Of a DNA stretch of 64,000 bases, positions 1 through 64,000 are shown one piece after another. The stretch is taken from assembly GCA_951406725.2 (NCBI GenBank), contig OX597822.1, positions 33,604,001-33,668,000 of the forward strand, written 5' to 3'. Numbering within the stretch: position 1 is the first letter of the stretch; the number at the start of each line of letters is the position of its first letter. Under the pieces are notes generated by a model. That model ran no database searches. It was not told the DNA's origin and saw only the letters and a list, made by a program, of their open reading frames with translations. Both the position numbers and the translations under genes were made by a program. Origin of the DNA: Octopus vulgaris (Eukaryota).

Positions 1-15
1 TGCTTCCCCACCCTG

Positions 16-50
<35 letters not shown>

Positions 51-184
51 TATATACATATATATATATACATATATCTATATTTATACATATATATATA
101 TATATATATATATGTGAGCATATATATACCTATATATACATATATATATACACACACACATAGACAAGTACATATATATCATTA

Positions 185-413
185 TTCTCTTATTCTTTTA
201 TTTGTTTTAGTCATTTGACTGCGGCCATGCTGAAGCACCGCCTTTAGTCGAACAAATCAACCCTAGATCTTATTCTTTTTAAGCCAAGTACTTATTCTCT
301 TGGCCTCTTTTGCCAAACCGCTAAGTTACAGGGATGTAAACACACCAGCACCAGTTGTCAAGTGATTTTGAGGGGCAAACACAGACACGAATACAGACAC
401 ACACAAACACACA

Positions 414-452
<39 letters not shown>

Positions 453-620
453 ACACACACACACACATATATACGACGGGCTTCTTTCAGTTTCCATTTA
501 CCAAATCCATTCACAAGGCTTTGGTCAGCCCAAGGCTATAGTAGAAGACACTTGCCCAAGATGCCACACAGTGGGACTGAACCCAGAACCTATTGTTTGG
601 GAAGGAAGCTTTTTAACAAA
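185..620 (-). mobile_element. SINE family A copy (tRNA-like head, internal (TG)n, (TAAAAGAG)n-like tail)
   Basis: Reverse complement of the multi-copy sequence seen intact at 8135-8554 and 21683-22101. Confidence 0.9.
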
Positions 621-779
621 CGTCTCACTTGCACGCCACATCATACGCTCCTTATGTCCAACATAACTTTAGCTAATTGGGTGAGTCATAAGGGCATTGA
701 ACAAAAAGCCATGTGGTATTCCTTTTGGCCACCATTGCTATGACTTCGATTTTTACCTTTCCATCCCCTTTAACCATCA

Positions 780-1110
780 TCTGGTCAAGCTTGCTCAGAC
801 ATTTTTAACCCACATATGTCATCCATCTTGCTCCTGCATCAGTTGAAGGAGATTTTCAGGGTGGCATCTTGTGGTGAGTTGATCTATATATGTTGTGTTC
901 CAATGACCAGCTCAAGTACGGCCATGCTTTGGCATCCATGGCAGCAGATCACTTGCCAGCTCTTGTTTAGCTCACCCCGCAATGTCCTGCAAAGTGCAAT
1001 GCACCTTTCCCTTATAATGGTGGAAACAGGCAGGAGATCTCCATACAGCTGTTTCTTGGTGGTCTGAGTTCTCCAAAATATGTTTAAGCAGAAATACCAC
1101 CAGCATTGGA
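780..1110 (-). mobile_element. Decayed 3' ORF2 fragment of an RTE-X-like LINE
   Basis: Translation LNIFWRTQTTKKQLYGDLLPVSTIIRER resembles the copy at 16021-16310 and RTE-type ORF2 C-termini (LNIxW..H.T..QLYG.LPPVS..IR.RR). Confidence 0.7.
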
Positions 1111-1189
1111 AAGCAGGACGGTAGTAGGGAATGAAACGCAAAATATTAAGAAAATACTTTGGATTTCTTTCCCCACTTCGCTCTCCCCA

Positions 1190-1405
1190 TGGAGTGGTTG
1201 ACGACACTCATGGAGTGGTTGACTATACTCACAGAGTGGTTTACTACACTCACAGAGTGGTTCACTACACTCACGGAGTGGTTGGCATTAGGAAGGGCAT
1301 CCAGCTGTAGAAACACTGCCAGATCAGACTGGAGCCTGGTGCAGCCTCCTGGCTTCCCAGATCCCGGTCGAACCGTCCAACCCATGCTAGCAGGAAAACA
1401 GACAT

Positions 1406-1436
<31 letters not shown>
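1190..1436 (+). mobile_element. SINE family B copy (RTE-related, (GAT)n tail) with four tandem ~21-bp ACACTCACAGAGTGGTT-like units
   Basis: GGAGTGGTTGGCATTAGGAAGGGCATCCAGCTGTAGAAA ... CCAACCCATGCTAGCA ... (GAT)n. Confidence 0.9.
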
Positions 1437-1611
1437 CTCCACTGAACAATCAGTCTTCAGTCTTGGTCTGGGAAACCAATCAGTTTGACTGACACTGCAA
1501 TCGTTTATAGGACCTGCAGCCATAGACAAGAAATTAGCAATCGAAAGACATTCCATAACTTCCTTCCCTATAGTGATTGATAAACAATGCATCTGTCTCC
1601 CTCTCTCCCTC

Positions 1612-1644
<33 letters not shown>

Positions 1645-1987
1645 GGAAAAATCAGCTGCATTAGACTTAAGCGAAGATGATCTAACCACATTTAGATGCC
1701 TAGAACATACTGTATGTCTCTCCTAAGTTATGTGCTGCGTACATAATTAATTAGATTAAACAAATGATTTAATTATATATCCACAATGCAACACCCTAGG
1801 CTCAGATGTATGTAAATATTGTTATATATCAATATATTTGATCTTTTAAGTGAAACCAAGGAAACTACAGTGTCATTGATTTTTCAAATTGCTGACAATG
1901 TCCGTTAGTCAAAACTCCTGACAGCACAGTCACCATCTTTCTGGTGACGGGGTAGGAGTTGAACTCAGAATGCACACAAGCCAAAAT

Positions 1988-2500
1988 ATTACCAGCCGAA
2001 CTGAGATTAACCCTGGTTCTCTGATACAAACTTCCTCTTTTAACATGTTCTAAATTATAATCTCTCATCAAAATTTCATGTTAATTTATGTTCCAAACAC
2101 CAGATTAATAACCCTTTCTGCTAAAGGCACAATTCCTGAAATTTCGGGGGAAAGGATAAGTTGATTACATTGACCCCAGTATTTCACTGGTACTTAATTT
2201 ATCGACCCCAAAAGGATGACAGCCAAAGTTGACCTCAGCACAATTTGAACTTGGAACAAGGCAGACAAAATGTCGCAAATACCAGATTAATGATGACAAA
2301 ATTATATCGCTAAATTCCTCATTATTTTGAAAATTAATTGAAACATAGTCAATGCATTACAACAGAAATATGCTAATGAAAGGGTTAAAATGCTAATGAA
2401 AGGGTTAAAAAATTATATTGGTAAATTCCTCGTTATTTTGAAAATTAATTGAAACATAATCAATGCATTACAACAGAAATATGCTAATGAAAGGGTTAAA
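1988..2500. mobile_element. piggyBac-like MITE remnant (AAAGGG-TTAA end, 3' part tandemly duplicated) interrupted by a family D SINE at 2110-2280
   Basis: Three AAAGGGTTAA ends. The SINE is flanked by the 11-bp duplication ACCAGATTAAT (2099-2109 / 2281-2291). Related sequence starts TTAACCCTTT near 31474. Confidence 0.55.
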
Positions 2501-2936
2501 GTACACAAGCTAAAAGAGCAAAAAACGTTTGGTTACAACTGATTTATATCAGAGCCGAAGCCAATTAATTCTAAATGATTGACTGAATCAGCCTTTTGAT
2601 ATTTATTTATCACTTCCAGATGGACAAAATGACAAAGGTGATCATTGCAAAAGTTCAAATCTAAACCATGAGGGATTTGAGTAAACACAATGAATTAACC
2701 CGTTGAACCTGTGAACCTGTGAGCACACTTTAGTAGACACAATTTAATTACACTGTGGAATAAAATTACTTTGCTTGGGAAACAAAGGCAGGAAAGGTGT
2801 TCCTACTATTGAATACTACCTGAATAAGCCAATTCTCTCACCCTTCAAGTGCCAAGCCTAGAGGCATCAATGAACATGGACCTCCATACCTTAGTCAGGA
2901 ATGTTGTGGTTTTCCATGGGAAAGATACATCAGTAG

Positions 2937-3336
2937 TACTCTTACTCTTTACTCTTTTACTTGTTTCAGTCATTTGACTGTGGCCATGCTGGAGCACCAC
3001 CTTTTTAGTCGAGCAAATCGACCCTGGGACTTATTCTTTGTAAGCCTAGTACTTATTCTATCGGTCCCTTTTGCTGAACCGCTAAGTTACGGGGACGTAA
3101 ACACACCAGCATCGGTTGTCAAGCGATGTTGGGGGGACAAACACAGACACACACTCATATATATAATATACATATATACGACGGGCTTCTTTCAGTTTTC
3201 TGTCTACCAAATCCACTCACAAGACTTCGGTCGGCCCGAGGCTATAGTAGAAGATACTTGCCCAAGGTATCACGCAGTGGGACTGAACCCGGAACCATGT
3301 GGTTCGTAAGCAAGCTACTTACCACTCCTACGCCTA
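2937..3336 (-). mobile_element. SINE family A copy
   Basis: Near full-length reverse complement of the family A consensus. Confidence 0.92.
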
Positions 3337-3574
3337 CTTTTTTTTTTTTTTTGTTTTTTTTTTTTTTGTTTTTTTTTACAATTTAACACATTAACCACCA
3401 CATGTATAGCCAGTGGTTCAATGCAGTAAGCTTCACACAACTACCATATGCACATTTTCATAATTACAGTTTTCGAAAATATTTACCCTGTGCACGTAAG
3501 CTCATGTAGTCGCTCATCTTTGTTTGTTTGTCACATGAGTGCTAAGTGTCAAAGCTTTATTATAAAGTAGAGTG

Positions 3575-3813
3575 TACAGTCGTGGCTGTGTGGTAAGAAG
3601 CTTGCTTCCCAACCACATGGTTCTGGGTTCAGTCCCACTGTGTGGTACATTGGGCAAGTGTCGTGTACTATAGCCTTGGGCTGACCAAATCCTTGTGAGT
3701 AGAACTAATAGACAGAAACTGAAAGAAGCCTGTCGTATATGTGTATGTGTGTATATGTATGTGTGTGTTTGTATGTGCGTGTGTGTGTGTGTATTTGACA
3801 CATACTTGACCAT
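3575..3813 (+). mobile_element. SINE family A, 5' half
   Basis: GTGGCTGTGTGGTAAGAAGCTTGCTTCCCAACCACATGGTTCTGGGTTCAGTCCC head. Confidence 0.88.
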
Positions 3814-4778
3814 CTAGTATCCTTCATTTTTTTTAGGGAAATTTAGTCTCTGTTTCTGATACAGCAAATAACCATGAAGAGGTTTCCTCGTTAATTCCTT
3901 TTATTTTTTATCATTAATCAGAAATTTTTTTTTAAATATAAAAAGCAAAAAAAAAAAAAAAAAAGAGACAGACAGACAGACTATGATGCATTGAATTGAA
4001 TTAATTTGCCTAATTTATTTTTAACAACTTGCACCTAATGGTTTACAATCAATATATAGATTAATATAACTGAATGAAACAATTAATTATTCTTCTGTTG
4101 TACCTGCTTGACGAGAGGTCTGATCTGAAATCAGGTGTTAAAAGTAAAACTGATAAAAATGTAGTCTTCAATACATGGTGACTGCATCCGAAATGCGCCA
4201 TGAAAGACGTTAATATTTATTACGATATAAACTATTGAACAAGTGACTGCAACATAATAAATATATTATATTCATAATGTATTTTATTGAATGTATTTTA
4301 CCGCATCTTGCTATTTCCACTGTCATTGTTGTTGTCATTGGCACTGTCATTTAGTTCCGGGTCAGCTCCGATTGAGAAGGTCAGTATTCGAAAGTGTTCC
4401 AGTCATGGCAAACCAGTCTTATATTTTGAGACGTGCATTTCAATTTTACTCCCCTTTTTAACACTTCGGCATTCAGATTATTCAGTCAATTCTTATTTTA
4501 ATTAATCACATTATTTTGAATTAATCCTGCATTATTTCATAGCTTCAAGATCACACTGGTGTATTTTATGTGGCACCAGCATCACCAAGGAAATCAGATA
4601 ACATGCAAGACAAAGGCCCCCTCGACAAAGAAGGATGAGGGAAGTTGCTTTATGCCAGCTGAGCAGTTAAAGAATAGTAGAGGGAGAGAGAATAGGTGCC
4701 ATACTATATAGAAGAGAAGCATGGCTACTCTAGTGGGAAATATAAAATAGAAATATGAAATAGAGTTCAAAGTAAGGC

Positions 4779-5014
4779 AAAATATGTAAGGTAATGCCAA
4801 TGAATAAAGACAACAATAAGATATTGTATTGCGCTACATAGGTTGCTTAATGCTTCAATTATATTTCGGGAAAGCTTCCCTTTATCAAATATAAAATAAA
4901 AATAATTCATGAGTTCAAAGCTTTAGCAAAATATAACCAATATTATGTCACCCTTATCTAGGGTGACACAATATCTTGTCTGTCTTTATTTATTGGCCTC
5001 ACCTTACATATTTT
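4779..5014. repeat. ~50-bp inverted repeat enclosing a decayed minus-strand hammerhead
   Basis: AAAATATGTAAGGT..GCCAAT..ATAAAGACA..AAGATATTGT pairs with 4963-5014. Minus strand TTGATAA-A-GGGAA gct TTCCC-GAAAT at 4888-4863. Confidence 0.55.
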
Positions 5015-6149
5015 AAACGACACTTTGCCAGCATTACTTAAACATCATCTGAAAAATATTTATATTCATTTACATATAGCAATGCTTCTAGCTAATTACT
5101 ATACTCTTTTACATCAAAATACGGCAACCCGGTTCTACAGAAATGTCTCAAGAGCTATCTCTAAATCTTCTGATAATACTTGGCAAAGCTACAAATCTAA
5201 TTAAACACAAGCCTAATATATATATATATTAATCATTCAGATAAATAACTTTCTTTTCTAATGATTTGTTACTTAGCCAAACAGTTAGAAATGAGAGGAC
5301 TATAGAGATCATGGTTTCCAAATCTTACCTAAAGGCATTCACATAATCTTTTTCCCCCCACAATACATTACCCCCCACCCCCAACAAATAATTACTTACA
5401 AATGTCAGCTTATAGATCTTCATGGTTATGTGGTTAAGAATATTATTTTGCAACCCCAAGGTATAGGATTCAATCCCACTGCATGGCACCTTGGGTAAGG
5501 GTCTTTTATTATAGCTCTGGGCCAACCAACGCCTTATGGGTGAATTTATAGATGGAAACTGTGTGGAAACCTAGAGAATACATATATATATTTATACATA
5601 TATATATATATATATATACATGCATGCATGCATACATACATACATACATACATACATACATACATACATACATACATACATACATACATACATACATACA
5701 TACATACATACATACATACATGCATGCATGCATGCATGCATACATATATGCCTTGGTACAGTAATCCTTGACTATTGTGAGTTTTATGTTCTAAAACCCC
5801 CCACGAAGTAGAAGCAGTACTGTACTGTATATTTTTTTAATTATTTTTATAATTAGTATATATTTACCTTATTATAACTGCAAAACAACACCATGGAGGA
5901 ATTGATGTAAGCTTAAATAATAAACTGCTATAGGTGAACCATGATAGGTGAACCGTGATATGGCGAGGGATTAGCAATGATCCCTTATTATTTGACAACC
6001 AGTGTTGGTTTGTTTATGATCTCATAACTTACAGTCTCAACAAAAGACACTAATAGAATAAGATAAACAAAACTGATTTCACTAGTCTCAAAGAATCTTT
6101 GGATGTCACGTCCATTGGCTTCCCTTTGGATTTGAACCTGCTCAAATCA

Positions 6150-7069
6150 AAAATTGTTGGGAGTCCTCAGGTTCTAAATCTGACGAACAGTGGGAGTACA
6201 GAAGTGATACAGGAGAGATTTACCTGTGAGGTTTAGCGAGAAACTCACAGGTGAGGAGAGCTCGGTGACATGGTGCATTGTCAGCATGAAGAATCCAGTT
6301 CCTTGCCTTCTACGGATCTGGTTGCTTTTGCTGAATGTCCTCCCTCAAACACTTCAAAACATCGCAGAAGAACTCTCGGTTGATGGTCTGGCCCTGGGGG
6401 ATGAATTCTCAATGCACATTACCAGGGATCATCATCGTTTAACGTCCGCTTTCCATGCTAGCATGGGTTGGACGAATGACTGAGGGCTGGCGTACCAGAT
6501 GGCTGAACCAGGCTTCAATCTTGATCTGGCAGAGTTTCTACAGCTGGATGCCCTTCCTAATGCCAACCACTCCGAGAGTGTAGTGGGTGCTTTTACGTGC
6601 CACTGGCACGGGGCCAGTCAGGCAGTACTGGCAGCAACCTCGCTCGAATCTTTTACACATGCCACCAGCACAGGTGCCGGATAATGAAAAAAAAACAATA
6701 AGCATGCTCTTGATTGAGCTGCGGTTCTGTCATGTCTTCTTCGGCCATGGAGATAAAGATACAACCCATTGCCTCATCACCATAAGCTTGCCAAAGCATG
6801 CTCAATGTTGCTGTAGCAGACTTCCTGAGTTTAACACAAAATTTCTCATTGGCTTTGTCTCAACTTCCTCAATTACAAAATCACAAACTACAGCATACAC
6901 GAGATCGCAAAAACACAAATTACACAACTTTCAAGGTAAACAGAGCGATGTCACTCAGGACACCACCTCATGAAGGTCACTGCTAGCTTTCATTCCACAT
7001 GCAATCATGTACTGCCATCTGTTGGCATACAACAGAACTAGTCTGAGAACTTTTTGATACCACCTCGTA
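6150..7069 (-). mobile_element. Internally deleted, decayed mariner (Tc1/mariner) transposon; family B SINE inserted at about 6428-6680
   Basis: TIR-like TA-CGAGGTGGTATCAAAAAGTTC at 7069-7047. Minus-strand peptides KFCVKLRKSATATLSMLWQAYGDEAM, IKSMLIVFF, EFIPQGQTINREFFCDVLKCLRE and WILHADNAPCH match mariner transposase motifs; stops are present. Confidence 0.88.
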
Positions 7070-7107
7070 TCTCATTAGCATCCACTTTTTTTCAGCCACC
7101 AGAATAA

Positions 7108-7238
7108 TTTGGGACTTATGAAAGGAAAGCTTTATGCTACTCAGAACATATGAAGCAAAGGCAACCTAAAAGTCTGTAAACAAGCATAGATGCTTAGGAC
7201 AAGCTTACAAAGATGCTTTGGACAGGCAAAAGGTTAAA
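7108..7238. repeat. Small dispersed repeat, second copy at about 13209-13359 (ends AA(T/A)GGTTAA; piggyBac-like MITE)
   Basis: Shared TTGGGA(C/T)TTATGAAA..GCTTTAT..TACTCAGAACATATGAA..TTAGGACAAG..TGCTTTGGA..GGTTAA. Confidence 0.6.
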
Positions 7239-8134
7239 TCTGGTTTGCGAAAATGTAAGACACAGTGCAGATCACATGGAATTAAAATTTGGCCATCTAT
7301 CACCACAAGCCTAGAAATTATAGAACAAGACAGAAAGTAATTAATTCTTCATACACATTTTAATTTCTTTTGTCTACTGGAATACATTTTACAAATATAG
7401 ATTTAGATTAAATAGGCATCACTGAAAATAGCATCTAACTCTAAAACCATAACATGTAAATAGTTAAATTTGCAGAAATTATCCATTTATGAGTAGCATG
7501 AAATGGATAGCATTAAATGTCTCACCATAATCCAGAGAGATTTATAATGCAAATATTTAACACTCGGGTAATTAGTATTGAACTATTACAAGCATGCAAA
7601 GCAATGAGAATTAAAACAAAGACGTGTTTATTTACTCTTAACACATTCAGGCAGCCTTGGATATAAATATGCTTTTCACCATTGGCTTCTGTCTTTAAAG
7701 AACAAGTGTTCCCATTAGACAGAATCTAACATAATTCATCCCTAAGTCTGCTGGAATGAGTTATAAATGAATACAAGCATACGTAATTGTTAATTAGTGT
7801 TAATTATACAATTCATTTATCCTGCTTCATTTTATCGTTGCAGGCAACATTCTCAGAATATCTAATATCTATTGACCAACAGCCATCATAAAATCCAAAA
7901 CACATAGTACTGAGTATCTGCCGTGGAGCTTCTATTAGGTTATACTAAAAATGAAGCCATCAATGAAGCAGTGGCTGGTTCAGTTCCTTGGTTATCCATC
8001 TATTTCCCCTCAAACCTCCCTATCATATAAATTTGTAAAAATCATTGGTTTAGGTAATCAGCTGCTGTCCAAGCAAAGATTCTTGATCATAACAGTTTAG
8101 CATCACAATATTTATTCCAATATCATATATCATA

Positions 8135-8554
8135 GGCACAGGAGTGGCTATGTGGTAAGTAGCTTGCTTACCAACCACATGGTTCCGGGTTCAGTCCCAC
8201 TGCGTGGCACCTTGGACAAGTGTCTTCTACTATAGCCTCGGGCCGACCAAAGCCTTGTGAGTGGATTTGGTAGACGGAAACTGAAAGAAGCCCATCGTAT
8301 ATATGTGTATATATATATGTGCGTGTGTGTTTGTGTGTCTGTGTTTGTCTCCCTAGCATTGCTTGACAACTGATGCTGGTGTGTTTATGTCCCCGTAACT
8401 TAGCGGTTCGGCAAAAGAGAACAATAGAATAAGTACTGGGCTTACAAAGAATAAGTCCCGGGGTCGAGTAGTTCGATTAAAGGTGGTGCTCCAGCATGGC
8501 CGCAGTCAAATGACTGAAACAAGTAAAAGAGTAAAAAAGAGAGAGTAAAGAGTA
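8135..8554 (+). mobile_element. SINE family A, full-length
   Basis: Head GGCACAGGAGTGGCTATGTGGTAAG..GGTTCAGTCCC, CCTTGGACAAGTGTC block, (TA)/(TG) middle, tail GGTGCTCCAGCATGGCCGCAGTCAAATGACTGAAACAAG(TAAAAGAG)n. Confidence 0.93.
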
Positions 8555-8949
8555 TATCTGTGTCTAACATTCACATAATACCTAAACCTTTCTTTCTTTC
8601 TCTCATTTATTTACCTCTTAAGCATGATACTCATTCTTCTCCTTCTATCAAAAATACTTTCTCCAGTCTATACCTTCTTCATAGAGGGGTCATATCTTGC
8701 AGGTACTTGGCGATTTCACTGGTGCTAGTGCCTTGTTAAAAAAAAACACGCATGTACACTCTGTTAAGTGGTTGACATTAGGAAGGGTATCCAACATCAA
8801 CAGTCAAATCAAGAAGGCAAAAGCCAATGCAATACACACACACCACATGCCAGTGAGGTGGCATCATTTGAAAGATACAACATGAGGAAGTGCACTGTGG
8901 TCAGTATAACAACATCTGATAGTCTGATCAATACAGTGATATAGACACC

Positions 8950-9267
8950 AAGCTGGTGACACGTATAAAGCACCATCCGAACGTGGCAGATGCCAGCGCC
9001 GCCTGACTGGTGTCCGTGTCGGTGACACGTAAAAGCACCAACCGATTGTGGCCGTTTGCCAGCCTGCTCTGGCACCTGTGCCGGTGGCACGTAAAAAAAG
9101 CCCACTACACACACGGAGTGGTTGGTGTTAGGAAGGGCATCCAGCTGTAGAAACACTGCCAAATCAGACTGGAGCCTGGTGCAGCCTCCATGGCTTACCA
9201 GACCCCGGTCGAACCATCCAACCCATGGTAGCATGGAAAACGGACGTTAAATGATGATGATGATGAT
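8950..9267 (+). mobile_element. SINE family B with tandem ~60-bp 5' units
   Basis: Repeated GGTG(G/A)CACGTAAAA..GCACC units followed by the B body and (GAT)n. Confidence 0.9.
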
Positions 9268-9316
<49 letters not shown>

Positions 9317-9321
<5 letters not shown>

Positions 9322-9446
9322 TAGAAATGGAAACCAAAATATCTTATACAGATAATAAAATTGAATTGAATTTATCATTTAATGATTAAATTATTTAATT
9401 GTTCAATTTGTCATTTTGGCTTCCGTTTCTAATTTATATTTACATG
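9317..9446. repeat. Short inverted-repeat (MITE-like) element next to (TA)n
   Basis: TAAATTAGAAATGGAAACCAAAAT / ATTTTGGCTTCCGTTTCTAATTTA. Confidence 0.7.
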
Positions 9447-9536
9447 TTGATAAACTGTATGTTTATTTTATTTATTTATTTACCTATCTGTTAAGAGGGA
9501 TAGTTCATAACATTGTTATCTATATAGGTAAAAAAA

Positions 9537-9692
9537 ATTCAGCAAATTCTTTGGATTAAAGATTTTTGCCAACATAACATGGCAGTCCTGGTTTAGGACG
9601 AATGATGCTGTAATTAAAGTATTATTCATCCTAAACCAGGACTGCCATGTTATGTTGGCAAAAATCTTTACTTCAAAGTACTGTTGCTGAAT
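9537..9692. repeat. Long fold-back hairpin with a perfect 42-bp stem
   Basis: 9557-9598 is the exact reverse complement of 9629-9670; flanking ATTCAGCAA/TTGCTGAAT also pairs. Confidence 0.95.
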
Positions 9693-9917
9693 AACTTTCA
9701 TCGTGAGATTTAAAAATAGTAATTTTCTAATTGTTTGGATATTTAATATCCCTTAGGTGTTTATTTAACACCTAACTAAATTTTAAGATATATATACATA
9801 TATATATATATTTATATACCCTTCCTTCGTGAGCATCCAATAATACTATATTTGTTCCACGTCCTTGCGTTGTTGTGTTTTCTCTTGGTGTTTTCATGTT
9901 TGGATTAACTTTATATA

Positions 9918-9962
<45 letters not shown>

Positions 9963-9967
9963 GTATA

Positions 9968-10034
<67 letters not shown>

Positions 10035-10477
10035 CTGGCCTGAAGGGTGGATTGCAGTCTACCCCTCATTTAGATAATTTACTACTTCCAATGAAAAAAA
10101 AATGTAACCTAAAAACTTTGTATATCAGTGACAAAAAAAAAACTGATGTGAAAGCACACCACAATCTATAAGAAGAAAGCTGAGAGTAAAAACATCTACA
10201 CAAGTGACTTTAAAACTCCATATAGAAATTATTTTTTTAAAAAATGAGAAAAGTTGAAGTAAAAGAAATATAAATTGTTTGGGAAAAAAATTTAGATGCC
10301 ACAATGGAAATAAAGTAAAGCAAATACCAAATGGAAAGGTGTTAAAATCCACCGATATCTAAGCGAAGCGATCAATTGGAAAATGATATCAGGGGTAAAA
10401 AGAAATACATCATGCATTGACAGAAAGAGACAGACAAAAATAGAGAGACACACATGTAGGAAGAGAGATGAGAGAGA

Positions 10478-10481
<4 letters not shown>

Positions 10482-10568
<87 letters not shown>
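10482..10568. repeat. (GA)n microsatellite
   Basis: Direct observation. Confidence 0.97.
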
Positions 10569-10570
<2 letters not shown>

Positions 10571-10679
10571 CTTCCAATTACTTTGAAGAATTTGAAAAAG
10601 ACTTCCTGGTTAACAGAATAGATGTGCAGCTCTTTCGAAAAAGAAATTCAAGGAATTTCCTTTCAACAGACGGTGCCAC

Positions 10680-10695
10680 CCACTAGATGGCAGCA
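10680..10695 (+). promoter_or_regulatory. CTCF-like binding motif
   Basis: CCACTAGATGGCAGCA closely matches the bilaterian CTCF core CCASYAGRKGGCRS; lies in apparently unique sequence. Confidence 0.45.
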
Positions 10696-11094
10696 GTGGT
10701 ATCTGTAAGGGTGAAATATGGGTATGGGGAGAACAGGAGGTATGTTTGCTTTGAAGCAGAAAAATCTTCCAAATTTTACTTGTATGTAAAATATTAGAAG
10801 GAAAATAAATCAGATTCTTTCTCAATGAAATCAAAAATTAAATACTTCTTAACAAAAAGAAAACTAAATCATAATTTCATAATACCAATAAAGAATATAT
10901 TTTTACAACTTATCACATTCAAATATTTAGCTTACTCAAATAAGTCTCACAAATCATGCTTTATCCTTTTGTTGTTGTTGTTTTTTGTTTTTTTTTATTT
11001 TACTGGTTTCAGTTTTCAGCCTGTAATTTTGCAAGGACACAGCCTACATGGGTTTTAGTCAATTTCCATGTACTTCCATGTACAAAAAGTATTT

Positions 11095-11335
11095 ATATAT
11101 GTATATATATATATGTGTGTGTATATATTTGTGTCTATGTTTGTCCCCCCAACATCGCTTGACAACTGATGCTGGTGTGTTTACATCCCCGTAACTTAGC
11201 GGTTCGGCAAAAGAGGCCGATAGAATAAGTACCAGATTTACAAAGAATAAGTCCTGGGGTCGATTTGCTCGACTAAAGGCTGTGCTCCAGCATGGCTGCA
11301 GTCAAATGACTGAAACAAGTAAAAGAGTAAAGAGT
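11095..11335 (+). mobile_element. SINE family A, 3' half
   Basis: Family A body and tail. Confidence 0.9.
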
Positions 11336-11346
11336 TATTATTATTA

Positions 11347-11597
11347 TAGTGTTGGCCAAAAATCACTTGACAGTAAGTCAAAATTCCATAAATGCTTAAT
11401 ATTCAATTTCATTTATTCATTCCAATTATGAATAAATAGCATCCAATTTAATAATTGGATGCTATGAGTTAAAATCACCGCTTTTTTGCCACATTTGTCT
11501 ATTTTTTAACAAAGTCACATATAAAATATTTTTTTTGGTTTAATCTTGAGATTAAATAGGTTTTGCTTTACTGATGGGTGACTTTAGGCCAGCTCTG
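11347..11597. mobile_element. Tc1/mariner-type MITE
   Basis: TA on both flanks. Imperfect ~37-bp TIRs TAGTGTTGGCCAAAAATCACTTGACAGTAAG and (reverse complement) CAGAGCTGGCCTAAAGTCACCCATCAGTAAAG. Confidence 0.75.
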
Positions 11598-11614
11598 TAC
11601 ATCTTTAAGGCTGT

Positions 11615-11822
11615 TAACTGGCAGAATAATTTGCACGCCAGGCAAAATACTTAATAGCATTTTGTCTGTTTTTGCATTCTGAGATCAAATTCTGCGAAGG
11701 TCAGATTTATCTTTCATCCTTTCGGGGTCAATAGAATACGTACCAGTTGAGCTATGGGATCAATGCAATCGACTATCCCCTTCCCCTTAAAATTGCTGGC
11801 ATTGTGCCAAAATTTGAAACTA
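11615..11822 (+). mobile_element. SINE family D (diverged)
   Basis: CTGGCAGAAT..GCACGCCAGGCAAAAT..CTTTCATCCTTTCGGGGTCAATA block. Confidence 0.8.
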
Positions 11823-12046
11823 ATATTATCATACATCTATCTTCATTTACCACTAATTCATTCATCACTGATCCGGATAACACCACATGCTTAACTGTGA
11901 ACCAGATTATGCTTAATGTAAATTGGAATTGATCCGTGAATACACAGACTGGCAATCAGTCAAGGATTTTGCACGGACCACAAAAGCACAATCATCCACA
12001 ACGCTCAGGGCAGCTTAAAGTCTAGAACAAAATCTATTTTTCGCCC

Positions 12047-12232
12047 ATCATCATCGTCATCGTTTATCGCCCGTTTTCCATGCTGGCATGGGTTGGACGG
12101 TTTGACTGAGGTCTGGAGAGCTTGCAGCTGCAGCAGGCTCCAATCTGATCTAGCAATATTCTACAGCTGGATGCCCTTCCTAATGATAACCCCTCCAAGA
12201 GTGTAGTGGGTCTTTTTTTACATGCCACATCA
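12047..12232 (-). mobile_element. SINE family B
   Basis: (CAT)n followed by the reverse-complement B body. Confidence 0.88.
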
Positions 12233-12309
12233 CCAATTCATTCAACATTATGTTTTTTTTTAGGAACCAAACATCAGTGATAAAAAATAACTAGTGCTCC
12301 ATCAGTTAT

Positions 12310-12473
12310 AGTGACAAGTATTCCAGCTGATCTAATCAACAGAACAGCCTGTTCGTGAAATTAACATGCAAGTGGCTGAGTACTCCAAAGACCCAACAAT
12401 CCTTAACATAGTTCTCAGGGAGATACAAAGTGACACAAAGTGTGACAAGGCTGGCCTCTTCAAATAGAGGTAC
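12310..12473 (-). mobile_element. SINE family C, 3' part
   Basis: Reverse complement of 26080-26240. Confidence 0.75.
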
Positions 12474-13198
12474 TACCGTAAATCCTCAAGTATAGTCCGC
12501 CCTTGAGTATAATACGCAGGGGATTTTTAGGGGGCTGTACCTCTGAAAAACCTAAACCTTGTGTATAATACGCACCACTTCTCTAACTTGAGTCATGCGT
12601 AATTAAGCCAGCAGCACCTAGTCGAACAAACACTTCCATGCATGCGTAATACAATAATGGCGATATTCTTAACTGTTATATGAGAACGTAAATATGTTTG
12701 CAAATTGTTTTTGATACATGTTATTCTGTGTTCTGAATGCTTTTATTTTAATAAATGTTGCTTACTGCGAGTTATGGATGATTCTTTTATGACTTCATTG
12801 CTTTTAGGCTTAGCTTAATGTATTTTCGTGCCCGACATCACAAAATGCGTCTGAATAAACATTGCCGGACAGCAAATACAGACTCGGATATTGCTGACAA
12901 AACTTCATGCTGCATCACGAGGTCGCGGTCTCAAAGTGACGATAGTATTTTGACAAATTAAATTTAAATGTTGAAGTGAATCTAACGGTTTTTGTGTTTC
13001 TTAAATGGCTTATAAACACCTTCCACGCTGCAATTTGTTTTCATTCCAGCACACAATCTCAGATCAAGTCACTCGCTATGCAAGTACATCTCCGCAATAA
13101 CTAAATACTTTATTTGAATTAACTATTTGCCTGTCTTATATCCTGTGTATCATATGTAATACACAGGAGGTATTTCCCCTGGCATCATCATATACGGT
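12474..13198 (+). mobile_element. pogo/Tc2-like non-autonomous DNA element (right boundary uncertain)
   Basis: Starts TA-CCGTAAATCCTCAAGTATAGTCCGC with repeated GTATAATACGCA subterminal motifs; only TACGGT at the putative far end. 13021-13100 recurs inverted near 36365-36441. Confidence 0.55.
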
Positions 13199-13666
13199 CC
13201 CAATATTTTTCAACCATTTGATTAAGTTGGGATTTATGAAAAGGAAGCTTTATATTACTCAGAACATATGAAACAAGGGCTAAATTAAAAGTCTGCAAAT
13301 GAAAACAGACATTTAGGACAAGTTATTTGAAAGTGCTTTGGATAGGGCAAATGGTTAAGCAGGTAAAAACAAAAATCTCCTCAACCTTAATTAAGATAAC
13401 AAAAGTGAGTTAAATACATTTACAAAGAAATTGTGCAAGGTAAATAATTCAATACACATGCACACACACACACATGCATACACACACACACGCATGCACA
13501 CACATACACATACACACTCACCTATGCATGACAACACACAAAAAGCACATATATACATGTACACACACGTGCACACACATACATGTACACACACACATAC
13601 TCAGTTCCATGCATGAGCACTACAGAATTGGGAACTGGCAAATTTCTTTTTTTTTTTTTATCATGA

Positions 13667-13948
13667 GCACGTGAAAAAACATTTGAGCAAGGTCATTGCC
13701 AGTGCAGGTGGCACATAAAAAACACCATTTGAGCATGGCCATTGCCAGTACCGCCTGACTGGCCCTCCTGCTGGTGGCACGTAAAAAGCACCCACTACAC
13801 TCTCCTCAGAGTGGTTGGCATTAGGAAGGGTATCCAGCTGTAGAAACTCTGCCAGATCAAGATTGGAGCCTGGTGCTGCCATCTGATTTGCCAGTCCTCA
13901 GTCAAATCGTCCGACCCATGCTAGCATCGAATGTGGATGTTAAACGAA
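13667..13948 (+). mobile_element. SINE family B
   Basis: 5' units plus B body. Confidence 0.88.
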
Positions 13949-14724
13949 GTACTTTCTAGAATTCTCCATATTTCATATGATTAGTAAGCACAATTTATTG
14001 TTACTGGGCAATAGAAAGCAGTTGCATGAACTGAATAGCATATAATTAGCAATATGATGCACCTAAGTATGCTAAAGGTTAATAATCTGATACACCAGAA
14101 TCTTAATTAATTAAAATTTCCTTTGTTTCTTATCAAATCAATGGAATGACTGTACCATAAAAGAATTAGTAAGGTCAAGAGGTAAATGCTCTATCCTTGG
14201 CCCTTTCAATGTAGCTGATTTAAAATAATGAGAAGGGAAGAAACATCTCAAATATTTGAATGGTACTTTATCAATCTCAAAGAAATAGAAAGCAAATTCA
14301 ATCTCTGTGAGGTATGAGCACAGAGAACTAGAACAAGTGCCACAATATATTCTGTCTACTGTTCTAATGACTCTGCTAATTAGCCACAATTATTAATTAA
14401 TTTGAAAATGATGTACATAAGAGAAGAGAACTCAAAGTAGGGGATTTCCTGTCCTAGTAGGTATTTTACTAAACTGGTTTTTTAACATAATAATATTTAT
14501 GTACCAATAAGCCAGCAAGCCGGCTGAAATGTTAGCATGCCGGTTGAAATGCTGAGCGGTATTTCGTCTGCTGTTACATTCTGAGTTCAAATTCCGCCGA
14601 GGTCGACTTTGCCTTTCATCCTTTTGTGTGTGTGTGTGAGTGTGTGTGCATGCTTATGTGTGACGGAGTGGGGAGGGGCCGTGTCAATGTTTACATTTTA
14701 TAGTTTGCATGTGAAATCTAGACA

Positions 14725-14756
<32 letters not shown>

Positions 14757-15353
14757 CAGCAATGAGGACGGGTGCTGTGTCAATGTTTACATTTTATAAT
14801 TTGCACGTGAAAGCTAAGAGACATGGTGATGTTTCTTGACATTTCCCTGTCAACAAATTGTCCAAGAGCTCTGGTGTTAGGAGACAAATGGAATGAAAAC
14901 TTCCTGGTTCGGAAGAAAACAGGTAAGGGTTAGAGACAGGAAAGGCATCCTACCTGCAGTAAAACAATGCCCCCAAGAATATGTATTCTGTCTAACCCAT
15001 GCTAGCATGGAAAAACAGATGTAAAACAAACAAATAAAATATGTATGAATACATGTGTGTGTTTTTGTAATGTGTTTGTATGTATTCATGTAAATATACA
15101 TATATGTGTGTAAGAATATGCATGTGTGTGTGCATTCATGTAGATATGCATTTATGTATAAGTATGTATAGATGTGTATGTGTGAATTTGTGAGTGTGTG
15201 TGTATTCATGTAGCAATAAAAATTTACGTATGTGTATGTGTGTGTGTGCGTGTGTGTGAGTAACCATGTCAATAGGCATTTGAGAATAAGCTTACATGAG
15301 TGTATGTGTATGCATTCGTGTAAATATGCGTTGATGTATAAGCCTGTATGAAT

Positions 15354-15389
<36 letters not shown>

Positions 15390-16020
15390 GTGTGTGCGCG
15401 CGTGTGTGCACACGCAAGCTTGTGGTCATGTATATTGTACTAAAACATTCACAAAAGCCAGCTCATTCATATCTCCAGTGAAAAAAAAAAAGAGTTGTGG
15501 TGGTGGTGGCGGTAGTGGTGTTGGTGGTGGTGGCGGCAGTAGCGGCGGTAGCGGTGGTGGATTTGCGGTGGGTGGAGTGGTGGGGGACAGAAATAATCAA
15601 AGACAGTTAAGATGAAAGATGATAAAAAAACAACAGTCCGCATGTTGCACAAGCAGTCCCAGTATTGAAAAATAGTATATAAATATATTGATCCTAACTA
15701 GACACAAAGCCGTCTCACACACATTAACAAGAATGCCAGTTTGTACATACTGTTTAAGCCACACGGTGGAATCAATAAGCTGAAGTGAAGCATATTTCCA
15801 CACTAAACAAACAAACAAAGCAACCAGTAAACTCCTGATTCTATTAAGCAAAGGAATCAGTCTCGTCTATCTGGGTTATACATGTGAACATACACACAAA
15901 CAAGCATACACACCATCCCTTCCTTTCCTATTCAGTATAGGAGAGGAAGGAGAGGAAGTTCTATCAGAGGAGATTAAAACCGGTTGTCCTTGGGAACGTG
16001 ACTACACTGGTGACCCAGTC

Positions 16021-16310
16021 CTAATCATCATCATCACTGGAGATTACATCAGGGTAGGAGAGCGTGCGCCCTCTGGTATCGCGAGCAGATGGCTTCCAGA
16101 GGAGAAGAGTAAAAATTACCTCGTTTTCAACTCTACAACAATGTCCAGCAAACTGGACTCTTCTACCTTTCACAAGAGATGATACAGGTGGTAGTTTCCC
16201 ATATATTTGTATTTTGGTTGGATGATGCTTCCACAAGAGATTTTGAGCTCTCATAAGGAGGCGAGTGTAAATTCCATCCAACTGCCTCTCAAGTTTCTTT
16301 GATAACGTCC
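16021..16310 (-). mobile_element. 3' ORF2 fragment of an RTE-X-like LINE
   Basis: LDGIYTRLLMRAQNLLWKHHPTKIQIYGKLPPVSSLVKGRRVQFAGHCCR..LLLWKPS..RGRTLSYPDVI is typical of an RTE-type ORF2 C-terminus. Confidence 0.82.
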
Positions 16311-16498
16311 TGATAGCAGAGTGTGTGAAAAGTCTTTGTGATGAAATTCAAAACCTGGAAACGAAGCCTGGCATCAAGGGAGCCTCAAAATAAACTTGGT
16401 GAACACCGTAAAGTAAAGAGGGGACTCTACTGTCATCAGGAAATGTAGGAAAGGGTTAAGTAGATATCTCATAGGAGTGGCTGAGGTAAGTTGTTATA

Positions 16499-16901
16499 GG
16501 TGTAGGTGTGGCTGTGTGGCAAGTAGCTTGCTTACCAACTACATGGTTCTGGGTTCAGTCCCACTGTGTGGCACCTTGGGCAAGTGTCTTCTACTATAGC
16601 CTCGGGCCGACCAAAGCCTTGTGAGTGGATTTGTGAGTAGACAGAAACTCAAAGAAGCCCATCGTGTGTGTGTGTGTGTGTATGTTTGTCCCCCCAACAT
16701 CACTTGACAGCCGATGCTGATGTGTTTACGCCCCCCATAACTTAGCAGTTCGGTAAAAGGGTCTGATAGAATAAGTACTAGGCTTACAAAGAATAAGTCC
16801 TGGGGTCAATTTGCTTGACTAAAGGCAGTGCTCCATCATGGTCGCAGTCAAATGACTGAAACAAATAACAGAATGAAAGAAAAAGAAGAAGTAAAAAGAG
16901 T
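16499..16901 (+). mobile_element. SINE family A, full-length
   Basis: Family A head, body and tail. Confidence 0.92.
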
Positions 16902-16949
16902 GTAAAGTGTGAACTATGAGCACACAAGAGCTGTACTGAGCTCATGGGC

Positions 16950-18195
16950 AAGCCAATTGTGGAAGAAAACCTTTGTATATGGCAGACATATAGAAGCAGA
17001 CGTCAGAGCCTCAGTGAAAGGAATTCTTTTTATTGCTTGGAAGGCTCAGTCAACATAGCTGACGGCTTTAGGTACCTTGGCAACCGAATCAGCTGCAGAG
17101 AATTGTATCTTGAATGCCTAGTAGCTAGAATAAGAATAAGGTCGAAAATGTTCAGGGATTGCTGGCAGAAACGTTAGCACGCCAGGCGAAATGCGTAGCC
17201 CTATTTTGTCTGCCGTTACATTCTGGGTTCAAATTCCGCCGAGGTCGACTTTGCCTTTCCATCCTTTCGGGGTTGATAAATTAAGTACCAGTTACGCACT
17301 GGGGTCGATATAATCGACTTAATCCGTTTGTCTGTCCTTGTTTGTCCTCTCTGTGTTTAGCCCCTTGAGGGTAGTAAAGAAATAGGTATTTCGTTCGTCT
17401 TTACGTTCTGAGCTCAAATTCCGCCGAGGTCGACTTTGCCTTTCATCCTTTCAAGGTTGATAAATTAAGTATCAGTTACGCACTGGGGTTGATGTAATCG
17501 GCTTAATCCGTTTGCCTGTCCTTGTTTGTCCTCTCTGTGTTTAGCCCCTTCATCATCATCATCATCGTTTAACGTCTGTTTTCCATGCTAGCATGGGCTG
17601 GACGGTTCAACTGGTGTCTGGGAAGCCAGAAGGCTGCGCCAGGCCCAGCCTTCTGGCTTCCCAGACCCCAGTTGAACCTTATGGGTAGTAAAGAAATATA
17701 TTACCCCTGCTAGCAATAATGGGGTTCTTTTTTTCAAGCAAATGATAGGTTGTTTGTTGCTTGTATATGAAGGGTGATGCTGTGTGGCTATGAGATGTGG
17801 ACACTGAACAGAGTGGACATGCAAAGGTGGGTGTAAAATGAAGCAAGCATGCTCCAATAGATGTGTAATGCAACGCTATGTATAAATGACATGTAGTATA
17901 GATGAGCTGAGAGGCAAACTAGGTTTAGAAGAATCAATTACAGTGTGCAGGAAGGATGACGCATTGGTACAGACATCAATTGCATATGGATGATAACAGA
18001 TGGATAAAGAAGTGCCAGGAAATAGATGTGAAAGGAAACAGTGGAATAGGAGGACCAAGGAAGACATGTGCAAAAGTAATAAGGATGTAGAATCTCACAA
18101 AGGAGATTTCAAAGGAATGCATAAAAATGGCAAGATGCTGTACTGAAAAGCACTCATCTAACCCATGCAAGCCTGGAAAAGCAGAAGTGAAAATG
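16950..18195 (+). mobile_element. Decayed RTE-clade LINE 3' region interrupted by a family D SINE dimer (17161-17698), which itself holds a family B fragment
   Basis: Peptides ADGFRYLGNRIS..VARIRIRSKMFRD (before the insertion) and LPLLAIMG..LFVACI*RVMLCGYEMWTL..EASML (after it) form a continuous post-RT region. Ends TCTAACCCATGCAAGCCTGGAAAA. Confidence 0.82.
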
Positions 18196-18704
18196 TTAAA
18201 TAAATATATATAAAATACATGGTGGTGATTAAAGACTTCATTCGCTAGATCTTACCTTTTTAAACATCTGTATAAGCATTGCCAAAGATACAAGCATAAC
18301 AGATATTAGTTAAACAAACACACTTGATCATAAATTATTGTAGAAAAGAAAAAGAAAGAAGAAAAATAAGAAAATTACAAAACCGAAACCAGACAGTCAA
18401 AAATACACATAAAAACCATATTTTGATTTATGTGGTCCACATTCTTCAAATTGAATGACATTAAAAAATCCAATTAATTACAAAAAATTTTTTCTCATTC
18501 ATTAATAGAAATTTAACAAAAATATTAATATTAAGATGAAATTACTGATGGGCAACACCAGAATAAATCTGGTTGATGCAATTGAGGCCGTGTTTAGTTA
18601 AAATAGCTATTTTGTATACCATACTCAATGTATACACACTATCAACAGAATTGGTCAATTAACAGTATGTATATATTAACTATGATACTGAGACAACTAT
18701 TTTA

Positions 18705-19187
18705 ACTCAAGCTCATCAACATCAACATCAACATCAAAATCAAATCAAATCACAATCAAATGGAAATTATAGTAGAGGTCCCCGCGCCAGTGGCACGTGT
18801 AAAATGCACCATCCAAATGTGGTCGATGCCAGCCCCCTAGTCCCGAGTGGCTCCTGTGCCTGCGGCACATAAAAAGCACCATCTGAATATGGCTGATACC
18901 AGCACTGCCTTGACAGGACTCTGTGCCAGTGGAATGTAAAAAGTACCATCCAATTATGGTCGATGCCAGACCCCTCTGGCACAAGTGCTGGTGGCACGTA
19001 AAAAAATTAACTACTACACTGTCGGAGTGGTTGGCGTTAGGAAGGGCATCCAGCTGTAGAAACACTGCTAGATCAGACTGGATGCTGGTGCAGCCTCCTG
19101 GCTTCCCAGACCCCAGCTGATCTGTCCAACCCAATGCCAGCATGGAAAATGGACATTAAACGATGAGGATGATGATGACGATGATGA
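18705..19187 (+). mobile_element. SINE family B with several 5' units
   Basis: Repeated GTGGCACGT/GCACC units, B body, (GAT)n. Confidence 0.9.
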
Positions 19188-19536
19188 AATTAAATATATA
19201 ACGAAAACAGAGAGAAGCCTGTTGTGTGTGTTGTGCACGCGCGTGTGTATGTGTGTGAGTATATATATATATATAGGTGTTTCCTTTTCCTGACATCATG
19301 TGAGAGTGGTAAATGAGCGTCACTGTCAGACATGCAGCATTGTTCATTTCCAATATTCTGTGAAGAAATACATCTGGGCCATGCATGGGGTAATAATATC
19401 ACTTTGCTTGGAAACAGGTAAGAGTTGGCAACAGGAAGGGCATCCGACAGTAGAAAATCTGTCTCAATAAAATTCCAACCCATTCAAGCATGGAAAAGTG
19501 GATATCAAAACAATGGTAGCAGGAGGAGGAGAGGAG

Positions 19537-19568
<32 letters not shown>

Positions 19569-19716
19569 CATACATACATACATACATACATACATACATA
19601 CATACATACATAGATGCATACATACATACATACATACACACACATATATACACATACATCATGATCATAATCAATTAACATCTATTTTCTATGTGTGTGT
19701 GTGTGTGTTTGTGTGC

Positions 19717-19751
<35 letters not shown>

Positions 19752-19878
19752 ATAGGTGAGAGGTAGATATGTCCAGTATAGAAAATACATAATAATGCTC
19801 AAATAAATTTCAACCTAAATACTGAATATGCTATATGTAACAAACCTGTGTTAATCTGCATTACTACCTCTTTCTCTC

Positions 19879-19933
<55 letters not shown>

Positions 19934-20457
19934 ACATATACATACATGCACGCACACACAGATACACAGACACACACACACACACACACATATATATTTA
20001 CATATATATTCCCTCCTCTCACATGTCTTTCCTGCAGCTATCCAGCCATCAACTTGCAAAACTTTTAGAAAAAACCTTTAACAATATCAATCTCACTGGT
20101 CTCAAGAGAGCAGGCAAAGGCAATAGATAGAGCCCCTCTCTTCAGACCCGACTAATAAAATTACATAAAATAAAATAAAATAAAAATAAAAATATACAGT
20201 GTCTCTCTTGGACTAAGGATAAAGTAAAACGGTGCTTGAGCCCTGAGGAAGGACATGGGTCAAAACTCCTCTCCCAACTTCAGCATGTCAACTTAAGGGA
20301 CTTTTACCTACTCCATGGATATGAAACAAGGCTGCTTATTCTTCATATCTGCATTTTAACCATTTTATAGAGATGCTGGCTGTTGTTCCGGTCTTGTTAT
20401 TTAACCATTTCTTAAATGAACAAACACTCCAATCACATGCTCTAACTTCAACAATCC

Positions 20458-20855
20458 TATTTCTTTACTACCCACAAGGGGCTAAACACAGAGAGGACAA
20501 ACAAGGACAGACAAACAGATTAAGTCGACCCCCAGTGTGTAAATAGTACATAATTTAACGACCTGAAAGGATGAAAGGTAAGGTCAACCTTGGTGGAATT
20601 TGAACCCAGAACGTAGCGGCAGACGAAATACCTATTTCTTTACTACCCACAAGGGGCTAAACACAGAGAGGACAAACAAGGACAGACAAACAAATTAAGT
20701 CGACCCCCAGTGTGTAACTGGTACATAATTTAACGACCCTGAAAGGATGAAAGGCAAAGTCAACCTCGGCGGAATTTGAACCCAGAACGTAACGGCAGAC
20801 GAAATACAGCTACGCATTTCGCCCGGTGTGCTAACGTTTCTGCCAGCTCACTGCC
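20458..20855 (-). mobile_element. SINE family D dimer
   Basis: Two tandem CCTATTTCTTTACTACCCACAAGGGGCTAAACAC..GAAAGGATGAAAGG.. units. Confidence 0.9.
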
Positions 20856-20889
20856 TCTAACTTCAACAATCTGCCATACATTCTCACAA

Positions 20890-21141
20890 TCTCCCCACTT
20901 TTTCCCTCTGTCTTTCCCTCTCCCTCCATCATACTTTCTCTTCCATTACTCTTTCTCCCTCCACCACTCTCTCTTGTCCTCCATCTCCCTCTCTTTCCCT
21001 CATCTCTCTCTTTCTTTCTCTGTCTTCTTCCTTCCCTTTCTTTACCTTCTCCCACCCTGCCTTCTCTACCTCTCTTTCCTTGCTTCTCTACTCGTCTCTT
21101 TCTCTCTTTCTGCTAGCTTCTGTCTCTCTCTCTCTCCTCTC

Positions 21142-21172
<31 letters not shown>

Positions 21173-21370
21173 CCTTCCCAGCTTCTCTCTCTTTCATTCC
21201 TTACTTATTTATTTCTCTCTCTACCCCTGCATCTCCACCTGTCTCCCTTCTCTCTTTCTCTCTCTCTCTCTCTTTCTCATCCCTACTGCATTTCTATCTA
21301 TCAGTCTCTCTTCCCCTTGCTTCTCTTTATCACCCTCTTTCCCTTCATCTCCACCCATCTCTCTCCCTAC
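20890..21370. repeat. CT-rich low-complexity tract
   Basis: Direct observation; similar tracts at 27500-27980 and (purine strand) 59530-59840. Confidence 0.9.
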
Positions 21371-21682
21371 CACCAGTCACACCAAATGCCCTGCTACCCT
21401 CAACCATATTCACATGAGTCTCCCAAGAGTTTATCATCTGACACATCCCTCCCCTGAAGCCTGTGTTCACTCCAGTGCATCAACACCCCTATATCCTCCA
21501 CTACCAACCACAACCACAACCACCGTTCACAAAAATACCAAACAGTACTTCCTGTTCCTTTTTTGAAACCAATCCTGCAATTACTCAAAGAATATCCTGT
21601 CACATTCCTTTTCAAACCACAGGCCTCTGTGCCACAATATTTCCAAAATAACATAAGCAAAAGAAATTTTATTGTGTGCATA

Positions 21683-22101
21683 GGTGCAGGAGTGGCTGTG
21701 TGGTAAGTAGCTTGCTTACCAACCACATGGTTCCGGGTTCAGTCCCACTGCGTGGCACCTTGGGCAAGTGTCTTCTTCTATAGCCTCTGGCCGACCAAAG
21801 CCTTGCGAGTGGATTTGGTAGACGGAAACTGAAAGAAGCCTGTCGTATATATGTATATGTATATGTGTGTGTGTGTGTGTGTTTGTGTGTCTGTCTGTGT
21901 TTGTCCCCCTAGCATTGCTTGACAACCGATGCTGGTGTGTTTATGTCCCCGACACTTAGCGGTTCGGCAAAAGAGACCGATAGAATAAGTACTGGGCTTA
22001 CAAAGAATAAGTCCCGGGGTTGAGTTGCTTGACTAAAGGCGGTGCTCCAGCATGGCCGCAGTCAAATGACTGAAACAAGTAAAAGAAAAAAGGAAAAAGA
22101 A
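21683..22101 (+). mobile_element. SINE family A, full-length
   Basis: Family A head, body and tail. Confidence 0.93.
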
Positions 22102-22130
22102 ATGCATATGTGTCTTTGTGCTAGTGTGTA

Positions 22131-22349
22131 TGACAGAGTGTTGAAAAATTCTTGGCTTCAGGTAAAAAAAAAATACAAGAGGATCAATTAATTATGATTT
22201 TGTACAACATATTCCATTCTCAGATTCACATGCTTATTGCAGCAATCCTTCAATGTTTCTAAGCCCTGTAAAAGAACTCAGAAGGTTGGGCCCTCCAACC
22301 AAGCCTTTTGTGATACCCTTAAAGCCAGGCACTTTTCAGCATCCCCTCC
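22131..22349. mobile_element. mariner-type MITE
   Basis: TA flanks. Imperfect TIRs TGACAGAGTGTTGAAAAATTCTTGGCTT and (reverse complement) GGAGGGGATGCTGAAAAGTGCCTGGCTT. Confidence 0.7.
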
Positions 22350-22394
22350 TATGTATGTGCATGTGAGCATCAGCGATTACCATATTCTATGGTA

Positions 22395-22620
22395 TACTTA
22401 CTCTTTTACTCTTTTATTTGTTTCAGTCATTTGACTGTGGCCATGCTGGAGCACCACCTTTTAGTCGAGCAAATCAACCCCAGGACTTATTCTTTGTAAG
22501 CCTAGTACTTATTCTATCGGTCTCTTTTGCCGAACTGTTAAGTTACGGGGATGTAAACACACCAGCATCGGTTGTCAAGCAATGCTAGGGGGACAAACAC
22601 AGACACACAAACACACACAC

Positions 22621-22655
<35 letters not shown>

Positions 22656-22805
22656 ACGGGCTTCTTGGAATTTCCATCTACCAAATCCACTCACAAGGCT
22701 TTAGTCGGCCCAAGGCTATAGTAGAAGACGCTTGCCCAAGATGCCACACAGTGGGACTGAACCCGGAACCATGTGGCTGGTAAGCAAGCTATTTACCATA
22801 CAGCA
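22395..22805 (-). mobile_element. SINE family A, full-length (inverted relative to 21683-22101)
   Basis: Reverse-complement family A. Confidence 0.92.
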
Positions 22806-23809
22806 ATATATATATATATATATGATCAGACTGGAGCCTGGTGCAGCCTCCTGGCTTCCCAGACCCCGGTTGAACCATCCAACCCATGCTAGCATGGAAA
22901 ACGGTGGTTAAAGGATGATGATGATGATGATATATAGGGAGAATTCACAAAAAAAAACAAGACGGAGACAGGTGGTGTAGACAACAAACAGATGTATTAG
23001 TATAATGGTCGGATATATTTATATATATATATAATTGAAATTTATAGAAAAACAAAAGATGAAGACAGGCGTATGAAATGAACATCAAGCAAGTGAATTA
23101 TTTGGACATATATAGATCTGGATCCCACATTATTGTTGCTATTGCTGTTGTTTAGCCCCAGCTGAACTCCTGATCATGGAGGCATCCAACAGTGCCTTGC
23201 AACAGGATTGGATCTGAGACCATGTAGTTGAGAAGCAAACTTCACAACCACACAGCTACAGCTGATATGAAGGTAAAATTATCTTCCAAAGGGTTAAATA
23301 AAAGCTCAGAATTGTGCAAACTTTGGTAAAGGGTTATTTCCAAACTAAAACTTTACAAATTGTAACTAGCAATTTCTACTCAGCTTTATCAATATAGTTT
23401 TGCCAATAATAATGTTTTGCAAAATAACAAAATTAAAATAAAAATGAAATGACAGTTTGGTAAATGGTCATGTCAATGTGGAACAATGGACACATGTCAC
23501 CCCACCTTACTCATTTGGCAACACTTTTTTGTTTTGTCTTTTTTTTTCTTAATGGCTTGTTGAAGTCATAGCAGAATGAAAGGTTCTTTCACCACTTCAA
23601 TAATATATTTGAAACCAAATATAATCTCTGAGTATATAGTTGAGATGTTGCATACTTGTGGCTATAAATATGTGTGTGTGTGTGTGTGTGTTTGTGTGTT
23701 TGTGTGTTTGTGTGTGTGTGTGTTTGTGTCCGTTCTCCATGCTTGTGTGTGTGTACTGCCTTCCTAACGCCAAACTCCGTGTGTAGTGGGTGCTTTTTAC
23801 GTGATATAT

Positions 23810-23879
<70 letters not shown>

Positions 23880-23967
23880 GTGTGTGTGTGTATGTGTATA
23901 TACTGTAAATGTGGACATATACAGACACACATATATATATATAAATACATAAACGCACATGCATGTA

Positions 23968-24007
<40 letters not shown>

Positions 24008-24887
24008 TATATGCATGTATGTGTGTGTGTGTATATATATAGACAGACAGATGGAGGGATAGATATATACATAGATACATACATACATTCATACATACAT
24101 ACACATGTGTGCCTGTGTATATATATATAATATATACACATATATAATATACCCACATACAATACATCCAAACATATGTATATATGTAAGTATGTATGCC
24201 TGTATGTATGTATGTATATATGTATGTATGTATGCATGTGTGTACATACATTCATATGTACGTATATATGTATATGGTTAATAAATATTACCTAACTGAT
24301 CATGAACTAAAGTTAAATCGAGAACTTAACAGGGTTAATGAAAACCTGAAATCCTGAAATATCCTTTCACTCTCAATTAGCAGTTTAACCAATTAACCAG
24401 GGAACAGAGAATAACAGGTGTGTATAGAATAAAGTAAAGAATGTATTTTTAAACTATGACCCCCACTGCTCCCAATTAGTTTTTTTTTTTGTTTTTTTCT
24501 TTTGTTTTTCTTGTCAGGGCAGTGATAGAGTAGATGTGGAAGGTTTTATCTCATTGAGGCAAAACAGAGAATGTGACAAAGTTTTGAGTGACCGACTGTT
24601 TAAAAAGATATATAATTGCTTTCAGCTTAAATGGGTTTTGTACGTAAAAGGAAACCACTATGGTATCGTTTATCAGGTGAATGTCTCATAGAATGGAAAG
24701 TGGTACCAGAAAGAGAAAAAAATTTGGAAGAACAACAGAAAACGTGTAAGCATGTAAGATGTTAAATAGTTAAATGTCAAAAGAGAGAATGGGTGTGTGT
24801 ATGTTTGTATATAAAAGGAGTTTTTTTGCATATTTTGAGGTACAAAAATATAAAAATACTCAGTACATATGTTTGAAGTGTGTATAT

Positions 24888-24947
<60 letters not shown>

Positions 24948-25246
24948 ACACACATACCCACACACACTCAAGGAGACTGCCTGTACTTTTAAGCCAGAAC
25001 ACAGAACCTGTCAAAGAATTAAAAAGACACACTAATTATAGAAACTAATTTTAGAAGGAAAAGACATTAGGAAGTTCTTGAGACATATACATATATACAT
25101 ACATGTATATATCATACACATACACAGGCACACAGTACATACAAATATATATCATGATCGTCATCATCATCGCCATTGTCGTCATCGTTTAACGTCTGTA
25201 TTCTATGCTGGTAACAAGTTGGACTGCTTGACCAGAGCTGGCAAGC

Positions 25247-25512
25247 TTATTTCTTAATTGCGCACAAGGGGCTAAACATAGAGGGGACAAACATGGACAG
25301 ACAAACGGATTAAGTCGATTATATCAGCCCCAGTGCATAACTGGTACTTATTTAATCGACCCCGAATGGTTGAAAGGCAAAGTCGACCTCGGCGGAATTT
25401 GAACTCAGAACATAATGGCAGATGAAATACTGCTTAGCACTTCGCCCGGTGTGCTAACGTTTCTGGCAGCTCGCCTTCTTCGGCATGCTAACGTTTCTGC
25501 CAGCTCACCACC
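25247..25512 (-). mobile_element. SINE family D inserted in a family B copy (about 25155-25740)
   Basis: B sequence resumes after the D copy. Confidence 0.85.
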
Positions 25513-25780
25513 TGAAGAGCAGCACCAGGTTCCAGTCTGATTTGGCCTGGCTTCTACAGCTTGATGCTCTTTCTAGCGCCAACCACTTTACAGAGTGTAC
25601 TGGATGCTTTTAATGAGACATGGCCACAGGTGCATTTTATGTGACCCAGGACTGGTACTCTTAACATGACCTGGCACAGGTCCTTTTTACGTGTCACCAG
25701 CAGAGGTGCTCTTTACATGGCACCAGCAAAGGTGCTTTTAATGTAAGCACATATGTACATATACTTGTGTGTAGGTATGT

Positions 25781-25823
<43 letters not shown>

Positions 25824-25885
25824 TATACGTACTCACACTCACACACCCACACACATATTCATGTATGTATGTATGTATGTATGGT

Positions 25886-26262
25886 GGGGGCACAAAGGCC
25901 CAGTGGTTAGGGCAGTGGACTTGCAGTCGTAGGATTGCGGTTTCGATTCCCAGACCAGGCATTGTGTTTATTGAGCAAAAACACTTAAAGCTCCACAAAG
26001 CTCCGGCAGGGGATGGTGGTGATCCCTGCCGTACTCTTTCACCACAACTTTCCCTCACTCTTACTTCCTGTTTCTGTTGTACCTGTATTTTGAAGGGTCA
26101 GCCTTGTCACACTCTGTGTCACGCTGAATCTCCCCCAGAACTACATTAAGGGTACACATGTCTGTGGAGTGCTCTGCCACTTGCACGTTAATTTCACGAG
26201 CAGGCTGTTCCATCGATCAGATCAACTGGAACCCTCGTCATCGTAAAAAACAGAGTGCCACG
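25886..26262 (+). mobile_element. SINE family C (tRNA-derived head)
   Basis: GGCCCAGTGGTTAGGGCAGTGGACTTGCAGTCGTAGGATTGCGGTTTCGATTCCC (A and B boxes), then GTGTTTATTGAGCAAAAACACTTAAAGCTCCAC. Confidence 0.88.
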
Positions 26263-28315
26263 ATGTATGTATGTATGTTTTAGTGTATGAGTATGTATGA
26301 ATGCATTTGTGTATGTATGTAGTGGTATATGTGAGACAAAGATTCGGCTAAGTTACTAAAGCATCAAACAAAATGCCTTGCACTAATTTGTTCCAGTTCT
26401 TTACTCTGAGTTCAAATCCAGCTGAGGTCAACTTTGCCCTTCATCCTTCAAGAGTCGACAAAATAATTGTATCTGTCCAGGGTAGTGCTGGTGCCATGAT
26501 TATATTCCACCAAGTGCCACATGCTGTTTTAGTGTAAGATATTAAGAGGACCCTCTAGTCTTGACAAGGATGTGGCAATTGCTCTACAGGTGGTGACACA
26601 ATAAATTGTACTCAATACACTGGGAAATGAGGCAGGTGTTATGAAAGACATCCAATCAAAATCAAAAATTAAATTGCACAAAGCAGGAGGTGACCTACTA
26701 ACCTGTCTAAGGAGTGGTAATTATGAAAAAGAACTGGTTTGGACCATGAAAAACCTAGCCAACACCTATCAGCATAAAAAGCAACAATAAAAAGATGATG
26801 ACAACGAACATGATCATGAACATCATGATATATAGCCATACATATTTTAGTTTGTGTGTGTGAGAGAGAATTGGAAAAGGTGTGTCAAATTAATTGTGTC
26901 AAGCTCGTTACATAATTGTTCAGTCTAGTCTAGTTCAAGTTTTATTCAAATTATACACACATTTCTTTTCATCAAACAGTTCAATTTTCTCAGAAAAATG
27001 AAAACCCTTTGTCAATTTGCAGTCTTTATGCCGTGAGTGAGTCATTAGCTTTTAAAACTGGGATATTAGGACATCAACCTACAACTTTTAAAAAGTAATG
27101 TAAAATTTAAAAAGGTAGGGCCATAAAGACTTATATTTAGGTTTAACAAAGACATCCATTTACAAATTCATCAGATGAACAATGGTATTTATTGCTAATA
27201 AATGCATAGTGAGTCAGTGAATTTTGTGTTGTGCAACAAACCACAGGTGACTTGATGTAATAGTATAAACCTTTTCCCCCACCAAGATTTGAACTTGAGA
27301 TCAATTGATCTGATGAAGTATCAAAATACTGAAACCACATTTTGGCTTTTTTAAGTAGAGCCTGAAGGTCTTAATCTGAAGGATGCGTTTAGTAATCAGT
27401 TTGATTAGTATGAGACATTTTGGAACCAATGTTTTGGTACCACCTACTTCAAGTCTTTTAATTTGATGCTGACTTGCTTGACATCAGACATCTTGATGTT
27501 TCTTTTCTTCTCTCTCTCTTTCTCCTCTCTCTCTTTGTCTCTCTGTCTCTATTTCTCTCTTCCCTTTCTCTCTCTTTCCCTTTCTTTCTCTCTCCCCTTT
27601 CTCTCTCTCTTTCCCCTTCTTTCTCTCTCTCTCTCTCCTCTTTCTGTCTCTCTCTTTCTCAGTTTGTGTGTGAAGAGAGGGAGAGCGTTTATGTCAATCG
27701 TGTTCAATTAATAATTGTAATCTCTCACTCTCTCTCTCCCCATCTATCTCTCTCGATCTCTCCTTATTTCCCTCTCACACCCTCTCCCCATCTATCTCTC
27801 CATCTCTCACTCTCCATCTCTCTCTCTCCGTCTCTCTCTCTTGATCTCTCTCTTTCTCTCTATCTCTATCTCTTTCTCTCTTGCTCTCTCTCTCCCTCCC
27901 CATCTACCTCTCTTGATCTCTCTTTCTCACCCTTCCTTTCTCACCCTCTCTCTATCTATCTATCTATCTCTCTCACTCTGTGTCTTGAGCATACAATGCC
28001 ATGTACAACTACTACTGTATGAGTTAGAGCCCCACATAGATTATCATCATCCAACCAGCTTTAAGCATTTAGTTTAGTTGGCCACCGTACTTAGCACTTC
28101 CTTCTCTTAATACTTATAAATTACTTCATCTTCAAATATAACTTCAAATATTTGATCTCAGTAACAGAATGCAATAAAGTGTTCCATTTCAATGATCAGT
28201 TGCATTTAGGTATCCAAATGCATTTGGTACATCCAGTGCACAACTGCAATTAACTGCAATGGTGATACATCATCATCATTTAACATCTATTTTCCATGCT
28301 GGCATGGGTTAGATG

Positions 28316-28400
28316 AGTGTTTTTCAACTGGGTTTCCCTGAGATCTTAGGGTTCCGCAAAAGGTTCCTAGAGGAACCGCAATAAAGAGTGAGATAAGCTA
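28316..28400 (+). mobile_element. hAT (Charlie-like) terminal fragment
   Basis: AGTGTTTTTCAACTGGGTTTCCCTGAGATCTTAGGGTTCCGC resembles hAT MITE 5' ends. Confidence 0.45.
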
Positions 28401-29664
28401 ATGCTAATTTCATGATCATAATATTACTATACATGCAACACATATTATTGGTTATTGTAATATTGTAATATAGACATCATCCTATCTAGCCTATTATGCT
28501 ATCAAAAAAAAAATAACAAACATTGGGAATATACATTGAGAATGCCCTTCCTAATGCCAACCACTTCAGAAAGTGTACTAGGTGTTTTTTTCACGTGTCA
28601 CTGGTACAGGTGCCCTTTATGTGCCACTGGCACTGGCAATGACCATGTTTCACTTAGCTTGATATGACTTCTCAAGTACAGCAAATCATCAGAAGTCTCA
28701 AACACTTGTCCTTACATCCATGACGTTCAACAACCAAAGATTATATATCACCATCTTGTCCCATGTCTTCCTGGGTCTACACCCCTTCTACAGGTTCCCT
28801 TCCTCTACTAATAAAGATACATATATAAATATTTATACCAGCATTTATTTTTTCTTTGTGTATGTATATAATTCTGCCTGCACATGCAGGTGTGTGTGTG
28901 AGGGGGAGGGTGTTTGTGTGTGAGCGTGCACACTTGTGCATGTGCATTTGATCATGTGTGTGTTTGTGCATGTGCATGTGTTTATGCACAAGTATATGTG
29001 CTTGTGTATGTGTATGTGTGCCTATGTGTTTGTGTGAGTGTGTGTGTGTGTATGTGTGCCTGTGTTTGTGTGTACATGTGTGTTTAGGTGTGTGCACGTG
29101 CATGCATGTATATTTGTTCACGTGTGTGTGTTTATGCATGTGTGTGTGTTCATACATGCATGTGTGCATGAGTTTTTGTGTGTACATGTGCATGTATGTG
29201 TACATGAGTGTGTACATGTGCATGTATACATACGTGAATGTGTATGTGTGTCTGTGTGTGTGTGTGTGTTTGTGCATGTGTGTTTGCTTCAAGTACCAAA
29301 AGCTAATGTTACCAAAAGGAAACAAAGAATCCAGTCAGTCGAGCCAGATTATCAGCATTCAAACAGCTGAGTCCTATCATCCAATTCTGAATTAGATCAA
29401 CTCCAGCTTAACTGGCCCCATATTTTATCAACACCGAGAAAGATGAAAAGGCAATAGTTAACTCATCAAAACTAAAATATGTATGCAGAAATGAGTTAAT
29501 ACTTCCAGAGCTGTACTAAGAAAATTCTCACATCTTTTACAAAGTCTATTAATGATATTTTAGTCTTTAAAGATCTTCATTTGACAGGTTTCTTGTACAA
29601 AACCTGCACATGATGAGATATATATATATATAGATAGATATATACAAACATATATATACATACC

Positions 29665-29935
29665 GTCGGACTGGCTCCTGTGCAGGGAACACATAAAAAA
29701 CCTTTCGAGCATGGTCATTGCCAGAACTGCCTGACTAGCCCTCGTGCCGATGGCATGTAAAAGCATCCACTACTCTCTCGGAGTGGTTGGTGTTAGGAAG
29801 AGCATCCAGCTATAGAAACTTTGCCAGATAAGATTGAGCTTGGTGCAGCCTTCTGGCTCACCAGTCCTCAGTAAAACCGTCCAACCCATGCCAGCATGGA
29901 AAGCAGGCATTAACGATAATGATGATGATAATGAT
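29665..29935 (+). mobile_element. SINE family B
   Basis: 5' units, B body, (GAT)n. Confidence 0.88.
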
Positions 29936-29961
29936 ATATATACATATGATAAATATATATA

Positions 29962-30360
29962 GGTGCAAGGAGTGGCTGTGTGGTAAGTAGCTTGCTTACC
30001 AACTACATGGTTCTGGGTTCAGTCCCACTGCGTGGCACCTTGGGTAAGTGTCTTCTACTATAGCCTCAGGCCGACCAAAGCCTTGTGAGTGGATTTGGTA
30101 GACGGAAACTGAAAGAAACCCATTGTATATGTATATATATATGTATGTGTGTGTATGTTTGTGTGTCTGCGTTTGTCCCCCTAACATTGCTTGACAACCG
30201 ATGGTGGTGTGTTTACGTCCTCGTAACTTAGCAGTACGGCAAAAGAAACCGATGGAATAAGTACTAGGCCTACAAAGAATAAGTCCTGGGGTCGATTTGC
30301 TCGACTAAAGGCAGTGCTCCAGCATGGCTGCAGTCAAATGACTGAAACAAGTAAAAGGGT
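29962..30360 (+). mobile_element. SINE family A, full-length
   Basis: Family A head, body and tail. Confidence 0.92.
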
Positions 30361-30843
30361 ATATATATGAATACATATATATATACATGCATGCATGCAT
30401 ACATACATAAACACATACATACATACATACATACATACATACATACATACATACATACATAAAGACAAACATAGAAGATTGCTTTGATCAAGCATATGGA
30501 AGAGTCGTTAATTTTCTTTCACATATGCAAATATAGGTTAACGAAAAGAAGAAATAAATGAAATCAGCAAAACAAAAAAAAAATGGTTGATTAGCTAATA
30601 GGAGCATGATGTTGTCGGTGGTGTTGGTGGTGTTGGTGGTGGTGGTGTTTTGCCTGTTGAGACTAAAATGAAGAATGAATGTTTAACTAAGAAGAGTGAA
30701 GCAGTTCAGCTTCTTAAGTAAGGCTTCTTGCACAGCATGACCAAGTGAACCTTGTTTCAAATGGAGTATCACTGTCAACTAATTTATTATCAAAACAAAG
30801 GGAGGCCAAAGAAGGACAGGCCCAGATGTCTTACACAGTATAT

Positions 30844-30904
<61 letters not shown>

Positions 30905-30936
30905 CATATATATATATATACAACACACACATATAT

Positions 30937-30969
<33 letters not shown>

Positions 30970-31024
30970 TATATATTTAGAGAGAGAGAGAGAGAGAGAG
31001 ATAAATAGAGAGATAGAGAGATAG

Positions 31025-31061
<37 letters not shown>

Positions 31062-31658
31062 GTATATACACGTATATAAATATGTGCATGTACATACTGA
31101 TATATATATATGCACATATATATATTCTATTTTTTAATTGTCTTGTGGCCATGCTGGAGCACTGACTTGAAGAATTTTAGCTGAACAAAACGACCACAGT
31201 ACTTTTTTTTCTCTAAGCCTGATATTTATTCTATCAGCCTCTTTTAAAGGGATGTAAACACACCAACACTGGTTGTCAAGTTGTGTGGTGGGGAGGGCAA
31301 TACACACACAGAAACACACACACATATACAATCACCTGACATAGCCGACCTAAACTGTGATCAAAGCCATTCAGACCATAACCATTCCTAGGGTCTCTTC
31401 CTCTCTCTCCCTCTCACTCTCTCTCTCTCTCTCTCTCTCGAGGGTGAGTGTTGAACAACAAGAAGTATATTATTTAACCCTTTCCTTGCCAGCCCAGCTG
31501 AATGAAACCACCTCTGGCTCTGTAGTACAAATGTCTTGTTTTCATAAGTTTTGAATTAAAATCTTCCACCAAACCTTAGTCACAATTAATGATCCTAACA
31601 CTACACTTTTATTCTTTTGCTCTTTTACTTGTTTCAGTCATTTGACTGTGACCATACT

Positions 31659-31920
31659 GGAGGAGGAGGAGGAAGTGGAGGAGGACGTGGAGGAGGACAA
31701 AGACGAAGGGGAGGAGGGGAAGACGACGACGGGGGGGGGGGACGAGTAGGAGGAGGAGGAGGGGCGAGGAGGAGGAGGAGGACAAGGACAAGGAGGACAA
31801 GGCGAAGGAGCACAAGGAGGAGGAGGAGAGGCAAAGAACGAGGACGAGGAGGAGGAGAGGCAAAGGACGAGGACAAGGAGGACAAGGAGGACGAGGAGGA
31901 CAAGGAGGAGGACGAGGAAG
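31659..31920. repeat. (GGA)/(GAC)-rich purine tract
   Basis: Direct observation; explains the Gly/Arg/Glu and Pro/Ser ORFs here. Confidence 0.9.
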
Positions 31921-32489
31921 CATATATTGAATAGGATAATCTAAGAAAAGAATAATAAGCCACTGCATAAAATAACACAATTTCCTTCTGTTTGATTAAA
32001 ACAGCCTTTTTAAGGGTTTGTTGTTGTTGTTGTTATTGGAAACCATATGGAGGGAACATTTGTTTGTAAAATGCCATTCAATAAAAGGGGTAACTGAGCT
32101 ATAAAAGGTTAAGAACTACCACCCTAGATGCAATCATTTGTGTGCTTTCAGCAAGCTGTTTGAACATTCAGAATGAAACAGTAGAATCCAAGGAAACTAG
32201 CAACAATCTCCTGTCTGTGTCAGCAAATAATTAAAAAAAAAATGTTTGCATAAATTAGAATAAATTGATAAATTAATTATTATCACTACAAGGAAGAAGA
32301 AAATTATTAAAATAATCCCCCTCTTCCTCTTCTTTTTCACAGCAATTTTTTGAACTATTTTGTGAACTTTCTCAACATTCCATAACCTTCGTTTTACAAC
32401 TGCTCATGTTGACAGAAATATAAGAACAGCTGCTCTATCTCCACTGTTTTTTTTTTTTTTTGTACATAAACCCACATAAAAACTCCACA

Positions 32490-32520
<31 letters not shown>

Positions 32521-32634
32521 GCGCAAACACACACACAAAACACAATCAAACTCATGCAGACAAAATGTCTAATTTTATGACCAGAATTCACAGTCAGTTT
32601 TGTTAAATTAATCAACTTGCTAAATTATTAAACA

Positions 32635-32722
32635 ATAAAATTTGAGTGAAATTGGTTGTGTAGTTCTCAAGTTTTAGGGATTCACACAGACAGACAGACA
32701 TTCTCAGTTTTATATATATAGA
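32635..32722 (-). mobile_element. Helitron-like 5' terminus
   Basis: Minus strand A|TCTATATATATAAAACTGAGAATGTCTGTCTGTCTG..GAACTACACAACCAATTTCACTCAAA, the same style as the start at 39680. Confidence 0.6.
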
Positions 32723-32899
32723 TAAACTAAACCACATTCATAATGATTTCAACCCCACCAACCCATCCATCCTACCCACCACCCCAATCCCATTCCTTCT
32801 CCAGATCACCCTTCAATAAACAGACATAGGATGAAAGACTTTTTTCCAAGCCAGCCATGATTGTCCCACCTTGCTTTCAGGTATACATATTATCTAGAA

Positions 32900-32962
32900 C
32901 AGTGGTTCTCAACCTGGGTTCATATGGGTCCCTGAGGATCCATATAAGACTTCTGGGGGTCC
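32900..32962 (+). mobile_element. hAT-Charlie-type terminal fragment
   Basis: ATCTAGAA target-like octamer followed by CAGTGGTTCTCAACCTGGG. Confidence 0.6.
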
Positions 32963-33003
32963 AAGCTCCATTCGACAAGCTAACGACTCAATCAAACCAC
33001 CAC

Positions 33004-33042
<39 letters not shown>

Positions 33043-33070
33043 AAGGTCATATCATAGCGTGATATTTTTG

Positions 33071-33222
<152 letters not shown>

Positions 33223-33287
33223 CAAATAACAAATACCCAGAATATTACGTTTTTTCCTCATGATATGAAACATCTTCCAATATTAGA

Positions 33288-33527
33288 ACTCTTTTACTTG
33301 TTTTAGTCATCTGACTGTGGCCATGCTAAAGCACCGCCTTTAGTCAAGCAAATCGACACCAGGACTTATTCTTTGTAAGCCTAGTACTTATTCTATCAAT
33401 CTATTTTGCTGAACTACTAAGATACAGGGACGTAAACACACCAGCATCAATTGTCAAGCGATGTTGAGGGAACGAACACAGACACACAAACATACACACA
33501 TACACACACACACACACACACATACAT

Positions 33528-33561
<34 letters not shown>

Positions 33562-33890
33562 ATATATACGACAGGCTTCTTTCAGTTTCCGTCTACCTTG
33601 GCTGAATTTGAACCCAGAATGTAAATACGAAAGAAATGCTGCTAAATATTTTTCTCAGCATGCTAACAATTCTGCCAGCTTGCCGCCTTATACTGAATAC
33701 ATATTGATTTCAAATTCTGACACAAGGGCAGCAATTTTAGGGCAAGGGACTGGCTGATTACATCGATCCCCAATGCATAACTGGTACTTATTTAATCGAC
33801 CCTGAAAGGATAAAAAAGCAAAGTCGACCTTGGCAAAATTTGAACTCAGAACATAAAAGCAAACAAAATACTGCTAAGCATTTTGCCTGG
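33288..33890 (-). mobile_element. Family A 3' part (33288-33597) followed by two family D fragments
   Basis: Reverse-complement A and D blocks. Confidence 0.8.
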
Positions 33891-34417
33891 CTTGCTCTCT
33901 GTCGCTCCTTCTCCCTGCTCTCTTTTCCCTCTGCCTGCTGCTATCACATGACCAGTGGCCAGTTCCTCTTTTTTCTTCCTTTCTTAGACTGGTCCCTTAG
34001 CTGACCAGTTGCAAATTCTCTGTCTCTCTCCATTCTCCATTCTCCATCCTTCCAAACATTTTCAAAATGTTAACCACTATTCTCATCTCTTTGGTTGGTC
34101 CCAAGGTTGAATTTTGTTTCACTGTTTGTCCTCGTCCACCATCCTAAATCACATGCCGTTTCATTTTGCTTGTTTTGTTTTTGTTTTGTTTGCTCTTGTC
34201 CCTAATTCTATGCAAGGAAACTTCTTTTTGCAAGCACTGCCAATTGGGAAGCACTTAGTCTTATCGTTATAGGTGTGAAACTGAACGGTACTATTGGTCG
34301 ATAACTGATGAAGAATTACGGACCTTCTGTTTGTCTCCTGTTCATTTTTGCATTCAGTATATGTTATGTCGTCTGTTTATACATTTTCCATTTACACACA
34401 CACACACACACACATAC

Positions 34418-34459
<42 letters not shown>

Positions 34460-34463
<4 letters not shown>

Positions 34464-34800
34464 AATGATAAATCTCAGAGCGAGTTATCATTGTTTGATT
34501 TCACTTTTTCAATATCAGTGTCATATCGACACTGGAAAAAGTATATGTATTTGTGAAGGAATCTGACTTCTCGTCGACAACCATGATTGTCACACGCTGA
34601 TGAAAGGTAAACACCTTGAAACTCGGGTACGTGTGTATCATGTGTTGAAGACAGGGAGGATGACTCCCCTTCACAAATACTGACAGGACACAGATAGTGT
34701 GTCTATAGCCAGCGGGAGGAGGTGTCTTCCTGGGGCTACAAACTACAGTAGCATCCACCCTTTTGGGTTAGCCATATTCAAATGGCATATATGCATCACG
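34460..34800 (+). mobile_element. ~340-nt highly structured hammerhead-bearing element (retrozyme- or Penelope pLTR-like) inside a (TA)n tract
   Basis: Consecutive hairpins over the whole length, central hammerhead, (TA)n on both sides, no meaningful ORF. Confidence 0.6.
34573..34652 (+). ncRNA. Type I hammerhead ribozyme, apparently intact, with extended stem I
   Basis: CACACG (34591-96) - CTGATGA (34597-603) - AAGGT aaac ACCTT - GAAAC tcgg GTA - CGTGTG (34630-35). Stem I continues via CATGAT/ATCATG, CAAC/GTTG and GTC/GAC. Predicted cleavage after A34629. Confidence 0.9.
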
Positions 34801-34835
<35 letters not shown>

Positions 34836-34959
34836 CTACTCTTGTGGCACTTGTGTGACATAGGGTGTTATATATGCCATAATAACGTTTTAAGACATTT
34901 TAGAAGCCCAAATCAAGATGTGTACCATGTGTGTGGAGGCATGTAGCAACATCATAAAC

Positions 34960-35365
34960 AGGTGTAGCTGTGTGGTAAGAAGCTTGCTTCCCAACCACAT
35001 GGTTCTGGGTTCAATCCCACTGCATGGCACCTTGGGCATGTGTTTTCTATTACAGCTTCAGGCCGACAAATGCCTTGTGAGTGGAATTGGTCAACAGAAA
35101 GCCCATCATGCGTGTGTGTGTGTATGTGTGTGTGTGTGTATATGTGAGTGTGTTTGTGTTTGACCCCTTCACCATCGCTTGACAACCGATGTTTGGTGAG
35201 TTTCCGTCCCTGTAACTTAGCAGTTTGGCAAATGAGACCGATAGAATAAGTACTACAGCTTACAAAGAATAAGTCCTGAGGTCAGATTGTTCAACTAAAG
35301 GCGGTGCTCCAGCATGACCACAGTCAAACGACTGAAACAAGTAAAACAATGAGAGAATAAAAGAA
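34960..35365 (+). mobile_element. SINE family A
   Basis: Family A head, body and tail. Confidence 0.9.
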
Positions 35366-35787
35366 TTAATATACATACATAATAAATCATGCATTATACA
35401 ATACACATGGACTTTTATTGGTAAGTCATCTACATCCCACCGTAAAATTTGCATGACTTTATATAATATACGAAAACATTATTCTATATGGGAGAGGAAG
35501 AAAAATGATGTCAGGGTGATTGAGAGCCACACTTCTACAAAAGAGGAGGAACAAAACTGTATAGGACCACACACACACCCTCCTTTCCCACCAATGGCAT
35601 TAATAACATACTGATGTGTGAAGTGGAATGGCTACAACCGGATATCAAACCAGGTCATGGCCTCCAACGACTAGAAGTTTACAAAATCCTCTGCTTCCTA
35701 ACTTTCCCCTTTCCTCTTTCTTTCATCAATACAAAGCTATATATAGTATGCCTACATATACATATATGTATATACATGCGTACATGC

Positions 35788-35818
<31 letters not shown>

Positions 35819-35830
35819 TATGTGTATATA

Positions 35831-35905
<75 letters not shown>

Positions 35906-36327
35906 GCGTACATGCATATATGTATATATATATATGCATGTACGCATGTATGTATGTATTACAGAAACTAACTATATTAGCTAGTACTGAACATATGGGA
36001 GTTTCCGTGTCTTTCAACACAGGTCAGCATTATGCAACGTACATTTGCATTTAAAAGCAAACCACAGTTTGAAAACCATGTATTTTAAACCTGTGGCACT
36101 CCTGGGTGAATTTTCATTTTCTTTTGAGAAATTTTTTGTGGAGTTCGTTGTACATATTTATGTGACAAGCCAATGAAAGTATATGTCTATGTTTTATTAA
36201 AATGTGACAAAAGAAGACACATTTGTTGGAGAGAAAAAAAGCTTTATTGATTTGAATACAATGTTACAACAAAAGATAGACACTACAGTAAATACAAAAA
36301 ATAACAACACCATTTCATTGAATATCC

Positions 36328-36358
<31 letters not shown>

Positions 36359-36901
36359 TCTTTTATTACGGAGATGTACTTTCTTAGCAAGTGACCTGAT
36401 CTGAGATTATGTGCTGAAACAAAAACAATTGCAGTGTGGAAAGAAACCCGTTGTATATATGTATATATATATATGTGTGGACAATCATAGCTGGCTTGGA
36501 AAAAAGTCATTCATCTTATGTCTGTTTATTGAAGGCTGGTCTGGAGAAGGAATGGGATTGGGGTAGTGGGTAGGATGGATGGGTTAGATTCACTTCAACA
36601 TTTAAATCTAATTTGCCAAAATATTTTCATCGCTTTGAAACCGTGACCTGTCCGCTGACAAAATTCCGTGCTGCATCTGTATTCTTCTATTTGTTTCAGT
36701 CATTTGACAGTGGACATGCTGGAGCACCACCTTTATTTGAACAAATCAGCCCCAGGACTTATTCTTTGTAAGCCTAGTATCTATTCTATTGGTCTCTTTT
36801 GCCAAACTAAGTTACGGGGACATAAACACACTAGCATCGGCTGTCAAATGATGGTGGAGGGACAAACATATATACACAAACATATACACACACATATATA
36901 T

Positions 36902-37180
36902 ATAACTTTGATAACTTTGATAGGTTTCGGCCAGTATAGGCTCAAGCCATGTCTAACTTAATAGCACCACCTGGTGAAGTCTTTTAGTCATATATGGGGC
37001 ACTATATATTATTGTTATTATTGTTGGAGACATATCCAGGTGAAATTTGTTCAGTGAACTTTTGAATTTTATGGGATCCATTTCCGTTTTGACATATTTT
37101 TGTATGGTATTAAACAGAGCTGGACCAGTTGCGGTAAAGCAGTTGTGACGTAATGTTGTTATGTGTCCCGAGTTCAACAT
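36902..37180 (-). mobile_element. CR1/L2-group LINE 3' end inserted in a family A SINE (36680-37283)
   Basis: Peptide TLRHNCFTATGPALFNTIQKYVKTEMDPIKFKSSLNKF; tail GGTGGTGCT..CATGGC..GAAAC(TATCAAAGT)2. Confidence 0.75.
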
Positions 37181-37367
37181 ATATATATATATACAACGGG
37201 CTTCTTTCAGTTTCCGCCTACAAATCTACTCAGGTGACTTTGGTTGGCTCGAGGCTATAGTAGAAGACACTTGCCAAAAGTGCCTGTGTGTGTGTGTTTA
37301 TATAAATACATATGGATTATATATATCGCATAATATATAAACATATATATATATATTGTGTGTGCGT

Positions 37368-37427
<60 letters not shown>

Positions 37428-37508
37428 TAGCCATGCTAATATCTGCCTGCCTGTCTGCCTATCTATCTATCTATCTCTCTCTCTATATATATATATATAT
37501 ATGGACAT

Positions 37509-37541
<33 letters not shown>

Positions 37542-37697
37542 CATAGATAGATACAGTATATTATGCTAGTATGCATGCATGTGTGGATATGTATGTATGC
37601 ATGCATATATATTATATACATATATGTATATTATCACGAGTAGAGATATATCATATTTACTTATGAACTCAAGTATAATATGACCCCCACACATCCC

Positions 37698-38091
37698 CTT
37701 TACTCCTTTACTTGTTTCAGTCATTTTACTGCGACCATGCTGGAGCACCGCCTTTAATCGACCAACTCGACCCTGGAACTTATTCTTTTGTAAGCCCAGT
37801 ACTTATTCTATCAGTCTCTTTTGCCGAACCGCTAAGTAATGGGGACATAAACACACCAGCATCAGTTGTCAAGCAATGCTAGGGGGACAAACACAGACAC
37901 ACAAACACACACACACATATATATACGATGGGCTTCTTTCAGTTTCCGTCTACCAAATCCACTCACAAGGCTTTGGTCAGCCCGAGGCTATAGTAGAAGA
38001 CACTTGCCCAAGGTGCCACGCAGTGGGACTGAACCCGGAACCATGTGATTGGTAAACAAGCTACTTTACCACACAGCCACTCCTGCGCCTA
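37698..38091 (-). mobile_element. SINE family A, full-length
   Basis: Reverse-complement family A. Confidence 0.93.
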
Positions 38092-39015
38092 TAACAATTT
38101 ATTTTTTTTTAAAATCAGTCATTTATTTTCTTCTCAATCGTGTTTGCTTTTTTTTTTAACATACATTCAAATATAAAACTACACCTCACCATCACCTCCA
38201 CCACTAGCACTACGACCACCACCACCACCGACATCACTTTTGACCTTGACTTTTTGATATTCAGTTTCCCATAATACATGCAAGTAAAAAAATGGGAGTT
38301 CCATTCCATGCATTTCAATTTAATTTACTACACTGCGAAAGAGCTGGTTTTTCGAACGGCTGCATAAAGCAAACCTTTGTTTTGTAAAACGGAGTTACGA
38401 GAGGAATCAAGATGTTCGTGTTTGAAATGTGTAAATGATAATAAAAGAATCAAACAGTTTTTTTCTGTGGTTTTTTTTTTTTTTTTTTATCTGAAAGTTA
38501 ATTAAAACAAAATAAGAAACAATAAAGTCTTTCTTTAACGTATTCTAAAGTAGTTTAAACACATTTGAAGTAGTTCATTTTTATAGTTTATTGTATATTA
38601 TTCATGTATTTTTCATGGAATTCTCAGCAATTGTAATGCAAGCCTTGATGAATGGCCCTAATGATTTTCAACACCAATAGCTGTTTATATTAAAGGAAAA
38701 AAAAAAAAGAGAGGAGGGCAGATCTGGAATGCTTTTTGATCATAGTTGTACTCTTTTGGGTATTCTATCTCAATACATACAATCCCTCTATTTTAATTAA
38801 TTTTGAAAAATAATCATTAATCCGTGATCTTTCATGGCATTTCAATTGTTCGACAGTGACCATGCTGGGGGCACCGCCATGAAGTGCTTTGGTCAAACAA
38901 ATTGAATCCAAGTACCTATGTCAGTTTCCTTTGCCAAACTACTAAGTTGTGGGGATGTAAACAAACCAACACCGGTTGTCAAGCAACGGGGCGATAAACA
39001 TATAAACAAACACAT

Positions 39016-39056
<41 letters not shown>

Positions 39057-39679
39057 GTTGGGATGCAAGCTTCTTACCACACAGCCACATTATTAATTAG
39101 CATAAAATTTAATGAGAAGTTTTAATTTAGAACACTTTCAAGCAAGAAATTTGAATCACAGAACCAGGAACAGTACAGGCTCTGATTGGTATCCAAAAGG
39201 TGCACTTAATCAGAAATGACCGAGACGAAAAACAACAATAACACCACCCCACATTCTCTTTTATTACTTTGTTTTTATGTTTTTTTTTGTATTTTTAGGG
39301 CATTTTTGGTTTGTTATTTTTTTCCTTTAAATTTCAACCACATTTTTAACATGACTGTGTCAAGTACCTTCATCTGTCACTAAAGTGCTTCACTAGATTT
39401 CTTTACGACTATATATTTTCTGGTTGTTATCTACACATCATACAGCCAATAAAACTATTTGACAAGCACAAGTGCAAAGAATGTGAAGTCCAACACCAGG
39501 TTCACCACATCTGCTTGAAACATGTTAGTTAGCTAATGAGGTATAACAACTAAAATATCTGAAAATAACTTCACAGTAATATAACTAATCACAGAAGCTT
39601 AAACTGTGGTTATAAGGTAACAGAGGAGTTTCAATGAGGTTACTTAAAATAGAAGCTATTTCTTCCTTAACTCTTTCAA

Positions 39680-40056
39680 TCTTTATATATAAAAGAGAAG
39701 TTGTGTGTCTGTCTCTTACAATTTAGATTCCTAACTACTCCCACATTTTGCGGTGCAGTTTAACCAAAAGCGGGTATCTTATAGTCGTGATTAATATCGA
39801 GCCCTTCTGGGTATTAGCATGAGTCTACGATTTAAAAAAAAATTTACCATCATTTTTTTCCATTTTAATGCATTTTTTTCGCTATTATATAAGGGAAGTA
39901 ACTCTCTAAAAATGTCTACGATGAGTCAACGATTTTAAAAATAATTTACCATCATTTTTTTTCCATTTTTAATGCATTTTTTTGCTATAACTCTCTAAAG
40001 ATGCTTATATAGTTATTTCCCTTACAAACCCAAGCAACGCCGGGCAATACTGCTAG
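39680..40056 (+). mobile_element. Non-autonomous Helitron, both termini present
   Basis: Inserted between A and T: 5' TCTTTATATATAAAA, 3' subterminal hairpin CCCAAGCAACGCCGGG (40029-44), terminal CTAG. Internal ~100-bp tandem duplication. Confidence 0.85.
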
Positions 40057-40156
40057 TGTGATATAAAATTCCATAGTTATTCAAGTCGTCATGGTGTTAA
40101 AAATCTACCTCCACCCCATCCACAAAAAAAACTGTTATTTTCTGCAAGTCACAATA

Positions 40157-40417
40157 TTAAGTTAAGTTAAGTTAAGTTAATTTTTTGGCTCAAAAAGCAA
40201 AAAGCAAGGCCATGTAGGGGGACATGGAGTTATGTACAGGGAGGGTGTTCATGCAAAGAGTTCAGGCCATTTCTGGTCAAGAGAGATTTTAAACCGAGCG
40301 GTCGTCGGCATCTTCACTATCTCGTCCGGCAGCTTATTCCACGGATCCGCAACCCGGACGGAGAAAGCCCCACCCTCCTTCGATTGAGATGAAATCGTCG
40401 CAGATAGAGCTTTTTCG
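40157..40417 (-). mobile_element. CR1-type LINE 3' end, (AACTT)n tail
   Basis: Reverse complement of about 43300-43540. Confidence 0.85.
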
Positions 40418-40469
40418 TGTTGATAAACTTCACATATCTTAATAAGTAATAGTTTTTAACGGGCCAGTA

Positions 40470-40685
40470 CTATGTAAAAGCACTCATGCTGGTGCCATGC
40501 AAAAGGCCATGTGCCATATAAAAGGCACCCAGCACACACTGTAAAGTGGTTGGCATCAGGAAGAGCATCCAGCTGTAGAAACCATGCCAAAACAGACAGC
40601 TGGAGTCTGGTGCAGCTCCCCTACTTGTCAGCTCTGGGCCAAACCATCCAACCCAAGCCAGCATGGAAAACGAATATTAAAGGAT
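40470..40685 (+). mobile_element. SINE family B variant
   Basis: GCACCCAGCACACACTGTAAAGTGGTTGGCATCAGGAAGAGCATCCAGCTGTAGAAA..GCATGGAAAA. Confidence 0.85.
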
Positions 40686-40687
40686 CG

Positions 40688-40978
40688 GGGTGGTGGTGGT
40701 GGTGGTGGCGGCGGCAGCGGTGGTGGTGGTGGTGGCAGTGATGGCGGCAGTGATAGTAAAGGATGATGGTGGTGGTGACGTTGGTGGTGGTGGCAGTGAT
40801 GGCGGTGGTGGTGATGGTGGTAGAGGAAGTGGTGGTGGTGGTGATGGTGGTGGTGGTGGTGGTGATGAGGACAATTATGATTACAATGATGACAATGACG
40901 ATGATGATGATGATTACAATGATGACAATGACGACGATGATGATAATGATGATGATAATGATGATGATGATGATGATG
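40688..40978. repeat. (GGT)n/(GAT)n compound microsatellite
   Basis: Direct observation; a similar tract lies at 49312-49715. Confidence 0.95.
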
Positions 40979-41649
40979 CCATTCCTCAACAAAAGGGAGA
41001 CTGATATATAAAACTGCTTTCTGCAGTTTAAGGCTAATGAAATTTCAATTGGATGTCATGTCTGTGATTTCTGCAGCAAAAGGGTTAAAAACTTCCTTGC
41101 TGTCTTCTTCCAAACGGAAATTACACGTGTGAAAAGCAAAACACTAGAGCAGTGATGCCGACAACAAAAGAACAAACTGCCGTTGCTGGATTGCTGATTG
41201 ACTGTTCCAAAGCATTCATTTGGCTAATCTAAGTGTCATGGGTTTGTTTGCGCCAAGGTGAACAGACCAAATGAATAACGACAACACCAACAAAACCAAC
41301 AGCAGCAGCAGCGGCGGCAGGAGAAGCAGCGACTTAAACAGGTAATTACAAAGTGAAATATTTCAGAACAAAACATTTTGTCCTCTGTCACTCGTTAGGT
41401 TAATTGCAGAAGCAAAATTGCTGAGTAGTGATTGTACTGGGCTACTGTAATCAAACATCTTGAGCATAAAGTACAAATGTACTCAAAGAAACTATAATAC
41501 AAAAGGCTACTTCAATACAGACACTAAAGTACAAAGGACTGCCGTGTCCAAAGTTACTAAAGTACAAAGGACAACTGTATTGAAAGGTACTGAAAAGAAA
41601 TCAAAGTATGAACAACTGCTATATTTAAGGATATTGAAGTACAAAGTTG

Positions 41650-41952
41650 TTGTTTGTTCCTTCTCGGGCCATGCCTGGCTTATAGGGCCGGTTTCCCGGT
41701 TTCCTTGGCATATAGATTCCCCACCTGGACGAGACACCGGTCCGTCGCAGGTGAGCTGCTAGATATAGGAAGAAAGAGTGAGAGAAAGTTGTAGCAAAAG
41801 AGTCAGCAGAAGTTCGCCATTACCTTCTGCCAGAGCCACGTGGAGCTTAAGTGTTTTGCTCATAAACACACACATCGCCCAGTCTGAGATTCGAATCCAC
41901 GATCTCTCAACCATGAGTCCACTGCTCTAACCACTAGGCCATCTGCCTCCAC
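41650..41952 (-). mobile_element. Family C-related tRNA SINE inserted in a degenerate ~33-bp minisatellite
   Basis: Minus-strand head TGGCCTAGTGGTTAGAGCAGTGGACTCATGGTTGAGAGATCGTGGATTCGAATCTC; flanked by the direct repeat TGAAGTACAAAGT. Confidence 0.8.
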
Positions 41953-42236
41953 TGAAGTACAAAGTACTGAAGTATAAAGAACTACTGTATTACAGATAGT
42001 AAATTAAAAAGAACAGTTGTCCTCAAAGATCATCACTTCAGATGCACTACATATATTCAACAGTGCAAAAGTGCAGCTGATCATTGAATTTCCTGAAATG
42101 TCACTCTTGTTTTTTCATGCAGATGGTGTCCCTAAGCATATAGAGTCAGTGACTTTTGCATTTGATTCTTTACTTGAATATGCAAATTTTTTCATGTCTA
42201 GTACTTCATTGTTTCAGCAAGTAGAATGACGTGTAC

Positions 42237-42280
42237 ACTTCACTGATGAGGTCTAATAAGACTGAAACATGGTTTGAAGT
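42237..42280 (+). ncRNA. Minimal type I hammerhead ribozyme
   Basis: ACTTCA - CTGATGA - GGTC taataa GACT - GAAAC atg GTT - TGAAGT. Stem I is a perfect 6 bp; the cleavage triplet is GUU. Confidence 0.75.
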
Positions 42281-42714
42281 TGTTGTTTTTTTTTTTCCCC
42301 CCACATTTACTGAAATGATTCAGTTAATTAACCATAAACCAATCTTGGCTATCCTATACTGCATAATTATTTCTAATTACTTTTAATTATTCCTAACTAT
42401 GTTCTATTTCCATGCTTGTTGCATTATTTTAACAAACATAACAACTGCAGCTAACTCATTATTATCATTTAATGACCATGTTCCTGGTTGGCATGGATTG
42501 GACAGTTTGGCAAGGATCTAATGAGTGAAGAGCTGTGTCATACTCCAATGTCTGCTTTGGCAGGGTTTCTATGGCTGGATGCCCTTCCTAACACCTACCA
42601 CTTTACATTGTGTACTGAGTGATACCTCACACTCAAAACCTGATCTTTGTATTACTACTGAAAAATAAAAATGAAAAATACTGAAAGATAACAACGAAAA
42701 TAACAATCAAGAAA

Positions 42715-43080
42715 TGTAAAAAACACCATCCAAGCGTGGCCGTTCGCCAGCCTCGTCTGGCACCTGTGTCGGTGGCACATAAAAAACACCATCCAAGCGT
42801 GGCCGTTCGCCAGCCTCGTCTGGCACCTGTGTCGGTGGCACATAAAAAACACCATCCAAGCGTGGCCGTTCGCCAGCCTCGTCTGGCACCTGTGTCGGTG
42901 GCACATAAAAAGCACCCACTACACTCACGGAGTGGTTGGCGTTAGGAAGGGCATCCAGCTGTAGAAAGAATGCCAGATCTGACTGGCCTGGTGCAGCCTT
43001 CGGGCTTCCCAGACCCCAGTCGAACCATCCAACCCATGCTAGCATGGAAAGCGGACGTTAAATGATGATGATGATGATGA
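42715..43080 (+). mobile_element. SINE family B with three identical 63-bp 5' units
   Basis: CACCATCC recurs at 42724, 42787 and 42850. Confidence 0.93.
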
Positions 43081-43221
43081 ACCTTAATAGCAATTACATA
43101 AAAAGCTGAAGAGAATGGGAGAGAGAGAATTAACTGTTAAATTCTTGTAGTGTTTCATCTATATAAATCTCCCAATCTTGTTAGAAAATAGAGACTTTGA
43201 TTAAACATCATTAGTCTAGTA

Positions 43222-43562
43222 TAAAGATCATAAGCGGAAAATGTAACCTCTCGAAAAAGCTGTTCTTGACTCCTGCTCCAGAGCGTGGGCTGCGGGGTCA
43301 CTCTGAAAAGCACTATCTACGACGATTTCATCTCAATCGAAGGAGAGGGGCTTTCTCTGTCCGGGTTGTGGATCCGTGGAATAAGCTGCCGGATGAGATA
43401 GTGAAGATGCCGATGACCGCTCGGTTCAAAGTCTCTTTGACTGGAAATGGCCTGAACTCTTTGTATGACCATCCTCCCTGTACATACCTCCCTGTCCCCT
43501 TACATGGCCTTGCTTTTACTTTTTGAGCCAATAAAAATTGATTGATTGATTGATTGATTGAT
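43222..43562 (+). mobile_element. CR1-type LINE 3' end, (ATTG)n tail
   Basis: RGHSEKHYLRRFHLNRRRGAFSVRVVDPWNKLPDEIVKMPMTARFKVSL matches the CR1 ORF2 C-terminal RGH..F..RVV..WN.LP..FK..L motif. Confidence 0.88.
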
Positions 43563-45204
43563 TAATAATATAACTAATACATGAACCTGAATGAAATTGA
43601 GTGATCGGATGTAATGGTTGTTGATGTGTGCTTTGAATGTGTTTAGCTGTTGTTGTAGACTTTTATCTATTATCATGTCACTTTCATAAGCCTAGGTAGG
43701 TAGAATACAGGTAAGTTAATTACACATGGATGTTTTCACTTATATTTACTAAATATTGATTCTTGGACATTGATTTCCTGTCTCAATGCTGAATTAGCGA
43801 TCCAATGGTGTCTATCATTCGAAAGCTGCTCCCATTAGAAAAAGCATTGCAATTAATACCTTTGATTCTTCTATTCAAATGTGTTTTTAAGACACACATA
43901 ACTACCAAATTAGTATTATTCACGGTTAACAAAATTAGACTCCCAAAACCCCAAGACTGCAAGAAAAATAGAACTAGGGATTTTATTTTGCAAACAAAAA
44001 AAAAACAAAAGATAGAATTAAAAGACGCTGAAGTTAATAAATACAAAGGATTTCCAAACTTATCTGAAAAGAGATTCTCTCCCCTTCGATAACATATTTC
44101 CCACCAGGGGCAAAGTATGTGTTTCAACACTCTTCTCATAAATCCACCAGAATGCAGATATCATATATTTAAAATATGTAACAATTTTTTTTTTATCTTT
44201 ACCATTAACTAAAGAAAATCAATGGTGCAATGATCAACTACATGATTATTCAACCCCTGCTCACTACCCTACACACACTAGTTGCTCCATGCCAGTGCAA
44301 CCAGGATGAAGCAACCAAAATTCCACCCTGGTGTATACAGATGGCATTGAAATATCACTGACAATTTTCTCCAACCCCAAGCTCTCTTTCTCTCTAATTA
44401 AATCATACATAGATAACAATAAACAAACCCTTAATAAATATCACTGAATTCTAAGTTAGCACTAAAAGTATTAGCTACCATGATGCTTGAAAAATCAAGG
44501 GAACAAAAAAGTTCAAAGAAATTCACTTGATAAACTACAAAAAAGAATGCGTACATAGTATAAGAAGGAAATCTTTTGACAGGAAGTTCATCACAAATTG
44601 AGACTAAAGTTTGTTTCTCATACAGAAGAGTGCTTTGTTGCTGTTCTTTAGCCACAAACAACAACACTATATGACAAGTAATTCAGGATTTGAAAGAGTT
44701 AGACATACAAGACTAAGAGTTAATAAAACTTTAATGCATGCAATATGCTAAAAGAAAGTTCAAAGACCTAATAAGGACATTCTGATATATTAGCTCATTA
44801 CAGTGAACCATATAGACTTCACGACACATGCTGAAAATAGTGAAAATCACTAAATAGGTACATTACAGAAGGTGTGAATAAATAGTATTCATTTGTTCAT
44901 TTTACATTTGTTTTTTCATGTCAGCATGGATTAGATGAATACATATTACTGAGGCATTGTTTTTACAGCTGGATGTTTTTTCTATCACTAACCATTATCT
45001 GTTATCCAATTAGGGAAATTTTCATTCCATTTGCTTTCAAAAGTGCAGAGCTGCCAGACAATTTGTTGACAAATTTGTTAGTAAACTGTCCAGCAGCCTC
45101 TACACTTTTTAAGATTATTGTCAATGACTATCATCCTCTATAGCTCAGCAATTACAAAATATAAACATCCACATAAACACACACACATAGAAGCACACAT
45201 ATAT

Positions 45205-45435
45205 ATTTCTTTATTGCCCACAAGGGGCTAGACATAGAGGGGACAAACAAGGACAGACAAAGTGATTAAGTCGATTACATCGGCCCCAGTGCGTAACTGG
45301 TACTTTATTTATCGACCCCGAAAGGATGAAAGGCAAAGTCGACCTCGACGGAATTTGAACTCAGAACGTAACGGCAGACAAAATACGGCTAAGCATTTCG
45401 CCCGGCATGCTAATGTTTCTGCCAGCTCGCCGCCT
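45205..45435 (-). mobile_element. SINE family D, full-length
   Basis: Reverse-complement D; AGAAGCACACATATA is repeated on both flanks (TSD-like). Confidence 0.92.
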
Positions 45436-45859
45436 TTCTGCCAGAAGCACACATATACATAGACCCATACACATGCATACACAAATTCAAACACACATAT
45501 CTACCATGAGATTTGCAATTTCCATCAACCAAATTTCCTCAGAAGGCATTGGTGAGCAGAGATGCCATCTGCATGGAAAACAATAGTTAAGTCAGTGTTA
45601 CTATATTTAATACAGCAAATATCAGTTTGTCTCAGTTTAATTTCACAAAAATATTCAAAAAATTTCCAGCTTACATTTGGCTACAAAGGAAAATCTATTA
45701 GGTGGTTTATTGTCTATGGCATGCTTCAAAATATAATACAAAAGACCTGAACATATAAGAAACAAAATTATGGCAACTATTGTAAAATTGACAAGTGGAA
45801 CATAATTATTCTCATTTAGCAACAAAAGAACCATCAACTTGCAGAGACTATCATAGGTT

Positions 45860-46256
45860 GTTGCCAGGACAACAAGCTGGCCTTCGTGCCGATGGTACAT
45901 TAAACACACCATTCAAGCGTGATCGTTACCGCGTTGCCTTACTAGCACGTGTGCTGGTGGCACGTGAAACATTCAAGCGAGGTCATCGCCAGTGCCGCTG
46001 GACTGGCTCCTGTGCAGGTGGCACATAAAAAGCACCATTTGGGCGTGGCCATTGCCAATACCACCAAAATGGCCCTCGTGTCGGTGGCACGTAAAAGCAC
46101 CCACTACATTCATTGAGTGGTTGGCGTTAGGAAAGGCATCCAGCTGTAGAAACTCTGCCAGATCAGATTGCAGTCTGGTTCGCCAGACCTCAGTCAAATC
46201 GTCCAACCCATGCTAGCATGGAAAGCAGACGTTAAATGATGATGATGAATGATGAT
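45860..46256 (+). mobile_element. SINE family B
   Basis: Several 5' units, B body, (GAT)n. Confidence 0.9.
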
Positions 46257-46340
46257 TAAAGCGGCAAACTGGCAGAAACGTTAGCACGCTGGGCGAAATG
46301 CTTAGTGGTAATTCTTCTGTTTTATATATATATATATATT

Positions 46341-46392
<52 letters not shown>

Positions 46393-47155
46393 CAGGATTT
46401 TCCATCTACCAAATCCACTCACAAGGCTTTGGTCGGCCCAAGGCTATAGTAAAAGACACTTGCCCAAGGTGCCATGCAGTGGGACTGAACCCGGAACCAT
46501 GCATTTGGGAAGCAAGCTTCTTACCACACAGCCATGCCTAGTAACATTACAATTAAAACTGATGGTGTAGTTGTTGTTATTAATAAGACCTACTCTCTTT
46601 TCAGCGGTTAACTTTCAATTATCATCATCACGATTTGGTCCAGCAAAATGGATTATGCAATACAAGTGTAGAAATTTATATCTTTTTATTTAAAACTTGG
46701 CAAAACGCTTGTCTCCAATGTTAGGTCACCTTGTGTTATCTGTTAAAACAGAATTAATAAGCTTTACTTAATATGTTCTGCATTGCAGTTTACAAACACA
46801 CAGAAACACATGCACGTACATACGGGTACATTTGCACATACACACAGATACATACATACATCTACACATATAAGTGAGTATGTGTGTGTGAGAGTATGTG
46901 TGTATGTATATACACAGACACACTCACATACATAAAATTACAGCAAAAAAATTTGCACTTGGCAGTTAAAAGAATTGTTGTGCCAAGTTTTAAGTAAAAA
47001 TGTGTGTGTGTGGTGTGTGTGTGTGTGTGTGAATAAGTGTGAATGGTTTTGTATGTGTATATATACACACATGCATGTGCATCTCTATGTTTCTTTCATT
47101 CTTTGAATATCAGTGTTGGTTTGTTTACATCCCCATAACTGAAAAGTTCACCCAA

Positions 47156-47204
<49 letters not shown>

Positions 47205-47368
47205 GCAACAACAACAACAACAGCAGCAGCAGCGACGATGACAATGATGACGACGCCGAAAAATAATAATCTAATTTTTTTTTTCTATTCTTCCTTAATA
47301 CCAGAATTGAAGAAAGATAAGAAAATATTAGATTTATAAACCCTAAAATTCACTCCATAATTGCCCAC

Positions 47369-47611
47369 AGGCATATGATGTAGTGGTTAAGAGTGCATGC
47401 TACTAACCCCAAGATTCTGAGTTCAATTCCAAGCAGTGACCTGAATAATAATAATAATAACTACAACATCGCAAAATACCTTAGGAATGAGAACCCAGGT
47501 TCAAAATTGGACACCTGATGAAGTCTGGAGGGTATATCAGCTGAAACTCTGTGTTAACAACAAACAAGATGAGGACAAATATCTGTCAAATGTAAATAAT
47601 GTAAATAATGT
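47369..47611 (+). mobile_element. tRNA-headed SINE-like element with a 3' hammerhead motif (this copy has a mutated cleavage triplet)
   Basis: A-box-like TGATGTAGTGG, B-box GAGTTCAATTCC (47419-30), (AAT)n linker, GACAC-CTGATGA-AG(t)CTG..CAGCT-GAAAC-tct-GTGTT (47510-55), tandem tail (ATGTAAATA)2. Confidence 0.65.
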
Positions 47612-47614
47612 CAG

Positions 47615-47930
47615 TAAGTGAAGATGGATGAAATACTGCTAAGCATTTTATGGGGCATGCTAACGATTCTGCCAGCTTGCTGCCTTAAAGAATATTTTTT
47701 AAATATTGCTTTCAAATGTTGGCACAAAGCCAGCAATTCATGGGGTGGAAGGATAAGTCAATTACATCAATCTCTGGTGTTCATTCAACTGGTCCTTATT
47801 TTATCGACTCCGGAAGTATGAAAGGCAAAGTCAACCTCGGTGGAATTTGAACTCAGAATGTAAAGATGGACTAAATGCCGCTAAGCATCTTGCCTGGCAT
47901 GCCGACAATTCAGCCATGTTGCCGCCTTAA
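47615..47930 (-). mobile_element. SINE family D fragments (tandem)
   Basis: Reverse-complement D blocks. Confidence 0.85.
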
Positions 47931-48071
47931 AGAATATTCTTGAAATATTGATTAACAATATTGATAGCAACTTACACTGTTATGATAACGAAACTGATGT
48001 TTCAGTTGTTGTTGTTGTTGTTGGGTAACATAACCAACTCTATTTGAACAGACCCATATATAACACAGAAG

Positions 48072-48160
48072 CAGCCAATCAAACGGCTAAGAACAGCTAA
48101 GTGGGACAAGCAGCCAATCAAAGGACTGAAAGCAACAACATGGATCAGATAGCCAATGAA
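48072..48160 (+). promoter_or_regulatory. Three CCAAT (NF-Y-like) boxes spaced exactly 39 bp apart
   Basis: AGCCAATCA, AGCCAATCA, AGCCAATGA with CCAAT at 48075, 48114 and 48153. Confidence 0.35.
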
Positions 48161-48365
48161 ATGACTGAGAATATCTCACTAGATCTAAAAGCCTTTGATA
48201 TTCATACCATACTTTGATCTATTCTGGGTTAACATGCTGCACAATCAAAAATGCAACAATGTTTGCATATTTCCGAGCAAGGAGTGATGGCTATGAGGTG
48301 CCGTTGTCTGACTATTTTAAAATCAAATATTTTTGTTGTTGTTCATCATCATCAGCAGCAGCAGT

Positions 48366-48605
48366 GGAGGCGCAATGTCCCAATGGTTAGGGCAGCGGAC
48401 TCGTGGTCAGAAGATCGCGGTTTCAATTCCCAGACTGGGCATTGTGTGTGTTTATTGAGCAAAAACACCTAAAGCCCCACGAGGCTCCAGCAGGGGGTGG
48501 TGGTGACCCCTGTTGAACTCTTTCACCCCAACTTTCTCTCACTCTTTCTTCCTGTTTCTTGTCCCTGACTTCCTACGCAACCGCTGAGCCTGGATGCGTA
48601 TTCAT
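48366..48605 (+). mobile_element. SINE family C
   Basis: GGAGGCGCAATGTCCCAATGGTTAGGGCAGCGGACTCGTGGTCAGAAGATCGCGGTTTCAATTCCC head. Confidence 0.87.
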
Positions 48606-50261
48606 CGACCCTAGTGTGTAACTGGTACTTATTAAATTGACTCCCAAAAGGATGAAAGGCAAACTTGACCTCGGCGGAATTTGAACTCAGAACGTAGCAG
48701 CAGATGAAATACCGCTAAGCCTGGTGTGCTAACGATTCTGCCAGGTCCATTGCCCTTCTGCTATTACCTCAGGCTGACTAAAGCCTTGTGAGTAGATATA
48801 GTAGATGGAAACTGAAAGAAGCCCATGAAATGTATGTGTGTGTGTGTGTGCATGCATGCATGTGCTCATACACCATTGTCTTGACATCACCTGATGGTCA
48901 ATAAAGGAGCATCACTGTCATACAATTAGTGTCCTTCCATGCCAATCTCTCATGAAAATATGTTCACCTATGGTGAAGTGTTACCATATTTGGAAATTGG
49001 CAAGGGTTAGTGACAGGAAAGGTATTCAGTCGTAGGAAATCTGCTTCAACAAGTTCCACTGGGCTCATACAAGCATGGAAACTTAGGCATTAAAATGATG
49101 ATGACAAGAGCTCAAAGTCTTTGTCAAGATACACTATGGAGCCTGGTGGTTGCTAAGAAACACTAGGTGTGGTTGAATGGCTCATTAGAGCCATCCAAGA
49201 TGTACACAGAGATGTCACCAGCTAGACGAGACATAACAATAACTTTCAGCCTATAAACATCACAAGTCCATGCCAATGCCTGCCTGTTCTCTTGTGCACT
49301 CATCTATAAAAGTGATGATGACAACAATGATGATGGTGGTGGTGGTGGTGGTGGTGGTGGTGGTGGTGACAATGCTGATGATGGTGATGATGATGATGAC
49401 GATGGCAGCAGCAGTGGTGATGACAATGACTATGATGGCAAAGAAAATGATGATGATGATGATGACAACGACAATGATGACAACGATGATGATGATGATG
49501 ATGATGATGATACTGATGATGATGATGATGACGATGACGATGATGATGGTAATCATAATGATAATAATGATTATGACGGTGCTGATGATGATGATGATGA
49601 TGATGGTGGCAGCGGCAGCGACGACCAACCACAATGACAAAGAAAATGATGATGATGATGATGATGATGATGATAATGACAAGTGCAATGATGATGATGG
49701 TGATGGTGATGATGGAGATATGTGTACATATTGATGCATGTTGCAAACATTCTCTAGGAAATGAGGTTTTCTTTTCTCGCCTGGAGACATGCTCATCTTT
49801 TGTTTAGTTTTTTTTTTTCTTTTTTTATTCTTTTTCTTCAACCACCCCGCCCCTTTATTACACTCACACAGTCCTTCCTTGCCCACATCTAAGAGATCTT
49901 TGCTCTCGTTTAAGGAGAAAAAGAATAAAATGAAAACCCCATAGAAGTGCATTTATTTCATCAAAACCTGGCTTAATCGTCAAAATTAATCAGAAACTTA
50001 CATCGTTAAGACATAAACCTGCATTATCCAGCTCACATTTATTCTATAATACCTCTGATACCAACACCCCCACCACCACCACCACCATCACCACCACCAC
50101 CAACACCACCACCACCACCACCAGCTTCACTACCACAACCAACACCACCGCCACCACCTGCCATCCATTGTCATTGTCATTCATATGATTGTTGCTAGCA
50201 GAAAGGTATGTGCGTGTGAGTGTGCGTGTGTGAGTCTGTGTGTGTGCATGCCTGTGCACAT

Positions 50262-50298
<37 letters not shown>

Positions 50299-50362
50299 CA
50301 TGTGTGCGCATGTCTGTGTGTGGGGGGGGAGATGAGGAGACACACACACACACACACACACA

Positions 50363-50595
50363 TGGCGGCGAGCTGGCAGAACCGTTAGCACGCCGGGCGA
50401 AATGCGTAGCCGTATTTCGTCTGCCGTTACGTTCTGAGTTCAAATTCCGCCGAGGTCGACTTTGCCTTTCATCCTTTCGATAAATTAAATTTCGGGGTCG
50501 ATAAATTAAGTACCAGTTACGCACTGGGGTCGATGTAATCGACTTAATCCGCTTGTTTGTCCCCTCTGTGTTTAGCCCCTTGTGGGTTGTAAAGA
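50363..50595 (+). mobile_element. SINE family D inserted in a (CA)n tract
   Basis: GGCGGCGAGCTGGCAGAACCGTTAGCACGCCGGGCGAAATGCG..GAGTTCAAATTCCGCCGAGGTCGACTTTGCCTTTCATCC. Confidence 0.93.
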
Positions 50596-50696
50596 ATTCA
50601 ACACACACACACACACAGACACACACACACACACACATACACACAGAACAAGCTAGTCAATATAAGCTGAATCATCAAATTATTTCCATGTAGTTA

Positions 50697-50736
<40 letters not shown>

Positions 50737-51079
50737 GTATTACTACTACTACTATTACTACTATTACTACTACTACCACTACCGCTGCTGCTGCTGCTCA
50801 CTACTTATTTATTTATTTGTTGTTTCCTTGTTTTATTTGTTAAATTTTTCTCTCTATTACAACAAGAAAAATTTTAAATCTAACTAGTCACCATTTGCTT
50901 CACTCACTCTCTTTTTCTCACTCCCTTTTTCTCTTCTCTCTCTCTCTCCCTCTCTCTCTTTCTCTCCCCCCCTCTCTCTCTCTCTTATGATCAAGCAATT
51001 TTTCAGCAGCAAATATTTAAGAAAAAACTCATTACTATTATTATTATTATTATTTTATTAATTTTTTTACTTTGTTAAG

Positions 51080-52150
51080 ACAGCAAGCTGGCAGAATCGT
51101 TAGCACGCCAGGTGAAATGCTTAGTAGTATTTCACCTGCCGCGTTCAAATTCCGCCAAGGTCAACTTTGCCTTTCATCCTTTCGGGATCTGTAAATTAAG
51201 TACCAGTTGTGTGCTGGGGTTGATCTAATCGACTGGTCCCCTCCTCAAAATTTCAGGCCTTATGCCTATAGTAGAAAGGATTATTATTAGTTATAGTAAG
51301 TTGGTAAGCTGGCAGAATCGTTAGCACACTGGACAAAATGATTTGTGGTATTTTGCCTTCTGCTACGTTCCGAGTTCAAATTCTGCCAAGGTCAACTTTT
51401 GCCTTTCATCCTTTTGGGGTTGATAAATTAGGTACCAGTGAAACACTGGTGTCAATGCAATTGACTAATCCCCTCCCCTAAAATCTCAGGCCTTGTGCCT
51501 TTAGTAGTAGAAAGGATTATTATTATTATTATTATTAATAAGGTGGTGAGCTGACAGAATCATTAGCACACCAGGCCAAATACTTAGTGGCATTTTATCT
51601 GGCTTTGGGTTCCAAATTCAAATTCCACCAAGGTCAACTTAGCCTATCATCTTTTCGAAGTTGATAAATTTGACTGAAAATCCTTCAAGGTGGTGCCCCA
51701 GTATGGCAGCACTCTAGTAACTGGAACACATAAAACATAAAAAATGGAAACTACAGACCACTTGAACTTTGTAACTCTGTGCCTAAGTTTGAAATCATGG
51801 CAGATTCATAAGAGTGTCAGGATAATTACATGCCCTGAAGTAATTAGCATGGTCCTTTAGCATTATGAGTTCAGATTTCACTGAGGTTAATTTTACCTTT
51901 CATACATTGAGAGGGGAGAGAAATAAAGTACCAGTTATATACTGGATTGATTTAATTAATTAATTTCCCTAGCCTAAATTTCGTGAAACTGTGCCTACAT
52001 TAAATGTCATTAAAAATGGTTGACTGTGCCCTTTCATTTTTCTGGGATCAATATAACGAGAACTACATAGGTACTACAGTTGATACCATCACCTATTCCA
52101 AACACACACACACACCTGCACAAAAAAAATTTGCAGCCTTATACCTATTT
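51080..52150 (+). mobile_element. Head-to-tail array of family D variants (three clear, about two decayed)
   Basis: Repeated GCTGGCAGAATCGTTAGCAC..CCTTTCATCC..AGTAGAAAGGATTATT units. Confidence 0.8.
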
Positions 52151-52539
52151 CTGAAATTGGTAATTAACTTTTTTGCATGATTAATATATATATGACAAAT
52201 GAGTTAACATTACAACTGTCTCATTAACGATACAAGAGAAAACATGTAGTTTATTTACATAAATGACTGCTGTAAATAAACTACATTTATTCAAGTGCAA
52301 TGAACCATCAAAAAAAACAAAAAAACATTAAAGTGAAAAAGGGAGTTAATTCTACAAACCAAACATTAAATTAATGCTATACAAAGTTCACACCCTGCAG
52401 TAATGACTAAACAAACAAAAATACAATATATGTAATTTAAAATCCGTTGAACTAAAAACAAGAACCACTCTCATCTTTATAATTATGTAATTGGCTTGTG
52501 AATGTATGTGAGCGCGAATGTGTGAGTGTGTGTGTGTGC

Positions 52540-52572
<33 letters not shown>

Positions 52573-52577
52573 CATCA

Positions 52578-52613
<36 letters not shown>

Positions 52614-52618
52614 TATAT

Positions 52619-53014
52619 TGTGCCGGTGGTACATAAAAAGCACCATCCGAACGTGGCCAATGCCAGCGCCGCCTCAACTGGCTTCTGTATCGGTGGCACA
52701 TAAAAAGCACCATCCGAACGTGGCCGATGCCAGCGCCGCCTTGACTGGCTTCCGTGCCGGTGGCACGTTAAAAGCACCAACCGATCGTGGCCGATGCCAG
52801 ACTCTCCTGGCACCTGTGCAGGTGGCACGTAAAAAGCACCCACTACACTCGCGGAGTGGTTGGCGTTAGGAAGGGTATCCAGCTGTAGAAACACTGCCAG
52901 ATCAGACTGGAGCCTGGTGCAGCCCCTGGCTTCCCAGACCCCGGTCGAACCGTCCAACCTGTGCTAGCGTGGAAAACGGACATTAAACGATGATGATGAT
53001 GATGATGATGATGA
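52619..53014 (+). mobile_element. SINE family B with 3-4 5' units
   Basis: As for the other B copies. Confidence 0.92.
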
Positions 53015-53350
53015 TATATACACACACACATATATATACAAAAAATGGAAGAAAAATGCAACAGAGGACAATAAAACATTCATACAGATAGACAATACAA
53101 AGGCATACAGGAGAAACAACAGTTAGAAGGACAGGCAAAAAAATACAGGTTATTTGTGGACTTCTTTTCTCAGTCAAGTTACCAGAAGTCCTTACTGTTT
53201 CGGGCAATTACACTTGAGACAGTTTGATCTGGTTGCCCCCAAAATAGTCTAAGCTTAGAGCATTAGATCTTTTTGTAAGAAAGCTAGCGAATGTGTACGG
53301 CAACAAAGACAAAAATACGGAGAACATAATACACAATTACAAATACTAAG

Positions 53351-53379
<29 letters not shown>

Positions 53380-53381
<2 letters not shown>

Positions 53382-53691
53382 TGACTCTCCTGTTATTAGA
53401 CAACATTTAAGGGGTTCAACAGTTTCTTACTGAACAACTACACTACTGGTTTGTTTATAGTGACCAAATGTTTGTGTAGACATAAGCTCACTCCTTCCAT
53501 CAAATCGACATTACCTGCACAAGTGCAACGAGTGTAACAGGTGCCACATGTCAGATGTCGAAATGATCGCAAAGCAACGCAAAATGAAGTGCTTTGCTCA
53601 AGAACACAATGCAACGCCCAGTCTGGGAATCAAACACACGATCTCAGAATTGTGAGTGCAACACCCTAACCACTAAGCCATGTGCCTCCAC
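53380..53691 (-). mobile_element. Family C-related tRNA SINE
   Basis: Minus-strand head GGAGGCACATGGCTTAGTGGTTAGGGTGTTGCACTCACAATTCTGAGATCGTGTGTTTGATTCCC, then GTGTTCTTGAGCAAAGCACTT. Confidence 0.82.
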
Positions 53692-54230
53692 TATACCTTG
53701 GATTGTAGGGCGACATGCCATGCTTGAGGAGACCTACTGAGTCAAGTACATCAACATCACCAATATCAAATTCAAATGAAATGGAAATAGTAGTTGTGAG
53801 CCCCGTGCTGGTAGCATATAAAAAGTTCCGTCCTAACGTGGCCGATGCCAGTGCCACCTTGACTGGCTTCTGTGGTGGTGGCACATAAAAAGCACCATCT
53901 GATCGTGGTCGATGCCAGCTCCTCTGGCCCATGTGGGTGGCACGTAAACAGCACCCATTACACTCTCGGACTGGCTTCTGTGCAGGTGGCACGTAAAACA
54001 AACCATTTGAGCATGAATGTTGCCACTACCACCTGACTGGCCCTTGTGCCGGTGGCATGTAAAAGCACCCACTACACTCTCAGAGTAGTTGGCATTAGGA
54101 AGGGCATCCAGCTGTAGAAACACTGCCAGATCAGATTGGGGCCTGGCGCAGCCTCCTGGCTTCCCAGACCCCAGTCAAACCGTCCAACCCATGCCAGCAT
54201 GGAAAACAGACATTAAACGATGATGATGAT
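53692..54230 (+). mobile_element. SINE family B, long copy
   Basis: Extended 5' region, several units, B body, (GAT)n. Confidence 0.88.
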
Positions 54231-54693
54231 GGTGCCATGTAAGTCCACTCTGTAAAATGATTGGTGTTACAAAAATATGATAACTGATGAAGAATTACAG
54301 ACCATCTGTTTGTCTCCCATTCATTTTAACATTCAGTATACATTACGTCATTTGTTTATACATATTTTCATTCATTAAGTAATGGAACGCAACACACACC
54401 AAATTTGTATTAACAAATATACATATATACATAAATATATAAATGTATGTATATACATATAAATATATATAAATGTACATATATACATTGTGTCGGTGGC
54501 ACGTAAAAGCACCATCCGAATCGTGGCCGAAGCCAGTGCCGCTCGACTGGCTTCGTGCAGGTTCAGTATACATTACGTCATTTGTTTATACATTTTTCAT
54601 TTATCAAGTAATAGAATGCAACATACACCAAATTTGTATTAACAGATATACATATATACATAAATATATAAATGTATGATGATGATGATGATG

Positions 54694-54890
54694 ATAGGGA
54701 GAGTTTATGAAAAAACAAAAGACGAAAACAGGTGGTGTACAAAACAAACAGATATATTAGTATAACGCTCAGGAATAGAAAGAGTCTTTTACGTTTCGAG
54801 CCTACACTCTTCTACAGAAAAGGACACAGAAAAAACAAGGAGAGAAACAAGGAGAGAAAAAAATGTGTGTAGTGGCTAACGATCCACATA
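54694..54890 (-). mobile_element. Penelope-pLTR-like short repeat with a core-variant hammerhead (CUGUAGA)
   Basis: Minus strand reads GTCCTTTT-CTGTAGA-A-GAG tgtagg CTC-GAAAC-GTA-AAAGAC (54825-54784). Related truncated sequences at about 22935-23010 and 23035-23105. Confidence 0.55.
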
Positions 54891-55064
54891 TTTTTATATG
54901 TACATCTATATATATATATTTATATGATGTTATATATATATATATAATTTTGATAGCAATTATAACCTATACAGATTTTCTTCCCATGGTAGCCACTTGA
55001 TATGATCATTATTTTGAAAAACAGTCTTGATAGATATATATACATATAGATATATATATATATA

Positions 55065-55444
55065 TAGTCATAAATAACAGGAATATTTAGATGAACTTTT
55101 ATTTAACAAAAGAAAAATCCCAATATATCATGACAAATTTGTTTCGTAACTCAAAAACATGCAATTTATTTATTATTTATTATATTAAATAATAAATAAA
55201 TTGCTTATATGTCTGCATGATTGCAAAATGCAAAAAAAATCCGTTCAAATTAAAACAGAATTTGAGGCACGTCGTCAGGTGAAAGGAAGTCTTTGTTAAA
55301 TAATGTAATAAACATGTAAGGAATTTATTTACTATCAAATATGATAATATAAGTTATTCGCATGTCTTTGAGTTACAAGACAAATTGGTTGTGATATTTG
55401 GATTTTTCTTTTGTTAAACATTCCACTGCCATTTATGACTCTAT
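55065..55444. mobile_element. MITE with long (~90 bp) imperfect TIRs next to a (TA)n tract
   Basis: AGTCATAAAT..TTTAACAAAAGAAAAATCC..GTAACTCAAA.ACATGC is mirrored at the right end. Internal perfect 19-bp hairpin GCAATTTATTTATTATTTA/TAAATAATAAATAAATTGC. Confidence 0.8.
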
Positions 55445-55564
55445 ACACTGTTTATCTTTTTCTCTTGTAAATTGCTATATATTCTATATGGTTGGTAGAA
55501 TGATATAATTAAGGAGCCTTTTTTATGAGTACTATCAGACTACTTGAATCTATACATTGTGACT

Positions 55565-55668
<104 letters not shown>

Positions 55669-55669
55669 A

Positions 55670-56065
55670 GGTGTAGGGGTGGCTATGTGGTAAGTAGCTT
55701 GCTTACCAACCACATGGTTCTACGTTCAGTCCCACTGCATGGCACCTTGGGGAAGTATCTTCTACTATAGCCTTGGTCCAACCAAAGCCTTGTGAGTGGA
55801 TTTGGTAGACGGAAACTGAAAGAAGCCCATCGTATATATGTATATGTGTGTGTGTGTGTGTGTGTGTTTGAGTGTGTGTGTGTGTGTATGTTTGTGTGTC
55901 TGTGTTTACGACCCCCGTAACTTAGCGGTTCGGCAAAAGGGACCGATAGAATAAGTAGCAGGCTTACAGAGAATAAGTCCTGGTGCTCAACTAAAGGCGG
56001 TGCTCCAGCATGGCCACAGTCAAATGACTGAAACAAGTCAACAAGTAAAAGAGTAAAAGAGTACA
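55670..56065 (+). mobile_element. SINE family A
   Basis: Family A head, body and tail. Confidence 0.92.
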
Positions 56066-56634
56066 GAGTGTAATATGAAATTAAAGGAATGATAAGAAAA
56101 CAGGAATTACACAATAAACTTCATTAGCTTACAGCTGTTTCTGCTATAAGATTCAGTGCACTCAGAGCACATGCATTATAGCAGCTGGCCCCCATGCCAT
56201 CAAAAATGATGTCTACTTGTAGTATTTTATATATAAATATGGATGGTAAATCAAATTAATTCACTTGTCAATGTTATCTAGTGGTTGTCTTTTGAGATGT
56301 GACATCAATCATCGTTTGTTACTGAAAGAACACTGTTTCACTTTCAAACATTCACATACTTTCCTTGTACACGTACACATACACACAAATACATACACAC
56401 ATATACTCACACAGAGTTGAAACGCTGTTTGATTTTTCTTTTCAGCGTTGAATGTTCACCATCCCACTTTCTGTTTGGTATCACCCCTTCCTTTCTCATT
56501 CATATGTTGTGATGGAGAAAAACACAAGAATATTATTATAGTAGATATTTATCCATATGACATACAATATTCTTATCTTAGACAGACAGATAGATGTAAA
56601 TATCTATAAACACACATTCATATATATGGCAGGT

Positions 56635-56725
56635 CGGGCAAGTGTTTTCTACTATAGCCTCAAGCCAACCAAACCCTTGAGTGGATTTGGTAGACAGAAA
56701 CTGAAGGAAGCCTGTCGTGTATGTC

Positions 56726-56757
<32 letters not shown>

Positions 56758-56970
56758 GATATGTATATATCTGTGTGTTTGTGTTTGCCCCTCCCCATTG
56801 CTTGACAACCAATGTTGGTGCGTTTACATCCCCATAACTTAGCAGTTCAGCAAAAGAGACTGATAGAATAAGTACTAGACTCACAAAGAATAAGTACTGG
56901 GATTGACTTGTTCAACTAAAACCCCTTATGGTGGTGCTCCATCATGGCCACAATCAAATGACTGAGACAA
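56635..56970 (+). mobile_element. SINE family A, 5'-truncated
   Basis: Family A body and tail. Confidence 0.88.
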
Positions 56971-57006
56971 ACATACATACACCCATGCATACATTGTATG
57001 TGTGTG

Positions 57007-57060
<54 letters not shown>

Positions 57061-57671
57061 CATCATCATCATCATCATCATCACCATCACCATCACCATC
57101 ACCATCATCATCATCATCATCATATATCATATATTTATATGTGCCCAGAGGTCTTTGTGAGAATATTTGTCTCGCACCATTTGACAACCAGTTGTTGTCT
57201 AAATTAGCAGTTCAGCAAATAGCAAATGATAAAATAAGTACAAGCTTTGGAAATTAAAAGCTCTAAGGTCAATTATAATAACTAAACACTTCAAGACATT
57301 GCTGTAGCATGACCACAGTCAAATGACAGCAACAAGTAAAAGTCTATAAAGTAAAAGTCTATAAAAGCATGACTCAGAACAAGCTTCTGGAAAAGACAGA
57401 ATCAATTAAATTGTTAGCAGCAATCCAGAAGTCCTGTTATCAGCAGGTTAAGACATTCAGCATGTTTGTTGCTTGAGATTAAACTCCAGCATCCGATTAA
57501 AGATTTACAATGGCTGCATGTGATCTCCATTTGAGGAAAATAAACAGAATGGAAAAAATTAGAAGATGAAGAAAACAAATGGAAGAAAATTATTCGGTGG
57601 GTAGGGTTCGGGAGAAATTTGGCAGCTAACATTAACCAGGTCAAAATCAAAAAAAAAAAAAAGAAGTACAG

Positions 57672-57844
57672 AGGCATAGGAGTGTCTGTGTGGTAAGTAT
57701 CTTGCTTAACAACCACATGGTTCCAGGTTCAGTCCCACTACGTGGCACCTTGGGCAAATGTCTTCTACTATAGCTTCAGGCCGACCAAAGCCTTATGAGT
57801 GGGTTTGGTCGACAGAATCTGAAAGAAGCCCGTTTTATATATAC

Positions 57845-57884
<40 letters not shown>

Positions 57885-58292
57885 CTGTGTGTGTGTGTTG
57901 TGCGTGTGTGTTTGTGTGTCTGTGTTTGTCCCCCCAACATCGCTTGACAATCGATGCTGGTGTGTTTACGTCCCCATCAATTAGCGGTTCAGCAAAAGAG
58001 ACCGATAGAATAAGTACTAGGCTCACAAGGAATAAGTCCTGGGATCTATTTGCTCAACTAAAGGTGGTGCTCCAGCATGGCCACAGTCAAATTACTGAAA
58101 GAAATAAAAGAATAAAATAAGGCGCAGGAGTGACTGCATGGTAAGTAGCTTGCTTAACAACCACATGGTTCTGGGTTCAGTCCCACTGCATAGCACCTTG
58201 AGTAATGTCTTCTACTAAAGCCTCAGGCCAACCAAAGCCTTATTGATTGGATTTGGTAGACAGAAACTGAAAGAAGCCCATCGTATATATGC

Positions 58293-58342
<50 letters not shown>

Positions 58343-58561
58343 GTGTGTCTGTGTTTGTCCCCCCCAACATCGCTTGACAACCGATGCTGGTGTGTTTGTG
58401 TCACCATAACTTAGTAGTTCTGGTAAAGAGACCGATAGAATAAGTACTAGGCTTACAAAGAATAAGTCTTGGGGTCAATCTGCTTGACTAAAAGCAGTGC
58501 TCCAGCATGGCCGCAGCCAAATGACTGAAACAAGTAAAAGAGTAAATAGAAAGAGAGTAAG
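57672..58561 (+). mobile_element. Two head-to-tail family A copies (57672-58118, 58121-58561)
   Basis: Both share the variant CTTGCTTAACAACC, suggesting local duplication or the same subfamily. Confidence 0.92.
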
Positions 58562-58615
58562 AACTCCCACCTTAATCTGTGAAACCAATGGTTGTCAACT
58601 GAGACAGATTATATA

Positions 58616-58846
58616 TATTTCTTTATTGCCCACAAGGGGCTAAACACAGAGAGGACAAACAAAGACAGACAAAGGGATTAAGGCGATTACATCAACCCCA
58701 GTGCGTAACTGGTACTTCATTTATCGACCCTGAAAGGATGAAAGGCAAAGTCGACCTCGGCGGAATTTGAACTTAGAACGTAGCGGCAGGTGAAATACTA
58801 CTAAGCATTTCACCCGGCGTGCTAACGATTCTGCCAGCTCGCTGCC
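58616..58846 (-). mobile_element. SINE family D, full-length
   Basis: Flanked by the direct repeat TGAGACAGATTATATA. Confidence 0.92.
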
Positions 58847-60215
58847 TTTGAGACAGATTATATAGGTAATGAAGAAAAGAGTGAAATATAAATTCAGAAA
58901 CACAAGGGAAAAAATAGATGTTAACAAAAATGTTATTCCCAAATGAAATTCCCAAATGAAATTCCCGAATGTGTTAAGAAAAATGGCTGAAATGAATGAA
59001 ACATCAGCAAAAAGAGTTTACAGAAGTACTGTATAAATAATATCTGCGACTACTTGCACTCGATGGAAACGACTAAAAGATTATAATGGATGTTTTATCA
59101 GAACTGCTTTCAAATACAGATTTTCAATTGAATATGGGAAATGTCTCTGAAGTGATTTTAAGTTAAGGACAGGCAATGTATAGTTAAGTGACACCGTTAT
59201 ATTTGACGTGAGGTAATGGGAAAAATAACTAAAAAAAAAACGAAAAATTGGGGAGGGTGGAGGAGAAAAAAACAGCTCAGATTTCTATTCTGTATTGTTT
59301 GTTAAAGATATGGTACTAATGGATTTAGTGCTTTAGTAGGGAAAGAAACAGTGATAGTCATTTGGTTGAGTAGGGGAATGTACGAACGATGTGAAAGCTA
59401 GAGAAACGGTTGTGGATTTAGTTTGTTTGAATAGAATGGGAATTACGAGGTTCGAGATTTACAATATGATGTGGTATCGCAAATGAATCAACAATGGTTT
59501 TCAGATTTAGGTACAATGCCAGCAATTTTGAGGGAGGGGGGAGAGAGAGGGAGAGAGAAAAAGGGAGAGACAGAGAGAGAGGGGAAGGGAGAGAGCGGAG
59601 GACAAAGTGGGAATGCAGAGAAGGAAGAGAAAGTGGGAGGAGGAGACGAAAGTGAGGAGAAGGTGGGAATGAGGAAGAGAAAGTGGGAATGAGGAAGAGA
59701 AAGTGAAAATGAGGAAGAGGAAATGATGATGATGAGGAAGAGGAATGATGATGAGGAGGAGGAGGAGGGGGGGAGGAGGAAGGGGAGGGGGAGGACAGTG
59801 GAATGAAGAAAGCATGAGAGGAGGAGGAGAAGTGAGAAGGTGCCTCTCTCTCCCCTCTACCCTCTCTCCTTTTCTTTTTTTATATGTAATAATCTAGATG
59901 TTTGTATGTCTAATGTCTCTCTCTCCCTCCCACTTACTCTTTACTCCTCTCTCTCTTTCTCTCCCGTGCACTCTCCCTATTTGCATGTATACTTTTCTGT
60001 GCATGTTTATATTTTCCTCCAGTGCCTAAAAGTAGCGTCACCAAAACTGACAGAATGTCCAGTCAACCAAGCCAATTCACCAACATCCAAACAGCTGCGC
60101 CCAAACAGCTGCTCCCAATTGTCTCATTCCAAAGCAAAGCTGACCTTAGTGGGATGTGATCCAAGAACATATAGATAGGTCCAGAACAAACACCACAAAG
60201 AATTTTGCCCAACAT

Positions 60216-60635
60216 TGTTGGTTTGTTTACATCCCTGTAATTTAATGGTTTGACCAAAGTGACCAATCGAACAAGTGCCAGGCTTAAAAAAAAAAATAAG
60301 CGTAGGAGTGGCTGTGTGGTAAGTAGCTTGCTTACTAACCACATGGTTCCAGGTTCAGTTCCACTGCGGGGCACCTTGGGCAAGTGTCTTCTTTTATAGC
60401 CTCGGGCCGACCAAAGCCTTGTGAGTGGATTTGGTAGACAGAAACTGAAAGAAGCCCGTCATATGTATATATATATATATGTGTGTGTATATGTTTGTGT
60501 GTCTGTGTTTGTCCCACCCAACGCCACTTGATAACCGATGCTGGTGTGTATATGTCCCCATAACTTAGCGGTTCAGCAAAAGAGTCTGATAGAATAAGTA
60601 CTAGGCTTACAAAGAATAAGTTCTAGGGTTGATTT
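60216..60635 (+). mobile_element. Composite of a family A variant fragment plus a family A copy
   Basis: Inverted twin at 61001-61465. Confidence 0.88.
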
Positions 60636-60928
60636 TTATTTCGCCATCCACTTCCAGCAGCATAGCAAATGAGTAAAAAACATTAGTCTAAATTACTGCC
60701 TTAAATTTTATGCAAACCAAAAGCAACTTCAGAACAGACAAAACAAACAGCAACAATAACAACACACACTTACAGAGACAGACTTCAAAGGAATAGAAAA
60801 CAATGTTTGATAAATAAATAAAAACAGTTGTTTTAATGTATATTTGGTCAGCTACGTCCAGAGCTAACCGCCATTTCTTTCCTGGCTTTTTGTAAATCTA
60901 AAATGTCAACTTCAGTTGGCATACACAC

Positions 60929-61650
60929 TTACTCTTTTACTCTTTAACTTGTTTCAGTCATTTGACTGTGGCCATGCTGGAGCACCGCTTTTAGTCAAGC
61001 AAATCAACCCCAGGACTTATTCTTTGTAAGCCTAGTACTTATTCTATCAGACTTTTTTGCCGAACCGCTAAGTTATGGGGACATATACACACCAGCATCG
61101 GTTATCAAGCGACGTTGGGGGGGGACAAACACAGGCACACAAACATACACACACACACACACACATACACACACACACAAACAAACACACACACACACAC
61201 ATACACATACATATATATGACGGGCTTCTTTCAGTTTCGGTCTACCAAATCCACTCACAAGGGTTTAGTCGGCCCGAGTCTATAGTAGAAAACACTTGCC
61301 CAAGGTGCCATGCAGTGGGACTGAACCTGGAACCATGTAGTTGGTAAGCAAGCTACTTACCACACAGCCACTCCTACACTTATTTATTTTTTTTTAAGCC
61401 TGCCACTTGTTTGATTGGTCGCTTTGGTCAAACCATTAAATTACAGGGATGTAAACAAACCAACAGCAGTTCTCAAGCATTCAGGAGGGGTGAGGGTGGG
61501 CAAAATACAATCACAAAGACCTACAAACACAAATGCGTACACACATACTTCAGGCTTCCACACGGTTTCTATCTACTAAATACATTCACATGGTTGACCA
61601 GGTACCATAGCAGAAGACAGTGGAACTGAACCTGAAACCATGTGGTTAAT
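60929..61650 (-). mobile_element. Full family A copy (60929-61378) plus an adjacent diverged A-type copy
   Basis: Reverse-complement A blocks. Confidence 0.88.
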
Positions 61651-61920
61651 AATTTTTAAATGCTTGATCAGAGGACAAGAAGGTGCATGTACAAGTAGTT
61701 AGACTATTAGACTCCTGATATAAATCTCATGGGTTCCATTCATAGACCAGGCAACACAGTGCATTGTGTCTTTGTACAAGGCAATTCATTTCTCAGTGAT
61801 ATCCTGATAAAAGTGACAGGATTGTTCCCGACTGAAATGACTATAAGAGTGGAGAGAGGACACTAGGAATGTGAACCAGGTGCTGGTAGGTGGGACCTAA
61901 ATAAGTTTGGGAAGCACTCA

Positions 61921-62235
61921 TTATCATCATCATCATTTAACGTCCACTTTCCATGCTAGCATGGGTTGGATGATTTGACTGAGGATTGGCGAACCAGATG
62001 GCTGCACCAGGCTCCAATCTGATCTGGCAAAGTTTCTACAGCTGGATGCCCTTCCTAATACCAACCACTACGAGAGTGTAGTCAGTGCTTTTAAATACCT
62101 ATCGACCCCAATGTTTCTGCCAGCTCGCCGCCTTTTAAATACCACTGGCACAAGGGCCAGTCAGGCGGCACTGGCAACAGCCATGCTCAAATGGTGTGTT
62201 TTATGTGCCACCTAGACAGGAGCCAGTCTAGCACT
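61921..62235 (-). mobile_element. SINE family B (with a small D fragment inside)
   Basis: (CAT)n followed by the reverse-complement B body. Confidence 0.85.
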
Positions 62236-62901
62236 GACTTAGATTAATACCTCTGCTTAGATTTTAGGAACTTCACTGTTGGCCTGTGACTGAGCAGTAC
62301 CTCTCCGAAGACATTAAGCCTTTTCTAAAACCATTACCTGGTTTAACACCTTTACCTAAAGCTCAGATGACTACAGTGGAGTCCATTTTGTTATAAGTAT
62401 TCAAACAAAGTTTCTGGTGTATGAAAACCTGATGCTTCTGCTGCACCATTTATCATTGCACCAACTTAAATGGTGTTGCTTTTCCTCTGCTACCTCTTTA
62501 ATACAGCACAAAAGCTAGCAATAAAGCTAGTATTATTAGGGCAGTGTGTGAACTTCATAACCATAAAGTTAAATTTAACATTGCTACATGCCATAAATAT
62601 AAAAATATAATATATACATACATATGTGTGTGCTTGTTTGTGTGTGTGTGTAATAATTTCATAAAAGTTCACTCCTTCAAATATAAGTTATTAGATATAT
62701 TTTCTACAATAAAGTATACACATACATGTCTATACACACACACATGCACACACACACACACCCCCCACACACACACATACACACCACACTTACTCAAACA
62801 CACACACATACATGTATATATCATCATCATCGTCACCATTATCATCATCATCATCATCATCGTCATCATTATCATCATCATCATTTTACATATACTTTCC
62901 A

Positions 62902-63335
62902 TTATTTAGCCAGAGGGGAAGCAGATAAGAAAATAATTGCCAATGTTCTGCACCGTGAGGACCAAAGACTTGAAGTATTTCGTGTTGCAAGACAGTGTGT
63001 GAGAGAGAATCGTGCTGTTGTAGGAGAGAAATGTGTCTGCATGGATGATGGTTCACTTGCACTAAACGAGGCTGCAAAGAGAGAGGTTTGGAGATGCCAC
63101 TATGAAAGGTTGCTCAATAAAGAGAATGAATGGGAGTAAGAGAGTCTGCCGAATGTTGACCCAACAGAGGGACCAGTTATCCGAATTCACAGTATCTTGG
63201 TAGATAAAGCAATTAAGAGTATGAAGACAGAAAATCTCCGGCCCATCTGGTATCACAGCAGAGATGCTCAAAATATCTGGCAGTGTCGGCTACAGCCGAG
63301 TCACCCGTATAGTTAACCAGGTGATAAATGAGGGC
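62902..63335 (+). mobile_element. RTE-clade LINE ORF fragment (region upstream of the RT domain), pseudogenised
   Basis: VFRVARQCVRENRAVVGEKCVCMDDGSLALNEAAKREVWRCHYERLLNKENEWE*..VDKAIKSMK, then after a frameshift GPSGITAEMLKISG. Confidence 0.85.
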
Positions 63336-63379
63336 ATATGGCGTAGTGGTTAAATATAGAACAGTTAAATATAGAACAG

Positions 63380-63607
63380 CGGCGAGCTGGCAGAAACGTT
63401 AGCACGCTGGGCGAAATGCTTAGCGGTATTTCGTCTGCGTTACGTTGTGAGTTCAAATTCCGCCAAGGTCGACTTTGCCTTTCATCTTTTCGGGGTCGAT
63501 AAATTAAGTACCAGTTACACACTGGGGTCGATGTAATCGACTTAATACCTATGTCTGTCCTTGTTTGCCCCCTCTGTGTTTAGCCCCTTGTGGGTAATAA
63601 AGAAATA
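63380..63607 (+). mobile_element. SINE family D with target-site duplication
   Basis: GTTAAATATAGAACAG occurs on both sides (twice on the left). Confidence 0.92.
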
Positions 63608-63624
63608 GGTTAAATATAGAACAG

Positions 63625-63887
63625 TAAGACCCATCAGTCCATGTAAAACTGCAGTCATGGCAGATACTGGTGTCATGCAAATGGCACCTGTGCCAGTGGC
63701 ACGTAAAAGCACCCATTACACTCTCAGAGCGGTTGGCATTAAGAAGGGCATCCAGCCATAGAAACCATGCCAAAACAGACTAGAGTCTGATGCAGCCTTC
63801 CAGCTTGCCAGCCCCCCGTCAAACCGTCCAACCCATGCCAGCATGGACAACAGACGTTAACTGATAATGATGATGATGATGATGATA
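63625..63887 (+). mobile_element. SINE family B
   Basis: B body and (GAT)n tail. Confidence 0.87.
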
Positions 63888-63919
63888 AATATATATACAT
63901 ACACACACATTGTGACAGC

Positions 63920-64000
63920 CTATAGCTTAGTGGTTAGGGTGTTGCACACACAACTGAAACATCGTGGGTTCGATCCCCAGACCAGATGTTGTGTTGTGTT
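63920..64000 (+). mobile_element. tRNA-derived SINE head (family C-related), cut by the window end
   Basis: TAGCTTAGTGGTTAGGGTGTTGCAC..ATCGTGGGTTCGATCCC. Confidence 0.75.

Follow-up and report, generated by a model that had tools for sequence, protein, structure and literature searches.

The window, that is the whole stretch of 64,000 nt of octopus DNA analysed here, contains an element (34460-34800) that lies between two (TA)n tracts and carries a hammerhead ribozyme motif. Its parts are as follows.

34414 to 34460, no strand: left (TA)n tract, part of the insertion target (TRF)
34460 to 34488, minus strand: inverted arm of 29 nt, the 'long' (L, tail-bearing) end of the unit; forms the first hairpin
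34485 to 34800, plus strand: direct arm with its end at the 'short' (S) site; covers 4-319 of the 353-nt unit of subfamily A
34503 to 34542, plus strand: hairpin in two parts; 5/7 pairs of the inner stem with double-sided changes across subfamilies
34547 to 34680, plus strand: long rod tipped by the hammerhead; subfamilies A and B differ in it by compensatory changes
34571 to 34590, plus strand: target site of a putative Tx1-type LINE, empty in the window copy; a 20-nt duplication in occupied copies
34583 to 34641, plus strand: type I hammerhead motif (sequence and covariation)
34621 to 34628, plus strand: short stem III (2 bp and tetraloop), self-complementary, predicted to pair between two hammerheads
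34687 to 34786, plus strand: four 3' hairpins, the best-conserved region across subfamilies
34801 to 34835, no strand: right (TA)n tract, part of the insertion target (TRF)

The predicted fold of 34460-34800 has a minimum free energy of -125.9 kcal/mol against -84.7 +/- 5.3 kcal/mol for 100 shuffled sequences (z -7.8, 0/100 shuffles as good), and the minus strand also folds strongly (z -7.3). All stem-loops noticed in the initial annotation were recovered where it had placed them (34461-95, 34503-42, 34547-59/34668-80, 34687-703, 34706-38, 34757-68 and 34771-86). The first of these does pair, but it is not a feature of the family, 34460-34488 being an inverted copy of the unit end. A 4-nt microhomology (34485-88) joins the inverted to the direct arm, and 34 nt of the 353-nt unit are absent from the sense arm. 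The element had been taken for a single inserted monomer; it is indeed inserted in (TA)n, but as a truncated copy with two arms, one in sense with positions 4-319 of 353, the other inverted and 29 nt long. Similarly short inverted arms of 18-22 nt occur at three other loci (L019, L021 and L373). The expected lack of a meaningful ORF and of a tRNA head was borne out: ATG ORFs lying fully within the element have at most 46 aa, and in the element ARAGORN found 0 tRNA genes and Rfam no match, so that a tRNA-derived SINE head is absent. A scan of the window for bacterial promoters and terminators gave nothing above chance.

The hammerhead motif comprises the core CUGAUGA (34597-603), a stem II of 5 bp (34604-17), GAAA (34618-21) and a bulged stem I in which 34583-96 pairs with 34630-41; cleavage is predicted after A34629 (GUA), and stem III has only 2 bp. 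Within the element the core pattern occurs on the plus strand only, giving one hammerhead. Agreement with the type I consensus and covariation speak for the proposed ribozyme, but Rfam does not recognise it: the window has 0 matches at the gathering score, and none of its 31 matches at E<=10 belongs to a hammerhead family. A loose core pattern occurs 9 times in the window, with 10.5 occurrences expected by chance. Motif and covariation are thus the basis on which it is assigned as a putative hammerhead.

Folded alone, the hammerhead is predicted to have an active form of -10.6 kcal/mol and a stabler inactive form of -16.2 kcal/mol. The stem III region has no predicted fold alone and forms a predicted duplex of -8.9 kcal/mol between two copies; it is self-complementary in all five subfamilies (A-E), with differing letters. 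These models predict weak self-cleavage of the monomer and make cleavage of a dimer plausible. A U3-A8 pair is functional in the hammerhead. In subfamilies C and E the core reads UUGAUAA, with both partners of the 3-8 pair altered, and 28 of the 38 cores in L001-L030 are identical to that of the window (overlapping loci still included). C3 and G8 pair functionally in the hammerhead (PMC11167929), and cleavage through double hammerheads has been described for retrozymes with a weak helix III (PMC7229834). Having only one hammerhead, the window copy would be unable to release a circular monomer itself; it is an ordinary dead-end insertion product.

Elsewhere in the window, a second, minimal type I hammerhead-like motif lies at 42225-42280 (core at 42243), with short stems I and II and a palindromic stem III, and is probably a remnant of the terminal repeat of a Penelope-like element (PLE). 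Weaker motifs resembling it are found at 27310 and 47515.

Copies, subfamilies and insertion ends

A search of the source genome (2.8 Gb, 227 contigs) gave 113 matches, with 40 of 2318 candidates scored, and the best full-length matches are 93-100% identical to the element. The exact 26-nt hammerhead core occurs 196 times in the genome and its reversed control 0 times, so the element is multi-copy rather than single-copy. The natural unit of subfamily A has 353 nt, and the tandem arrays that had been anticipated are present: copies longer than one unit wrap into this unit, with 1-3 units per arm in A. Sister subfamilies, which were detected as neighbours of other loci, are 79% (B), 71% (C) and 62% (D) identical to A, and a fifth, E, has a unit of 360 nt. 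Units measure 355-360 nt in C-E, arrays reach 23 cores, and D copies are 99-100% identical to one another. Subfamily D (L276-L287), whose unit of 359/360 nt is very young, forms two-armed arrays in which as many as 23 hammerhead cores occur; a 3'-seeded search for it gave no matches, but this search skipped common words. A further subfamily between A and B (L431-L436) is 86% identical to A, and contigs of three runs guessed to be RNA contain hammerhead variants resembling those of L431-L436.

Among 21 sequences of A-D, 24 of 74 pairs are altered on both sides, a value matched in 0 of 500 shuffles (slid controls 6-10), where the structure tested is that derived from the window copy and relatedness of the sequences alone can beat shuffles. 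One of five covariation measures (further pair types) was not above shuffles. Covariation is present in hammerhead stems I and II. RNAalifold, applied to an alignment of 30 sequences, lost the 5' stems because of truncated rows in the alignment and preferred an inactive core pairing. As the initial annotation had proposed, the family consists of non-coding units, each with a type I hammerhead, whose structure covaries.

Insertion ends were scored in 140 distinct insertions (A 66, B 30, C 19, D 25), after 35 overlapping loci had been removed by place. The outer ends lie at two fixed sites, S (about 321 in A) and L, about 45 nt further on in the next unit; 99 of the 103 outer ends of subfamily A are at S or L. 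Read in the hammerhead's sense, copies have fixed 3' ends and random 5' truncation. The suspected targeting to (TA)n is confirmed by 91 of the 103 A ends, which run into such tracts, as do 38/40 ends in D, 20/37 in B and 13/29 in C. When both ends of a two-armed insertion are at S or L, one is S and the other L in 56 of 57 cases (33/33 in A); the census holds further two-armed insertions, 12 with an irregular end and 4 running off the locus. Single-arm counts in B and D are biased because these samples were seeded with L-ended queries, and the window copy, whose short arm lies across a unit boundary, was for this reason scored as one-armed by the script. A second sample of 53 A loci, from the first 100 listed pattern matches, showed S+L in 20/20 two-armed insertions, an irregular end at 9 loci, and (TA)n at 65 of 80 ends; in this sample L385 and L386 are apparently a single insertion that was duplicated, and L416 is a repeat of L003. 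In subfamily E, judged by eye, 6 of 8 two-armed loci are S+L and the tail has 59 nt. Target duplications of 12-16 nt were seen at 7 of 15 loci inspected by eye, mostly picked for their non-(TA)n flanks; within (TA)n, the window copy included, such duplications are unreadable.

The pairing of S with L in two-armed insertions is the 'tail' signature of Penelope-like elements. A one-sided tail has been described for PLEs (bioRxiv 2021.04.23.441226), is called unique to them and spans the distance between two RT start sites (PMC11167929). The link to PLE machinery that the initial annotation had drawn is therefore upheld by the insertions themselves, with one S and one L end in 56/57 and 20/20 two-armed cases.

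A site-specific LINE in the retrozyme unit

Four census loci had more than 1 kb in common upstream of unit position 90. A longer parent element was considered for this common sequence and rejected, as it actually represents LINE insertions with a 20-nt duplication. The source is a LINE of 5.3 kb whose ORF1 has a CCHC knuckle and whose ORF2 combines endonuclease, RT and zf-RVT domains (Pfam); it is seen at L417:1240-6539 (G000:C7:108.54 Mb) and also at L418-L423 and L427-L456. It matches L1-type endonucleases, and the third Atlas cluster bears the TX1 name. Domain make-up and sequence-specific target suggest a Tx1-type LINE, a clade assignment made from these characters.

Seven of eight occupied sites read at both junctions have an 18-20-nt duplication of unit positions 90-109 (window 34571-90), and the eighth has a small deletion; the insertion site is 59 nt upstream of the hammerhead cut site. 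The 30 nearest LINE 3' ends abut a retrozyme at the unit site in 24 cases, the target followed by another LINE in 1 and other sequence in 5; as 6 of the 30 come from loci already known through the retrozyme search, the corresponding figure among the new ones is 18/24. Hosts belong to subfamilies A and C and to an intermediate 14% from A, with LINE ends that are 93-100% alike, which points to independent insertions. The retrozyme family is the target of a site-specific LINE, apparently of Tx1 type.

Sister LINE copies at L451, L452 and L455 have other downstream sequence that is common to the three, which suggests a LINE lineage with another target. An open frame at window 62687-63139 has no Pfam match, and its end presumably resembles a LINE ORF2 fragment.

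LINEs of the Tx1 clade target other repeats, such as Tx1L into Tx1D, Keno into U2 and Tx1-Mar into Mariner-N4 (Kojima, 2015, PMC4494074). The octopus LINE is like these target-specific elements in its CCHC-knuckle ORF1, its endonuclease-RT-zf-RVT ORF2, its one-nucleotide site in a multi-copy element and the occurrence of a tandem LINE at this same site, and differs from them in having a hammerhead retrozyme as target. In the accessible literature on Tx1 and hammerheads, including sections of PMC4494074, no retrozyme-targeting LINE is described.

Penelope-like elements and the RNA template

RT + GIY-YIG elements with a CX4CXXC linker are numerous in the genome and, as judged by this linker motif (bioRxiv 2021.04.23.441226), probably of Neptune type; scoring covered 150 of 6136 GIY-YIG candidates. 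At least three young families of Neptune type are present (L091:906-5670, L101:1826-4980 and L170), two of which end in (TA)n. Intact frames of 781 and 775 aa occur in two young families of this type, the 781-aa family having an upstream ORF. In two Neptune-type families (L096, L101, L119), a short and a long end likewise occur in (TA)n, the tails measuring about 35 and 27 nt. No homologous terminal repeat was found in four PLE families: the 3' ends of three carry unrelated minimal hammerhead-like motifs, and the fourth has no similarity to the unit in the stretch read. The A-D profile, run over 135 PLE loci, matched only separate neighbouring insertions. For the four PLE families examined, the element is thus not simply the terminal repeat of a Penelope family.

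There is no PLE protein match within the window, and matches in 6/212 and 2/53 retrozyme loci all lie apart from the unit except at L161. The idea that a copy might abut a Penelope ORF holds at this one locus, where, between two (TA)n tracts, a subfamily B copy is joined directly at its 5' end to a 415-nt piece of a Neptune RT (L161:878-1730), but not at any of the other PLE-bearing loci among the 212 and 53. The fusion is possibly a template switch; as a single case it could alternatively be a nested insertion plus a deletion. Several other candidates were rejected. L101 was considered as a PLE ending in the unit, but the PLE has a (TA)n of its own, in which it stops 600 nt before the match, a subfamily B copy inserted separately; L169, L179, L192, L102, L373 and L381, considered as PLE-unit fusions, are merely neighbours sharing (TA)n.

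We explain the element, with a probability of roughly 0.85, as a two-armed truncated copy of a 353-nt hammerhead-bearing non-LTR retrozyme that was likely inserted by PLE machinery from a likely circular RNA. The part of this explanation that concerns the family and the PLE machinery is very likely, and the step through a circular template is somewhat probable. Tandem copies would be transcribed, and adjacent hammerheads, pairing through the palindromic stem III, would excise a unit-length RNA that a host ligase would close. A PLE protein, probably as a dimer, would nick both (TA)n strands and prime at site S on one of them and at site L on the second, and reverse transcription would circle the template to yield products from a fragment to more than 20 units. 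In this scheme, the window copy with its one hammerhead would be a dead-end product.

A linear cleaved monomer would stop reverse transcription at unit position 149, and arms cross this position, so the template should be a circle or an uncleaved multimer. In 45 A insertions obtained with 3' seeds, 38 of 70 arms cross the cut junction intact, and the number of 5' ends at the cut site (4 within 5 nt against 1.7 expected, P 0.09, 70 arms) is not a significant pile-up. It is possible, though rather unlikely, that family and PLE machinery are as described but that uncleaved linear multimeric RNA, read through existing arrays, is the template and circles are a by-product. The predicted weakness of the monomeric hammerhead would fit, and for the Poseidon PLE in vitro uncleaved RNA is the dominant substrate, with the start site equal on both strands (PMC11167929). 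Three of 11 D arrays (L276, L277 and L282) are mosaic as well, with variants common to only some units, and since a pure monomeric circle does not explain them, multimeric templates, template switching, later conversion or assembly error are needed. One of the three, L277, has a partial 5-unit periodicity. What argues against the linear template is the homogeneity of units within arrays: 4 of the 11 D arrays carry a private variant in all or all-but-one units, in both arms where both were read. Units in the 11 arrays differ by 0.72 nt within (549 pairs) and 2.57 nt between arrays (495 pairs), and by 0.71 nt across opposite arms; the within and between values are 2.7 (only 3 pairs) and 10.4 in A and 3.3 and 41.5 in C. 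Arrays of 10-23 units at scattered sites, and a stem III whose self-complementarity is maintained through different sequences, also count against it. A closed cycle of 31-mers yields a 30-nt self-overlap of a contig. Such an overlap of 30 nt is present in a 390-nt contig over one D unit (one run, only guessed to be RNA), a hint of a circle that weighs weakly against the linear template, as a homogeneous tandem template could give it too. In four runs whose RNA nature is again a guess, contigs span the A unit and run across the cut site; in two large runs of unknown kind, most of the pieces listed have 60-80 nt.

The remaining alternatives concern the nature of the family. That the unit is the solo pseudo-LTR (pLTR) of an unsampled autonomous PLE is improbable. 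Its copies end exactly as PLEs do, retrozymes of Xenopus match pLTRs (bioRxiv 2026.07.22.740005) and the share of GIY-YIG candidates scored was small, but copies beyond one unit always wrap into the unit, and the upstream flanks of 26 one-armed copies have sequence in common only at the sites of the Tx1-type LINE, plus one 76% pair. The terminal-repeat comparisons, the profile over PLE loci and the position of the PLE protein matches, L161 excepted, point the same way. It is very improbable that the copies derive from a viroid-like RNA with RNA-to-RNA replication and no more than occasional reverse transcription: small circular RNA replicons are indeed similar in size and self-pairing (two A units folded as circles give z -9.0 and -8.7), and the heterogeneity of mussel circles left this possibility open (PMC7229834), but such replicons typically carry ribozymes in both polarities, whereas the element has a single hammerhead on the plus strand only, its fold is branched and not rod-like, and there are several genomic subfamilies of different ages. 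A DNA-level repeat (MITE, Helitron-type or satellite) with fold and hammerhead as relics seems to us hardly credible. Against the resemblance of two-armed copies to inverted repeats, and the presence of long homogeneous arrays, stand 3' ends that are fixed while 5' truncation is random (read in the sense of the hammerhead), the unequal arm ends, the 12-16-nt duplications and a catalytic core conserved with paired changes.

Relation to known retrozymes and meaning

Animal non-LTR retrozymes have units of 350-390 bp in mussel and 331/353 bp in axolotl (Cervera and de la Pena, 2020, PMC7229834; bioRxiv 10.64898/2026.07.22.740005). The octopus family is like them in its tandem 350-360-bp non-coding units with 42% GC and a highly self-paired fold, in having in every unit a single type I hammerhead whose stem III consists of 2 bp and a tetraloop, and in long target duplications (>4 bp) and the co-occurrence of PLEs. 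Its unit length falls within the 150-450 bp of such repeats, which occur as monomers and tandem multimers, and its GC content lies below their limit of 50%. It is unlike the published elements in its (TA)n targeting and in that no homologous pLTR was found. Circles and cleavage have been demonstrated for the published animal retrozymes, whereas the octopus family is known here from genomic sequence; conversely, PLE mobilisation was argued for them from co-occurrence and pLTR homology and is argued here from insertion ends. By the definition of an 'active' retrozyme (Li et al., 2026), the window copy with one hammerhead is not active, and loci such as L017 and L026 and the D arrays are. With plant LTR retrozymes (PMC4918200; PMC7229834; 2026 preprint) the family shares the nature of a non-coding hammerhead-bearing mobile repeat, but it has no LTR pair, a type I and not a type III hammerhead, and duplications far beyond 4 bp.

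The family also resembles Neptune-type endonuclease-positive PLEs in its partial tandems, inverted 5'-truncated arm and one-ended tail (Craig et al., 2021, bioRxiv 2021.04.23.441226; Frangieh et al., 2024, PMC11167929), as well as in its AT-rich or (TA)n targets and type I hammerhead. Unlike these elements it is without an ORF, and its tail is about 45 nt (A-D) or 59 nt (E) compared with the 30-40 bp described. The attached RT + GIY-YIG ORF that defines an autonomous PLE is absent from the family. Its hammerhead is full-size with a long bulged stem I, in contrast to the minimal form in PLEs of the octopus genome.

In the accessible literature on octopus or cephalopod hammerheads or ribozymes the family is undescribed; the 2014 PLE-hammerhead paper, Repbase/Dfam and supplements may already include its repeats. 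Cephalopods are unmentioned in the main text of PMC7229834 and in sections of the review PMC7761336, as are ribozymes, retrozymes and hammerheads in the main text of the octopus repeat annotation (PMC13282606). The tail signature is likewise undescribed in the accessible literature on retrozymes with tail and inversion. We infer that the family is an animal non-LTR retrozyme, with unusually direct genomic evidence for mobilisation by PLEs.

A broader reading is offered tentatively and is itself doubtful, namely a three-tier parasite system in which a Neptune-type PLE dimer copies a superfamily of circular hammerhead RNAs through rolling reverse transcription, its subunits acting on separate sites without terminal-repeat homology, and the Tx1-type LINE is specialised on the retrozyme. 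S+L pairing would then be near-obligate because the subunits of the dimer each bind a different start site. If this reading is true, the LINE rides on retrozyme transcription, and the host hammerheads would make the 3' end of the LINE RNA and in tandem hosts also its 5' end. Of 7 occupied sites with both junctions read, L417 alone has a complete upstream hammerhead, which counts against borrowed RNA processing.

The family extends retrozymes to what appears to be a cephalopod. The mobilising enzyme of animal retrozymes has hitherto been a hypothesis from co-occurrence and, in frogs, pLTR homology; the insertion ends provide a test at the nucleotide level, with two start sites, one per arm, as in PLEs. 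A 99-100% identical subfamily and intact candidate partner ORFs (781 and 775 aa) occur in one genome, and the questions of the PLE partner and of the circular template are directly testable with the in vitro PLE assay of PMC11167929, using linear versus circular templates.

Follow-up and report, generated by a model that had tools for sequence, protein, structure and literature searches.

Metazoan non-LTR retrozymes, described from coral, mussel and axolotl by Cervera and de la Pena (2020, PMC7229834), are non-coding tandem repeats of 170-400 nt with a GC content below 50%, a canonical type I hammerhead ribozyme and a self-paired circular fold; the main text of that study names no cephalopod (its supplement may list some). 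A preprint on Xenopus (Li, Clavereau and Pollet, bioRxiv 10.64898/2026.07.22.740005) describes retrozymes that occur as monomers, dimers and multimers alongside Penelope-like elements (PLEs), proposes that retrozymes are non-autonomous PLE derivatives, and reports that one of nine predicted dimers cleaved in vitro. PLEs have two ends separated by a tail and an inverted 5'-truncated copy, with TA targeting notably in the Hydra clade (Craig et al., 2021, PMC8557442), and for Anolis PAc the two ends correspond in vitro to two RT start sites, with both strands extended (PMC11167929). Among LINEs, the Tx1-clade elements Tx1L in Tx1D, Keno in U2 genes and Tx1-Mar in Mariner-N4 combine APE-RT and a zinc-knuckle ORF1 with insertion at a single position in another repeat (Kojima, 2015, PMC4494074).

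We describe here a 353-nt octopus repeat family, of which one copy lies in the 64-kb window (the whole stretch of DNA that was analyzed). The family shows the testable features of the metazoan non-LTR retrozymes and, by these sequence features, belongs to this already known class; its unit length compares with 350-390 bp for the mussel units (PMC7229834). It differs from the retrozymes of that study in its short, two-armed arrays with fixed ends in (TA)n, and it is known from genomic sequence. Co-occurrence with PLEs, and the presence of monomers, dimers and multimers, are shared with the Xenopus retrozymes, but the link to PLEs is drawn from pLTR homology in the preprint and from insertion anatomy in the octopus family, for which no pLTR homology was found in the PLE families sampled. 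Overall, the octopus family fits the proposal that retrozymes are non-autonomous PLE derivatives. With Hydra-clade PLEs and Anolis PAc it shares (TA)n targeting, an inverted 5'-truncated copy, two tail-separated ends and a hammerhead near the end, whereas it has no ORF and its ends lie 43-47 nt apart, compared with the reported 30-40 bp (PMC8557442, PMC11167929). The hammerhead of the unit is canonical, while those of the local PLEs have a long stem II. The octopus LINE discussed below is like the Tx1-clade elements in domains and in its single insertion position, and differs from them in that its target is a ribozyme-bearing retrozyme (PMC4494074).

We consider it probable that the window motif is the type I hammerhead of a young, incomplete retrozyme copy, likely copied into (TA)n by a PLE; the cycle set out below is our proposal for how the family moves. 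The family extends retrozymes to an apparent cephalopod. Because its ends are young and well defined, experiments in vitro could directly test the proposed Penelope partnership, and its natural variants are tests of dimer cleavage and of tolerance at position 10.1-11.1. The family also serves as fixed target for a small group of LINEs, a type of target absent from the literature searched; in that search (hammerheads with octopus, retrozyme or Tx1 targets, not exhaustive) both the family and a retrozyme-targeting LINE were unreported.

A 353-nt repeat family and its copy in the window

The repeat unit is non-coding, has 42% GC and carries one type I hammerhead. A DNA search of the organism's own 2.8-Gb genome gave 2,416 candidates, among which the 40 best share 96-100% identity across most of 221 bases, and the exact 27-nt core occurs in 194 copies genome-wide (control, 0), with many older relatives besides. 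Units are arranged head to tail with a 353-nt period, as at L015, L016, L020 and other loci, very often with an inverted arm. The predicted circular fold of the unit has an energy of -128.9 kcal/mol; compared with 60 shuffles, z is -8.6, and for the minus strand -7.5. The family is also present in four public runs, labelled as four organisms, and each has a 353-base head-to-tail joint. Contigs of four runs presumed to be RNA cover the unit piecemeal, with neither a joint nor an end, and such contigs cannot show cleavage or circles. Retrozymes of animal genomes contain thousands of such hammerheads, and a single motif is ordinary. The original prediction, which placed the motif in what looked like an intron or intergenic region, was right that the motif is real, but the motif lies within a dispersed mobile repeat. 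Because it is part of a young, high-copy retrozyme family, it is not rare, nor is a link to a host intron evident. Another hammerhead family, with eight copies in alternating orientation at a period of ~900 bp, is present at L051 (G000:C1:150061345-150064661).

The window copy is single and incomplete, extending from 34460 to 34800 between an (AT)n microsatellite on the left (34414..34460) and a (TA)n microsatellite on the right (34801..34835), which together form the target. Its short inverted arm of 29 nt (34460..34488, minus strand) corresponds to unit positions 340-368 and stops at the second of two fixed 3' ends, class B (blastn of the doubled unit, 100% identity). The sense arm (34482..34800, plus strand) covers unit positions 1-319, stops at the first fixed 3' end, contains the single ribozyme and is 96% identical to a tandem unit at L016. 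These boundaries are common to 30 loci. The nearest sampled relative differs by only 0.4%, and the insertion is therefore recent. Neither the unit nor the 64-kb window contains an ORF with RT plus GIY-YIG. As a monomer, the window copy falls outside the preprint's definition of an "active" retrozyme copy; with one ribozyme it is predicted to be capable of one cut, without releasing a unit circle. We regard it as an end product with a single ribozyme.

The hammerhead motif and its variation among copies

All elements of the hammerhead lie on the plus strand. The core segment CUGAUGA (C3-A9, 34597..34603), identified by reading the sequence and by a core pattern search, is preceded by the 5' strand of stem I with its extension and the UGU side of the internal loop (34578..34596; sequence, fold and covariation). 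Stem II (34604..34617; sequence, family alignment and covariation) is followed by the segment 34618..34629, which comprises G12-A15.1 (GAAA, 34618-34621), stem III with 2 bp and UCGG, U16.1 and A17. Stem III is ACUCGGGU (34621-34628), A17 lies at 34629 at the end of the GUA triplet (34627-34629), and cleavage is predicted after A34629. The 3' strand of stem I, the unpaired U1.7 (34636) and the 3' strand of the extension occupy 34630..34647 (sequence, alignment and fold). Stem I has 6 bp (CACACG, 34591-34596, with CGUGUG, 34630-34635) and continues past an internal loop, UGU (34588-34590) opposite U34636, into an extension formed by CAUGAU/AUCAUG and CAAC/GUUG with a one-base bulge. The core bases, stem I, internal loop and extension that had been claimed from the sequence are thus all present in 34578-34647; stem II also stands, but instead of the proposed 5 bp with an AAAC loop it is better drawn with 4 bp, A10.1-U11.1 at its base and a 6-nt UAAACA loop.

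The motif has the type I core (CUGANGA, GAAA, UH, a three-way junction and an open stem I), and its helices agree with the layout of canonical metazoan type I hammerheads, in which helix I has 6 bp, helix II 4 bp and helix III 1-2 bp with a palindromic loop (PMC4209133). GUA is found in natural hammerheads, and a single viroid test showed it to be slower than GUC (PMC1636495). The tertiary contact between loops I and II reported elsewhere involves an unpaired U1.7 and the last A of loop II (PMC11875169); both bases are present here, as U34636 and A34613, and docking is predicted. The window copy departs from the G10.1-C11.1 pair, highly conserved in hammerheads though not universal, in having A-U instead. 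The core pattern has one match in the window and none in 100 shuffles, and a looser version has 1,815 matches genome-wide, including other hammerhead families, compared with 7 for the reversed control. An Rfam scan, which the original prediction had put forward as a check, gave no hammerhead match for the window motif at the gathering score or at E up to 10, and none for 17 related loci. On its sequence and the copy comparisons described below, the window motif is a real type I hammerhead motif, with self-cleavage predicted.

A second, unrelated and older-looking hammerhead-like motif lies on the plus strand at 42233-42279, with CUGAUGA, a 4-bp stem II, GAAA and a 5-bp stem I; a GTCAGTGAC motif is found ~100 nt upstream of it.

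The segment 34547..34680 (plus strand) is predicted to fold into a long rod capped by the hammerhead, with an outer stem between 34547-34559 and 34668-34680 (-53.6 kcal/mol, z -6.6 against shuffles); for 34573-34654 the z value is -3.6. The predicted minimum-energy fold is inactive, with CUGA of the core paired to UCGG of loop III, and the active fold, at -48.0 kcal/mol, lies ~5.6 kcal/mol above it. This predicted ground state, in which the core is sequestered, counts against easy activity as a monomer. Monomers may nevertheless cleave, because good cleavage in monomeric form is reported for invertebrate hammerheads whose stem III has 2 bp (PMC7229834). As a dimer, the 8-nt stem III of the window copy is fully self-complementary, including two G-U pairs, and the intermolecular duplex has a predicted energy of -8.9 kcal/mol.

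To compare copies we aligned 50 family sequences, excluding other families (L051, L056, L057 and L191-L193), a look-alike inside a LINE, three near-duplicates and nine copies whose flanks are truncated or rearranged, and counted covariation over 48 distinct copies. Core invariance in this alignment is by construction, since most rows were chosen on the core pattern. On the named structure, 89.9% of 909 cells are paired and 57 cells are changed on both sides, counts that are inflated by relatedness among the copies; none of 500 shuffles reached either value, and slid controls gave 16-52%. Double changes convert A-U to G-C in stem I in 10 rows and G-C to A-U in stem II in 14, and they also affect two loop-III pairs that can form only between two molecules, where the palindromes UCGA, UGCA and CCGG occur. 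Such palindrome switching in loop III favors dimer cleavage, at the level of sequence. Conservation of U1.7, and likewise of the final A in loop II, is at least 90% across the 50 family sequences. Position 10.1-11.1 is unpaired in 35 of the 48 distinct relatives and G-C in 2 of the 48, so that the A-U pair of the window copy is no sign of decay. Nor does it exclude membership in type I, since the axolotl Amex2 hammerhead, with a 2-bp stem III and U-U at the base of stem II, cleaves, and does so better as a dimer (PMC7229834). The caveat that had been attached to this pair is accordingly weak. A retrozyme subfamily ~86% identical to that of the window, found beside the LINE at L107, L108, L110, L111, L113 and L114, has the canonical G10.1-C11.1 and C at N7.

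An unbiased test of the core was obtained from 28 loci chosen on the stretch 3' of the ribozyme, from which 14 copies covered the ribozyme. In those 14 copies, 4 of 154 core cells differ, compared with 210 of 1,754 flanking cells (gaps counted). Intact cores are the family norm, being present in 10 of 14 and 15 of 19 copies. We conclude from these comparisons that, at the family level, the hammerhead is a sequence that has evolved under selection. Preferential conservation of core bases and covariation of stems among genomic copies, on whose presence or absence the original prediction had in part staked its reading, are both found, and they back the assignment to type I and the cut site after A34629. 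Its idea of cleavage as a dimer is backed by the loop-III covariation, the cleavage itself being predicted.

A LINE at a fixed site and a predicted promoter

Between two units 5.7 kb apart lies a 5.3-kb LINE with APE endonuclease, RT and zf-RVT domains and a zinc-knuckle ORF1, whose closest solved relative is human L1 ORF2p (E 4e-64); we describe it as L1/Tx1-like, the Tx1 label being given by resemblance. Genome-wide, a 26-nt pattern taken from its 3' end has 21 matches, which fall at the 21 closest loci. In 20 of these 21 copies (L117 is the exception) the 3' end joins exactly at unit position 90, equivalent to 34571, although in one of the 20 just the 20-bp site follows before the sequence passes into another LINE copy. 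At 15 loci examined for the 5' junction, eight full-length copies join exactly after position 109, with a 20-bp duplication, two more lie within 3 bases, and the others are truncated or rearranged. The site duplicated in these copies is empty in the window copy (34571..34590, plus strand) and lies 27 nt ahead of the hammerhead core. One LINE copy has an open ORF2 of 1,144 aa. Of nine more distant matches (89-92%), most have other flanks and one is located within a diverged retrozyme. At its end the LINE has AAUAAA followed by five bases, and ordinary polyadenylation is for this reason a rival to hammerhead trimming of the LINE RNA.

Two sets of related LINEs were seen elsewhere in the genome. 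One element, 83% identical in DNA over 1.2 kb and 81% in protein (L229:2-1200, G000:C3:20816122-20817621), ends at +1 of a U2 snRNA gene. A sister subfamily at ~89% (L128-L133, mostly G000:C27:22.8-26.3 Mb) is clustered on one contig and is followed by a different shared sequence, for which Rfam gave no match.

Upstream of the LINE site, the hexamer ATCAGT (34514..34519, plus strand) is predicted to be the core of a proximal sequence element from its sequence and its spacing relative to U1/U2 loci. It stands 57-61 nt before +1 in 19 of 20 U1/U2 loci, the twentieth being the one where the related LINE end abuts the U2 start; in the unit it precedes the LINE junction by 57 nt. Of 36 diverged family segments, 27 retain the hexamer. 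A 50-column ungapped promoter profile scores negatively at the site (rank 244 of 127,900), and a likely snRNA-type promoter in the unit is suggested mainly by hexamer and spacing. Newt satellite 2 has a promoter of the snRNA type. If the octopus promoter is right, transcription is predicted to start near 34573, where the extended stem I begins.

Insertion ends, a candidate Penelope partner and competing explanations

Across 39 loci, class-A ends (unit 319-321) run straight into (TA)n in 22 of 22 cases, and class-B ends (unit 364-368) do so in 23 of the 24 true ends that remain when four internal rows are dropped from 28. The unit thus has two fixed end positions ~43-47 nt apart and displays the insertion anatomy of PLEs: a tail with two ends, an inverted 5' copy and a microsatellite target. 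Copies differ by 1.7% within a locus and by 4.2% between loci; the within-locus difference is below that to the nearest other locus in 13 of 34 loci, and the nearest other locus is closer in 21 of 34. The arms are longer than one unit and continue unbroken through the cleavage site, and the template would therefore be either a circle or an uncut multimer, two forms that are not distinguished because within-locus copies are closest in only 13 of the 34 loci.

The cycle that we propose would begin with transcription from a promoter inside each unit, starting near 34573. Two hammerheads in head-to-tail copies would pair through their palindromic loop III and cut after A17, and a host ligase would circularize the released 353-nt unit, giving a self-paired circle. 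Priming by a TA-targeting Penelope-type RT/endonuclease would then take place on both target strands, at two fixed positions in the RNA, and give the back-to-back arms, while the L1/Tx1-like LINE would use the family's predicted start site as a fixed insertion point. A fuller three-tier system can be drawn from this, which we offer as a tentative and, taken whole, rather unlikely picture. A self-locked monomer hammerhead would be unlocked by dimer loop pairing and expressed from the snRNA-type promoter; a Hydra-clade Penelope enzyme, using both target strands, would start its copies of the RNA circle at two fixed internal points; and a LINE akin to the inserters at U2 starts would sit at the start site and borrow the promoter, its read-through RNA being trimmed by the hammerhead 59 nt past its end.

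The end anatomy that leads us to a Penelope partner is the same as that of PLEs themselves, and the unit could instead be the pseudo-LTR of an autonomous PLE as yet undiscovered, with the window copy as a 5'-truncated solo end. PLE frames do adjoin the unit in two loci (L031/L044 and L045), and vertebrate retrozymes resemble pLTRs (bioRxiv 10.64898/2026.07.22.740005). In 43 loci, however, unit follows unit at the 353-nt period with no sense RT frame between, and the adjoining PLEs have their own termini, a different, long-stem-II hammerhead and TA-rich target sequence between them and the unit, which makes this explanation improbable. Mobilization in the manner of a SINE by the LINE found with the family (physically linked to it in 20 of 21 copies, one of which has an open ORF2) seems to us very improbable: lying inside units with a 20-bp duplication, the LINE is the inserter, and unit ends in (TA)n at two internal positions, with inverted arms and no poly(A), are unlike the ends of this LINE.

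There are two further readings. The intact core, together with the mention of amniote intronic hammerheads in PMC7229834, could suggest that the window copy is a ribozyme adopted by the host and acting on one of its own transcripts, perhaps from an intron. Against this, intact cores are normal in the family, the copy shares 99.6% identity with another dispersed one, its insertion anatomy is fresh, and the 64-kb window yielded no identified host gene, so that adoption is scarcely credible. The prevailing lack of the canonical G10.1-C11.1 pair and the greater predicted stability of the inactive fold would suit a DNA-level minisatellite whose decayed hammerhead no longer cuts, but that account is very unlikely, since the short arrays are spread over many contigs, their ends are of the retrotransposition type, subfamilies show compensatory changes relative to one another, and the core is conserved.

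For the preferred reading, a young retrozyme copied by a PLE, the partner is named as a class only, because the termini of the PLE families examined are not homologous to the unit and their hammerheads have a long stem II. Young PLEs of the Hydra type are present in the genome, with open frames of 842 and 899 aa that have, at the C terminus, a GIY-YIG-type region recognized by eye (Pfam gave no match on this region); a CxCX5C linker was also seen by eye in one family. The two families, one with the 899-aa frame and a tandem period of ~3.6 kb and one with the 842-aa frame (L102/L103, G000:C1:119512000-119529000, and L134-L139), both carry a long-stem-II hammerhead with a palindromic stem III. 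By blastn, the unit has no terminal homology to the sampled PLE families; the genome holds more than 11,000 further PLE candidates. The PLE frames at L031/L044 and L045 were considered as partners and rejected, since they are insertions in their own right at TA targets that the two have in common. A 33-nt match in L099 was likewise rejected as PLE homology, since it belongs to another small TA-inserted element: this back-to-back element (L099:845-1125) lies inside a PLE 3' region, and its 3' end is 91% identical to the retrozyme tail over 33 nt. By eye, the first end of the unit and the end of one PLE family also share a short resemblance, GCATCAYG.
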